DNA of 63,996 nt, counting the filler, from Asterionella formosa (Eukaryota), in the NCBI GenBank assembly GCA_002256025.1. It is 7 parts of 7 records of this genome, joined end to end, with 100 filler letters (N's around TTAATTAATTAA, not from the genome) between each part and the next. Parts side by side here need not be neighbours in the genome. Positions count along the whole stretch, not along the records: positions 1 to 9,116 come from NKIB01011103.1; 6 more parts are not named here. One strand, given 5' to 3'. Position numbers and translations under genes: made by a program. A model generated the notes under the pieces. That model saw only the letters and a program-made list of their open reading frames with translations. It was not told the DNA's origin and did no database searches. This document shows positions 1 through 63,996 of the stretch, one piece after another; the first letter of the stretch is position 1, and each line of letters begins with the position of its first letter.

Positions 1-476
1 AAACATGTTGAAATGTTTTATTGAGTAATATCATGGCATCCAGCCACTGTTATTGACTCTCAGAGATATCATGAAGAAGGTAATCTTCCAGCCACATCAC
101 TATGACTTTCTTGTTGAGACTGTTATGGTGGGACTGAGCATCTGAGTGTATTGCAACGCTCATCCAGTCAGACAGGACGATATCTATGAGTCATCTTTTG
201 TAGCAGTAGGTGAACAAGCAAGGAATCTGCTGGACTGAAGATATATGTGTTAGCCATATCACAGGATTTACTGAAATCAATAAACAAGCTTCCCCTGAGC
301 GTCAATTGATCATATCTTTGCTGTAAGACTCCAAATGTCGACCTGGCTTGTAAGGATACACAAAGAAGTTTGAATCTTGATGTTTAGTATGTTGTTATCC
401 TTCATCAATGGGACCACTGGAACTTGAGAGGACATCAACAATATTAATTCTAATTGGACTCTTTTTGAATTCAAAG

Positions 477-673
477 TGAAGTATCTAACTAGAAGTAGTA
501 GTATTTGTTGAATATATGAGCTTATTTGTTAATCCTTGTGTGTAACTCATTCTCTAAGTCGACACCAAAGTATACAATGAGGGTTAGTCGAGTTCTCTCA
601 TTATTGAGTTCTGATACATATATGATATAACACTAACCCTATATACATCTGTATTGATGTGCAAGATCGCTCA
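477..673 (-). mobile_element. LTR-like repeat (family A), probably a 5' LTR followed by decayed internal sequence at 1-476
   Basis: Minus strand starts TGAGCGATC and ends GATACTTCA (TG...CA). Clearly homologous to 47392-47598 and 55588-55761. Confidence 0.65.
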
Positions 674-984
674 CCTTGATGTACCATCACGTTCCGGTAT
701 GCGGATGATAATATATACCGGTAGTTTCAGAACCGAACGTATCTCCTACTACCTGGTATGTACTGAGTCTTGAGTATGCTCGATTTTGTGTAGATAGAAA
801 ACCATAGATCCTATATAGCACGGAATTATGTTCAAGAAATAATATACCGGTATGCCGGTAATACACATTACTGGTATATATTATCTTTGATACTCGTTGT
901 CACACCATGCTCAATGCATCGTTCTTGGTTTCGAAAAAGCAGTCATAATCCATTTGAACAGTGGATTTTAATGACAAATATTTC

Positions 985-1199
985 ATACACTGACGGAGAT
1001 CGAACGAAAAGACCGCAAAAGTCCGCATAAGTTCGCAAAAGAACGAGAAAACCCGGATGTTCGACGTTTTTCTGGGGTCTTTTGCGAACTTAGCGTTCTT
1101 TTGCGGTATTTCGGGAAATCGTGATGCGAGGTCGATTTTAGATAAAACACCGTTTTTGTACGTGACTTTTCGTACTTCGGAGTTTCTGTCAACTCCCTG
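985..1199. repeat. Dispersed non-autonomous DNA-transposon-like repeat (family D) with internal direct and inverted CGCAAAAG motifs
   Basis: Reverse-complement homolog at 15424-15625. Internal gttcgcaaaagaac / gttcttttgcg motifs in both orientations. Confidence 0.55.
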
Positions 1200-1248
1200 G
1201 GATACTGTGATTTATTCCAGAAATGCCAGGTAGGTTTAGTAATGCAAA

Positions 1249-1749
1249 TTTTATGTGCACCTTTTCAGTTTGCTTCAACTCACTCTCAATGATTAATTTC
1301 ATGCTTGCTTGCCAAGTGAGATTGGCCAGCTTTCGATTTCCAAAATTCCTTCGAGTAATTTAGGAAACCTTGACTGCTGTTATTGACCAATAACGATTTG
1401 CAGATTCAGTCACTGACATACAACTAGAATTTGCAGAATACAACTTGGATGTGCTCTCTGATGGTGAACCAGTTGAACAAACCGTCTTTTCGGAATACAA
1501 ATAGGAAAATCTTTCTACATTTGCTGACCATGACTAGAAATCTGCTGACTACAAATAGAATTTGCTAACAATGACTAGAAATTACTGACTGCAAAATGAT
1601 TTTCAGAATGACCCTTTTGCATACCGGTATATGAAGTACAAATGTTCATAACATACATATAACCAGTAGTACCCCTGATAGCCTTGCCAGCACTAAGAGC
1701 ATCATACGTAATGTGCTATCTAACTCTATGGTCATAGTCATTATCACGA
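1249..1749. repeat. Dispersed repeat (family B) with internal ~21-bp degenerate tandem units (TTGCTGACnATGACTAGAAT)
   Basis: Colinear homolog at 14082-14622. Tandem units at about 1520-1590. Confidence 0.65.
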
Positions 1750-2361
1750 CTAGAAATTGTTCATACATGCATGCTTCATTTTTGTCTGGTCATAGTCTTA
1801 TTATTACAATGATGACGAGAAACATTGAAGAGATCAGCTCTTAATTGGGGATTACCCAGTAGTCTCAAATTAATCTTCTTAAAAAATACTCTCAAATCCA
1901 GTCATTGTCTTAGCCTCCAAGGCTTCTTCTGGATGTATGTATAGTGACTTGGGATAAAGGATCCAATAATTGATGTTTTAAGATCCAGTGAAGAAAAATA
2001 ATTTCATTGTACTGCATCTGGCATTTGCAATAGAATAGCCCACTTAATTGTTGTGGACCAACTCTTGCCTCCAACTGTAAACTTCTTATCTAGTTGGTTC
2101 ACTTCCCCACAAAGTCACCAAATATCGCCACTTCAATAATTGCTTCTTTCGACAACCTTGACTCATAAATTGATAACTTGAACAGAAGAGTCCTTCACTG
2201 CCAACCTTTCTGTATTAACTCATCATACAAACAGTGACGTAGAGGAAAAGCCGAAGGATGCATGGTGCCGTGACAATAAGTTATGCATAAAAAGGGACCA
2301 GGAAACTCATCCCACCAAGATTTCTTTTGGAAACAAACTAATTACTACAATCAAAGGTATT

Positions 2362-4704
2362 TCATAGTTCCCCATCGAAATCCATGGCTCCTGCTACGTC
2401 TCTGCGGTGAATGGATTCCGAAAAGCTGTCTGTATCGACGAATTTGTTTCCGTAACGTCCGGCTTTGGTAGTAGGAACCAACCTAATCCCTTTATGGCTC
2501 CCAACTCTGTTCCCTGTTTCTCGAAAAGTGGCACAGTTACCAATGATTTCTTCACCTTTCTTAATATGTGTTCCTGTTTCCACAAGGACCCCAAGTAGTT
2601 CAGATTTACGATGGAGAGGAGGAGAAAAAGGAGAAAAATGATTTTTGTCCTCGCCAAAGAGCGCATATTCTAGCAAGCCAATGTTTGCGTCTTGATCTGC
2701 ACAGCCGTGGTGAGCAAAGATCATGTCACAACCAATACTCACATACCGATCATTGGACCTAAATGGTTCCGATTCAAGGCCGTAAACATCGAAAAAATGG
2801 CGTAATCGATGGTACATTTCAACAGCAGGGAAATCATTTATAAATTTGTTCAAGGCCGCCCATCTTTGGCTGTCCAAGTGAAGGGTAAGCCCAGCATTAT
2901 GAGGTAAAACAAAATTCCCAATCGGACAATCTTTTATTGCAAACAGAGTTGGTCCCTTCACTGGATGGTGTCGAACTTCAGTGTCATAAAAGTGATGATC
3001 AGCATTGAACCATCTCGCCAGAAATGAGTTACAAATGGGCAAGTCTCGACCTGGCAACGACTTGCAATACCAATGCTCCCATGCTCGTGAGAGCGTGTTG
3101 TATTGCGTATGCGTCATGCCGTCGTAGACAAGTGTTGGCAAGACTGCAATGTTGTTGTGTAGCTTTTCAATCACATCAACCTCAATTGCTGGACTGTTTG
3201 TCCGCATAAAAGATTTGAATGTATTTGAATTTTCGCTGAAAAGGATTACAAATGCAGATGCGAGTGGTATAGCCAAGGTCTCATCATAGACTGACCCTTT
3301 CACATAACCCAGTCCATGAGGAGAAATTCGAAAGGCTTGTCGCATGAAATGGTCTCGGGGACTCAAGTAATTGTCTTCAATCTCAAAGAGTTTAGGTTGT
3401 GACCCAGCCGCAATTACCACGACAGAGCTATCAAGTAGATTTACATGCACATCTTTTTGAAAATCAATATCTAGCCACTCATCGTTTCCTATGGGCACAT
3501 CAATATACACGACATCAATGAAATCATCGTATGGGTCTTCATCAAGCGGAACCGCCGCCGCCGCTTCGGCACCTTGTTTCATCCATGTTGTGGCATTCAG
3601 TTCCACAATCTCCACAATATTCTGATATAGACATGATGTTTCGCTATTGCCAAGAAAGGTACAATCGTCGAGGTGTGGCATGAACTTTTGCGTCATTTTG
3701 ACAATGGTCCAGTCCATGCCCAAGACGACAACTCTCTTTACACCCTTGTGCTTCAAGATTTCTTTCAACGCTGCTGTCGGATCCAATGACAAAATGACAA
3801 TGAATTCAGTATACTGACTAGAAATTAGGGCTGGATGTACCAATGCTTCGGCATGTGCTGTGCCTGAGGGGTGTGTCGTTGTTAGCAATTGTCCATTCAT
3901 AAACAAGGACCTTACAGGCTGAGTAAAAGTAAAATCTTGATACTGCCAAACTTCTAAAGACATTTCATTTGAAATGTTGGAGGCGATGCGTATTCTATCC
4001 TTTCGAGCTGGCTGCGACAAAATCAGGGTATCCACGGATGAAGCAGTGAGATCGGCTAGATGCTGTGAAGCTGCTACTGTAGTAGGGTGTGTCAACTCCA
4101 TGGGACTCAATCTCTCATGGATCGACCACACAACTTCATCAAAGTACTTGATGTGATGATTGATTTTTGGAATACAGTTGACTAGTGCATCCTTGGCCAA
4201 AATCTTTCCCTTGATGTTAGGCATTGTAATTGCTACTTCAAGTTGAACCAATACTTGATTCTGGCTCGAATAAAAATGACTACTCACATGAATCATAACA
4301 GCGTCGTGATTGTGATTGCTGTAGTGGTCAATGGTGCATCGTCCTATTCGTCGTTGTTTATTATTTGTGTAACAACGTCGATCCATTTCGAAAGTTTGTT
4401 CATGAGAATTGATGATAGGAGTACCAGTATTCGTTGGATCCTTTGTCATTGTCGTTGCAGTCATGACGTTTTGAATAGCATCCGTCATGAAGGACGTGGT
4501 CAAGTCCGATATCATATTGTATGGAATGCCATCATGATCACTTGATGTTGTTGTAGTGCTTTCTTGGTGCTGCTTGTGGTATAGTTCAATGATTTGAGGC
4601 GATACAATTCCATCGTAAAAGAGTTGAAATGTTGCAGCGTTGGTAACGGAACACAATAATAATGATAATAATAATGAGTAGAGAACAATCATATTCATTG
4701 TCAT
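2362..4704 (-). CDS. Signal peptide + AdoMetDC-like + aminopropyltransferase (spermidine synthase-like) + SET-domain fusion, diatom long-chain-polyamine type, with degenerate motifs
   Basis: 780-aa intronless ORF with a hydrophobic N-terminus. RSLFMNGQ..AHAEALVHPAL..LKEILKHKGVKRVVV matches the aminopropyltransferase core. KGPTLFAIKD..IFAHHGC..IKKGEEI matches SET motifs. IHVSSHFY..QVLVQL loosely resembles the AdoMetDC HISxHTWPE region. Confidence 0.8.
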   Translation of the reverse strand: MTMNMIVLYSLLLSLLLCSVTNAATFQLFYDGIVSPQIIELYHKQHQESTTTTSSDHDGIPYNMISDLTTSFMTDAIQNVMTATTMTKDPTNTGTPIINSHEQTFEMDRRCYTNNKQRRIGRCTIDHYSNHNHDAVMIHVSSHFYSSQNQVLVQLEVAITMPNIKGKILAKDALVNCIPKINHHIKYFDEVVWSIHERLSPMELTHPTTVAASQHLADLTASSVDTLILSQPARKDRIRIASNISNEMSLEVWQYQDFTFTQPVRSLFMNGQLLTTTHPSGTAHAEALVHPALISSQYTEFIVILSLDPTAALKEILKHKGVKRVVVLGMDWTIVKMTQKFMPHLDDCTFLGNSETSCLYQNIVEIVELNATTWMKQGAEAAAAVPLDEDPYDDFIDVVYIDVPIGNDEWLDIDFQKDVHVNLLDSSVVVIAAGSQPKLFEIEDNYLSPRDHFMRQAFRISPHGLGYVKGSVYDETLAIPLASAFVILFSENSNTFKSFMRTNSPAIEVDVIEKLHNNIAVLPTLVYDGMTHTQYNTLSRAWEHWYCKSLPGRDLPICNSFLARWFNADHHFYDTEVRHHPVKGPTLFAIKDCPIGNFVLPHNAGLTLHLDSQRWAALNKFINDFPAVEMYHRLRHFFDVYGLESEPFRSNDRYVSIGCDMIFAHHGCADQDANIGLLEYALFGEDKNHFSPFSPPLHRKSELLGVLVETGTHIKKGEEIIGNCATFRETGNRVGSHKGIRLVPTTKAGRYGNKFVDTDSFSESIHRRDVAGAMDFDGEL

Positions 4705-5141
4705 TTATTCTTGTCAACAAAGATCTTTTCGTTTCGTTTCGTTTCGTTTCTTTCTTTCTGGCTCATATATAGTATGCTGTGCCTATAACGTAATCTGCTT
4801 TTCGTACGCTTTCTCGAATCTCGGATGAATCACTGAACTGTACTCCAGTATCTTGTTATTCTTGTATACCGGTCGTTGCAACAGAAAATAGAATCAAGAT
4901 CGTTGAAGTGTCTACCGGTGCAGTATTGTATGCAGCTCTATGTTTTATATTATTATTATTATGTAATCTTGTTTCCAAGACTTCAAGGAAATAATCATCG
5001 TGATGTATATAATATACATACGGTAAAATTACATATATACATATATACATTATTTATATTAATTAAGTAGGATTGAACGTGATAATAATGACAATGGTGG
5101 TGTCACCATTGTCTCAAACGATTCATAAAAGGATCCCAAGA

Positions 5142-6386
5142 ATGTCATTGCGACCTCTGCTCGTTTTCTTGATGGTCATGTCCTTCGTGAAATGTTCCAA
5201 AGCTTTTTGTTTTACTCCCACATGTTTGTTACAATCTGCTGAGTCGTCTCGTCATTTTGTAGGACACAACGGCGCCTCCTCGTCCTTGCTTGCAACAGCA
5301 ACAACATCATCATCATCATCATCTCCCTCTGTTCTTTGCATTGGTGATGCGCTCTTTGATTGTATCGCCAACGACAATGTATGTTCCATAGAGGACATGA
5401 TGATGCTGACCAATGCATGGACCGCATGGCCTGGAGGTGCTCCTGCCAATGTGGCAACAGCATTGTGCAAACTAGGAACAACCAGTGCCTTTGCCGGATG
5501 TCTTGGTGCTGATACAGATGGTGATGCCATCCAGAATCTACTGGAACAGACGGGTGTGGATGTAACACTTTTACAACGAACGGACAAGTATCCAACACGA
5601 CGGGTTATGGTCATTCGAGACCAGGTGTCAGGAGATCGAGTCTTTGCTGGCTTTTACGACGGCAAGTCGGCGGATGCCTTTGCAGATGCCTATTTTGACA
5701 TGACCATCACGTTGCAAAATGAAGCAGCAGAAGCTGTCATCATGAGAGCGAAGTATTTAGTCTGTAGTACCTTAAGTCTTGCTTTTGAAACATCAAGAAA
5801 GGCTGTTAATGATATCGTAAATCGAGGGTTGGCTGGTGGTGCTCGATTGTATGTTGATGTCAATTGGAGGGATGTATTTTGGACCAACCACGAGGAGACA
5901 GGAGCACGTCAAACTATTTTGGAATTTGCACAAAGAGCTCACATTGTCAAACTCACTGACGAAGAAGCGCACTGGCTCTTGGGAATTTCCGCATCTGATG
6001 CACTAGCCAAGCCAGAACTGGTTGCCCAAGCATTCCCACATGCATGCGCTGTCCTTGTTACTGCTGGAGAAAAGGGTGCTTCCTATTCGATTGTTGGTCA
6101 TACTGGCAAAGTCGAACCATTTCATGTGACAGTGTTGGAAACAACTGGTGCTGGTGACGCGTTTACAGCTGGGTTTATTCATGGTCTTTTGTCACTCAAC
6201 CTTGATATTGTCATGTTTAATGAGCAAGTACCTTGCGAGGACCAGCCGGAAGTTATACAGAATATAGTCCGTCTGGCCGCGGCAGTTGGTGCCTTAACAT
6301 GCACATCTGAAGGTGCTATTGCAGCACAACCTACATTCGACGAAGTTGAATCATTTCTTATACATGGACAGAAAGTATGGACATGA
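5142..6386 (+). CDS. PfkB-family carbohydrate kinase (fructokinase-like), probably plastid-targeted
   Basis: CIGDALFD, PGGAPANVA, DVNWR, VKLTDEE and TTGAGDAF motifs. Presequence MSLRPLLVFLMVMSFVKCSKA-F followed by a Ser-rich transit peptide. ATG 5142 chosen over upstream alternatives. Confidence 0.9.
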   Translation: MSLRPLLVFLMVMSFVKCSKAFCFTPTCLLQSAESSRHFVGHNGASSSLLATATTSSSSSSPSVLCIGDALFDCIANDNVCSIEDMMMLTNAWTAWPGGAPANVATALCKLGTTSAFAGCLGADTDGDAIQNLLEQTGVDVTLLQRTDKYPTRRVMVIRDQVSGDRVFAGFYDGKSADAFADAYFDMTITLQNEAAEAVIMRAKYLVCSTLSLAFETSRKAVNDIVNRGLAGGARLYVDVNWRDVFWTNHEETGARQTILEFAQRAHIVKLTDEEAHWLLGISASDALAKPELVAQAFPHACAVLVTAGEKGASYSIVGHTGKVEPFHVTVLETTGAGDAFTAGFIHGLLSLNLDIVMFNEQVPCEDQPEVIQNIVRLAAAVGALTCTSEGAIAAQPTFDEVESFLIHGQKVWT

Positions 6387-6990
6387 CTTATATGATTGAT
6401 TTAGTGCAGCTTCAAGCGATATTCCAAATCAGTGCAAAAATGATTACATTCAACAGGAAACAGAGTGATTCCTATGACATGTGGGAATTTCGCCCTTTTG
6501 TTTCCTGATAGGATTGGCTATGGAGCCCCTCATGGCAATTCCTGTCCCTTATTTTATTGCTGGGTTTCTCACCACTGCTACACAAACATTATTAACTCAA
6601 TCTGGCATGATTGATTTTTTGATATGACACCATGACAGGAGAAAAATCAAACATAAGTCTGTTTCCAATTCTTGAACAATGAATGTGGATTTCTCCTTGG
6701 ATAGGCAGGGATTACTGACCAACTGTATTCGATATTAGCCGACTACCTGGTAGTGGGAATTGCTAACTAACACTGTAGGAATAATTTTGTACGTGAACAT
6801 GATTGATAAGATTTGATTAATGTACTACTGTTTTCTATGAATTAACAAAGTGCTGTATTCGCGCGATGGGGAGACTACAAGGGTCGCTGAACGAGGCAGA
6901 CTTCAATTGAACAAAACATTGCATTGCACATGTATAATAAATATTTCACCACAAAATGTTTACATGCTTGTCGCATGCCGTTGAAAAAAA

Positions 6991-9116
6991 TTACACTTCC
7001 ATAGTATCAATTCCACGTTCTGGAATTGAGTCTAGTTTTCCCACAGGCTTTCGTTTTGACTTGCTCGTATTCTTGATCTTGATTATCTTGACCTGATTTC
7101 CTGGTTGACAAACAGTACATAACGAGCTAGTGCACTTGTGCACATCAACCGTTGTTGCGAACTCAAGTTCTGGAATACTATCATTGTCGCTTTCTTTTGA
7201 AATGACCGCAAGATCAAAAGCATGTAATTGTTCAGCATTGATTTGACCATTTTTATTACGTCGTCTGCCAAGACATCCCAAATCAAGACAGCCACCTCGA
7301 TTGTTTGTTGAATCGCCGGAAGCTGCGTCAATGGCATCTGCGCCCAATCCCAACCCAAAGAGGCCAGCCATGGCTGCCTTGCCATCGTCATTCTGACTAG
7401 CCAGGGTTTGCTTAATGTAATCCAATGCCATTTTGTCATCAATTTCATTCCAGACGTCAACACTTTTGGCCATGCCAACACTGGTTGCTTCTGGTGTGGC
7501 CAGTTTGTTCAAGAAGCGACCACCATTTGCATGAACACGGTCCATGACATCATGAGCAATCAAATCTCGAATTGCAGCATCAGTAGCTCCCATAAAAGCA
7601 GCTTGTCGAGCAGCAACCAAACATCTGAAACGACCATTACCTTTGTGAGTTTTCGCCACTAGAGATGATGTCGGTCTGTCAACCAGAACATCGTGAACTC
7701 CAACTTGTGTTATAGGCTCGTCGAAACTGCCATCTAGCTTCTGCATGACCCATAGCATGGCAGCCTCGTCATCGGCAACTCTCCATGACTCCAAACTGCT
7801 GGTAGTACCAAGTAGATTAGCTTCGGAATCATCAGACTTTTTCAAGAACCGACCACCATTGGACTCAACTTCATCCATAATTTTACGAGCAATTGCAACC
7901 TTTACACTGTCTCGTTTGGCAGATGCAAATTGCTTTTTCCTGGGACGGATAAGTGCTCGGACACGAGAGTTGCCTTCATGTTCAAATGGCCCAGAGCTCT
8001 TATCAAGATGAATATCAAATGAATTCAACTTGGTTATCATTTCGTGATCTTTGCTTTCCAACGCTGCCAACACAAAGTCCACCGCAGACTGATCATCAGC
8101 CAATCTCCAGGCATCAACTCCCTTACCAATAACAATGCCCTCACGCTTAGCAAAGCTGGCATCCGCCATTTGCAAGAAGCGCCCCCCATTTGACTGGATT
8201 ACATCAATTATTGCAAATGCAACCTTTTCCTTTTCCTGCAGACTATGAGCAACGAAATAATCAGACTTTCGCATATTGATTAGCCCACGAAGGCGAGTAT
8301 TTCCCTCGTGTTCGGACGGACTTGAGCACTCATCAAGGAGGACATCATGTATACCGAGCTGAGTAATAATTTTGCTGTCGTCTTCACCAGCAAGCATGCG
8401 TGAAATGGCAAGCATGGCAGATTCATGATCTGCGCATCGCCAAGCCTCAACACCCTTGGCGAAACCACCACGTTTGGCTTCAGAAGCGTCTACTTTATGC
8501 AGGAATCGACCTCCGTTTTCACGCACATCATCCAAAATCAAAATGGCAATCCTTGATTTCTCCTCGTCAGAAGAAGCAGAGTCATAATTAGATTTGTGAG
8601 CATTGACACGTGCTCGCAATCGCGTGTTGCCTTCTGCCTCGAATGGACTTGAGCTTGGGTCAAGAAGAACGTCACATGAATTTAGCTGAGTAATCAATTC
8701 ATCGTCATCCCCTCTTAGAGCTCTGTGTACAAATACCATGACCGTATCATTGTCAGCAATAAACCACGCATCGATTCCAATTGGAACTCCACAGCTGTTT
8801 GCCTCTGATTGTTCGACCCTTGTCAGGAAGCGACCATCACTCGACTGCACATGGTTACCAAGGCCCCGAGCAATTGAAGACTTGCGTTTTTCATCAGCAT
8901 TTTGATACTCTTTCTTCCAGGAGTTAACAGCGGAACGAAATTTAGTGTTGCCTTCATGTTCTGTTTGGCTCGAGCTTCTATCAAGAAGTACGTCATTCGC
9001 CTTCAATTGGGTGATGAGTTGTTGTCCACGGCTATCGTAAAAGAGACCAGCACCCGTGAAAAAAGGAGATCCCATCTCTCGAGTATCATGCGTTCCAACT
9101 GACTCATCGCCATCCT
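6991..9116 (-). CDS. Protein with five tandem DUF6824-like domains; 5'-truncated by a gap
   Basis: Five ~107-aa units of ITQL..DVLLD..HEGN.R.R....K..IA..I...V..NGGRFL....W..AD. The frame stays open from ATG 9075 to the gap at 9117. Confidence 0.8.
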
Positions 9117-9160
9117 NNNNNNNNNNNNNNNNNNNNNNNNNNNNNNNNNNNNNNNNNNNN

Positions 9161-9172
9161 TTAATTAATTAA
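9161..9172. other. Artificial scaffold linker TTAATTAATTAA inside N-runs (also 18375, 27586, 36792, 45992, 55191)
   Basis: Identical 12-mer that puts stops in all frames, flanked by N-runs, six times. Confidence 0.97.
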
Positions 9173-9216
9173 NNNNNNNNNNNNNNNNNNNNNNNNNNNN
9201 NNNNNNNNNNNNNNNN

Positions 9217-10097
9217 CGGCACATTTCGCGACTGCTGATAACGCACAAGATTCAAAAATCGCTGTCCTGCTGTGTCCGGCCCAGTTTTGCGTTCCCGTAG
9301 ACTATGCAGATCTGCTGGTGGCGCTGAAGGCAACCAATCCGAATATTGGCAGTTGCAAGGTTGCTCCATTGACGCGTAACAAATGGATCGAGGTTGCCAA
9401 GTCTCTACCCTCGAAAGCCTATTTGGATGGCGCCCTGCCAGTCTATTCGACGCTGAGCTGGTATTTCGACGCGATAGAAACCGCGTTGTACGAAATTTAC
9501 GCGGAGCGAGGGCCCAATGTGAATGTGTGCTTGATTGGACATTCTATTGGAGGATGGATTGCTCGTGCCTACCTTGGCGGCTTGAGTCGATCGTCGTCGG
9601 CGGTTTATAGATTGACACTTGAGCGCTGTACTTCTTTTGTTACCCTGGGAACACCACACAGTTCTCCAGCCACTGCATTAGTTGATCAGACTCGAGGATT
9701 GTTAAAGGAAGTGGAAGCCACATTTGCGTGCTCCTCCCAAGGCTTGATGGATCAGGGAATCCAAGTCACATGTGTTGGCTCCAGTGCACTGGAAGGAATC
9801 TTGATTAGCACAAACATCGAGGAGCTCGTTGCCGCCAGTTCCTACTTTCCCTTGACTGGTAAACTAGGCAAGGGCGATGGCATTGTTCCCATGTCTCTAG
9901 CGTTCATGGAGGAACCGGCGCGTCGCGTCGAAGTGGAATCTTGTGATGTTAGCGGTGCATTGGTACGACATGCGCATGTCTTGCCAACGCCATGGAAACT
10001 ATTAGATGGATCATCGCCGTCCATTCCTCTGCCAGATGAGTTTGCCTGGTATGGAAGTGAAGGAGTCATAACTAAGTGGGCAAAATTCATTCAATGA
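9217..10097 (+). CDS. Alpha/beta hydrolase (PGAP1/lipase-like); 5'-truncated by a gap
   Basis: Nucleophile elbow LIGHSIGG, VTLGTPH and GDGIVP. The frame is open back to the gap (..KIAVLLCPAQFCVPVDYADL..). Confidence 0.8.
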
Positions 10098-10373
10098 TAC
10101 GATGCCAGTGAACAGGATGGTGAGCTCGTCAGCAGTTCTTAGGCAGGATATACAGCGGTCAACGCTTCATTAATTGGCTAATGGGAAAGAATATCATATG
10201 TTTCAAGTAATACAAGAGGGGAAGCGAAACAAGCTTCTCGCCTCATCATGTCGCTCGAGACTTAGCTAGGATGAATTAATCATATTCCCTCAACTAGTTG
10301 GTCTAGATACTGCGAATTGCCTTCAACATTCTTTACTTGTAACAAGAGAACAGCATCTCACCTACGTTAGTGA

Positions 10374-12149
10374 CTAGGTAAAAGCAATGCGATTTTCCTT
10401 CAACTTGGCCTCCAAGTAATCAATTCGTTTCTTCGCAGCATCCAGTTTCGCAGTAAGTTGTCCAACTGTCTGGAATGACTTCTTCTTAGTAGATGTTCCG
10501 CCCCGCCTGGCTGGATCAAGAGACATCAAGGCCGGAGCCTTACTCGATCCATTCAACCACTCATCAGCGGAATGAGCAGGAACATTCCCAGGAGTATCAG
10601 GGAAAATGTCGTCTTGAAAGGCATCTGACTTGCGAGGGACAAAGAATCTCAAGGGTTGAACACCTTGATTGTTGGTCAATTTCAACACGCAAGCAGTTTC
10701 GTGCTTCATGACATCTAAGCCTCGCTTGGGGACCAAACATGCTCCCTTTGTCGGGTTCGTTGAACGGAAGCCATCATTGAGCTTGAAAAAATAGGGTGCA
10801 GTGTCCTCGAACTCGTACACTCTCATAATGCCATCTCCCTTACCACACAAGTACACGACATTTGTGTCATTGTCATATAGGGGAATCATGCCACCACTTG
10901 CCGTGTCAATAGTTTCTGTATGAACGGGCTTGGACAAATTCTTCAAATCCCAAATCTTAACTTCACGAGAGGAGACCTTCGACGAACCAACGGATAGAAA
11001 TTTGGCCGTCTCTCCCAAAAATTGCAACTTGACAGACTTGTTGCCTTCGTGCGCTTCAAACGAAGTTGCCACAGTCGAGAGTCGTCCATCCATAATCCGA
11101 ACAATCTTGTCCTTGCATGACGTCGCATATTGATCACCACAATAATCCCAGACAATGTCTTGTGCCAAATCCGGCAGGTCATCATACGACGATACCGCTT
11201 CTGACTTTTCAATATCCCAAATCTTGACGGTTCCGTCAGCTGCTGTCGATGCCAAGATGTTCGCAGCCGAGGGATGGTAACGAACCAACGTGACCTTCTT
11301 CTTGTGTCCGAGTAAATCGACGAGGCTTTCTGTAATGTCAGCACCTGGTTTGGCCATACCCGATTCATCTGTAGGTTCGAAGTCGTCTGGAATGGACCAA
11401 ATTTTGATGGTTGTATCTTCCGAGGCTGATGCAAACATGCTGTCATCGAAGGGATTGAAGTCCATGTCCAAGACAGAGCCAGTGTGTCCCTGCACCAGGG
11501 GGCCTTCCTCAAAGCGGCCAGGTCGGTCCAGGCGACCGACCATCATTGGCCCACCTCCTCCTGCCAATGCCACGACGAAGTACTTGGCAGATGCTTTGAT
11601 GTAAGATTGGTCGCCAGTGACGGTGGACAATCGCATTCCAGTGAAGCATTGCTGTGGGAGAGAGCGAGAGGGACAAGTGAATAAGCAAGGAATGGCAAGG
11701 GTGGGGGAAATAATACAGCTCAAGAATGATCATGTTGCGACGATCAATCATTAGGCTCGGTTCCCCTGGACCAATGAATTGCCAGAGATCGTCACCACGG
11801 GCCTTTGCCGTGCATCTTCAGTTCCTAGCTGCACAATAAAACAATTGCACAGACCTGTTCAGACAACACCACCTTCCGCAGTTTGGCAAGATCTCTGAAG
11901 CTTAGAAATTTCACGAGCCACTCCAGGGACAGAGAGGTATGGCATCGCAGGCACGTCAATAAGACGCTCGTCAAGGACACTGACTGACAGTGGCTATAGA
12001 CAGAAATGGAGGATGCGATGCATTGCGCAGCATTGCTAAGTGGTCACTTTAGTTCCATTGCTTTCCGCACAGGTTCTCCTTACCTCTGGCTTGGGGGCAT
12101 CGCAAAACACGTGACGAAACTTGGAGCTTCGAATTTTAAATCCGCTCAT
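10374..12149 (-). CDS. CORO: Coronin (actin-binding WD40 protein); exons 12149-12084 and 11651-10374
   Basis: Exon 1 MSGFKIRSSKFRHVFCDAPKPE followed by GTAAGG; acceptor CCCACAG. Motifs GHTGSVLDMDFNPF, GKGDG and VPRKSDAFQDDIFPDT, plus a C-terminal coiled coil. Confidence 0.93.
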
Positions 12150-13348
12150 GGTGGAGTACAGAACGGACCTTCAATGCTGTCGATTGTAATGCTCAAGGGC
12201 CGATGGCTAATATTTTATAGTTCTCCAAATATACCGGTATAATTTACATGTTGGCAGAACGACCAATAAATAGGGACCACTCTCTTGCATGTATGTTTTG
12301 ATATTTAAAAATATTAAGTATCAGAATATGTATATCATATATGTGCGCGCTGAATATAAAAATAAATCTATAATACCAGGTACCAGGTACCGGTAGTGCA
12401 CCAAAGTCGCCTGTCGCCGTATGGACCGTAAACCTCTTTATATCTCCACGTACTTCTCGGGTTTTGTAGAGCACTATTAGGGATGTAACTACCACCCACC
12501 GGTAATAAAAACGGTCGTGGAGATACCGGTGTATTGTGAAATTCTAACCCAGATACGCCAAATATAAGGGGTTAGGGCTACGTTTCGCGACATCATCCCA
12601 CACCAAAATAGTATGTAACGGTATATCAACAGAAACCACCTTGGCTTTTACACAAATTTTGCTGCCGAATACACCGCACATACAAACACGAATTAAATCA
12701 CTTACCGGTACTCGAAGTACCAGTAGGTGATGTTTTGAAAGTGGTGAAAACTAGCAGAAATGCCCCATCTAGTGAATAAGTGAGGTTCATTTCCATAGGG
12801 CTGATTTTAAAACAATTCTGATAAAATTTCTGTTTTAGCAAGTTATGACGAAAGACTTCTTAACACAATTTTCTGTTGGTTCCCTTAGAAGGGCGCCTGT
12901 TTTTAGCATGAGTTTCTTGATAATCCATGAATGCATCAACACCACAGGTTTTTTAGTAATTTCCTGCATTTTAATTGGATGTTGGTTTGTTGCTCCCAAC
13001 AGTCCAACATTATTCTGTGATACGTGGCAGCAGCATCAAAATGCGTGATGTACATATCCATTGTTAAAAGCGTTCATTATTTCAAGAGACATTTTCCAAT
13101 GGACAACTTCAACCAGCAATGAGACTCCTTGTATTATTGGCGGGACATGCTGGTCTTGTCACCATTACAGCTAAAAAAGCCTGTGAGTAAAAACCAGTAT
13201 GATCTTATGTTTTATTTAGCAGATGCTCGAAAAGTTACTGACTAAGCTAAATTTTTGTTAGACCAACAAGAATAATTATGATATACCAAAACCGCTTTCT
13301 ATTTGAGGATTAACTTAATATTTGTCTCAGGATATGACTACCATATAA

Positions 13349-13916
13349 TTCATTGTCCTGGATCCTCCAATGTACACTGCCATGACTGATTTTACTTAAG
13401 ATGGGTCCAGGACAATGAAGAGAGTTCCTTTATACTGGACCAAAGTAAATTTCATTAGTTCTACAGTATAGCGCACATTTTTCTAAGATATATTAATGAG
13501 AGAATTATTTCCGTGATTTGAAAAATGAGAGAGTTTTTCACCTCGCAAGAAAAACACGACTTCATGTTGTTATCGGCGATCTCAATTTTCGTTGTCATTA
13601 TTAGTGTTGTTACTTTACTTCTATTACGATAGTATTTTCAATGTCGTTCTAAATACAGGTAGCAACTAGCAAAGCGTCGTTCTCTACTTTCGTTGAGATA
13701 ATTCGTATTTTCGTCATGGTCAAGGTTACGACAACATGATGAAGGATTCTCCAGCTGCTCACAGCCACTCCCTGCCTTCTCTTGTGTTTTGTATGTACTA
13801 ATGAATCGCAACATGATAGTTAAAAAATTATATACTACTAGTGCCTACTAGCACCGAAAGAATTATAGTAGCACGTTACATTTTCTATGACAAGAATATT
13901 ATTGTGTGTTTGGCTC
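13349..13916. mobile_element. MITE-like element (family C), copy 1
   Basis: Starts TTCATTGTCCTGGATCC. Homologous to 60849-61434, but the internal segment 13544-13771 is in the opposite orientation. Confidence 0.6.
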
Positions 13917-14081
13917 CACCTCGAGAAAAATGTACAGGGGGGTCCAGCAACTATACTGTAGGGGCTTTTTAAAATTTCGTTGCTGTAGTACTATAGTACT
14001 TTTTTCGTAGACTCACTCACCTGTTTACTATATACTTCAGTGTCCTAGACCCCCCCTATGGTGGTTGCTATGGTAGCGCAC

Positions 14082-14622
14082 GTTTTATGCGCACCTTTTC
14101 AGTTTCGAAGCACTCCCAATTGATCATTTCATGCCTGCCGGACGAGATAGGCCAGCTTTCGATGAAAATAATATTCTTTATGTAATTTAGGAAAACGCTA
14201 CTTGTAATGACCGATGACAATGCGCAGAGTGAGTCTCTGAAGATGACTCGGATTTGCTGACTGAATGAACATGTTCAGCAAACCGTCTTATAGTAGCTTC
14301 AGAATCCAAATAGGAATCCTACATTTCTACAATAATAGCTTGCTGACAATGACTGAAATTTGATGACTATGACTAGGATTTGCTGACAATTACTAAAATT
14401 TGCTGACTACCACTAAAACTTGCTAACAGCGACGACTCAATTTGCTGACAACGATTGGAACTTGCGAATAAGAATAGATTTTCTGAATGACCCTTACTAG
14501 TATCACGCCTATGAAGTATATGCATGAACAAACACAACCACTACCCCTTGATTGCCTTGCCAATACTCCAAATAAGCATATGTAACATCATATCTATATA
14601 CATGGTCACAGTCATTATCACG
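14082..14622. repeat. Dispersed repeat (family B), copy 2, with ~21-bp tandem units at 14340-14470
   Basis: Colinear with 1249-1749. Its left part also recurs inverted at about 15128-15216. Confidence 0.65.
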
Positions 14623-14794
14623 CCAGATGCAAGAGACTACCGGCCGGGGTACCGCGCTCTACTACTACCAGTATTTGCAATATCAAACATATATCCCATA
14701 TGACTAATATACTATGGCTACGTAGGATACTGGTATATATTTTCAGGGTACCTGAGGTAGCCCTTATACAAGCTAGTATAAAATTATTTAGCTT

Positions 14795-15030
14795 ACATGT
14801 TGAGATTTCATTCTGTATATAAAACACTTGAGTGTAGTTCTTGTGCACGGATGGAGAATCCTGCATCATGCCATCTCCGCCTTGACCATGACGAAAATAA
14901 CGAATTTCTCCATGAAAAATGAAAACGACACTATGATATCTGGTAAATATATCCAACACAACATAGATAATACAATTGTAAAAAAATTGTAATAACACTA
15001 ATATTGATAACGAAAATTGAAGTCGCCTTA
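14795..15030. repeat. Diverged inverted partial copy of family C
   Basis: Contains ggagaatcc..ccttgaccatgacgaaaat..acgaaaattgaa shared with 61067-61250 and the reverse complement of 13575-13810. Confidence 0.5.
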
Positions 15031-15423
15031 CCAATGTAGGTGAACACAGTTTCGATGATCAGAACACAACTTGGATTTCATGAATGATAATTTAATATTG
15101 AAGAAAGATACTTAAGAAACTTTGGAATGAAAAGCCAGTCTATTTTGTCTGGCAGGCATGAGACAATCCATTGGGAGTGCGTTGATACTGTAAACATGCC
15201 CATAAAACGTGTGATACCAGACCTCCCTGGACCGCAAGGAACATTTTTTTCGAGGAAGTACCAACACCCAATAATTTTCTAGTCATGGACAAATTAACGT
15301 GCGTTAATTCTGTTGGCCCTTTTGGGCATGGGAATATGATTATTTGGCTGAAAAATGCGATTCTTTTTTATAGGTAATTGAAACACTAGTACAGTAGACC
15401 CTACCACTACTAGTGGTTGTGAG

Positions 15424-15625
15424 CAGGGATTTGACGGAAACTCCAAATCACAAATAGTTACGTAAAAAAATTGTTTTATTCAAAATTGACCTTGCATCAC
15501 TTTTTTCAAAAAGACCGCAGAAAAACATCACATATCCAGGTTTTCCGTTCTTTTGCAGTCTTTCGCGAACTTCATGTTCCTTTGCAGTCTTTTAAGGTGT
15601 TTTCGTTTGAACTCTCTCAGTGTGA
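15424..15625. repeat. Dispersed repeat (family D), inverted copy of 985-1199
   Basis: cagggatttgacggaaactcc...ctctcagtgt aligns to the reverse complement of 985-1199. Confidence 0.55.
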
Positions 15626-15970
15626 TACTGCTAGTCATGTTCAGCTAGTTGATTCAGCAAATTGCTGTCAGTTAGTTGATAAGAATAATGGCTTTTCTAA
15701 ATTCACTTGAGCAAGTTTGAGATTGAAAGCCAACTTATCCCAACTAGCAGACATGGCACGAACAATTGGGAATGAGTCAACATTGAAAAGGTTTTGCATA
15801 GACCATGTGTTACTGAACCTTCCAGGATACTGTCCCAAGTGGAGTTAGCCAACATGATGATCATGTAACATATGTAAATACGCAAAGACCTCTAATAACT
15901 GGGTACAATATGGAAAGGTTCTGGTATTGTCTAATTAATATATTCACAATTTTCGATAATGTAGTCATTA

Positions 15971-17893
15971 TTATGGGCATCCGCACTTTGCTTGATTTTC
16001 AGGTAGGTGAACAGCAATGCATTGCATACTATCCGGTGGGACAAAAACAGCATATATGTAGATGTCTCCACAAAGAAAGCCATCTCCGGCATCTGAGATG
16101 AAGACAGAAAAGTTACTAGGACGCCCTCCATTAAGGCACACTATACACCCTGAGGAGGAAGTGCCGACAGTTTGGTTAGTCGGAGAAGAAGTTTTGATTT
16201 GCACTGGAGCATGAGTAACTGGTGAACGAGTATGCGGTTGATGAGTGACTGGGGCTTGAGTCACTGGAGCCCGCGTAACTGGGGCGCGAGTAACTGGGGC
16301 TTTAGTAACTGGAGCTTCAGTAACCGGAGCCCGTGTCACTGGGGCTTTAGTCACAGGAGCTCGAGTAATTGGAGCGGGGGTAACTGGAGCTGGAGTGACT
16401 GGAGCAGGAGAAACTGGAGCAGGAGTAACTGGAGCAGGAGTAACTGGAGCAGGAGTAACTGGAGCAGGAGTAACTGGTGCAGGAGTAACTGGTGCAGGAG
16501 TAACTGGTGCAGGAGTAACTGGTGCAGGAGTACCTGGTGCAGGAGTACCTGGTGCAGGAGTAACTGGAGCTGGAATAACTGGAGCTGGAGTAATTGGAGC
16601 TGGAATAACTGGAGCTGGAGTAACTGGAGCAGGAGTAATTGGAGCAAGAATAACTGGAGCAGGAGTAATTGGAGCGGGAATAACTGGAGCGGGTGCAACT
16701 TGAACAATTGGAGCGGGAGTAACTTGAATAGGAGTAATTGGTGGTGAAGGACGTGGTGGGTACGGGTCAGGTTCGCCATCACAGCAGACGCCCCTGTACT
16801 CCCCTTGGTAAAAGGTACATTGTTTTGCACCAGAATTCGCCTGTGCCGTTGCAAAGTATTCAATGAATCCACAGCTGTGTCCAAACGACGGAACATAGAT
16901 GTTAGGGTCTGACAGAGAATTCCCTGCTCCACAGATATGGCAATAATCAGTCGTAGCAGGGTTGCATCCACAGTCTCGGCCAGCAATGGCTTGGGCAGCC
17001 GGGCAATCCAATTGCGCAATGTTATCCAAAGCAAACTGGTCCAAGGCGCACGTTCCATCAACTTTGGTAAAGTTAGATGATCTGCTCAAGTCAAAATAGC
17101 CCCCGTCTTCACATAACGTACAGTCTGGAGCAGCGCTTGGGCAGCCACATGCCCACTGGTCGTAACTATTTGTATTGTTGTCGCAGGAGGCAATTGGCCA
17201 GAAAGCAGCCACGCTGTCGGCATTTAGACAATAGTCGGTTATGTCCGGAACACGGGTTTCACCACGGGCAGCACCACCGTTACATATCGAGCACTGCTCT
17301 CCCGTGCTGATACCAGGGCACTCGCACAGGGATGGAAGGCCACTGTCTTGTTTCCCGGCACATTCAGCGCTGTCGATAGCAAATGTGCGAAGGAAGGTAT
17401 CATAGCCTCCACATGTATTATAGACACCAATTGCTTTCGAAGGGTTTCCAACCGAATTGCCGTCAGGACAAATGGAACAAGGTACTGTAGTGCCGGGGCA
17501 TCCACAGACTGATTGAATGTCCACGTGACTGGCAAAATCTGCCAAATTGGCTGTGCATTCTTGCTCTGTGGTCGAGAAAAGGGCAGCGAATTCAATATTA
17601 TTGCAAGTAGCAATGTTGGCATCACCGTACGGATTCGGCGGCGATCCATCGGAGCAAACATTGCATTTATACGAAGTTTCCTCCGCAAAGCACCCACAGA
17701 GCGTCGGATAGGTCCCTTGCTGGAACTGGGTGCAACCATCGGCACTCATCGACGGAAGCAACGCAATGACTTGTTGGCAAGTGCTTGCGAGGACTGCGTC
17801 TGCCGGGAGAGGAGGAGTACTTCCATCAGGGCACAAAGTACATTGCGAAGTGACAGAGGCCACGAGAGCTAGATAAGAGAGGATGCGGAACAT
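15971..17893 (-). CDS. Secreted Cys-rich modular protein with a Pro/Thr (TPAPV)n stalk; putative cell-wall or frustule-associated protein
   Basis: Signal peptide MFRILSYLALVASVTS. Seven CxxCxxG modules, most ending CGC/CEC. About 30 pentapeptide repeats. Confidence 0.8.
   Translation of the reverse strand: MFRILSYLALVASVTSQCTLCPDGSTPPLPADAVLASTCQQVIALLPSMSADGCTQFQQGTYPTLCGCFAEETSYKCNVCSDGSPPNPYGDANIATCNNIEFAALFSTTEQECTANLADFASHVDIQSVCGCPGTTVPCSICPDGNSVGNPSKAIGVYNTCGGYDTFLRTFAIDSAECAGKQDSGLPSLCECPGISTGEQCSICNGGAARGETRVPDITDYCLNADSVAAFWPIASCDNNTNSYDQWACGCPSAAPDCTLCEDGGYFDLSRSSNFTKVDGTCALDQFALDNIAQLDCPAAQAIAGRDCGCNPATTDYCHICGAGNSLSDPNIYVPSFGHSCGFIEYFATAQANSGAKQCTFYQGEYRGVCCDGEPDPYPPRPSPPITPIQVTPAPIVQVAPAPVIPAPITPAPVILAPITPAPVTPAPVIPAPITPAPVIPAPVTPAPGTPAPGTPAPVTPAPVTPAPVTPAPVTPAPVTPAPVTPAPVTPAPVSPAPVTPAPVTPAPITRAPVTKAPVTRAPVTEAPVTKAPVTRAPVTRAPVTQAPVTHQPHTRSPVTHAPVQIKTSSPTNQTVGTSSSGCIVCLNGGRPSNFSVFISDAGDGFLCGDIYIYAVFVPPDSMQCIAVHLPENQAKCGCP
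16200..16730 (-). repeat. 15-bp coding tandem repeat encoding TPAPV/IPAPI/TRAPV
   Basis: Repeated taactggagcaggag units. Confidence 0.95.
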
Positions 17894-18474
17894 CAGTCCT
17901 GTTTGCTTTCGAAACAAAAGTCAACCCGAATGCCGATAACAAAGCAATTGGAAGATTGAAATGCTGGCAGCGATGTGAGAATATATGTCATTGAATGCTA
18001 ACGATTGCAGCCGTGGTGTGCAACTCCCACCACCAATCTTGAAACAAGCCATCCGTCAATACTGTGCAGGTAAGTGCTCGAAATTATCGCCAAAAATGAT
18101 CTCGCCAACTACAAAAAATGAAGAATTTCAAATGGAATCCAACTTTTATTGTAATTCCATTCTTGCGAGTATCCTTACATAAATGATTAGACTCAAAGGA
18201 CCAGCACCAAGTTGCGGTAATTTTGCTGAAACTAAAATTTTAGCTTTCTTTATCATAGATTAAATGTTAGTTAAAGCAAAATGACCGCAACTTGCAGGTC
18301 CGGAGGATGTACCGGTATACATTAAGCTAANNNNNNNNNNNNNNNNNNNNNNNNNNNNNNNNNNNNNNNNNNNNTTAATTAATTAANNNNNNNNNNNNNN
18401 NNNNNNNNNNNNNNNNNNNNNNNNNNNNNNCAGTGTTCCGTTGTGTCCAAAGCTAAATACCTCATGCCTTCCAG

Positions 18475-19971
18475 GTGCGATCCCAAGAGGCCGCAAATCG
18501 CTACAGTGGGAGGCTCGTCCATTACTTTCGTCAGCTCTGCTGTCGCTCGTCGTCCCATGTTAACGGGAAAAGCCCAGCTGGGGATGTCGAAAATCCACCA
18601 GCTGCTGTCAAACCATGTTCAAGAAAGTACAGCATCAAATCTGCCTGGCGCAAGACGAGCCCTACAAACTGCTTCCAATACTTGTGCTTCTGTGGCGCAA
18701 AGGCCCTCTCCAAATTTACTGGAATGGCAGCTGGGATATCATACAATCGCTCGCTCGTCACTTTCTTGCACTGGCTTTTTAGAATTAACTTTTCGTTTTT
18801 GTTTCTTCTTAGCTGCTTTGTGTTTTTCGGGCTCGTCGTGATATTTACGGGCTTCATTATCTTGGCGGCGAATTTTGATGCTACATGCGTTCAGGTGGGA
18901 GGTGTTCCTTTACGATATCAAGGCGGAAACTCTTTTACGGACGCCTTTTCCTTGAGCTGGACAACGTTCTCCGGTGTTGGCTATGGATCGTCCTCTCCAG
19001 CGATATCCAGTGCGACCTCGAATCAAAACGACTGCACATTTATTACTCTTCTTTGCTCCTTTGAATCTTTTATAGGTGTGCTCTACTCAGGATTTTGTGG
19101 TGCCATCCTTTTTGGCAAAGTACTCAGAATTCTGTCAAATGCTCAAGTCATGTTTAGTGATCCACTTGTGGTTCGATTCGGTGCTGAAGAAATTGGGAAA
19201 CCAAACCAAACTACTACAAATAATGAAAGCATGCCAAAGAGAATCTCTTGTCCAGTACTAGAATTTAGAGTTGTCAACCTTCTCTCCGATCAAAGTGGAG
19301 GAGAAATCTTGGATGCCACTCTCAACGTGGTTGCCAACGTTGATGCGACGAGTGACAGTGGGTACGGGAGCCTCAGCCGCGGCTTGCCTCCCTCATTTAA
19401 TGACACTCCAATGAATTCTAGAATTTCTGCTAATTCGCGATCAGGAGTGAGGCAGTCAACCAACCAACACTTAAATCAACCAAACTCGATGGATAAAAGA
19501 AACAATGAGACTATATTTTCCAATCGAATTTTTTCTAAAATGAGAATTGAAGCACCTAACCATCCATTCTACAAACGAATTTGGGTGGTCCAGCATATAT
19601 TGAACGAATCCTCACCCATTGTAACCCCTCGAACCCGAAAAGCGATTCGTAACAATGGAGGCTATTGGCCAGAACATCTCAACAATCATTTAGGCGTCCG
19701 GCAATCACTGAATTTCAATCAAATTCTGGTCAGTCTGCATGGCATCTCCAAAGTGAGTGCATCGGATGTATACGCTCAACATACTTACGACTTTGTTGAC
19801 TTGAATATTGGCTACCAGTTTGTCAATCTGTTGTTTTGTGATAAGGATGGACTGAAAGTAGATACCGCATTGATGAATGATGTGGTTGAACAGTCTGGAG
19901 AAAAGGGTGAACCTTTGATTGATCAAGACTCATTATTAGGAAAGAATCGTAGATTTCTGTATGAACGATGA
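18475..19971 (+). CDS. Inward-rectifier K+ channel-like protein, last exon (upstream exon lost in a gap)
   Basis: TM1, pore DAFSLSWTTFSGVGYG, TM2 ESFIGVLYSGFCGAILFGK, then CPVLEFRVVN and HILNESSP. Acceptor-like CTAAA..TTCCAG ends at 18474. Confidence 0.82.
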   Translation: MRSQEAANRYSGRLVHYFRQLCCRSSSHVNGKSPAGDVENPPAAVKPCSRKYSIKSAWRKTSPTNCFQYLCFCGAKALSKFTGMAAGISYNRSLVTFLHWLFRINFSFLFLLSCFVFFGLVVIFTGFIILAANFDATCVQVGGVPLRYQGGNSFTDAFSLSWTTFSGVGYGSSSPAISSATSNQNDCTFITLLCSFESFIGVLYSGFCGAILFGKVLRILSNAQVMFSDPLVVRFGAEEIGKPNQTTTNNESMPKRISCPVLEFRVVNLLSDQSGGEILDATLNVVANVDATSDSGYGSLSRGLPPSFNDTPMNSRISANSRSGVRQSTNQHLNQPNSMDKRNNETIFSNRIFSKMRIEAPNHPFYKRIWVVQHILNESSPIVTPRTRKAIRNNGGYWPEHLNNHLGVRQSLNFNQILVSLHGISKVSASDVYAQHTYDFVDLNIGYQFVNLLFCDKDGLKVDTALMNDVVEQSGEKGEPLIDQDSLLGKNRRFLYER

Positions 19972-21625
19972 AGGCTATGCTGTCGAGTTTGAAAGGCATC
20001 AACGTTTTCTTCCCTTTGAGGAGGTGATTATTCTTGTGTTGTGTTTATTTGGAGGTTGGGGTTGATTTTAAAAAGCAGGAGAAATACATGATTGTACTGA
20101 GAAAGTCGGAGATACCTTTGCCCATCCTTGTTCAATGGTGTCAAGATATGATAGTGATGAAATATAAAAATTAGGTAGATTAACTTAGTTTACAAAAAGC
20201 GTGGGAAACTTCAATGAGACATTGGCAATTGTATTTCTTGAGTAGGTGGCAACCCAATGTGCTATGGTCTGAGAATATTGTTGCTGAGTTTGAAATGTAA
20301 AGCAGAGCAACATGCAAATCATTCAAAGTTCCACAAACCATACACTCCATGAGTTTGTTTGATTTGTTCATATGTTCCAAGAAAGTCAGGTCCAAACATG
20401 AGCAATGCCCATGCAGGAGAAAAATGGAGCCATGCCAATGTCAAAGACTCACTTTTATTGATTGCCTTGGAACTTTTTGCCATTGAACTTAATTCCCCTC
20501 ACCACCTATATTTGCTTTCAGGTCATGTTCATTTCTAACCCAGTCTGCAAATACATCTAGGATTTGCAGCCAAACATACTCCACTTCCATGACAGTGAGA
20601 TTAAACCAAAACAGTAGAGGTTCCCAAGTTGAAACAGTAAACCCCAGGACAGGAAAATGAGTAACAGCATCTTCCTGAGCATGCTTTCCTTGAGTCTTGT
20701 TGAAGTCTTTCTGATGATCCAAAATCCAAGGTTTCCCCCTCTGCAACATTTTTCCTTATTAGCTTGGCTTGCATTGCTTTCGCCTTCGCAAACCAAGTTA
20801 TTGCTTGTAACATTTTTAATTTGTTACACTCTGAAAGAAAGACGGTTCCATGCAACCAGGGATAGCCNNNNNNNNNNNNNNNNNNNNNNNNNNNNNNNNN
20901 NNNNNNNNNNNNNNNNNNNNNNNNNNNNNNNNNNNNNNNNNNNNNNNNNNNNNNNNNNNNNNNNNNNNNNNNNNNNNNNNNNNNNNNNNNNNNNNNNNNN
21001 NNNNNNNNNNNNNNNNNNNNNNNNNNNNNNNNNNNNNNNNNNNNNNNNNNNNNNNNNNNNNNNNNNNNNNNNNNNNNNNNNNNNNNNNNNNNNNNNNNNN
21101 NNNNNNNNNNNNNNNNNNNNNNNNNNNNNNNNNNNNNNNNNNNNNNNNNNNNNNNNNNNNNNNNNNNNNNNNNNNNNNNNNNNNNNNNNNNNNNNNNNNN
21201 NNNNNNNNNNNNNNNNNNNNNNNNNNNNNNNNNNNNNNNNNNNNNNNNNNNNNNNNNNNNNNNNNNNNNNNNNNNNNNNNNNNNNNNNNNNNNNNNNNNN
21301 NNNNNNNNNNNNNNNNNNNNNNNNNNNNNNNNNNNNNNNNNNNNNNNNNNNNNNNNNNNNNNNNNNNNNNNNNNNNNNNNNNNNNNNNNNNTAGATGGCG
21401 GATGAACTGTATCCTTGGTCCAGGTATACCGGTAGGGGCATTATATATACCGGTATTTTATACTAACAGGTACTACACGAGCGATATAAGTTAGGGCGGA
21501 TGGTGATATTGTTCTGCACATCACGCAAAGCTGACTCTTGGAAACATGCCATTTGAAGAGCTCTTTTGCCAATTCTCCTGCGCTTCTCTTGCTCGCACTG
21601 TTTCGTATCATAGGCGAGCAATAAG

Positions 21626-22303
21626 ATGCGACCACGTATACCAGTTTTGCTTTACGTTCCGAATTTGCTCGGATATGTGCGAATTCTCTCCGCCTTTGTC
21701 GGCCTCCACTTCTCCATAGATCACCCAGTCCTGGCGATTTGGGTTTGGATAGCGTCTTGTTCTTTGGATCTGATCGATGGTATCCTTGCTAGAAAGCTGA
21801 ACCAGTGCTCGAAATTCGGCATCTTTCTTGACATTGTTGCCGATATTGTGCTTCGAACGTGCTGTTGGTTGGCGGCACTGGTAAATTCCAGGTCTCAGCA
21901 ATTGCTGCTCGTCGTTTGCATAGTTATATCAATTGAATGGTGCACCATGGTATGCACACAGCTACACGCTGCACGCAGTCAAGCCCATTGGAAGTCTCAG
22001 CGTGACAATGACCCCTGGTTGGTTCGAAAAGTGTTTTCGAGAAATTTCAAATCACCATTGGGCATTTTGGCCATGTACGGTCTCTTCTCAGCGAACATGT
22101 GGACTTTTGCATTTGAAAGACCTGAGCTGCTTGATGCAATTCCGTATTTCCAATTTTGGATGTATTTGGCTTATGCTGGGAGAGTTTTGGCTTTTTCTAT
22201 TGAATTATGGCTGTGCTATAGCTTCATAAGTTTTGTGATTGAACAAGACACTGAAATGAGGGATCAATCTGGATCCAATCTAATGAATGCACGGATGGAT
22301 TAG
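21626..22303 (+). CDS. CDP-alcohol phosphatidyltransferase (phosphatidylinositol synthase-like)
   Basis: VLLYVPNLLGYVRI and signature DLIDGILARKLNQCSKFGIFLDIVAD. Confidence 0.9.
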   Translation: MRPRIPVLLYVPNLLGYVRILSAFVGLHFSIDHPVLAIWVWIASCSLDLIDGILARKLNQCSKFGIFLDIVADIVLRTCCWLAALVNSRSQQLLLVVCIVISIEWCTMVCTQLHAARSQAHWKSQRDNDPWLVRKVFSRNFKSPLGILAMYGLFSANMWTFAFERPELLDAIPYFQFWMYLAYAGRVLAFSIELWLCYSFISFVIEQDTEMRDQSGSNLMNARMD

Positions 22304-22913
22304 GAAAACCAAGCTGTATGTCTTCAACAATTCAAAGAAAATGCAAGTAGATTACCGGGCATTTAGCCAGCCACCACCAGTACGGTATTCTTTCATGTTG
22401 GGTTCACTGACTTGTATTACCTACCTGTGGTCGATTTTAACATACTAGGACTACTATCACACGTACAATTAATATGCCGATCTATACACCACAGGCAACA
22501 ATCCCAGTCGTGTACCAGGTAGGAGTCAAAAATTTCCATTGGGGGGGAGGATTCGGTGAAGCCCCTATCATCAATAACGTGCCTTCGTATATTCCAGTAT
22601 GCATGTACCGGTATAAACAGTTCATTCCAGAGTTAGTACCTGGTACCAGGTACCAGGGCACATATGTAGGTACAGCAAGGAGTCATCACGACATAACGAA
22701 GCAATCAGAACATTGAAGCAATTTGCCGGGATGATGCTCGCTCTGTTCTACATAAATGCTTTAGTCCAACCATTGCTCACAGACTAATGTCGTGTCGTTG
22801 ACAGTCAAGATAAAACGAATGAAAGAGTGATGGTCTCGCTATTGCTTATTGGCAAAATATAGTTTCAGTTAAGCAGAGGCACAGTTGCCTGCATTCTGGA
22901 TTTTCTGGCGAAC

Positions 22914-24095
22914 ATGCCATCCGCATCGTCGATAGATCATCGTAACGCGCCACTAAATCCCTGCAGCCTCGAGTCCCTACCAGAACCGGTTGAGACCATG
23001 GACAGAAGGAAAGTCTGGCCGGTGATTGTCAGCTGCTATGAGTTGCAAGCTGATGGAAGGCGCTCCGGTCACATGGACCTATTTTCTGTTCAAGTTCCAG
23101 TTCTGCCCACGGATTCACTTGCGTTTGGTCCACCTCACACTGTCGAGAGCGGAGATTCGGGAATTCTTGATGGCAAGTGGTTCCCAAAATACGAAGCAGA
23201 AAGAAAAGAGTGGTGGTATGCAACTGCCCGCTCTTCTGGAGAGCTTTGTATACACACCATTCAACTGAACGACGACGTTCGTTCAAGCTTTCCGTTCACG
23301 ACGAAGCCTTTTCAAGCCAGAGCACGACTGGATGACACGAGCTCGATTTCCACCTCCGAAGTTGCTGAAGATCGTGGCTCGGATGGCAGAACACCACCAC
23401 TTTGTCTAGCGCTAAATTGGGATACTTCATCAGTGTCTGATTCAGCAACAAGCATTGTTTCTTCCTATTCAAACGGCATGGTTGCTATTCACAATGTCAT
23501 TCGATGTGAAGCTGACGGCACGCCAATTATCATTGAAAGAGACTCTTGGTTTGCGCACAGCTTATTTGGTAACACGCCAGCAGAAGTCTGGTCGTGTGGT
23601 TTTGCTGATCGAGGCAAGATGGTCATCAGCGGTGGTGATGACGGAAAAGTTAAATTCTGGGATATTCGCTCGACCATGAAACCGATTAAGATCCTACAGG
23701 ATTTCGAGGCAGGAGTGACGGCTATTTCGCCTCACCCAAGGAAAGAATATTTAGTGGCGATTGGAAGCTATGATGAGACAATTGCCATCTACGATCTAAG
23801 GTACATGTCGCAAAAGTTGATGAACAGATCCGAAAGTGTTGGAGGTGGCATCTGGCGAATTCAATGGCACCCCACCAATGACGACAGGTTACTATTGGCC
23901 GCCATGCACGGAGGCTGCAGGGTGCTTGATTTAACTTGGTCAGTTGATAGGCCCTCATTTAATGTCATGACATATTTTACAGAGCACGAGAGCATGGCGT
24001 ATGGGGCAGACTGGTTGGTGCAAGAGCACGGTGTAGAAACTGCAGCCAGTTGTTCTTTCTATGATAGAGCTACCTTTCTTTGGGATACCAAATAG
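22914..24095 (+). CDS. DPH7: Diphthamide biosynthesis WD40 protein DPH7/WDR85
   Basis: SGILDGKW, SGGDDG, GSYDE, VGGGIWRIQWHP, AAMHGG, HESMAYGADW and ASCSFYD. Confidence 0.9.
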   Translation: MPSASSIDHRNAPLNPCSLESLPEPVETMDRRKVWPVIVSCYELQADGRRSGHMDLFSVQVPVLPTDSLAFGPPHTVESGDSGILDGKWFPKYEAERKEWWYATARSSGELCIHTIQLNDDVRSSFPFTTKPFQARARLDDTSSISTSEVAEDRGSDGRTPPLCLALNWDTSSVSDSATSIVSSYSNGMVAIHNVIRCEADGTPIIIERDSWFAHSLFGNTPAEVWSCGFADRGKMVISGGDDGKVKFWDIRSTMKPIKILQDFEAGVTAISPHPRKEYLVAIGSYDETIAIYDLRYMSQKLMNRSESVGGGIWRIQWHPTNDDRLLLAAMHGGCRVLDLTWSVDRPSFNVMTYFTEHESMAYGADWLVQEHGVETAASCSFYDRATFLWDTK

Positions 24096-24109
24096 TTATG
24101 CTCATGTTG

Positions 24110-26766
24110 CTAGATTTTTCTGTTATCTATACCGTCCTCAATCATAAATTCTCCTTCAAAGGGGGTAATATTGTCGTCCTCACTACCATTGGAGTCAATA
24201 ACGGCAGCGGGTTCCACTTCGTGCTTTTCTGTATCATAGACAAAATCCATTTCGAGGGCATCGAGTGAATCTTCCATCTTGGCAAGCATAGCCTTCTTCA
24301 CAAGTTGCTCTTGAACTCTTGCCGCCTCTTTCCCAAGAGCGTCGAGGGAATCTTCCATTTCGGCAAGAATAGCTTGTTCTTGAACCCGTATAGCCTCTTT
24401 CCCGCTAGGATTTTTAATAGGGCCCACGTCCGCCTTCGCATTCGTAGGAATATCGGCACCCGGGGCTGCATTCAAAATAGCTTCTGTCTCTTTCCACTCT
24501 TCCATGGCGGCCTCTTTCAATGCTTCTACGCGCACATAATAATCTTCCAAAGTTAACGGGGATTCGATCAGGTTCAGTGCATCACTATCGTCGACAGTCA
24601 AAGGAGGCTGGACTTCATTTTCTAATCTAGTTGCATCATCATGTTCAAGCTTGTGGTCATCAATAAGCTCTTGGCTCAAAAGAATTTGCTCGTCATATTC
24701 ACCGATTTCGTCACGCCTTAAGTTGGCGGACCCGTCAGCTATGATGTCCTCAGCATTGTCAATGGAGCCAACTATTCTGGTGTTGTCTCCGCCTTCCAGC
24801 GCTTTTGAAACATCGCCATTAACATGAAATGATTCGATCACATTCGTGTGAAACGTGGCATTCTGCTGCTGGATAGAGGAATCAACCAAAATCTCCTCTG
24901 GGCTCGTCGTGAGCTGAACGTTGTCAACATCTGTGATCACAGGTATTCCATTTTCAAGAGCTGTGACCTTATGTAATGTTCTATCTTCCAAATCATCGAC
25001 GACTGCTTCAGCAGGGGAATCCAAAATTTCAATTTTATCGTGTGCTTCATCTCGTTCCTTCCTTTCTTGAGCTTCTCGCTCCTTCTGGCGTTTCTCCTCT
25101 TCCATTGACTCTAAATCCTCCACAGAATACCCTCGAATCGGAAGCTGATACTCAAATAGCTCTCCATTAACAATTCTTTGTGAATTAAAGGGCATTTCAT
25201 TGAAACCTGACAACCATCGCACACTTCCTGAGTTGGTCTCTGCCACCAATGTATCGACGCACAGTGGATCCTCACCCTTTCCATAATTCTCGTTGTCATA
25301 CGGATCAAGAAATTGTTTAGCGAGGTCAAAAAGACCCTGATAAGTCATAGTGAGAAGACCAGTTCCAAGAATACCCAAAATTGGCGACATATTGCTTGAA
25401 AAAGCCATGACTGGATACAGCCAGAGAATAACATCCACCAACACCTGAACAATGTGTACATATGCTAACGGCATTCGACCCTGGAGTTCATCTCCGATAG
25501 CACCATACTGCGATCGAATCACATGGCATTTCTCGAGGAATTGTTGCTCATATCCAGATCCTCCCTGCAAGTGACCAGCTGCACGTCCCTCTATATACAA
25601 GCGCATGATCCACATGATTACTGCATTGTGGCGTTGTGTAGCAGGCACTTCGGCGTCAACCAAAACTTGTCGCTCTTGGGGAGTTAAAAGACCTCGCTCT
25701 ACCATTCGCCTCATACCTCGAGGAGTTAAAATTGGGCGGTGTGACCGAGTAAAGGAAGCGTACGTTAACAGGTTGAATAATCGGATGTATCGAGCCATTA
25801 GCTCCAAAAGTTGGCGACTCGCAGGCGTATAAGTCGAAGATTCAGTAGGGTTATTGGTCGTCTTCCTTGATGCATGTGACGCTAAGAGAAGTCCAAGATC
25901 ATTCAGCCGACCTTGCAAACGGCGGGATAGCTCATAACATTTCCTCCACAGGGCATATGACTGATTCAAAAAGAAAGTGAGGGTAAACGTTGTCACACTT
26001 AGCAGCTGCCCCCAGAGAATACCAAATCCATTCAGAAATGTTTTCATCTGAGGAATCGCCTGGGCAATCACCAGGATTACACAAGCAATAGCCATGTTTC
26101 GTATACATGACCTCCAAGTCTCGGAAAACACTGTACCCCGCCAAAGTCTCCAAATCTGAAGGACGAAAAGCAAAGTGAGGACCTCATTTGATTCAAGAAT
26201 TGGTGTATTACAACTCTTATTTTCCAATACTTACGTATCCACGCGATGGATCAAATTGCATCATGATGGGTCGCCGCGCGCTTGTTCGAACACTCTCATC
26301 AATTAAATCATCCAAAAGGTTCTGTGTTGATGCCTGTTCAATAATTGACTCTGGTGTTGTCAGCACCATATTTCGTGCTGTGAACGACTCTCTCGACTTT
26401 TTCGGTCTCACTAATGGACTATGGTGCCTCGTTTTAGCTCGCAGTGAGGCACCTTGCTGTATCCTTTGAAAGAGTGGCGAGAATGCTGCCGGGTTGAAAC
26501 TGGTTAGCTGCGACGACGTTGACGACGGAGCAAAGTCCAGCTTTATTGTTCCTTCTCCGTTTGATCTCCGCTGATGTATCGATACTGTTCTTGTATGTGT
26601 CGAAGCCGGAAGCATAGCCATTGAATACTGTATGGACCACAGAGCGCAGCAGATCACAAGCATCACCTTCCCATCGCAGGTTGCTCGCGTTCCCGATCCA
26701 GATCGTCGAGTTTGACGTCGCTCGTCTCGTTTGTAATCTTGCTGTATTCTTATTAGTTTCCTCATT
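24110..26766 (-). CDS. Bestrophin-like (UPF0187) anion channel with a long acidic C-tail; intron 26156-26234; start codon uncertain
   Basis: TTFTLTFFLNQSYALWR, GRLNDL, RMPLAYVHIVQVLVD and YQGLFDLAKQFLDPYDNE. GTAAGT donor and CTTCAG acceptor join FDPSRGY to IWRLW in frame. Confidence 0.82.
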
Positions 26767-27179
26767 CGCTCTTCTCTGACCGTCTTCGTTAACAAGTATT
26801 GTCTAATGATAGTAACAAGGCAGGATACTTGTCAACAACAAGAGCAAAAGGTTTGTTCCTCACGAAAATTCATTCCACACCCTCACCGTGCAAAATAATG
26901 GAACTGGTACGCACTGGTATTAAGTACCAGTACCGGTACACTGTTACCTGGTACTAATAGTTCTAACAGTTCCCGTAAATACTCCAGGAGTTTTCTCGAA
27001 GTACGGTACCATACCGGTAGTCTAGCTATTTTATTGGATGCTGTCGGTAAATATCGGTACCTATTTATACTAAGTCTGGACTTGAGTCCAAAGTCTGACA
27101 CCACCAAATAACGAGGAGGACACATCCTCCTTTTGTCATTATGCATGCAAGATAGTACTAGCTGAATCTCTGGCCCAAA

Positions 27180-27470
27180 TTAAACCTGAAACTGGTTTCA
27201 ACATGGTATTGACACTGCACAGCTGACTTTGATTCATTTGCCTCTGTCATGGGGCTTGCCAAACTATGGGAGCATGGAAAGACAGAGATGGAAAAGGAAT
27301 ATCTTTCTACTGAACAACAAGTTCCAACATTTGTTGTATTGCCACAGGGGCTCATCCTGGTGCACAGAGATTCCTGGCATTGCACAAGCATCTATTCACA
27401 TTTAGATTTCTATGGAAAAAGGGCTATTCTTGAGTGCATCTTTTGATTGAATTTGACCATGCAACTTTCC
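27180..27470 (+). mobile_element. Possible decayed retrotransposon integrase zinc-finger (H2C2-like) fragment
   Basis: Frameshifted AHPGAQRFL..SIYSHLDFYGKRAILE resembles HPGxxRLxxTIxxHFY. Weak. Confidence 0.3.
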
Positions 27471-27641
27471 GGGAAAATGGACTTCAGATGCTGCTTCCTT
27501 TTCTACTCCAAACTTAGCTGAAGAAAATAATTATTTATGAANNNNNNNNNNNNNNNNNNNNNNNNNNNNNNNNNNNNNNNNNNNNTTAATTAATTAANNN
27601 NNNNNNNNNNNNNNNNNNNNNNNNNNNNNNNNNNNNNNNNN

Positions 27642-28181
27642 AGCAGGCATAGGCCACAAACTTCGCTTTCCAAACATGCCACTTGGCATCGGTACCATCA
27701 AATGTTGGCAACCGCACTCCTGACGATTCGTCGTCAATTCCCATCTTGAGTACCCTTTCAAACCTATCGCTTTAAAGCGTGTTGAAATGGTCCGTACTCC
27801 TTCCCGCGGGTTGGGTCTCTCTTCACGTAGACTCTTACGTGATCGTAGTACTACCTAGTACCACTCACTTTCTCTCTTGTCTCTGCTTCTAGCCTTCCTG
27901 CTAGATAGACTAATTGACCTTCCTGTCAATTAACACACTGTTTCCTCGGTTGATAATCTAAATCTCAAATTAAATTATAAGCTAAACTAAATGTTTCCTT
28001 TCCATGCATCTTTGCTTCCTGCAAAGTCGTTCTAAGACTCTCTTCGAGTTTCCACTTAACATTTCCTTAGAAATCTTCAATCTCTGATCTCGTTAGACAG
28101 CTGACGTGGCAATGCAATATTCGACTCGTTCGATTACAATCGAGTCCACAATCCTTGTGACTCGGGCTAATATTCTTGACA
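27642..28181 (-). mobile_element. 5' end of a Ty1/copia LTR retrotransposon (LTR plus gag start), cut by a gap
   Basis: ATG 27744 encodes MGIDDESSGVRLPTFDGTDAKWHVWKAKFVAYAC (copia gag N-terminus). The upstream segment 27924-28181 is bounded by TGTCAA...TTGACA; an alternative LTR end is at 27780. Confidence 0.7.
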
Positions 28182-29082
28182 CTGGTACAGGTACGTAAAA
28201 TGATTCCCAAGCTATCGATGTACCTACCAGTATACCAAAATGGATTGTAAGAAGCACCAACAATCTAGTGATGCAAAGCTAGTAATCACAACCAGAAAAA
28301 TTTGTAGAGCATAATTACAAGATTCAGTATCAGCCTTGCCTTATAAAACGAGCAATGCCATAATAATGATGCATGCATGATACATCCCTGCTACTACCAT
28401 GAGGATCCTTTCATTAACCCCAACAAAGAGTTGAAATTACTTGTTCAACAAGTGATATTTAACTATATCTCCTGTCTACACTATTACTAGAATAGATGCT
28501 GTGCCTGTATGCATCTCCTTCATATTTTTAGTCGACGCTATTATCCAGTAGTAGCTGGTACTATAGGCAATCCACCTCAGTATGTTCCAGATCTGGCACC
28601 ACCAAAGCAGCACCGTCGTTAGTGTGTTATGCGCAAATGGCTCCTTTCCGCTGGGTGGCTTAAAAGTAGATAAATAAACTGTTCATCACTCAACAAATAA
28701 GGAAGGAATTCTTTGAGTGCTATTCATGCATGGTCATTCAAAAGGTTTGGGTAGAAATATCCAGAAAAATTCAGAATTCCATCATTCACTGTAAAATTCC
28801 TATTTTTTCAATATGCATGTATTATAAGTATTAGTAGTTATTAGTTAGTAATATCATGCATAATTATTAGGCTTTGTGGTGGAGCACATTTGCATTTGTA
28901 CTTGTTGCTTCTTAGTAGTATTGACTAAAGAAGTATAATCTTTGTCATCATGATGCAAACCCTTTACTAGCTAGACCTAGAGTCATGACTAGTCTAGTAT
29001 CCAGTTTTGCCTTATTTCATTTAGAGGCTCACATCAGCAGCCGCTCAATACTGAATCCATGTGCTTTTTCTATTCCTAGTAG

Positions 29083-29697
29083 TTAGCTAGGACCAGCACA
29101 CGTGCTGCACATGTATACATCCCAAGCAATGGAACCATCTGTAAGGAAATCACTTTCCATGTATCCTGTGGCACAAGCAAAATCACCAGTTCCACCAGCA
29201 ATGATTGCACTGGAGCCTCTGCAGGAGCCTAGTGTAAGGATAGTTGTAATGTATGTATCTGATTCAGACACATAATCAGAATCAAAAAGAAATGTACCTT
29301 GATAGTTGCAGTCGTACTCATCATCACCAATGTAGGACACAGTGAGTTGGTATTTGCCAAGTGTAATGTTTGTATTGGCATCATGGAAAAGAACAGTAAA
29401 GCTCTTTTGGTCCCCTGCAGCATCTCCAAGATTATCTGTAATAATTTCAAATGATTTTTTACATCCACCATCATGATGCTTCTTTTTTCCTTTAGTACTG
29501 TTACTGATTTTCTGCGTCGCAAGCCTGGCATTGTCAGCTAATGCAGCTGTACCAGGAGCATTCCCACGCACACCAGCAGCTGTATGGTGATGGTTGCGGT
29601 GGTTGACACCAGTGTTGATGGCGTTGGTAAGAACTGGGACCAAGAGAATAGTGATCATACAAAGCAGAGTAGTAGCACTAGTAGTTGAAGCTTTCAT
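29083..29697 (-). CDS. Secreted dirigent/allene-oxide-cyclase-like beta-barrel protein
   Basis: Signal peptide, low-complexity linker, and C-terminal AIIAGGTGDFACATG. Confidence 0.6.
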   Translation of the reverse strand: MKASTTSATTLLCMITILLVPVLTNAINTGVNHRNHHHTAAGVRGNAPGTAALADNARLATQKISNSTKGKKKHHDGGCKKSFEIITDNLGDAAGDQKSFTVLFHDANTNITLGKYQLTVSYIGDDEYDCNYQGTFLFDSDYVSESDTYITTILTLGSCRGSSAIIAGGTGDFACATGYMESDFLTDGSIAWDVYMCSTCAGPS

Positions 29698-30664
29698 GAT
29701 GATATTACAATATACTAGTAGTGATAGCTAGGAGGATATATGTGAGTGGGGCCTGCAGAAAAGGACGGAATGCAAAACTCTCATTGTTAGCTATCTAACA
29801 ACTGCTGGTGCTGGCATTTTACGAGGAGCTACTACTAGGAGTAGTAGCACAGCATCTAGTCGATACAGTAGTACTGTTTGGTAACAACAAGTCGGGATGC
29901 AACCAACAAGAAAAAGGGGGGAAGCATGAAGAGATGAACACTGGCAAATATCAAGCATGTATGAAGGATCAGTTGGCAGTCAGCTCACCCCCATTTACTA
30001 GGTATCTTACCAGTAAGAAAAGGATGCAGGGACTGTTGTGACAATATTATGATCTTGATCTTTGCAAATGGATGATCAGAATGACCGGTAGGTAATTATT
30101 AGCTATGCAGTATTAGGGTATTGTTATATTTAAGTCACTGCACGATTGATTCTAGGAAGTTCCGACGACCGCATCTCTATGAAATACCATCACACGACTT
30201 GGAATTGAATGAACAATTTTACAACCGGTACCGGTACTATTACGAAGAAAACCGGTATATAATCCCACCATGTGAAGAGAAAATGGTGTCCTCGTCCATA
30301 CGGTACCAGATACCTGGTACCAGGTAATGCGATTATAGTCGCGCTAAAGATTCACGCCGACAACAACATAATGATAATAATCTAGCTGGGGTATTATTTT
30401 ATTCGTATGGACACAATCGATGCAATGTTGTTAGCTACCGGTATAATACCGGTAGTCCAGCTACTTTAGTGAAAGGCTTGATAGAAGAGCAGGATAACAA
30501 AAATGTGCAGCCACACCCATCTTGTACAAGAAGCAATGGCATCCTGGAACCCCCCTCCTACCGTGAAAGTTGACATAATAGCACTATATTATAGCCGCTG
30601 ACAGCTAATACTAGTATAGAATATTGGCTGCTGCTGTTTTTTGCAGCTCGTCATTTTAATTTAG

Positions 30665-32729
30665 TTAAACAATGCTATTATCTAGTAGACTTAAATGTTC
30701 CTGATGTTGTGGCATGGGTAGTGTGTAAAGGGCTTCCGTGGGTGAAAATCGATCCAAGAAATTGCGAACCACTCCACGAAAAAAGGGATTCTTGTACTGT
30801 CCATGTTCATTCAACAGGTAGGGGTATCGACCCAAATTCTGATGTTCATTCGTGGTCAAATTCACCATACTTAACTGAGTATGATAAATTAACATCCCAA
30901 TGGCAGGGATGGCGGGCAAGCCAGTGAAGCATGCTTTGAGGAACAAGAAAGTGTCAAATTTGTCCAAGCGTCTCATGTAAATTCCAAAGGTGATGAAAAA
31001 TCCAATATAGCACAGCACCATGGCAAGTAAAAAGATATAAAACCATTTATAATTGTGCATGCCAACAGTATTTCCAACAAAGGGACAAAAATGATCAAAC
31101 AACAAAACACATTTTCTCTGTACTCGGCAGTGTTTGGACCTCAAGGGTCTTGCAATGTGACATGTGTGGCAGAGTGGTACCTTGTTTTCTGTAAATTTCG
31201 ATTCATCGGCATAGGATTCAATCGTTTGTTCATAGATTCTTGTTAATTCTGGAGTCTTGGGGCTTGATTGGTCCAATGTGCCTGGGTTGGTAGTAAATGT
31301 CTTGTAGAGTGAATACCAAAGCACCAACATGCCCAGAATGTTCCAAGAATGCCATCCCATGAGGTCCCAAAGCATTCCATTCTCGTGATTCAATGGAGTA
31401 AAGACAGTCATGTACCATGCCAAATATAGGCCCAAATAAAAGAGTACAACGTAGAATGGAAATTTGGGAGCATCGTCAATCTCATCAAGACGAGATGTGG
31501 TGCAGCCCATCCAAACCTGCCAAGAATGGTATGAGAAGAACTGTCGGAGGGTTGCCTTGCCTTGCTTCCAAAGCCGTGTTGCAGGTTTGAGTTCGTAGGC
31601 ATCCATAGTATCTCTCAACAGGGCTTGGACAGTGGGTCTGTTTTTGGTAATGGCCAAGTCCAAGGGAGTTTTGCCATTCTTGTCCTTTAGGTACAACAAT
31701 GTCCTCCCATCTGCCAAGGTTCCTTCTGACAGTAAGTATCTTACAGTTGTGGTATGTCCTCTCAGAGCCGCCAGATGCAATGGTGTTTGTCCAAAAGAAT
31801 CCGCGGTGGTCCATGTCAATTCTCCTCTAAACAACAGCAATCCACAAACTTGTACACTCCCCTTGTATGCTGCCCAATGGAGTGCTGTATCCAACATGTT
31901 GTCCGTGGCATGTCCATTGGCTCCTTTTTGTAACAAGTATCCAACAAGTTCAACATGCCCATATTGAGCCGCAATCAACAGTGGTGTGCACCCCGAAAGG
32001 TCCTTGCCTTCCATGTCGGCCCCATAGTTGAGGAGAGTGGCAATGTGTGGAACCGATCCTTCTGTGCATGCCCAGTGCAAGGGCCGCATCCCCACCGAGT
32101 CTGAGGATGGGATATCCAGCGTTGCGGGTGACACGTGTTTACAGAGCAGTTGAAGAATGGCAAGGTCGTCAACTGACACGGAGGATGTATGAATGAATGA
32201 ATGGATGCATTTAGGTCCTGTAGCAACATAATGATTGGAAAACAAAAAGTCCAAGTTAGGACTTACCTCGTTTTGCAGCCCAATGAAGTAAGGAATGCCC
32301 ATCTTCTCCCAGCATGTCTAAAACAGCAGTAGAATGAATAGTAGTGGAACCAGCAGCAGTCCGACGTTGCTCCAACAAGCACTTGATCATTGGTTCCAAG
32401 GACGACGCTTGACCCAAGCGCACCAACAATGTAATGACAGCAAAGACTTGCTGAGGCGAACTGACAAGTATTTCTTCTGTTGTCATTGGCTTAGGAGGAG
32501 GAGGACGTGGGATTACCATGGGACGAGCACAACAAGCGTTTTTCGCATTGCCGTGAGAATGATGAGAATGAGAATGAGGCTGAGAGCCGTGGGAAAGAGA
32601 GTGAGTCGACGACGACGACGACGAGTGATGCGAAGGATGACTGCGGCTCTCGCCGTGGCTAGGAGTCATTTCAATAGCCGCCGTATCCGACGTAAGCGTG
32701 GCTCCAGTGAGCGTTAGTTCCTTGGACAT
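30665..32729 (-). CDS. Ankyrin-repeat DHHC-family palmitoyltransferase (Akr1/ZDHHC17-like); intron 32173-32266
   Basis: Ankyrin repeats (LLHWAAKR, PLHWAC, TPLLIAAQYGH, TALHWAA, TPLHLAALRGH). Cys-rich domain CHTCHIARPLRSKHC..FDHFCPFVGNTVG, then NLTTNE. Confidence 0.92.
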
Positions 32730-32886
32730 GATGCTTGTGTATGATGACGATGACAATGACGATGATGATGATGATGCTGCTTAGCGACAACCAGTACGGT
32801 AGGTAAGTAATAGTGAGGAAGAGATAAAACCTCAATCATTGCTGTCCGCGATCAAAATCCAAGCATCAAATGCTGCTTACAGCGAA

Positions 32887-32915
32887 CTGGTACCAGGTAC
32901 CAGGTACCAGGTACC
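32887..32915. repeat. (TACCAGG)n 7-bp tandem array; similar arrays at 12377, 22636, 30301, 35609-35660, 38356, 39922-40012, 46920, 47325, 55761, 59215, 59598 and 59868
   Basis: Read directly: ctggtaccaggtaccaggtaccaggtacc. Confidence 0.9.
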
Positions 32916-33099
32916 TCTCATAATATTCACAATGTATACATAGATTTTTTCTAATTTTCAAGTTATGACTTTGGATAAGACTGTAGTGTCACTTATTTAA
33001 CAAAAAATAGAGTTTTGGAATTAGAAACTTGAAAGGCAAATAACAATGGCAAACTACTACTAGCTATATGGTGCAATATCGAATATTGTTGCATCAAAG

Positions 33100-34091
33100 G
33101 TGGCTACACTGGCTTGGCAAACAAAACTTATAGTCCTGTACCATTCGTAGAAGCTAAATCAGGCGGGAAAGGCAAATAATTCACTAGTGCAATGACATGC
33201 TACTATGACAAGAAATGATTCACAGTCTTTGGCAGGACATAGCTCATCAATTTCTACCCTGACTATAAATTCAAGTTTAAAGATCCAACTCACGAGATGT
33301 ATTCACCCAAAAGGACAGCCGCCATGCTGCATTTGCTGTTGAAAAGGAATATATTGTTGACCTGGTGTCGAAAGCATGGGATGAATCCTTTGCCCCTATC
33401 GCTACAATCCAAAAAGCTGTTGCCGAAAGAGGTTGGGGTCCATTGAACTAAAACTTGTTACTCCATCCAGAAATTCAATTGACAAGTACCTCAAATCTGC
33501 AGACAGAACCAAACAATAATCAACCCGCCTCTTCCATTCTCCCATCCAGACTAAACTTGAGCGAGCCAAGGCATCACTGAAACCCTTGTTGATCAGGACA
33601 TACATTAGTACCGCAATCGTGAGGACGCTAGAAACGGAATAAATCTGGACAAACTTGCCCGCCAACGAAAAGAAACAGTACTAATGGCGATTGCAAGCAA
33701 TAAACGATACACATCTGGTCTTCATGTTGCTGCAGGCAAGTACTTGTTTGGTCCAGAAGTGATCGATGACCAGCTTAAAAGGAAGAGGGATGCGGAAGAA
33801 GTGCAGAGTGAGCGAGAGAATGGGAAAATAGATGCGCACATGGCGCTTGCAAACAAGGTTTGTGCAATCACCAGATCGCTTAACAAACAGTCAGCTGAGT
33901 GGACAGTAGCACAAACGAAAACAATGGCAATGTGGTATAAGCAGTCAGGCAATCTTCCATTACCAACAACGAAACAACTACTACTTACCAGATTCCATGA
34001 CACCATGATGCGTGGCGATGCTGCAGCACCAGTTGCAACTGCTGTAACGGCGCCACTTCCTCAGCACCCTTTGGTCGCTCCCATTACATGA
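33100..34091 (+). mobile_element. Decayed DNA-transposase C-terminal remnant (pogo/DDE-like, family uncertain)
   Basis: ORF 33684-34091 (TSGLHVAAGKYLFGPEV..WTVAQTKTMAMWYKQSG.LPLPTTKQLLL) preceded by stop- and frameshift-ridden coding-like DNA. Confidence 0.35.
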
Positions 34092-35002
34092 CAAGAAGAT
34101 ATGATGGGAGGACCACAAGTCTAAGAATGATGCAACAACTACTGCGAAAAATACAATGAGAGAGAACCAACAAGAACACCATCAGTCTAAAAACGATGCA
34201 ACAACTACAAATGAAAAAAATGCAAACGATATAATATTTTCTAACCGTTGCCTATAAAAATAACTACATATATGGTAAAAAAATTATCAATGGCTTTGAG
34301 CCACTTCGACCGTTTTTGTCACTTTTAAAATGGATAGATCTCAGTTAAAATATGTTCAAGTAAAAAATGATCTAATTCTCATGTAGCTAAATGAACTAAC
34401 TAATATTGTGCCCAAGGGCAAAAGAGGGGATCGATTTTAGCATACTTCTAGAATTATTCGGAAAACGATATAATAACGTGGCTCAAAGCCATTTTTAACT
34501 GGTACCCCGAAAGTGTCGATAAGAATGGGAAGGAAGGAAACGACGTTATGCTCGTTTTGAGGATTGTAACCGTTAAATTTCCGGCTGTATGGTCCATGTA
34601 TGTCCAACAACCGTAGAAACTTTACCGAAAGACAACAATTCTTTTCATGTTGTAATAATGATAGTGGCTTGTTGTATTCGGTTTCCCGCAAATATTTGAG
34701 TGGCCGGCCAATGTAAAACAGCATTTGGCGATAAATATACATGTACGAAATTATGTTAAATTGGTTTCGATTAATTTATTGAAGTGCGAAATACTTAATT
34801 TTTAGGAGAAAAAGTATTTATGTTCAAGTCTATGTAAGTACTGTAGTAAACAATGCATTATGTTGAGTAAGCCGACCCACATGTAGAAAATTGCTCTTGT
34901 CTACATAATCTGTGCTCGGAAATGAGGGTTCCGATAATCAATGCAGCTAGTTTTGGAAACAGAGAGTACTGACACCTGGGAATATGTACCAGGTACGACA
35001 GA

Positions 35003-35099
35003 TGAGCGATCCCGCTCAACTAGAGATACTTCTATAGGGTTAGGGTTACATAGGTTAGATCAGAACTCTTTATGTAGACTATGGCTGGAATCATGCTCA
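35003..35099 (+). repeat. Short relative of LTR family A with TGAGC...GCTCA ends and TAGGGTTAGGGTTA
   Basis: Shares TGAGCGATC, TATAGGGTTAGGGTTA and ATCAGAACTC with family A. Confidence 0.5.
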
Positions 35100-36040
35100 G
35101 AGTACATACAGTAGCCACCGTAGCACTAGTACGAAAGATAATTAGCATAGGGAATATTTTATGGCTAAGTTGCGGCCCTGGCTTAACCCTAGTTTGGAGA
35201 AAACGTCGCTAGGGTTGTAAAAACGGCGTGGATCAGGGAGTTTCCTACTATGAATTCCCATGATTCGAGCGTTGATTTGAATATTTGAATTAAATAGGAA
35301 TCAGCGTCAGATTGATAGAGTTCCATTTGAAACAAACAAAAATGATATTTAAACGTTTTTGTTTTATCTCGTTGATGGATGTAGATATGATTTTGCTCAA
35401 CGCCAAAACGCATTCCGGTTTATAAATAGGGAGTACCGGTATGCCAACATGTACTCTCATGGTTTGTGTTTAAACGTTATATTGAATCGACGTTGCTGTT
35501 TGCAGGTATAATAATACTATACGCACAAAGGTATACGGTATATAAAAATCAGCTCCCGGTACCTGGTACATAATCTTGGTTCATGGTGATGGAAGACATG
35601 ATGAAACGACCGATACCCTGGTACCCTGGTACCAGGTACCAGGTACCAGGTTCCGGTAGAACTGATTTTACCTACCGGTATAGAGTACATCCAATACGTG
35701 TGGTTCAAGTTTGGCAGGCGTGATTTTACAAGAACGGAATACTTCAGTCAATCTGGAGCAGGTGAGTAAATCAATTCAACCAATCAGAATACGTGTAGTG
35801 ACGCGGCAACTTACCCTGGAGTCTTTTAAGACTGAGAATTACGCAGCAAAACATACCTACGCAAGACTCTAAGTATACGAGAACTTTTTTCACATACAAG
35901 TTCCGATTCTAATATTTTGGTGACTGTTGGAAAAGCCGATCGGGTCGACTTTTTGGAGGAGGATTGCTCTACATCTGCGGGGTTTCATGAAGATAAAAGT
36001 AGATAGCCGTGTACCCTACAACGTCAGGAGTTAACTACTT

Positions 36041-36150
36041 GAGAGAAACTGCAGTTATCCCTCTTAGATTTTTTAAAAAGCTTTATAGCCCCCTTTTTTG
36101 ACTATTTTTGGATTGTTACGATTCCAAGAAGGATAACTGCAGTTACTCTC
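36041..36150. repeat. 25-bp inverted repeat (23/25 match) with a 60-bp spacer
   Basis: GAGAGAAACTGCAGTTATCCCTCTT ... AAGAAGGATAACTGCAGTTACTCTC. Confidence 0.75.
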
Positions 36151-36847
36151 ACGAAATTAGGTCCATACCATATCCGAAGATAGAACATACCCCTAAGTCG
36201 ACCCATGACTGTATCTGAGCATATGGAAAGTGGTCGTATTTGGTGAAAGCTAATTTTACCTTTATGTACTTGTACGTAATGTGTGGATTAATGTACATCA
36301 TAAAATTATTTTGGGAAAAAGTGGACCTCGCAATGTGTAACTGCGGGCGGGCCACAACCTTAATACATGCATTCATGACTTGACGTTTTGTTGAAAAGCA
36401 TATAACAACATCCGTGATTGCTTTTTTCATCTACATTCATTTCAAACTTGTAATTCAAGTCCAAGGCACATTGATGTGTCTTCATCTTCTTTATAAGGTC
36501 GTACTATTTTGACAGGGCAATGCTTGGAGCGCTGCTGTTGCAGTTCTGGTTCAAATAAGCCAGAATCTAAGGGTATGATTAAAATATAAAATGTGATGCA
36601 TCATAGAATATATATGATGCGAGTGAACTAAGATATTTTCGACAACTTCCTAAATTTTTTATAAACCCACATAAATTTTGGGGCAAACTAACAATATTTT
36701 TTTATGGCCGATCATATAATTTCTGTATCGACAACCGCAATTATTGTNNNNNNNNNNNNNNNNNNNNNNNNNNNNNNNNNNNNNNNNNNNNTTAATTAAT
36801 TAANNNNNNNNNNNNNNNNNNNNNNNNNNNNNNNNNNNNNNNNNNNN

Positions 36848-38009
36848 GATGTTGTGTCAACTCAGGGTCAATCTTTGGGAAGCTAATGCAACAAATGGAA
36901 TCATCAATGGATCTGATGCTGCTCAGCTCGCAGTTCATTTGGAACATTTTTTGTTGTGTGATATACATGAGTATAGAGTGTATAAACTGCAATTGTTGAA
37001 ACCACAAAATCGGTTGGATGAGCATGAACTGCAATCAGCAAAGCGCAACCTGAATGACACTCTAAGTCCAATGATGAAGATCCGACGACCAGAAGAAATT
37101 GCACAGATCATGGATGCTTGGGAGAATGAAAGTGAATATGAAACATAAAGCAACAGCAAAGATGAGAATGACAGTTATCAACCTGATTATGATAATAGTT
37201 TCGACTTCTTGCAGTCATTAGAAGAGGCAATTGAGGAGGTGACTGGTGGGGTCCCCTTGCAAGTGAGGAATCTGATCTCGTTCAGGTTTTCTATGATTGA
37301 CGAATATGAGGGGCATGAATTGCCCTCAATTCTATGTTCTCTAAAAAATTTGCAAGATGAGAAACGAAAAAAGTAGTTTGATTGTATCACAGAATCTGCT
37401 GTTTATTGTGTTTTGATGGAACCAGAAGATGGAGTGTTTTATGAAAGAAGTATTCTTTTTTTGATGAAGATGAGGAGGCTTATAAATTGAAGCCTTTGTA
37501 TCCTTTTGGGTTAGTAGGCTATCGCATTTTCTTTTGGAAGGACATTGAGAAATGATGCACATGGTCATGGTTGGATTTTTGAGCTCATTGCGATGAATCG
37601 CTTTTCACTCAATATAAATGTTACTTTGGAGAGTTTTTTGTCTTTGGACGAATACAATCTCATTGCAACCTTTCCCACAAATGATTTACCAAAAGTAAAA
37701 ATCATGGCAATGGATGGAATGTATGTAACCCAAAACTTTTTTCAATTTTCCTGAAATCGACATGATCTGGAAGTCTGGTTAAACAGTGTGTGGTGTTCAG
37801 GTACCTATATCAAAATACCACAATGTGTGTTTGAAAAATTTACAGAAGTGTGTGACAAGGTTGGATGGCTAACAAGAAAGATTAAGAAGGTGTATCTGCT
37901 CTGTTTAAGTGCTGAACAAAGAATTGATGATTCTGTTCAATGCAATATTCCTGAAATCCAGGGGCCAATCACAGTTATTGTGCTATGCACAAGCAGGATA
38001 CCCTTGTAA
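36848..38009 (+). pseudogene. Decayed Crinkler/RHS-type NTPase + restriction-endonuclease-fold gene
   Basis: Fragments EEVTGGVPLQV, GHGWIFELIA and NFPEIDMIWKSG*TVCGVQV (from 37744), with multiple stops and frameshifts. Confidence 0.5.
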
Positions 38010-40233
38010 GCTGTATAGAATTGCCATTATTGTACTAAATCAAACATATGATTCATGTTATCAATTTTAAAGAGTCAAGTCCTAGAATTTTTTTTTGGAG
38101 TGATCTGTCAGGCCTTTGTGGCATGAAGTTTGGGATTAACAATTTGGCAGTTACTAGGGTAACAGTTGATGATTGGGGATAGCTAGTTTAGACACTCCAG
38201 TATACATTTTTTGCAATGATTATCATAGTAGTCTACAGATCAAAATATGGTAGTAATCATATTCATATATGTCATTTGCATTAATACATACTATTGTATA
38301 GTTGCTAGTTGTCACAGGAGCAGGGAGGGGACTTCATCACAATATGGTACTAATAGTACCAGGTACCAGGTAGCTTGGAGAGAGTCAATGCCAGACAAGC
38401 CCAAGATGCAACTTCCAAAATTCGTTGGTCTGGTTTCTGCTCCATTGAATTTTCGGTGGACAAGGTCCTTATCGTTGGGAGGTGCCGTCGCTTTCCCTCT
38501 GTTGGTCTTTTGATGGAAACCAGAGAAGATGATAAGGTCCACAATAATCTCGCCTTGACACCATGTATACTGAGGGTCGATGAGTGATGGTTCAAGTGCG
38601 CAAATGCGCTCTGTATCATCGGTTACAGCACTGTTGAACGCCTATACAGGGCCGTCCAGTCCCTCCTCTGTATTGTCCCCAAAAGGTTCCGAAAGCTTTT
38701 GTTGAGGCCATCAGAGTCAATTCGAACACAATGATGTGCATGCGTATGTGTAGCAGCCGTCACGGCAGTGTCATCGAGCCAGCTGAGTTTCGTGTGGCGA
38801 AAAAATATTTGTGGTTTGTATGAAGGCTATGTAGGCTAGGGTTTCAGGGTTTATCAAAAAGAGGGGGACGAAATATCGAAATAGGGGGACGAAATATCTT
38901 TTTCCTATATATATATATCTGTGCGTTATGCTTCAAATTAGATGCGACTAAAAGGGCAATTGATTTTGGTGTTAAAAAGACTTTCTAATTTCTACACATT
39001 GTAAAAAAGCTATCTACTCACTCACCACAGAATGTTGAGTATTAATTTCATTTCATTGCTGAAATCAAGAGGAAGGAAATTAAAGGTTGAAGGGGCAACC
39101 AATTTCCTTCATTTGCCTGCCAATCCTGGTCACATTTTAGAACTAAGATAATATGGTTACAGCTTGCTTCAGTCTGAAATGCAACCAGGATTGGATAAGA
39201 GATAAAGTTGGTGAAAATCGCAACAAAGCAATAATACTTTTTGCGGACTTCTAGAGCTATTATGTTGACATAGTATTGTCACCATGATGAGCTTGATTCA
39301 AGTGACAAGTGCTCTAGAAACTGGAATGTTGTTTTGCTCTGCTTTTACCACCAGCTCCTATTGACCAAGCAATATGTTGACATCATGCCATGAGTGTGCC
39401 TACTTTAAAGAATAGATCAATGGGTCATCAATAATTAAATGCAGCTTTTGCATTTATATTCCATGGTAGTATTACTATGAAGATAGAACCTGTAATGAAA
39501 AATACATCAAAAAGGAATCCCATCTTCCCTTCTCATCACCATAGCCACACTGTAGAATCAATTGCCTATGCATCTAATAATAATCAGCCACTTCCAGGTA
39601 GAACTACCAGCATGTATCTGGGAAGATCATCAGGAACATGTAATGACCAGTATATAGTAGCTAACAAATGAAGCAAGTTTTTTGCATGATTCTGAAGCAA
39701 GATGTCTGGCTTTGTGCAAACCAAACAACAACCACCCTACGTACGCAGAAATTTTCACCCTGTCTGCACAGTCAGTAAGATCTCGCGGCATGCGTGACAT
39801 GGGTTCTGATGTTTTAGTATTCCTGGCAGGTATAAACCAGGCAACTCCAGGTACTCCTTTCGTTTTTGGTGTCACTACAGCATGCATCAAACCTGTCGTA
39901 CATTATAAAATGTTCATTCCACCGGTACCTGGTACGAGGGTACCTGGTACCAGGTAGTACCAGTACCATAAGGACAACAGCCAGTTGGTACCTGGTACCA
40001 GGTACCATGTACCTTGTATTATTAGGACAACACTACATACCGTTTCTATTTCCTCAAACCACGACAGCAAACTGATGTGCGTAGTGCTTGGATCATCATA
40101 ATAAGAAAGATTCCATCGATTTGTTTTGTTGTTACTGTCTACACTAAAAGTAGACTGTGCCAAATCACTACCCGCTTGTTCCATCTTCCACCACCGGTAC
40201 AAGCACGAAGCACGTTACTACAAGGACTATACC

Positions 40234-41068
40234 ATGGTCAGCTCTAATTTCACGCTTCTTGCCTTGGTGGCCTGTGCAGCTGCTAGATCCACACTGGCCT
40301 TCTCCCCTGTCAGACTGGACCGAAACATTGCAACTCGGCTTGCTGCTCAAGGAAATGAGAACGCCTTTGAAGGGTTCGGAAAGATTGCTGCTGCAGTTGT
40401 TCTTTCGTTATCTGTCATGGCCAACCCTGGACCTGCCTTAGCGGATGGTGAGTCTTAGCCTGATGATTTATCTAGACGTTCCTGATCTGACAGACCAGCA
40501 GATCGTACCGAATCCCTCATTGTGCAATCATTTCCCACCCACCTCACCTCACACAATCGTTATAATAGGCCAAACGAAGGAATTCAGACTCCCTCCAATC
40601 AACTTTGCCGACAAGACACGTTGTTCCCTCAATAGCAGCAGCATGGGACAAGCCAATGCAGCCCGTGATAAGCTATATGACTTGCGTCAATGCGATTTGT
40701 CGGGCAAAGATGCGTCTGGATTCGACTTGTCTGGTGTCATCATGTCCAAGACAGATGTGTCCAAAACCAAATTTGTGGAATCTCAGTTAAGTAAGGCATA
40801 TCTTCATGACAGTAACTTTGATGAGGCCGACTTTACCAACGCTATTGTTGACCGAGCAAGTTTCGCTGGTTCGTCGCTTCATGGAACCATCTTTGCCAAC
40901 GCTGTTTTGACCGGAACAAGTTTTGAAGGAGCAGATGTCGAGAATGCTGATTTTACAGATGCATACATTGGAGGCTTTGACATTAAGAATTTGTGCAAGA
41001 ATCCAACACTCAAAGGAAAGAATCCAACGACTGGTGCTGATACTGTACTCTCTGTGGGTTGTCTTTGA
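40234..41068 (+). CDS. TL17: Thylakoid lumenal pentapeptide-repeat protein (TL17-like); intron 40448-40568
   Basis: Signal peptide + LA-FSP, lumen-targeting hydrophobic stretch ending PALA, RLPPI..RC..MGQAN..DKLYDLRQC, pentapeptide repeats, LCKN..GC. Confidence 0.88.
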
Positions 41069-41401
41069 TCCTAGTGAAGACGCGAATGAATGGAAAGCGC
41101 GGAACCTTCACTGTAGCTAATGCAAAACCTAATCCACCTTCATTAAACCGCATACCTTAGTGCATGCAAATTTGTATACCTAATAGTATACTGGTTCTTT
41201 TGGTAATACTTCTTGTAATTTGATATTGTGCGTCCAAACATGCATGCCATTAGAAACACCAAATAAAGAAAAAGGCCTGGATTATCCTACCTTTTCGACA
41301 GGTAAGTGAAATAACAAGGTTAAGAATTGTAATTTCCAACATGAATAGTAACGCTCTCGCTAACAGACACGACACAGAAATGGGGATTGGCACTTATAAC
41401 T

Positions 41402-42446
41402 TTATCCCCTTCGTGCTTTGATAGCTCTGGTATCTACCGACTTTTGCACGAGTTTACCCGAGGCACGCAGGTCTGGTGTGTTGGTTTTCGGAACAAGGAT
41501 TTCTCCATCGTCTTGACTGGACAAAACCTCCTTGGTTAATGCATCGATGGTTAACCACTTTCCAGGATACACCCGAGTTAGGTATCCAACAACTTGTGAA
41601 TTGTAGGTTAACGGTTTTAGAAAGTATGCCATCGTTGCTCCTGCAGGGATACTCCTATCATCTTTTGCAAATCCATTCAGAACAACAACTGCCTTGGCTA
41701 TTCCAGCCGATGCTATCGACTGAGCTGCTTGGTAATCACTACGAGACGATGGCGATAGTAGAATGCACACATCTCCAGTGACAACCTCGGGCAATCCATC
41801 TCGAAGAGAAAATAGTTGAGCCGATCCTACTGATTTCTTGGCACTCTTGAGAAAACTGGTCGATGCCGCAGAACTAGCCAATAGCCATGTTTTGGGACCC
41901 ATAAATGGCAGCGGGGCGATGGACGACAGTAATTTACTAGCAAACAACAAGTTCGCATTGTCGACTTCAATGGCAGATCGCAGAGATCCGTCGCCAAGTT
42001 TGTTGAGCGCCTCCAATGGCGGAAATTCTACCTCAATCAGAGGGAAATCCTTGTTCTTTGGCATTGCAATCGCTGCTTTGATGGCATCAAAGGCTAGATT
42101 GTTTCTATTATCAAAATTCAAGAGCACAAATATAGGTATATTGGTTTAGTTTGTTTGCTTGGTAAGGGACCACCACACGCTCCTATATAATAATAGAGGA
42201 GTAATATATTGATATCATACCTCAAGTGCTGTCGTCATTGGGATTGGCTCAAAGTGACTCAACTCACCTATCGGCGGCAGATGTTGGGATACGTCCGCCA
42301 CCAGGACCAAATAAATTCAACGAACTTTGTTGCTGCGGGTTATTATGATGAACATGATGGGCTTGAAAGCAGGTCACTTGCGCCCGTAAGCATGTAACCA
42401 CAAGGAGAGAAACGGAACATATTTGCTGCCGATGGACCCTCATCAT
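41402..42446 (-). CDS. Plastid-targeted DUF1995-family protein; intron 42105-42267
   Basis: Signal peptide + TC-F. Motifs LIEVEFPPL, VVVLNG, YFLKPL and YLTRVYPGKW. GTGAG donor and AATAG acceptor join in frame. Confidence 0.75.
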
Positions 42447-43345
42447 GTTGAATGCAGATCTAATAAATACGTTCAATCCGTCATTACTTTTACTATATTT
42501 CCGATTGCTTCGTTTTGCACGTGATATGTTTAGATTTAAAATATATAAATGATATATATTAAGATGTATGGCCGACTGCAGTTTACTGCACCAGTCCAGT
42601 CGGCCATGAGGATACCGGCATGTCGAAATTAAAATTAAATATAAGCTAATGTTCCCAGTATGGTGATTTGTCGTCATATCTCACCATGTACAAAATATAC
42701 AAATATTCCATGAACGAAACTGCTTACCGGTTCCGGTATTTCTCTATTGTATGTTACCATTTACAATATCACTTTTCTATTAATCCTTCGTCTTTGCCTT
42801 GAAAATATTACGAATGGGAAATTGGAACTCAGCCATATCATAATGGCAAAAGTTAAAATAGGGAGTGAAATCAACGCAACTACAGGAGGGTATGTAGTAC
42901 TGTCATCAAATTGACAAAAGTTTGCCAACATATATACCATATTTATTAGGCATCTTCATAAATGAGCACAAGCGTTCAAATCCTATCTTGACCCCATCAC
43001 TTAGTAGAACAAAAGCCAATCCTCCAAATATAAGTCCACCCTATTGATATTATACTGTACATCATTGGAATGCATCATTGCAAGGCGGCAAGGTTTGTGA
43101 AAAGAACTCCGACAACCATGCAAGTTTGATTGAATGAACTAGTGATCAATGAAGTGAAAACCCAAGATTTTGATTCTTCAACTAAAATAAAAAATGTGAC
43201 TAGAAACTAGTAGTGTTTTTCTCCACTACAAGTCTGAACCATTTACACCAAAGATCCCTGGTTGTTAAATATTGACTATACACAGGATATCCACAATCCC
43301 TTGTCAACCAATACTTGTATTCTTGTCCAACTGTGACACAAGCTT

Positions 43346-44787
43346 CTAATTATCGTTCGCAACGTCACTCAATTGACACAATCTCGCCATCAATCCCAAT
43401 AATTGCAACAAGGTGGTCACACCATCTGCAATGCGCATGTGAGTAAACCCAATGTGACGTAAGAACTCCAACTTCATTGCTTCCTGCATGTCATGTGCCT
43501 TGACAACCTTGAATAGTGTTCCAATAATATCACTTGCTGAATATCCAGATCGCCACAGCCCTTCCATGGTTAGTACTGCAACTTTCATATCCCCCCTTGT
43601 ACATGCCTCAACAATAGCCTTGACAGTTGTGGGATGGGGTTGATCGCAAACCTTGAATACATTAAGTTGGCTGACATGTCCAAATCCCGAATGTGTGGCT
43701 TGCAAATTATTCAAGGCATTGCGCATATCACCTTCGGCAGTAAAGATGATTGCTTCAAGTCCATCCAGAGAGTACGAGACAGATTCTTCTTGACACACGT
43801 GTCGAAGTCGAGCCAAAATGTGTTCGTCGCTCAGACGAGAATAGCGCAGAATGGCAGCTCGAGATTGGATAGGTTCAATGAGTTTGGTGGAAATGTTACA
43901 GGCCAAAGCAAATCGTGTCGAATTGGAATAAATTTCCATAGTTCGGCGGAGTGCTTGTTGTGCGGCCGATGTCATGGAGTCGGCTTCATCTAAAATAATA
44001 ATTTTGTGACTTTTTTTTTGAAATGGAGGGACATATACAAGGAGCGAAACAGGGGTCATGAGCGTCGTTTAGAGTGAAACCACGGCGACGCACATTAATG
44101 AATACACACGTACCGACCAGGAGGAAGATTGACCTTGTTCATGGCAAAGCCTTTAATTTTGTTACGGACCACCTAGATGATGAAGGATACCGGGTGAGAC
44201 ATGGGCGGCGAGTATTGCAAGATTCGTGATGAATGTATTTCAAGTCATTGTGCATCAAATATACTATAATCTATTTCTTAACTTACATCAATGCCTCTGG
44301 CGTCGGATGCATTCAATTCGAGTACACCAGTGGCATATGCCTTATCACCTAATAGCTGTCGTGCCAATGCATGAACACTTGTAGTCTGCCCGATTGAATG
44401 GTTGAGTGCGTCACGTACACAAGTGAGAAGGAATCTCCGACAGTTTGGTTTCGCACTACGGTAGACTGGTTGTTTACACATGTAGGAAGACATGACAGTG
44501 ATATTTCAACGTACCTTTCCGGTTCCTGGTGGACCACAAAGGATCAGGTTGGGCATATTTCCGTCTTGAGCAATGGCTTGAAGGCGAACCAATGTTTCTT
44601 CATTTCCTACAACATCACTCAAGAAGCGAGGACGATACTTTTCAACCCATGGTTGCATGTTGGTATTTATCGTCGTCGCAGTGATGGGGATGTTGTCATT
44701 TATGATTTTCCGTTTCCGAGAGGAAGGGTCTTCATTTTCTTTGGCCAGCACAGTTTCTGTCATCATGGTGGTATCGTCCTCTGCCAT
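43346..44787 (-). CDS. RFC2: Replication factor C small subunit (human RFC2/yeast Rfc4 type); exons 44787-44515, 44385-44287, 44172-44114 and 44009-43346
   Basis: [49 protein letters not shown] and IEPIQSR. All three introns are GT-AG and join in frame. Confidence 0.93.
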
Positions 44788-46074
44788 TTGAATCTGTCTA
44801 TGTATGATGGTGGGATCTCAGAGAGTAATGAAAGTACCGGTATGTCAACAAGAACAAGGGGACAAGAACCACAGTTTCCCTTTGTGTAACGAACGAACGA
44901 CTACTGGTAATAGCTGGACTTGTATGTTCGATAATGGTAATGATTTATTTGTGTACATGCACATCAGGCAGTAGAGCTAATAGTGATGCGATGATACATG
45001 CACACACCGCCAGCGCGTGTATCCATCCAATGGTACAAACTATACGGTCTGCCGAAAGATACATTATGTGAGTAGCTCTATGTGTGTACTATAGTGTACT
45101 CGGAATGTATGATTATAAATTAATATAAATATAGCATGAATAACAGGAGTAGATATATTAAGTTGAAACACATAGAGATTCCTGATTCCTGATCAGGTTA
45201 TGAGTGTCAATATATTTTCGCCTCTAGTGACCTGATTAGAAACATGTACCACAATCCACTAGATGATTGATTCAAGATTACATGGTTAAATATCGCGTGT
45301 AAAATGCCACAGTTGAGAGAGGAACTTTCAGGAGAAGTTCTCTCTAACCTGTTAATTGGACTCTAGAAGACGATCAGACCTAGAAGCCAAATCAATAAAT
45401 GATTGACTAGACAATTACAGATATGTCCGCAACATCAAGGAACATTAAAGAAGCAAACTAGATATGATCTAGTTATGATTAACAGGATCATTCTGTAAGC
45501 AGTCTTCGATCCAACAGCATCTGGCCTAAGTTGAGACAGGCCAAGATTAAGACAAATGTGTATTTAGGAAGAGGATGTAGTTTATTCTCAGTTCAAGTTG
45601 GGAACACAAATGAACCTCGCCTCCGAAGATCACCTCTATTTTGAAACATGCATGAGCTTGGAAGTTTCAAAATCATACATTCAAATTTACATTTACATTA
45701 AGCTCACTCTTTTATAAAAACAATTATTAGCAAACAAAGTAAAACAAACAAATTGTGTAGAAACATTTTTCTAGCAAATTTTACTGCGTGAGAGCTACAG
45801 ATACGTAGCATCTACCAACTTATTATGGCTAAATTACTTAATTAATAGCTGGTCGTGGGTGGTGGTACCAGCTACCGGTGTGTTCCAGTACCATCATTTG
45901 GCGCGCCAAACTACTTGTGTGCATGTCTGTGTAATACCCATCATATANNNNNNNNNNNNNNNNNNNNNNNNNNNNNNNNNNNNNNNNNNNNTTAATTAAT
46001 TAANNNNNNNNNNNNNNNNNNNNNNNNNNNNNNNNNNNNNNNNNNNNGCATACATGCCATTTGCATAGTGGTCG

Positions 46075-46740
46075 TTAACATGACGTAGGCTTGCGCAATG
46101 TGGATGAGGATGTCAGTATTGCGTCTACGGGAGAAGATGACCGTATAGGCGATTCGGAACCATTTGATTCGTCCAAGGAAGGAACTGATGCGACATGCGG
46201 CTCATGCTGAGGCGATGACTCTTCTTTCTCTATCCTCTGAACTTCGGCAGCATCGCGCTGCGCTACTAGTAGAGCATTCTGAAGGGCCCATTGCGAGTTG
46301 ACAGTTGACAGCATTCGCAGTATTTTCGGATTCCGCCTGCCTTCTTGTCGTTGACGCTCCTGTTCCAGCAAAATGGTCTGATAGTGCGTTTGTTCACGTC
46401 GCTTCTTTTCGTCGTGAAATTTCATCGACTGATATTTTTCAAGTCCTCTGGAGCACACATCTAACATATTTCCTTTCCTGAGGACACGCACTGTTGCTTT
46501 GACATCCTTTCCAAAAACTTGATAGTCTTTTTGTGTGTACCACGTCTTTTGTATATCGGAATCTGTCAGAGGAAACGATAGCAACTTTATTTGCGGCTGG
46601 AAGCCCACTTTGCGAAAGGTTCGTTTCTTGCACGATAAACCATTTGGCTTTGCCATTGAAAACGGAGAATTTCGGCGATGGGCGAAACAATGAGGACGAA
46701 CTAGAGGAAGAGTGATGAAAGTAGACCCCATGGGCGACAA
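46075..46740 (-). CDS. Hypothetical protein of a common diatom family
   Basis: KVGF..WYTQKDY..CSRGLE..ILLEQERQ..SQWA..A..DA pattern in an intact 221-aa ORF. Confidence 0.65.
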   Translation of the reverse strand: MSPMGSTFITLPLVRPHCFAHRRNSPFSMAKPNGLSCKKRTFRKVGFQPQIKLLSFPLTDSDIQKTWYTQKDYQVFGKDVKATVRVLRKGNMLDVCSRGLEKYQSMKFHDEKKRREQTHYQTILLEQERQRQEGRRNPKILRMLSTVNSQWALQNALLVAQRDAAEVQRIEKEESSPQHEPHVASVPSLDESNGSESPIRSSSPVDAILTSSSTLRKPTSC

Positions 46741-47391
46741 CGACTAGACCACCAGATTCGAGATTAATGTTACCCTTGTTCTCACACTGGCTCCTTTTCT
46801 ACGAACCCACAGTGTTTTGATTCTTTACATGCCTTTTGCCTCCTGTTGTTTTACCGGTAAGCATTAGTTCGTGGAGGTACCGGAACCTACGTGGCGGTTC
46901 TGACATTATCGTTGAAGCTACCAGGTACCATGGTACCCTGATACATAGAAACACTACAAGCAGGTTTGCTTGTCGCGTTTCCTGATGGTACCAGTGGTAT
47001 ATACCGGTAACTAGGAAGGTCTGCGAAAAGACGTTTTGAATTATTATATGAAAACGTAGAACATATGCTCACCTTCCTCATGTGCCAAGTAGTACTCCTA
47101 CAAGATAACAGGTTCCTAGTACCAGCAGGATAAAACAGGGGTCCGTAACGGGTACTCCGAAGTGCCAAGCAAAAAGTCACTGGATCATGCATTGCCACGC
47201 GCTTAACGCAGCGAAAATATTTTCTTATCCAATCGAATACTAAAGAGGGCTACTTGGCACGCACCTCCCTATTACCAGTACAGGCACCGGTAGTCAACTT
47301 GAGGAAGCAAACGATGGTTACCAGCACCTGGTACCGGTACCAGGGTACCATCCAGCCACCATCAGTTGGTTGTACCTGGTACAGTACCTGG

Positions 47392-47598
47392 TGAGCGATC
47401 TTGCGAATCAATACAGATGTATATAGGGTTAGTGTTATTTCATATATATCAGAACTCAAAATTGAGAGAACTCGACTAAATAACCTTTCTATTGTATACT
47501 TTGGTGTCGACTTAGAGAACGAGTTGCACACAAGGATTAACTAATAAGCTCATATACCGGTATTCAACAGATACTACTACTTCTAGTTAGATACTTCA
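47392..47598 (+). mobile_element. Solo LTR (family A) with imperfect 5-bp TSD CCTGG/ACTGG
   Basis: TGAGCGATC...GATACTTCA. Homologous to 477-673 and 55588-55761. Flanks match at 4 of 5 bases. Confidence 0.7.
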
Positions 47599-48199
47599 AC
47601 TGGTACCGGTACTTTTGTCATGTAACAATCGTATGATGTACTTGGGAATTTTAATGTACATGGATTCTTTCTGGTTAGACTAAATTCAGTTTAATAGACT
47701 TGCTTGGTTCAGACTGTATTTTCAATCCATTGCTCCTTGTTCAATTCAGCATTGGATATTTCATTTCTAAAAAGTTAATATATATATCTACAGAAGTGCA
47801 GGTTTCTAGAGGTAGCTCTAGTATATGAATGGCAACAATTTTCCAAGTTGAGAGGAGGTCTGCCAGCCAGAATCATCTCAAAAATATCTGTGCAGGATGG
47901 TGTCAAAATCAAATTGATAATGTGCAAAGGTGTCATTGTTTCATGCCTTTCCAAGTAAATTCACCCATCACTGTGGGTCCTAAATCATCATGTGAATATT
48001 AAAAAGGGTCACAAGCTTAAAAGGAAGATAGGTCTGCAGAAAGGAGCTCAATAAAATCACAGGTAAAGAGGTGATGGCCATAGTGGTCACAGCTCCCAGG
48101 ACTGTTGATAATACTGATATAACTGAGCTGCACGCTCTTGAAAAGTGCATCAAGATAACTTCTGAAGGTGATCCAGACTACTTTTACTATGGTGGTGAA

Positions 48200-48650
48200 A
48201 GCAATTATATACTTGATGAGGCAGCAGTAGATGATGAAAGATGCCTTCAGAGCTCCTTGATCTTGCACCAATCATATGGGCACAATTTGGGGATATGCAG
48301 GAATTTGCTTCAGGACAGCAGCTGACAAAGCATCAACGAGCAATCCAAAACTTTCTTCATTTTGAATTAACTTGAAGCCAACTGTCTTGTAGTGTTTAGA
48401 ATCATTACAATTTTCTGTTGCAATAGATTGCAATGGAAATCATGGAGGGGAAGATGCTCTACATCACAACATGAAGAATTCTATGACAAGCAACAAGGGA
48501 GGAGGGAAGCCTGTTGGCCTCTTGATTTGACTCTCAAAGTCGATTGGGGGTTCAGCAAGGAAAATCATTTTTGACATGTACTTTTTTGTCCTGAAGGGGA
48601 TCATTTAACAAAGGAAGAAGGGCTTGAATGTATCAGCACTCATAGAAAAG
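48200..48650 (+). mobile_element. Possible highly decayed PIF/Harbinger nuclease remnant
   Basis: Frameshifted fragments TAAD..INEQ and F*HVLFCPEG..LNV. Weak. Confidence 0.25.
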
Positions 48651-49749
48651 CGCCGCTTCTGGCTGAAATTCAGTCGAGGTGAAGAAATCAAGTCACACTA
48701 CTTTGAAAATCTTGTGTTTGGCTTGCAGATGAGCGACTGGATGGCCAGTAAAGCTAGACAACATCACCTTCCAATATATATATATATATATATATTTCAT
48801 GAAAGAACAAGGCGACATGATGTCTCGGATGTCTAACTATGGTATGACGACCGTTGAGCCTATTAGTAACAAGGTTTCAATGACAAAATGCAAGGCAGTA
48901 CAAGGAACTAAGCATCAAAAGCAGATCACAAGTACAGAGTAAACCCACAACTATTACAATTGTCAACATACTGTTGATGACCATAATACAAAGAGGGTCT
49001 CCTCAATCAGTTTTGATGTTTTTTCCGATTTCCATGAACTGCTTGCTGGGGCTGTGCATATGTTCTTCTTTGCCTTGCTCGGCTGTAGTTGCTGTTTTTA
49101 TCATTGGTTTCGCTTCTTTCTTTATTGCTTACTTAGTTGTCTCTTGTTTCTTCTCTCCTGCAGAACTGTTGAAATCATCAATGTTGATATGAATGCTGCT
49201 GGCCATATTTTTCTGGTTATATTTGTACACATAGATAAGCCTGTGGACATCGTCATTTTTACCTTCTCGATTAGCATAGGATACAGTGAATTCTGATTCA
49301 GTTATCATCTTCATTGTTGTTTCCGTTTGTCATGTTTTTTAATTTTGTAGCCATGTTTATGTGGGTCTTCTGCTTTGTCACCACTCCTTGAGATGTTTTC
49401 ATTGGCACCAGAGCTTCATCCTTTTGCAGTAGCATCCATAGTTGTGTAACAACACATATCATTACTTGTCCAAACATCCTCATTGCGAGTTGGTGTTGTA
49501 CCGACATCGCTGTTGGTAGTAGTCTTTAGCTCAATTTCAGTTTAGTTGGGTTCATATGGAGGTTTGGCCAATAGGGGCGAGTATTTGGGTTCGAAACGTA
49601 GTACTTTTGCATCTTTTTATGTCTCGTCATTTCGCCTGTTTTCCGTTTAGCGTTCAAAGCTGATACATGAGCATAATGCGGAACCTTTTCTATCATTGTT
49701 GTATCTTGTGGGAGGAAGGAGGGGTCCGCCATGGTGGGGAGGAGGTACC

Positions 49750-51620
49750 CCTCGACCAGCAGACCGCCAAGTAGACTCACCCATAGATTTCTGGAACACT
49801 TCAGTTGGTAGTAACTTGTTTGCTTTTTCACTTTCCACACTTGTGGAACTATCAGGACCCAATCTGCAGGTGCCGCTTGTAAATTGCATGAGTGTGCCCT
49901 TCTTAACTCTTGCTTTTCCTTTGCTGAGAGTGACAAGGGGGTACTGCAGCAATAGCGGGACGAAGTTGCTGGTTGTTCCTTGTCGGAGGTGTCTCCTCCC
50001 TCAGAGGCGGTGGAAGTAGACCTGAAGGCTCCCTCAGAGATGCCATAACCAAAGGTGGCTCCTTCAGAGCCGGAGTGAGTAGAACATCAATAGAAAGGTG
50101 ACGCTAGCTCAGAGGCGATGGGAACAATTGCTAATCAGAAGGTGGTAGCAGAGGCCTGGGAGAAGTGACTGCAGGAGCAGGTGGCATTGAGAGAGCAGAG
50201 ACTGGAACTTGAGCGTCCTGGGCACCTCTAATGAATGAGTTTTGTCTGTCATATTGCTCTTGAGCAAAAATCTTTATTCCTTTCATCACCCAAAGGGAGA
50301 GTTTCAAAATCGTCAAAGAAGTAGTGGAAGTGACGCACTGTGGCCAAAAAGTTTGTCCCAAATTGGATCATCTAAATTTGGAGCTCAATCAGATTCTGAT
50401 ATGACAGTAGAAAACCAAGAATCAAATACACAATGGAACTGGCTAAGGGCTGATGTATCCAGTGTTCAGATTAAGGAACAGTGGGGCAGTTTAGGCATGC
50501 TTCTCTGAGAGACCCAAAAATACTGCACTATGATGTAAACAAGGTTTCCATCCAGGCAGTTTCCTTCCATCCTGCTNNNNNNNNNNNNNNNNNNNNNNNN
50601 NNNNNNNNNNNNNNNNNNNNNNNNNNNNNNNNNNNNNNNNNNNNNNNNNNNNNNNNNNNNNNNNNNNNNNNNNNNNNNNNNNNNNNNNNNNNNNNNNNNN
50701 NNNNNNNNNNNNNNNNNNNNNNNNNNNNNNNNNNNNNNNNNNNNNNNNNNNNNNNNNNNNNNNNNNNNNNNNNNNNNNNNNNNNNNNNNNNNNNNNNNNN
50801 NNNNNNNNNNNNNNNNNNNNNNNNNNNNNNNNNNNNNNNNNNNNNNNNNNNNNNNNNNNNNNNNNNNNNNNNNNNNNNNNNNNNNNNNNNNNNNNNNNNN
50901 NNNNNNNNNNNNNNNNNNNNNNNNNNNNNNNNNNNNNNNNNNNNNNNNNNNNNNNNNNNNNNNNNNNNNNNNNNNNNNNNNNNNNNNNNNNNNNNNNNNN
51001 NNNNNNNNNNNNNNNNNNNNNNNNNNNNNNNNNNNNNNNNNNNNNNNNNNNNNNNCCTGCATGAAAATGGATCTTGAAACATGTCCATGTGAGTGATGCA
51101 GTGTGGAGAGGCGATGCATGAGCATAATGGACCCAATCATGTGCGGGATCTTGTGGCCTCAGAGTTTATTGAGATCGAGTTGGCTCATCATGTGTGGGTC
51201 GCCCACAGCCCATTTGGGCCATAACCTGTGTGTTGGCAGGTTTTTGGAGTGTGGAGAGCGGTGAGTGGAGGCTCAGAGGAGGGCGGAAAATAGAACTTAA
51301 TATAGCATTCATTTGATGAATGAATGTTGTATTAATAGTTCATAGTGAATTATAGTAGTGCAAGGTATGTGGGGAGGTCGCAAGGGGTGGTGAATGCATT
51401 GAATTCCTGTTTTGGTTGTTGGACAATGTATGGAGTTTTCGCAAGTATGACATGAAGGCCAGTGAGTGCCACAGCAGAGTAAATTGTATTTGGACATCAG
51501 TGAAGCCTGTGGCATGGAGGATGACACATGCCCCAACTTGGAGTGAGTGGGTGGATACTAATACTAGTAGTCTTAATTGTTTAGGATCAGTGATGTTGTA
51601 AACCACCTTGGCCACGTATT
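49750..51620 (-). mobile_element. Decayed CoDi-type Ty1/copia retrotransposon (gag-pre-integrase, integrase C-terminus, RT start), gap inside
   Basis: 50575-50404 reads QDGRKLPGWKP..VFLGLSEKHA*TAPLFLNLNTGYISP/QFHCVFDSWFSTV, the typical diatom copia integrase tail. FTLLWHSLAFMSY at about 51460-51490. Confidence 0.75.
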
Positions 51621-52754
51621 ACATACATTGGCTGATATTGGAGGACATGATTAGTCATATGATGTGGCTTTTGTCCCAGTAAATTTTACAAGGGAATGAT
51701 CATAGTGTCTGTGGCAACGCTTAGTGATGCTGAGCATGCTGGTCACACAACAGAGGTTTGCATTTGTTGTATTGCAAGAGAAGCGTTTCTTGTTGCCGTT
51801 TTCACAGTTCTTGAGATGCTGTGACATGTCATCCAACAAAACAGAGTTCACCTATGGGATAACAACAAGCATGCTGTCATGTACTGTGTAATTTCCAGTT
51901 GAGTTTTGAACACGCAGGTATTATAATTTGTATTACCAATATATAATTTGTATTACCAATATAGGCAACGCCATTTCCTCAAAATAAGCCACTGCTATCC
52001 CGTTATATCGTTTGACTAGTTTTTGACAATCATATATAATGGCTTCACAACCCAAAGGAGACTCAAGTTCCATGTACTCAACACTTTGGAGTACCTATAT
52101 TAGTCCTTATTACGAGGTTACACAATTGGAGAAACATGATGCATTACTATACCTAGCTACTGGTATAGCTAATCTATTTGAAGACAGACCATGTGACATC
52201 GGATGACAAAAGTGGAACTACGATGTTGCCACATGCCACAATCATCCGGAGCACAAAGTGTAGCTGATGGTCATTTGGTTCCTATGAATATCTGTGCAGA
52301 TTGACTGGTACTCCTACCGTGGAAGGTCGGATACCTGAGATATTTAGCTTGGCGAATTTTTCCAATAGAAGACAGTCTACTGGATCTTACTCTGGTGTAC
52401 TACCGTATACGAACTCTTCACTTCTCCTTCCTGGAAGCAATGTATCTTATGTTATAACTGCCGCCTTGGGGAGCCATGTTCGATGGACTTGATCCCCCAA
52501 ACGGGGGGGGGGGACAGCTATGGTTTATTCTCTAATTTTGGAGACATGACAATTTTCACTTCCAAAGTTGATTGCTTTATTTACTTCATGTTACTTTGCA
52601 GACTAGTCTGTAAATTACAATAAATTTTAATATAATTGGCAACGTTAATACCGGTCTACACTTGTGATTTCTTTCACTTGCTTCTTCTTAACTTGTCCTG
52701 TACCGAAAGGAAGGGAAAATTATGCATTGGTACAAATACCTGCAATCTACTTCA

Positions 52755-55130
52755 TCAAGGCCACTTCAGAAGCGTTCTTCTCAATGTAGCGATGCTCATG
52801 CAGTCCTCTCCTGACAAGGCTGATGGTTGATGAGGCCTTACTTCGCCGTCATCATCATTGTGGTCATAATCCATGTCGATGCCCAAATCATCCAAAATGG
52901 CTTCGACTGTCGTTCTTCTATTGATTGAACTCAAACAGACTGGCTTACCTGCTGTGAGAACAGAAAGAACCACTGCATCTGTGTTAGTCCTATCATCGAT
53001 TGTCAATGGCCTTGGGCGCTCGTCGATGTTGAGCCTAGATTGCTGGAAATAGTCATTGAGAAAATCAATTTCTTCAACAGACACCTGTCGTTTCTCGAGA
53101 ATATCAGGACGTAGCGCATCAGGAACATATTGGGCTTTCAATGCATTTGAACGTGCACTTGCATCGCGGTTAAGTGCTGCCCGCTTCACTGACCCCGAAG
53201 CAAAACCAAGCTTACTTGTTTCGTCCTCGTTTTGATTGGAAGTCATTCGTTTCACCATATCTGNNNNNNNNNNNNNNNNNNNNNNNNNNNNNNNNNNNNN
53301 NNNNNNNNNNNNNNNNNNNNNNNNNNNNNNNNNNNNNNNNNNNNNNNNNNNNNNNNNNNNNNNNNNNNNNNNNNNNNNNNNNNNNNNNNNNNNNNNNNNN
53401 NNNNNNNNNNNNNNNNNNNNNNNNNNNNNNNNNNNNNNNNNNNNNNNNNNNNNNNNNNNNNNNNNNNNNNNNNNNNNNNNNNNNNNNNNNNNNNNNNNNN
53501 NNNNNNNNNNNNNNNNNNNNNNNNNNNNNNNNNNNNNNNNNNNNNNNNNNNNNNNNNNNNNNNNNNNNNNNNNNNNNNNNNNNNNNNNNNNNNNNNNNNN
53601 NNNNNNNNNNNNNNNNNNNNNNNNNNNNNNNNNNNNNNNNNNNNNNNNNNNNNNNNNNNNNNNNNNNNNNNNNNNNNNNNNNNNNNNNNNNNNNNNNNNN
53701 NNNNNNNNNNNNNNNNNNNNNNNNNNAAAGATCAAGAATTGAACGATTTTCATCGTTCAATTCTTCATCGCTGACAAGACGTGCATAGTTCCTGTGTTGT
53801 CCTGGTTTGTCAGTTGTCATCAGTATACTGGAAGGCATTGAAATGGGCTCCCATGTCATCGATCTGCGGCTTTCAAAAGGAACTGCTTGACTCAAAATAG
53901 ATGCACCAGGTAAATTAAGTCCTCCAAGTGAGTGAGCTTCGTTGAGTGCAGTCAATGGGACTGATAGCCTTGGACCATGGTGGTAGGAACCAGATCCATA
54001 CGTTTCTTCAGCTTGAAGGGGTAGAATTGCCTGGGGAGGCCCCATTGGCGGAAGTGCAACCATCCGGCCATCGTCTTGAGTTGGACTGTCAGCATGGCAA
54101 AATCTCCAAGATTGGCTTCCTTCAATGGCATCTTCCTCGTTCACTGCAGAGCTGCCTGGCACGACCATGTCGTAATCAGTCAGTACTGTGTCACTACTAC
54201 TGGGGTCTCCAGTTTGAAAAGGAACATAGGAAAGTGGCAGAGGATCAAGATCCTCATTCCATTCAAAGTCGTGTAGAGAAAGGTGCTCTCCAGGCTCCAA
54301 GGATGACTCGCCTAGCGAATGCACGAACCTAAGGACGGGTTGCTTGGGAGGAAGATTTGGTTCGCTTCCGTCGATTGTTCCAATCTGTTCTCGAAAGGCA
54401 ATCTTCGTTGGCTCCTGTTTTTTTGAAAATTAGTAGGACTCGTGAGATGGTTGACGATAAAATCTAGCTTGACATTTATAGAGACATCATTGAAAAACAT
54501 GAATCTACAACAACAACACAACGGCACCCACCTTGTCTCCTGACAATGAGTCGTCCGAGCGCTCCTCATCGCCGCTTGCGTTCTTTTTTAGCTTCATTCC
54601 CTGAACTTTGATTTCTCTGAATAGTTGGGACGTCTTTTCCTTGGCAACCTTGTCACCAACATCTTCCCATAGATCATCCACGCTCTTCTTCAAGAAGCGA
54701 CCAGGAGGGTCTTGAGTGGTCCGCCAGGAGTGCACCATGGCGGCAACGATGGGTCCCTTATCAGTACGGGCTGCCATTGCGTAATTTGGATTATTCTCTT
54801 TCACAAGGTCGCGGTATCGTTTGTTTCCGAGATCTGAACTCAAATTGCATAGAGAACGAAAGGGATGAGGCAAGGGAGCGATCGATGAGAACATTAATGT
54901 GAGTATGTCAAGCGATATTCAAAAAGTCACAATACTGAAGTGCTGAGAAGAGGTACTAATGGTGGAAACGCAAGGAACTTACGGTTATTGGTACCTCCTC
55001 CTCGACCACAAAGTACATCATTCTCGTGAGGTTCTCCGATTCCTTGCAATGGCCATGGCGTAGTCGAATCCGCGACCTTGGTACTGCCTGCTGTCACAAC
55101 TGGCGCTTCCTTCAAATGGCACTCATCCAT
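52755..55130 (-). CDS. DUF6824-domain protein; exons 55130-54983, 54833-54532 and 54414 onward across the gap to 52755
   Basis: PHENDVLCGRGGGTNN/HLGNKRYRDLV..DPPGRFL..WEDVGDKVAKEKTSQ. C-terminal VKRMTSNQNE and VKRAALNRD. Introns join in frame. Joining across the gap is inferred. Confidence 0.8.
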
Positions 55131-55587
55131 ATTACCTGTGTTGGTANNNNNNNNNNNNNNNNNNNNNNNNNNNNNNNNNNNNNNNNNNNNTTAATTAATT
55201 AANNNNNNNNNNNNNNNNNNNNNNNNNNNNNNNNNNNNNNNNNNNNAGTTGCTTTAACCGGGTACGTGGCCATATGGAGGGACTGCATCTATACGTACAT
55301 TGTGATGTGGGTAGCAGGAGTTGTACGGCAAATGCGATGCTGCAGGAGCATAATAAACCTGCATGGATCCATGCACCAACCAGGAGTAATGCACCCGGAG
55401 GGTACGGGAAGCTATTTCCCAGCAGCAATGGACCACCTGACCCTTAGGGAAGAGGCCTAGAGTAATCTAGAACCTGACACAATGGTACAATTGCTTTTCA
55501 ATGCACTATGCATATTACAGAACGAATTAATATTTGTCATATCAAACCTTTTCATAGGTAAAAGGTTTTCCCTTAAGTGTGGGAGAG

Positions 55588-55761
55588 TGAGCTATCCTGC
55601 ACATCGATACAGATGTATATAGGGTTAGGGTTATATCAAATATATCAGAACTCGACTAACACCCATTGTTTACTTTGATATCAACTTGGGAAACAAGTTG
55701 TACATAAGATTAATTAGCTCATATATTCAACAAATGCTACTTCTTCCAGTTAGATACATCA
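55588..55761 (+). mobile_element. LTR (family A), probably a 3' LTR preceded by a polypurine tract
   Basis: GGGAGAG immediately before TGAGCTATC...GATACATCA. Confidence 0.65.
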
Positions 55762-56020
55762 CCAGGTACCAGGTACCAGTTACCTTGTATTACTTTACCG
55801 TTGAGCGCCGCCCATATATCATCTACACGGTACCAGGTATATCATTTCATATACTGGTAGACTACCGGTAATACTGACTGTAGCCTCTAGCACCCTCGAT
55901 AATAAATAAATAATTCTAAAAGTGCAATGACGACGACTCTCTCCTTCTACTTTACTTCTAACAAAACCAAAAGTCTACATTGGGTCTACCAGTCGCTTCA
56001 AATGCAAAAAATTCTTACTT

Positions 56021-59000
56021 CTAGAGCATTCCACGAATGACTTGAAGAAGCATTTGTAAACGTCGCCGCAGAGCTGGATCGTGTTGCATCTTGGCATTAA
56101 TATTTCTGACCAACTCCTGTAGCACCGCCGGGACATGGCGAGCAATGCTCTCATTTGCTGGATCCAGGGTAAGAGCAATCTCTTGCAACCATGAAACGGA
56201 GTTCTCCAAATCTGAACCAGTGGCTGGTATGATAGCAATTCCAAGTTGCTGCATCAAACACAACAGAATCGGCTGGCTCAATGCAGGCTTTTCACCTCCC
56301 AAAACATCGGTCACGTCAGCATTGTTACAACAAAAGGTAGCCATGTCGGTAGTCGAAAGCGACAACGCCCTGGTGAAAGCACTTTCATATTTTTTGGCTT
56401 CAAGGTCGTCCATAATCTTGATCCGCATAGCTTCCATTTGGTCTGCGGGGGAGGGAGGAACTGGAACACTACGGGAACTTTCAGGAGGAGGACCTTGAGC
56501 CTTCAGTATCGATCGCAGTTGCGATATTTCGGCAGTAAGCGCTTCAATAGCCTTTGCCATTTCGTCGACTCTTCCAGACAAATCGGGGCTCGCGTCGACC
56601 GATTGGACCGATAAAACGCTTGCGGATATTTGTGACATTATTTCACGAGTTGTCGATTCATACGCTGGGATCAATGTGGATTTCATGCTTTCAGTGAAGG
56701 CCTCCTTTAATGGCTGTTCGACACTACCTGAAATCGCAGTCATGATTGCCTCAATGTGAACGTTAGCACTCTGAACTAGCGCCTTATCCATTGAGGCCTG
56801 CAATGGATTCAAGATTGATTGCTCAATCGTCAACGCTATCACCTTGGCAATCTCAGGAAGCACAGTGATCTGGATTTCTGACTTGACCCTTCGTTGAACC
56901 TCGTCGGCGACTTGTTTCTCGTGAATCTTGAACTGCGCAGTCATAACTTTCGTCAACGACTCTTCCCATTCAGGTGAAATGGCCACTGATGGGACCATTG
57001 AAGTCGTCTGCAATGGAATAGGAGCGAGAGGAACATTGCTGCTATCGGGATCAGAGAATTCTTTCTTCAAAATCGTTATCTTTTGGGGTTGAGCTGCAAT
57101 TTCCTTCTTGGGTTTAGCACTCTTTGGAGATCGATCTCTCTGGGACTTCTTCTTTTGACCACTGTCGAGACGAAATATGGAAGAGTTAGAAAATATTATA
57201 CTAGTGACTTACAATTTTTGAAAATAAATAATAAAACCCACCTTGTATCGCCATTGCCTGACATGATCTGGACAGGAGAAAGGAGGGAAGGTTGCACATG
57301 GAGTATGGGGTGTTTTTCTGGAAGATGTGGTAGACTAACAGCTCCAATCAAACCTGGGGGCAATGCACCTGCAACAGGAACAATGAGTGGCGTCACAGCC
57401 GGTGTGTGACACGGGGTTTTTGGAACTGGTGGCGGAGACCGGCTGGTTGCCATGGATCGCATAAGTGCAACATGGGGTTGGCCAGCAACTCCTGCTTGGT
57501 TTGCAATAGCACCAAGCCAGTTGGCAAATGGGTTCTCATCAGCTGGAATCCCAATGCCTTCTGGAGTTGGAAGCGACGATGCCTCTGGGCCGCTGTAATC
57601 TTCGTTGTCATCGCCGTCATCATCGTGGACTCTTCCGCCGAAATAATCATCATCGTATTCCTCGTATTCGACTGATTCCACCACATGGGCAGTTCCCACC
57701 TCAAGTGGCAGCGATATCACTGCAGGAATATTGCCTTCCCATTCGGTCAAAGGAGGGAAACACATATAGTGGGGCACAACCATGTGCTGGACAGCCTTTG
57801 TCTGGAGAGCACAGATAAGGATATCGAAGTTAACCCCGCCACGATAGTCTTCCTCGGCGTTTTCGGCTGGCCTTCCGGCAATGGCCCATGAATAGGTAGC
57901 GAACTTGCTCATGAATGGAACAATGTAATCAAACCCAATAGCGATGGGGCGCTTTGGTGTTGAATAACTCCACATACTCTTCAAATGAAGTGCAAATATC
58001 TTTCCACTCTTCCGATCTGACAGCATAAAGAAGAAAGCGGGCGGTTCGCTCTCTCCAGGAGTGTGAACATGCGCGGGCGGAGTAACATACGCAAGGTTGT
58101 AGGCCGCATCCTTTTCGTCAATTCCAAATATTTGCAACTTAGTAGGCTGTGCCGATTCAGTAAATGGCGACCACACAGTAATCTCTGAGCTCCCTTTGGT
58201 TGCAGTGCAAAAGCAGGTTGTCAAGGCAGAGCCTATAGATGCTCCATCAGCCGAAACAAGGTTTTCATGAGGCAAGAAGAATCCCCGAGTCACAGGATTG
58301 CTATCTTGAAGAATGGCCTTGCAGGTCGCAGCAATAGTGCCATCGTTGTTGGATGCTGAAGGTATTTTGATATCCCAGAGTCGGATCGTTCCGTCGTCGT
58401 GCGTAGTCATGACATGACGAGCATCACCACTCGACCAATCCAAGTCAGTCACATTAGCGCCTCCAGACAACTGGATCGCCCCCTCCATGACGGCGTATTC
58501 ATCATGAAGCACGCAAACAGCATGTCCCTCACTCTTATGTTTGACAGTTCGCATTCTCGTACTCTCCACCAAAGTCGCGACAGTCTTTCCTTCTCCATTT
58601 CGGTGAAAGAGCCAAAATTGATTCGGATTGAAGGGGTGCCATTTGAGGCGCGTAATATTGGGTAATGTAGCCGGGATTTCCATTAGCTTTTCCGCCAGGA
58701 TTTCTGGTGATCGTTCGAAGATCCGCCATATGATGACGTTCCCTCCAACAGTGCCCAAGACATCGCCTTGGTTGAAATACTGAATGTCCGTAACTTTGCT
58801 TCCTTCGTGTCCTCTCAGAAGACACTTGAGAGTGGATTGCCGATGCAGAACGCGAATCAGAGCATTCTTGACGGCGTAAACGACAAATTGCTGGTTGATG
58901 TCCAAAATCTTTCCATTCGGACAATCATCGTTGGGAATGGCTTCAAAGGAAGCCAATTGCTGAGCCTCTGGTTGTGGAGTCGAATCATTGACCCCTAGAG

Positions 59001-59061
59001 GGTTAAAGAGCACCTTCACCTTACCAGTTGGCAAGGGGATAGCGCCGTTATCGTCTGTCAT
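56021..59061 (-). CDS. EDC4: Enhancer of mRNA decapping 4 (EDC4/VARICOSE/Ge-1); intron 57162-57241
   Basis: N-terminal WD40 (VVYAVKNALIRVLH..LLRGH), Pro-rich linker, helical region, and C-terminal YESAFTRALS..LSQPILLCLMQQL. Confidence 0.88.
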
Positions 59062-60047
59062 GGTGGCAATGTGTGGACTCGGCAGAAATGGTTATGTATG
59101 TATTGTATTCACCGCTTCCTTTTTTTACCTAGGATGGAATTGATATTGGACGCTTTTGACGATGCCGATGCCAACTGACTGTATGTTGTACTTGAAACCT
59201 GGTACAACCTGATAGGTACCTGGTACCCTGGTACTGCAGGTATCACGAGCATCGATCGAGGTCTTTTTGTGGTGGGATGGATGCAGTGTATATATTATAT
59301 AGCGGTATATTATTGGCGTCACTCCTATTTCCCTGCCTTCGCTCCTTGTTAGCACACCCATGCGCGGCGGAGGATCGCAATACCGGTATGTTCGGACAGG
59401 TACCAGTACTATCGGTACATGGGTAGATGCTGTAGAACAAGCTCGCAGTCGGAGCATTAGGGAAGGCCCGGCAATTGAGATATTTAGCTTAGTTTTTCTT
59501 GTACCGAAAACGTGTTTTACCGGACCTTCAACAACCATCGTCTACCGAATTCAACTGTACGTATGTAGAAAAAAGGAAATCATATGTAATGCAACCAGGG
59601 TACCTAGTACCAGGTACCAGGTACCACTGGTAAGTAATGCAAAGTAGGCCGTCGAACGTAAAATACCGCCGGTTAGCAAATAGTTTTAGTAAGAAGTAAT
59701 AAAATAAGTGAAGTATCTTTGTACCAAGTTGGTTGAGTACCTGGTACTGGTACCAGCGAGGAATTGGTGGTAAATTCAAAATAATGATATACGACCACTG
59801 ATATACTGTACATAGGGTGAATTCTTCATGAAAACACAAGAAGACCATTTCTGGTGTGATGTACCGGGCACCTGGTACCTGGTACCTGGTACCAGTTCGC
59901 AATCGTGAGGACACTACATAGAAACGGAATAAATCTAACTTCGGGTTTTTAATTATGACTGGGTGCTGCACAGAGACTGAAATTTGGATAGCCACCATAG
60001 TAGAGCTGGCGGTTGGATGCAGATTCTACCATGTCATTACACTTGCT

Positions 60048-60630
60048 TCATTCCCTCTGACAATGGTGGTCTCCAGATCTACTTTGTCTCCCATGTACAT
60101 CAATAGCTGTATCTAACCATTTGTGACCATCATGAGCCAAAGAGACACCGTTGCACAAAGCAAAAAAGGCACCGATCCATTTATATTGACTTGTTTCAGG
60201 ACCCTTCTTTGTGATTTGCTGTTGATCTTGGACATATCCACACCCACCCTTCCACTTTGGGGCATCCTTCAAAATCGGCCAACACCCTTCAAACACAAAT
60301 TCTCTACCCAGTTTCCTTCCAATAGCTCCCTGGCTCCTTCAAGGTAGTTGTCATCTGTCCAAACTGACTTAGCAATGGACATAACCTGTGAATAGAGGCC
60401 ACAAAACTTTGTCACATCTTGATTGATTGTTCCCCATTGAGCAGTGCACACCATTGAGGTGCAATCCTTCCCATCTGGCTGGTAGAAGCTCAACAAAAAT
60501 CTGGAATACCCTGCTCCAAAACTTGCTTGCTTTCTGACCAGTCCCAGTGATTGCATCTTCACTTGTTACTACCCAGGCCTGAGAGAGTGCTTCATCCTCT
60601 TCCTTCTCCAACATGACTCTGGAACCCATC
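60048..60630 (-). mobile_element. Decayed PIF/Harbinger accessory Myb/SANT-like (NAM-associated) gene
   Basis: Frameshifted EEDEALSQAWVVTSEDAITGTGQKASKFWSRV, WGTINQDVTKFCGLY and FEGCWPILKDAPKW. Confidence 0.7.
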
Positions 60631-60848
60631 CTGACAATGATGATTGTTGTTTTATGATGTTGACTCAATATGTAGACACACCAAGATCACATTGGCCTAT
60701 AGAGTTCTACATGAAGAGACTATAGTGAATGTACTGTAATTATGTATGCACTCATTAAAATATAAACGTTAGGCTGCCGGCGCAAGCCTCAATCTAAACC
60801 AATAGAAATGTTCCTTTTATTTGGCTACGGTCAGAGTCTACCAAACAA

Positions 60849-61434
60849 TTCATTGTCATGGAACCCCCAAATGTACACTGCCATGACCGATTTTGACTGG
60901 TTTTACTTAAGAGGCTCAGGAAAAACAAGAGATTTCCCTTATACTGGACCTAAGTAAATTTCATAAGTTCTACAGGATAGCGGACATTTTTCTAAGATGT
61001 ATTAATATGACAATTATTTCCGTGATGTGAGAAATGAGAGAGTTCTTCACCTCCTAGTAGCCGTGAGCAGATGGAGAATCCTTCATCATGTTGTCGCAAC
61101 CTTGACCATGACGAAAATTCGAATTATCTCCACGAAAATAGAGAATGACGCTTTGCTATTTGCTACCTATATAAAGAACAACATGGAAAATACAATCATA
61201 AAAGAAGTAAAGTAATTACATTAATAATGACAACGAAAATTGAAATCGCCGATAACAACATGAAGTCGCGTTTTTCTTGCGACCTGTCTTCTCTTGTGTT
61301 TTGTATGTACAAAAGAATCGCAAAATCGTAAATAAATAATTATATACTAGTGCCTACGAGGACAAAAAGAATCATAGCACGTTACTTTTTCTATGACAAG
61401 AAAAATATTGGGTGTCTGGTTCCAGGACAATGAA
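60849..61434. mobile_element. MITE-like element (family C), copy 2, with 17-bp TIRs
   Basis: TTCATTGTCATGGAACC ... GGTTCCAGGACAATGAA (16/17 inverted match). Non-coding. Confidence 0.72.
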
Positions 61435-61934
61435 GTATACGGTAATTGACCAAATAACTAATATTTGGTCGATAGGGTCATCCTCGACCAAGACCAAAGC
61501 ATTTTTGGTCTTGGTCAATGCAGTGGCTAATATATTTTTGCTTTTTCGACCAACACAACGCATCATTACGTGTAATGACCAGCAACTTCAATTGGCTTGG
61601 TATTTGGTCGATGCGGTAGCGATGCTCTAAAAAAAGAATTGTTTGTTTGACTACCGTACCGTACTCTTGCTCAATATTTGTTTTTAACCCTACTCTTAAT
61701 ATAGGGTTGAAATGCAGGAACCTTACTACCGGTACATACATAAGTAAAATCAGTGAAAATCAGTCACGGCAGTGTCCATTGGGGTACGGTATGCTGCTGG
61801 TGAAGTGTCTATTCTATGCAGCGATATTGATCAGACCTCTCGCAAGCAGTCAGAAGATCACAACGAAGAGTGGAAGAAACAAAGAAGAAATCCTTCCTCC
61901 GGGACAGACACAACAAGTGCCCAAAAGAGCAACA

Positions 61935-62665
61935 ATGCGGAATCAAATTATCGGAATCACGTCATCCGTGTTGATGATGGCGATTTGTGTAACTTCGTTT
62001 GCTCCAGTTCCATTACGGCTCGACAAGTTGCTCGCACGTCGTGGGCTCTTTGCCGAGCCAGGATCAGAAGAAGACAAATTCGATATGGAAGAATTGAATC
62101 AACGAATTGAGGATGCATCAAATCAATACGAAAAATTGTTCCTAACGAAGGAATGGGAGCGACGCCCGAAACCAGCAGATGTACATATTGTGCTTTTCAA
62201 GCCTGACACTGACGACGAAGGGGTCCATACAATTGAGTATCCCAAGGGGTCCGGAAGGAATGTGATTCTGGCATTTGAAAGTGCCAAAGAATGTGCTACA
62301 TTTGTGTCTATATTAAAGCTTCAGCGATTCTTTGATCCGTCGGTAAGCGTAGTGATCATCATTTATGTCTTGACTTGTATCCATACTTTTCGATCTAAAT
62401 GTTTCCAATTCTATTGTAGCCTCGAACAATGGATCTGAAAAATCTCGAAGCATACTGCAAGGAAATAGGGGTATTGGTTCAGGTTGTACCTCGTGGGATG
62501 GCCTTACTGCCTCCTTCGGAAACAGTGGAACAACTCGGACACAATCCGAATTTGGGCGATGAGAAAAAGCAGTTGGATTGTCTCTTTGAGATGAGCACCT
62601 CTCACGTAGAAGAGACTGGAATATTTCCAGGCACTAACAACGAATTGGGTGGTACCTGGGAGTGA
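61935..62665 (+). CDS. Plastid-targeted DUF3110-like protein; intron 62343-62419
   Basis: Signal peptide + TS-FAP. VHIVLFKP..EGVHTI..VILAFES..C..F..L; VVPRG.LLPP. Confidence 0.75.
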
Positions 62666-63238
62666 GGTGGTAGTGAATTTATTACTAGCATTTCTGGTTG
62701 CCACTTGCCCTGATAACAGCGAGGTTCTCGTTTCGAGCACACATCACTTGTTTTCCGAATTCGTTGTAGCATTTTTTGCTTACATAGTGATTGTTCATGG
62801 CTATGTTGAATCCGAATAGCTAGTTTACACTCGGTTGTCTGATTTCAAACTGAAAAGAATCGGAGTAGAGGATTGAACGAATACTGTAACATCTGCTATA
62901 GTTGCACTCGATCTGTCTATTCAGTGAGGCTAGAACAAAGAGAGGAGGGCCGCTGAACCATTGGGTTAGTTACGACTTTATTTCACGTTTTGTTCTGACT
63001 CGTTAAAAAAACTTGGCACACCACACCTTGGGCCGTTACTTCGATATATTGCTCGCTATGCATCCACATCCTCCATTGCTATGTTCAAAGATATCAACAT
63101 GCAAGGCTGGTGCCGCTTCTTGCGGCGACTGAAAATCGCAAACAGTAACGGATCGCCTGGTTTAGTCCGCCTTTACGATGATACCTAACTCATTGACTTC
63201 ACAACACAAAAACAATGCAAACAATTCAGCAAATTCAA

Positions 63239-63986
63239 CTACACTTTTTCTACCGCTTGCTTCTTTGCTGCTGGCTTTTCGTCGTCAGTTTCATTTGTCA
63301 GTGCGTCGCTGGTAATTGTGGGCACAGTTTCCTGTGAAAGTTGCTTCGCCTTCATCATTTCCAGAAAAGTGCCATCGTTGACAAATGTAGCTTCCGTAGA
63401 CTCTGCGAGAACACTTGATATGCCATTCAACTCTTTCCCTTTTTCGTCATACACTGAAATATAAGTAAATTCGTCATCTTTACCAGATGTAGCACTTTCT
63501 GCTATGTCAATGTTAACTCCAGCCAGTTGAAGGTTCCGTTTCCGACTCTTCGCCTCTTTCTGGCGTTGTCGCTTTTTCCTTCGCTGCGCAGTCTTGACTT
63601 CCTCTTCGGTTTGACTATTTGCCAACTTTTTCTGAAATTCTGCATCCATTTCTTGCTGCCTCTCTTCCTCTTCTAGTTTCTTCCACCTTTCCATTTCTCG
63701 GGATCTAGCGTGTCGGTACACATGAAATTCGCCGGATCCAGCACCTGCTACGGATCCATAAGGATTATCAACCTTTGCGGTTTTGACTGCGATGAGAGGA
63801 GAGTCCAAAGTTAGAAGAAAATTCACAGGAACCGGCGGAAAGGACACAGAATACCACACAACAGCATGGGAACATACCTGGCCCAGTCAGACTTGTTGCG
63901 TCAGTTCCTGCGGCTTGCGAATAGTCAATAGCACGCATATTAGAGTTTGTGTCCGCGAACGCTTGACATGATGAGAACCTTCCCAT
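63239..63986 (-). CDS. PRKRIP1: PRKR-interacting protein 1 (DUF1168); intron 63787-63877
   Basis: GSVAGAGSGEFHVYRHARSREMER and KTAQRRKKRQRQK. GTATGT donor and CGCAG acceptor join in frame. Confidence 0.9.
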
Positions 63987-63996
63987 CTTTGCACTG

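Follow-up and report, generated by a model that had tools for sequence, protein, structure and literature searches.

A diatom protein of fusion-derived ancestry, most likely retained in the ER, in which AdoMetDC-like, aminopropyltransferase-like and SET-like sites all appear degenerate

Background

Diatom silica is shaped by long-chain polyamines and by polyamine-modified, methylated silaffins. The closest described systems, as named in papers that cite the original reports, are the diatom AMDC-APT fusions (Michael 2011) and the Bacillariophyceae-specific SETs, or BacSETs (Nemoto 2020). A preprint on Seminavis robusta describes these AMDC-APT and BacSET families as co-expressed with cell-wall formation (bioRxiv 10.1101/2020.11.23.393678). 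Two further papers say that the functions of the fusion enzymes, proposed to produce these molecules, 'remain to be characterized' (PMC6356823) and flag the enzymes for further study (PMC12803844).

Other comparators come from outside the diatoms. The aminopropyltransferases (APTs) of Thermus, Pyrococcus and E. coli (1uir, 2e5w, 3o4f) consist of a beta-hairpin N-subdomain and a Rossmann core, and the roles of the residues in the dcSAM site are established from SpeE structures. The trypanosomatid AdoMetDC prozyme (5tvf), a single-domain paralog of eukaryotic-type AdoMetDC, is catalytically dead but has been kept in the polyamine pathway as a partner to the active enzyme, and the activating heterodimer has been demonstrated. 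Human spermine synthase (3c6k) carries an AdoMetDC-class-1b-like N-domain ahead of an active, cytosolic APT, and this N-domain is reported as inactive, AdoMetDC-like and essential for dimer formation (PMC12803844).

Here we describe a gene in a 63,996-nucleotide stretch of DNA (the window) from the diatom Asterionella formosa. A sequence-only reading of the window had proposed that the gene encodes a secreted triple fusion of the long-chain-polyamine type, in which the AdoMetDC-like, APT and SET active sites are all degenerate.

Results

An intact, transcribed reading frame with a fusion-type layout

The open reading frame lies on the minus strand at positions 2362 to 4704, as do all features given below. 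It starts with ATG, lacks introns and translates to 780 amino acids followed by a stop codon (2362..2364), in agreement with the intact 780-residue frame claimed before, and a script check placed all five motifs quoted in that reading where it had located them. A predicted signal peptide, recognised by eye, occupies residues 1–23 (4636..4704), with the hydrophobic core IVLYSLLLSLLLCSV and then TNA followed by ATF. It is followed by an AdoMetDC-fold domain (residues 24–215; 4060..4635), an APT-like domain identified by profile and fold matches (residues 216–480; 3265..4059), a conserved linker or pre-SET region (residues 481–575; 2980..3264), a SET-like domain (residues 576–735; 2500..2979), and a disordered, polymorphic tail (residues 736–780; 2365..2499) that ends in -GEL (2365..2373). 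The linker contains an invariant cysteine pair, C547 and C558, each present in 47/47 homologs in alignment A3.

Twenty sequencing runs contained the stretch, with RNA accounting for 8 rows among them. In a poly(A) RNA run, a colinear contig of 3096 nt spans positions 1800 to 4870 with 0 gaps, and contigs end at 4870–4876 in three runs; assembled RNA contigs alone cannot prove transcription. In a small poly(A) library, the transcript had the highest word depth of the stretch, although the depth of contigs says little about expression level. Twenty population variant sites were found, with zero stop codons and zero indels. Of the variants in residues 1–735, 5 are nonsynonymous and 6 synonymous (pN/pS ~0.23), and of those in the tail, 6 and 3; the SET-like domain has 2 of each, a weak hint of purifying selection from too few sites to judge. 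On this evidence the gene, which has no intron, is transcribed and stays intact in all population variants, and the poly(A) contig together with the unbroken frame supports the earlier view of a retained rather than a dead gene. The 14 loci recovered by scanning metagenomes were all remote (21–31% identity). As these included no orthologous coding sequence, relative-rate tests on proteins and the population variants were used in place of dN/dS.

The protein belongs to a monophyletic diatom subfamily

A phmmer search returned 385 relatives at E ≤ 0.001. AdoMet_dc, Spermine_synth and SET occurred together in 7 of the 53 proteins scanned with Pfam, and AdoMet_dc was matched in 19/53, none of which is a subfamily member. 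The nearest Atlas cluster is a Bacillariophyta PABS cluster, 99% of whose members carry AdoMet_dc. In the phylogenetic tree, 26 subfamily sequences were monophyletic with a support of 1.0, and the window protein has every trait of the group: an S-x-x-P loop, a glycine at the ribose position, an N-domain that gives no AdoMet_dc signal, and membership of the clade. These comparisons place it in a monophyletic diatom subfamily that is sister to the canonical AdoMetDC + APT + SET fusions.

The window protein and the AMDC-APT(-SET) and BacSET proteins share domain order, significant full-length homology over the APT, linker and SET regions, invariant cysteine pairs and their diatom origin. AdoMet_dc matches and the motifs GGGxG, E-I-D and D-A-L-D-P are found in the canonical fusions scanned, whereas the window protein has none of these sites and is also without the Asn and Tyr of SET. 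Further differences lie at the ends, in that the canonical fusions have anchor-like hydrophobic N-termini and no -EL, and the window protein has a cleavable-looking signal peptide and -GEL.

Within the window, a tblastn search matched the gene itself and nothing else. Literature searches confined to one library found no paper describing this subfamily and no experiment on any of its members. Seventeen subfamily sequences lacking SET were considered as a true two-domain class, which was rejected: all of them stop within 12 residues of Y/F-D-E-V/P, and they appear to be gene models truncated where an intron begins.

The N-terminal domain has an AdoMetDC fold without a processing site

The AF2 model of the N-domain (pLDDT 86.5, pTM 0.83) shows the alpha-beta sandwich of class 1b AdoMetDC (PF02675). 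When the N-terminus was compared with known structures, a check that had been proposed for it, the AdoMetDC fold was recovered: the top VIA-align matches were 1vr7 (Z 10.3; 117 residues aligned to a target of length 120) and 2iii (Z 10.2), followed in third place by 3c6k, in which the N-domain of human spermine synthase is inactive (Z 8.6, rmsd 2.4, 94 aligned). A Z of 8 or more was reached by just 3 of 48161 chains. The best Foldseek match was again 2iii (E 7.9e-4). The prozyme 5tvf also appeared in the fold list, with a Z of 6.7 that lies within the range common for this method.

Sequence profiles gave no such signal. AdoMet_dc was not matched by the window protein, nor at E ≤ 10 by any of 47 subfamily members, and hhalign against the AdoMetDC regions of canonical fusions fell short of significance (probability 0.14, E 0.41). 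The AdoMetDC assignment, rated the weakest part of the sequence-only reading, is therefore backed by the predicted fold but has zero support from sequence profiles. The same non-significant hhalign alignment lays the strand MIHVSSHFY (residues 137–145; 4270..4296) over 'VLLESHxxFHTWP' of the canonical fusions, in a register resembling the earlier one. Although the exact column of the processing serine is uncertain, its register resting on this alignment, no column of conserved serine lies nearby. No Ser or Glu is conserved in subfamily columns 139–143, and position 142 is T in 15, V in 7, L in 7 and A in 6 of 45 sequences. The strand contains no E-S dipeptide, and no autoprocessing serine, the pyruvoyl precursor, was found after a Glu or Lys. 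The claim that the E-S autoprocessing site is missing from MIHVSSHFY thus holds, and extends to the subfamily, in which no processing serine is conserved. The domain also lacks the catalytic Cys, while the cysteine pair C111/C123 is conserved. On this model, the N-domain keeps the AdoMetDC fold and not the catalytic residues, and resembles that of human spermine synthase in preceding an APT, in its class-1b-like form, in having no sequence similarity and, as predicted here, in lacking decarboxylase activity.

The dcSAM site of the APT-like domain is replaced by conserved residues

The window protein scored 20.1 bits against Pfam Spermine_synth (PF01564), under the cut-off of 22.9 that several relatives exceed (P0003, for example, with 36 bits). 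The family profile matched PDB APTs with an E-value of 1e-13, and Foldseek matched the domain to 1uir (E 6e-14). VIA-align returned 2e5w (Z 25.9, rmsd 2.3, 256 residues aligned to a target of length 280), 6qmm (Z 25.7) and 1uir (Z 25.3), so that the predicted fold is clearly that of an APT. With the Thermus, Pyrococcus and E. coli enzymes (Z 25–26), the domain has in common the predicted fold of beta-hairpin N-subdomain and Rossmann core, the motifs E-x-x-V-H-P and L-K/R-E-x-L-K-H and the first Asp of the D-x-x-D-P loop. The second Asp of that loop is missing from it, as are the glycine loop, the ribose acid and the adenine Asp.

The dcSAM-binding I-G-G-G-E/D-G loop is replaced by ILSLDPT (residues 304–310; 3775..3795). 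In the alignment to solved APTs, 'SddP' of the family falls beneath 'GGGEG' of Thermus; the canonical G-G-G-E-G is found, column by column, in 21, 18, 19, 18 and 18 of 22 sequences. The replacement residues are themselves conserved, S306 in 22/24 and P309 in 21/24 subfamily sequences. The E-I-D motif reads GMD (residues 329–331; 3712..3720) and the ribose-binding acid is gone: position 329 is E or D in 19/22 canonical sequences and G in 20/24 of the subfamily. The reading of ILSLDPT for GGGxG was thus borne out against both solved APTs and 22 canonical sequences, and that of GMD for EID against the latter. At the position of the adenine-binding Asp, the protein has N370 (D in 21/22 canonical and only 9/24 subfamily sequences), so that the S-L-D-P-T loop, G329 and N370 together take the place of the canonical dcSAM site. 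D402 (3499..3501), which corresponds to the acceptor-side, catalytic Asp at the first position of D-x-x-D-P, is kept, as in 20/24 subfamily and 21/22 canonical sequences. The second Asp is replaced by I405; D occupies this position in 21/22 canonical sequences and is not among the six commonest residues in 24 subfamily sequences. In the HMM alignment to 2e5w ('VDSTDP'), this gatekeeping loop is 2 residues shorter. Since the replacement residues are conserved, the site seems to have been repurposed and not merely to be dead; the conserved S-x-x-P and the retained D402 could reflect a new activity instead of none. The AdoMetDC and APT degeneracies are not confined to this gene: they mark out the subfamily, an old monophyletic group with at least 26 members.

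Loss of SET catalytic residues is specific to this lineage

No Pfam SET (PF00856) match was obtained for the window protein at E ≤ 1, whereas 17 of the 20 subfamily relatives having the region scored at or above the cut-off of 22.4. Three colinear SET motifs align to MLL1. The Asn of NHxC and the catalytic Tyr are essential in characterised SET enzymes, and both are absent. HHGC (residues 665–668; 2701..2712) replaces NHxC, and GEEIIGNC (residues 717–724; 2533..2556), which aligns with 'GEELTYDY' of MLL1, carries Cys724 where (E/D)E-x-x-x-Y has its catalytic Tyr. In alignment A3, the HHGC position is N in 47/47 homologs and the Cys724 position Y in 45/47, which upholds both substitutions as read previously. 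Among 65 sequences bearing the NHxC motif, 63 have N, and the 2 with H are the window protein and its 98% variant, P0002. Further losses are those of the K-G-R arginine, of the post-SET glycine and of the post-SET Cys segment, the last visible as a 9-residue gap at the conserved F-L-x-x-x-C segment in alignment A1. His666, Cys668, Gly717, Glu719 and Arg699 are retained.

The SET region was modelled with pLDDT ~76–97, high up to residue 729, and residues 730–780 fell below 50. Two fold searches with a 566-residue model were filled by APT and class-I methyltransferase matches, none informative on the SET fold. Identity of the SET region to orthologs is 48–54% (P0003–P0006) and 36% (P0007). Tajima relative-rate tests of this region against P0003, with three outgroups, gave 36 v 14, 37 v 11 and 34 v 5 (p = 0.0019, 1.7e-4 and 3.4e-6, respectively); for the other three regions, p stayed above 0.05 in each of the six comparisons made with P0003 and P0004 and three outgroups apiece. 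By sequence comparison, the SET domain is canonical in the relatives, and the loss of catalytic residues and the faster change are confined to this lineage. Given its identity to the orthologs, the confident model and the weak hint of purifying selection, the domain may still do something. The proposed triple architecture with degeneracy at all three canonical sites is accordingly supported, but only the SET loss is specific to the lineage, those of the AdoMetDC-like and APT-like domains being subfamily-wide.

The C-terminus suggests retention in the ER

The N-termini of the relatives are similarly hydrophobic. An -EL C-terminus is present in 21/38 SET-bearing subfamily sequences compared with 0/33 canonical sequences, and several of these ends read KDEL, HDEL, SDEL, ADEL or NDEL. 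The window protein ends in -DGEL, which is not the classical [KH]DEL and has a non-classical G at position -3; -GEL is kept in both variants, that is, the window protein and P0002. A study in P. tricornutum identifies DDEL as an ER retention signal (PMC3503769). Because a predicted signal peptide, conserved cysteine pairs and C-terminal -GEL occur together, retention in the ER is favoured over secretion. The protein is most likely soluble, entering the early secretory pathway and being retained in the ER lumen, and the conserved -EL makes its description as 'secreted' doubtful.

Discussion

The reading that we favour, at about even chances of being right as a whole, is of an ER-luminal protein of an old fusion-derived subfamily, degenerate at three sites and working non-catalytically. 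Judged from its motifs, the protein has probably been retained for a non-catalytic role in scaffolding or binding. It would descend from AdoMetDC-aminopropyltransferase-SET fusions associated with long-chain-polyamine and silaffin modification and, to go by motif loss, would have given up dcSAM production, aminopropyl transfer and methylation alike. By analogy with human spermine synthase, the AdoMetDC-fold domain would serve as an oligomerisation module; that enzyme differs in having an active APT and a cytosolic location, whereas the window protein has lost the dcSAM site and is predicted to enter the secretory pathway. The APT-like pocket would be a putative binding site for amines, polyamines or another substrate, and the protein could act as a scaffold, chaperone or regulator toward the active paralogs anchored in the membrane, or toward the substrates of these. 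With a retrieval signal at the C-terminus, frameshifts would be selected against even if SET were dispensable.

Catalysis of another kind is an unlikely alternative, in which the APT-like domain has been repurposed to catalyse or assist some other transfer within the ER lumen, such as that of preformed polyamine units onto silaffin lysines, and in this lineage would do so without SET methylation. Michael is said to have proposed in 2011 that fusions with an inactive AdoMetDC attach such units to silaffin lysines. The conserved Ser (22/24), Pro (21/24) and D402 (20/24) would fit, as would the ortholog-like rates of the N-domain, APT-like domain and linker, but three canonical cofactor contacts (glycine loop, ribose acid and adenine Asp) are gone. 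We think it quite unlikely that the SET domain is instead an active methyltransferase despite HHGC and Cys724, with the other two domains acting as a scaffold as in the relatives. Its retained His666, Cys668, Gly717, Glu719 and Arg699, the confident model up to residue 729, and 2 nonsynonymous and 2 synonymous sites that are not obviously neutral would suit such an enzyme; they are set against an Asn found in 47/47 (A3) and 63/65 sequences overall and a Tyr found in 45/47, both aligned to SAM or catalytic motifs of MLL1, the further loss of the K-G-R Arg, post-SET Gly and Cys segment, zero Pfam SET matches at E ≤ 1, and an acceleration restricted to SET.

That acceleration, the loss of invariant residues and the hypervariable, disordered tail could also mark a young unitary pseudogene heading for loss, transcribed with a functionless product. 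This seems to us very improbable: the 780-codon frame is unbroken in the window and the variant contigs, with zero indels, no acceleration is seen in the N-domain, the APT-like domain or the linker, pN/pS is ~0.23 over residues 1–735, and the terminal -GEL is kept in both variants. The top word depth of the stretch in the small poly(A) library points the same way, depth being a poor expression measure.

Conclusions

Three events can be told apart in this gene. Long ago and throughout the subfamily, the AdoMetDC and APT domains were converted to non-canonical modules with new conserved residues; membrane-anchored proteins gave way to soluble ones, probably retained in the ER; and catalytic residues of SET were lost recently, in this lineage. 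Taken alone, this is a modest, descriptive advance. A bolder and unlikely proposal is that the S-x-x-P APT-like domain provides a new activity, or serves as a reader, in the ER lumen and, with the AdoMetDC-fold module, attaches or holds polyamine chains on silaffin-type lysines. To our knowledge, no enzyme coupling polyamines to biosilica proteins has been identified; if the proposal were true, the protein would be a candidate, and its lineage a natural experiment in which the module stays under selection after SET inactivation. Two contrasts are offered, between an intact-SET ortholog and the window protein and between the canonical and the S-x-x-P loop, which could reveal what the domains bind and whether pseudoenzyme partners regulate biosilica chemistry.

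Relatives and domain architecture

A single ATG-started ORF of 780 codons lies at window 2362–4704 on the minus strand. The sequence-only reading had described its product as an AdoMetDC-like, aminopropyltransferase (APT) and SET fusion with three degenerate active sites, and every motif that it quoted was located by script on that strand, where that reading had put it: MIHVSSHFY (aa 137–145, 4270–4296), ILSLDPT (aa 304–310, 3775–3795), GMD (aa 329–331, 3712–3720), HHGC (aa 665–668, 2701–2712) and GEEIIGNC (aa 717–724, 2533–2556). The sole Pfam match of the window protein was Spermine_synth (20.1 bits, below the 22.9 cut-off); neither SET nor AdoMet_dc was matched at E ≤ 1.

A word-indexed search returned 10 proteins: P0002, a 98%-identical variant of 781 aa, and relatives of 38–65% identity with precomputed Spermine_synth and SET domains. 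Exhaustive phmmer searching at E ≤ 0.001 retrieved 385 proteins, of which 148 reached 1e-10 or better and 49 reached 1e-30 or better; 53 of the 385 were scanned with Pfam. AdoMet_dc with strong Spermine_synth (69–121 bits) was present in 19 of the 53, seven of which also carried SET and are canonical triple fusions. Among the 30 closest relatives, SET was mostly present, AdoMet_dc was found in none, and Spermine_synth was weak or missing except in P0042 (50 bits). The closest ESM-Atlas cluster (score 0.91) belongs to Bacillariophyta and is labelled 'PABS domain'; 99% of its members carry AdoMet_dc and 30% carry SET. In a FastTree LG tree built from 639 trimmed columns of A3, the alignment of the window protein and its homologs (fragmentary row P0045 left out), the window protein and 25 close relatives formed one clade (support 1.0), a subfamily of at least 26 sequences, with the canonical fusions as sister.

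Seventeen subfamily sequences lack SET (P0024, P0025, P0029, P0031, P0036, P0037, P0039, P0041, P0043, P0058, P0065–P0070 and P0072), and all end no more than 12 residues past Y/F-D-E-V/P (query aa 473–476). They were rejected as a true two-domain class, since their ends suggest gene models truncated at a conserved intron, one that the window gene lacks at this position.

The N-terminal domain adopts an AdoMetDC-like fold

The AdoMetDC assignment, held most weakly in the earlier reading, is without sequence signal. The Pfam AdoMet_dc model matched none of 47 subfamily members even at E ≤ 10, and profile–profile alignment of the N-domain (aa 24–215) with canonical AdoMetDC regions was not significant (probability 0.14, E 0.41); this alignment places the MIHVSSHFY strand over canonical 'VLLESHxxFHTWP'. 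An AlphaFold2 model of aa 24–235, given subfamily sequences only, was confident (pLDDT 86.5, pTM 0.83), and its top Foldseek PDB match was Aquifex AdoMetDC 2iii (E 7.9e-4). A Foldseek-independent aligner placed 1vr7, the AdoMetDC of T. maritima, at the top (Z 10.3; 117 residues aligned at rmsd 3.1 to a target of length 120). It was followed by 2iii at Z 10.2 and, at Z 8.6, by 3c6k, the N-domain of human spermine synthase; of 48161 chains only these three had Z ≥ 8; human (Z 7.7) and potato (Z 7.6) AdoMetDC came next. Since both methods rank AdoMetDC top, the claim of an AdoMetDC fold holds. The MIHVSSHFY strand shows neither a conserved Ser nor a conserved Glu in the subfamily, so the N-domain, judged from these sequences, cannot be a conserved pyruvoyl enzyme. 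Human spermine synthase is a published precedent for an AdoMetDC-fold domain of non-AdoMetDC sequence: according to PMC12803844, its N-domain is AdoMetDC-like in structure without sequence likeness, inactive, and required for dimers.

The APT-like domain is altered throughout the subfamily

The family profile matched solved APTs at E about 1e-13, aligning 'vvilSddPllllkEiLKh' to Thermus 'VLIVGGGEGATLREVLKH', and a model of aa 215–780 (pLDDT 86.5) matched APT structures (Foldseek E 6e-14; VIA Z 25.9, 25.7 and 25.3). Rank 7 in the fold search of this model was the H. pylori SpeE–FliM complex 5x0z (Z 20.9), a solved case of an APT-fold protein with a protein partner.

Site residues were counted in A3 columns for 24 subfamily and 22 canonical sequences, with roles assigned from established SpeE structural work. 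The canonical glycine loop G-G-G-E-G (21, 18, 19, 18 and 18 of 22) has S (22/24) and P (21/24) in the subfamily and reads S-L-D-P-T in the window protein. At the ribose acid, position 329, canonical E/D (19/22) is replaced by G in the subfamily (20/24) and the window protein; the adenine Asp at 370 is D in 21/22 canonical and 9/24 subfamily sequences and N in the window protein; and the canonical Y-H-E site reads H-A-E in both subfamily and window protein. The first loop Asp (402) is D in 21/22 canonical sequences, 20/24 subfamily sequences and the window protein, whereas at the second (405), D in 21/22 canonical sequences, D lies outside the six commonest listed subfamily residues and the window protein has I. 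By these counts the putative donor (dcSAM) side is exchanged subfamily-wide, with S306 and P309 as conserved newcomers, and the predicted acceptor side retains one Asp (402).

SET decay is specific to the window lineage

The SET-region (aa 576–735) fragment profile weakly matched MLL1 among PDB SET domains (E 0.013), with three colinear matches: K-G-R-s-L-F-A/'HGRGLFC', F-t-N-H-a-C/'FINHSC' and G-e-E-i-x-x-d-Y/'GEELTYDY'. The Pfam SET cut-off was passed by 17 of 20 subfamily relatives. The motif F-x-[N/H]-H-[GSA]-C was present in 65 of 158 retrieved proteins, with N in 63 and H only in the window protein and P0002. The window protein deviates at five of the 41 A3 columns conserved at ≥ 85%: T299, P585 (R), H665 (N, 47/47), C724 (Y, 45/47) and R741 (G, 43/45). 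Of these five positions, four belong to the 16 SET/post-SET columns and the fifth to the remaining 25 (Fisher p = 0.067); other subfamily members show 0–2 SET-column deviations. A nine-residue segment that carries the conserved post-SET Cys is also absent, and aa 730–780 are disordered in the model. Across the rest of the clade the SET domain looks functional.

The canonical AdoMetDC-APT-SET proteins P0126, P0106 and P0118 deviate at 4–6 of the 16 SET columns with NHGC kept, so the window protein is an outlier in its clade and not unique overall; SET degeneration may be recurrent in the wider fusion family.

SET identity was 50% between the window protein and P0003, 80.6% between P0003 and P0004, and 54.4% between P0003 and the distant P0007; the corresponding APT-like values were 74.9%, 77.2% and 41.7%. 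In Tajima relative-rate tests of SET with three outgroups, unique changes in the window protein and P0003 numbered 36 v 14, 37 v 11 and 34 v 5 (p = 0.0019, 1.7e-4 and 3.4e-6), and comparison with P0004 gave p = 0.013, 0.0046 and 1.6e-4. These tests detected no acceleration in the N-domain, APT-like domain or linker (aa 481–575; all p > 0.05), which limits the acceleration to SET. All three sites are degenerate as proposed, but two of the changes are old and clade-wide and only the SET decay is lineage-specific.

Predicted location

The N-terminus resembles a signal peptide on direct reading, and three Cys pairs are near-invariant (C111/C123, C348/C358 and C547/C558), which would fit luminal disulfides. 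An -EL terminus (KDEL, HDEL, SDEL, ADEL, NDEL and GEL among them) ends 21 of 38 SET-bearing subfamily sequences versus 0 of 33 canonical fusions, whose N-terminal hydrophobic segments are longer and anchor-like. ER retention by DDEL in P. tricornutum is described in PMC3503769. From these features together we infer that the window protein is ER-retained, and not secreted as first suggested, with a terminal -DGEL that is not classical.

Transcript and neighbourhood

The stretch was present in 20 of 24 listed runs from 13 studies, chiefly lake/freshwater samples; RNA is on record for eight of the runs with the stretch, and four RNA runs were compared with the window contig by contig. In a poly(A) library, one 3096-nt contig was colinear with 1800–4870 with one difference and no gaps, and the gene is therefore without intron. 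Contigs end at 4870–4876 in three runs, and 4959–5075, ahead of the next gene, is uncovered in the poly(A) run. This fits a transcript boundary, although contigs alone cannot prove transcription. In the 3' UTR, runs X4 and X10 carry 163 different letters for 167 bases (2139–2307), and run X18 has matching loose contig ends at 2064 and 2307; the segment 2064–2307 looks allele- or strain-specific.

RNA contigs resume near 5129, at an adjoining 437-aa ORF (5073–6386, plus strand) whose product belongs to the PfkB family of carbohydrate kinases (158.9 bits) and is extended at its N-terminus. A 694-aa ORF at 6991–9075 (minus strand) carries five tandem DUF6824 repeats (213 bits; roughly 'ITQL..DVLLD...S..EHEGN.R.R'). 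Window 9117–55246 contains 15 N runs totalling 1994 bases, many as paired 44-base runs with 12 bases between at ~9.2-kb spacing, which looks like masking and not sequence.

Interpretation

PMC3820600 and PMC6356823 describe AdoMetDC-APT fusions, sometimes joined to a histone N-methyltransferase domain (PMC3820600); proposed polyamine transfer onto silaffins is summarised in PMC4483651, and BacSETs are mentioned in bioRxiv 10.1101/2020.11.23.393678 and PMC11554505. The literature searched contained no account of a member degenerate at all three sites, nor of the -EL ending. Michael, in 2011, reportedly mentions fusions with catalytically dead AdoMetDC; if so, the subfamily-level finding would be less novel.

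Repurposing of the APT-like activity, to be set against the exchanged donor side and beside the conserved S306, P309 and Asp 402, is unlikely. A SET domain still active though atypical would have to accommodate H665 and C724; we consider this quite improbable. Least probable, and very much so, is an early pseudogene. Variant contigs hold 20 variable ORF sites (11 nonsynonymous, 9 synonymous) with no stops or indels: aa 1–735 carry 5 nonsynonymous and 6 synonymous changes (pN/pS about 0.23), SET alone 2 and 2, too few for judgement, and the tail (aa 736–780) 6 and 3 (pN/pS about 0.57). The most economical reading is that the window protein is a retained non-catalytic protein, in which the N-domain would serve as an oligomerisation module and the APT-like pocket as a binding site; SET would persist as a relaxed vestige, held in frame partly by a C-terminal retrieval signal.
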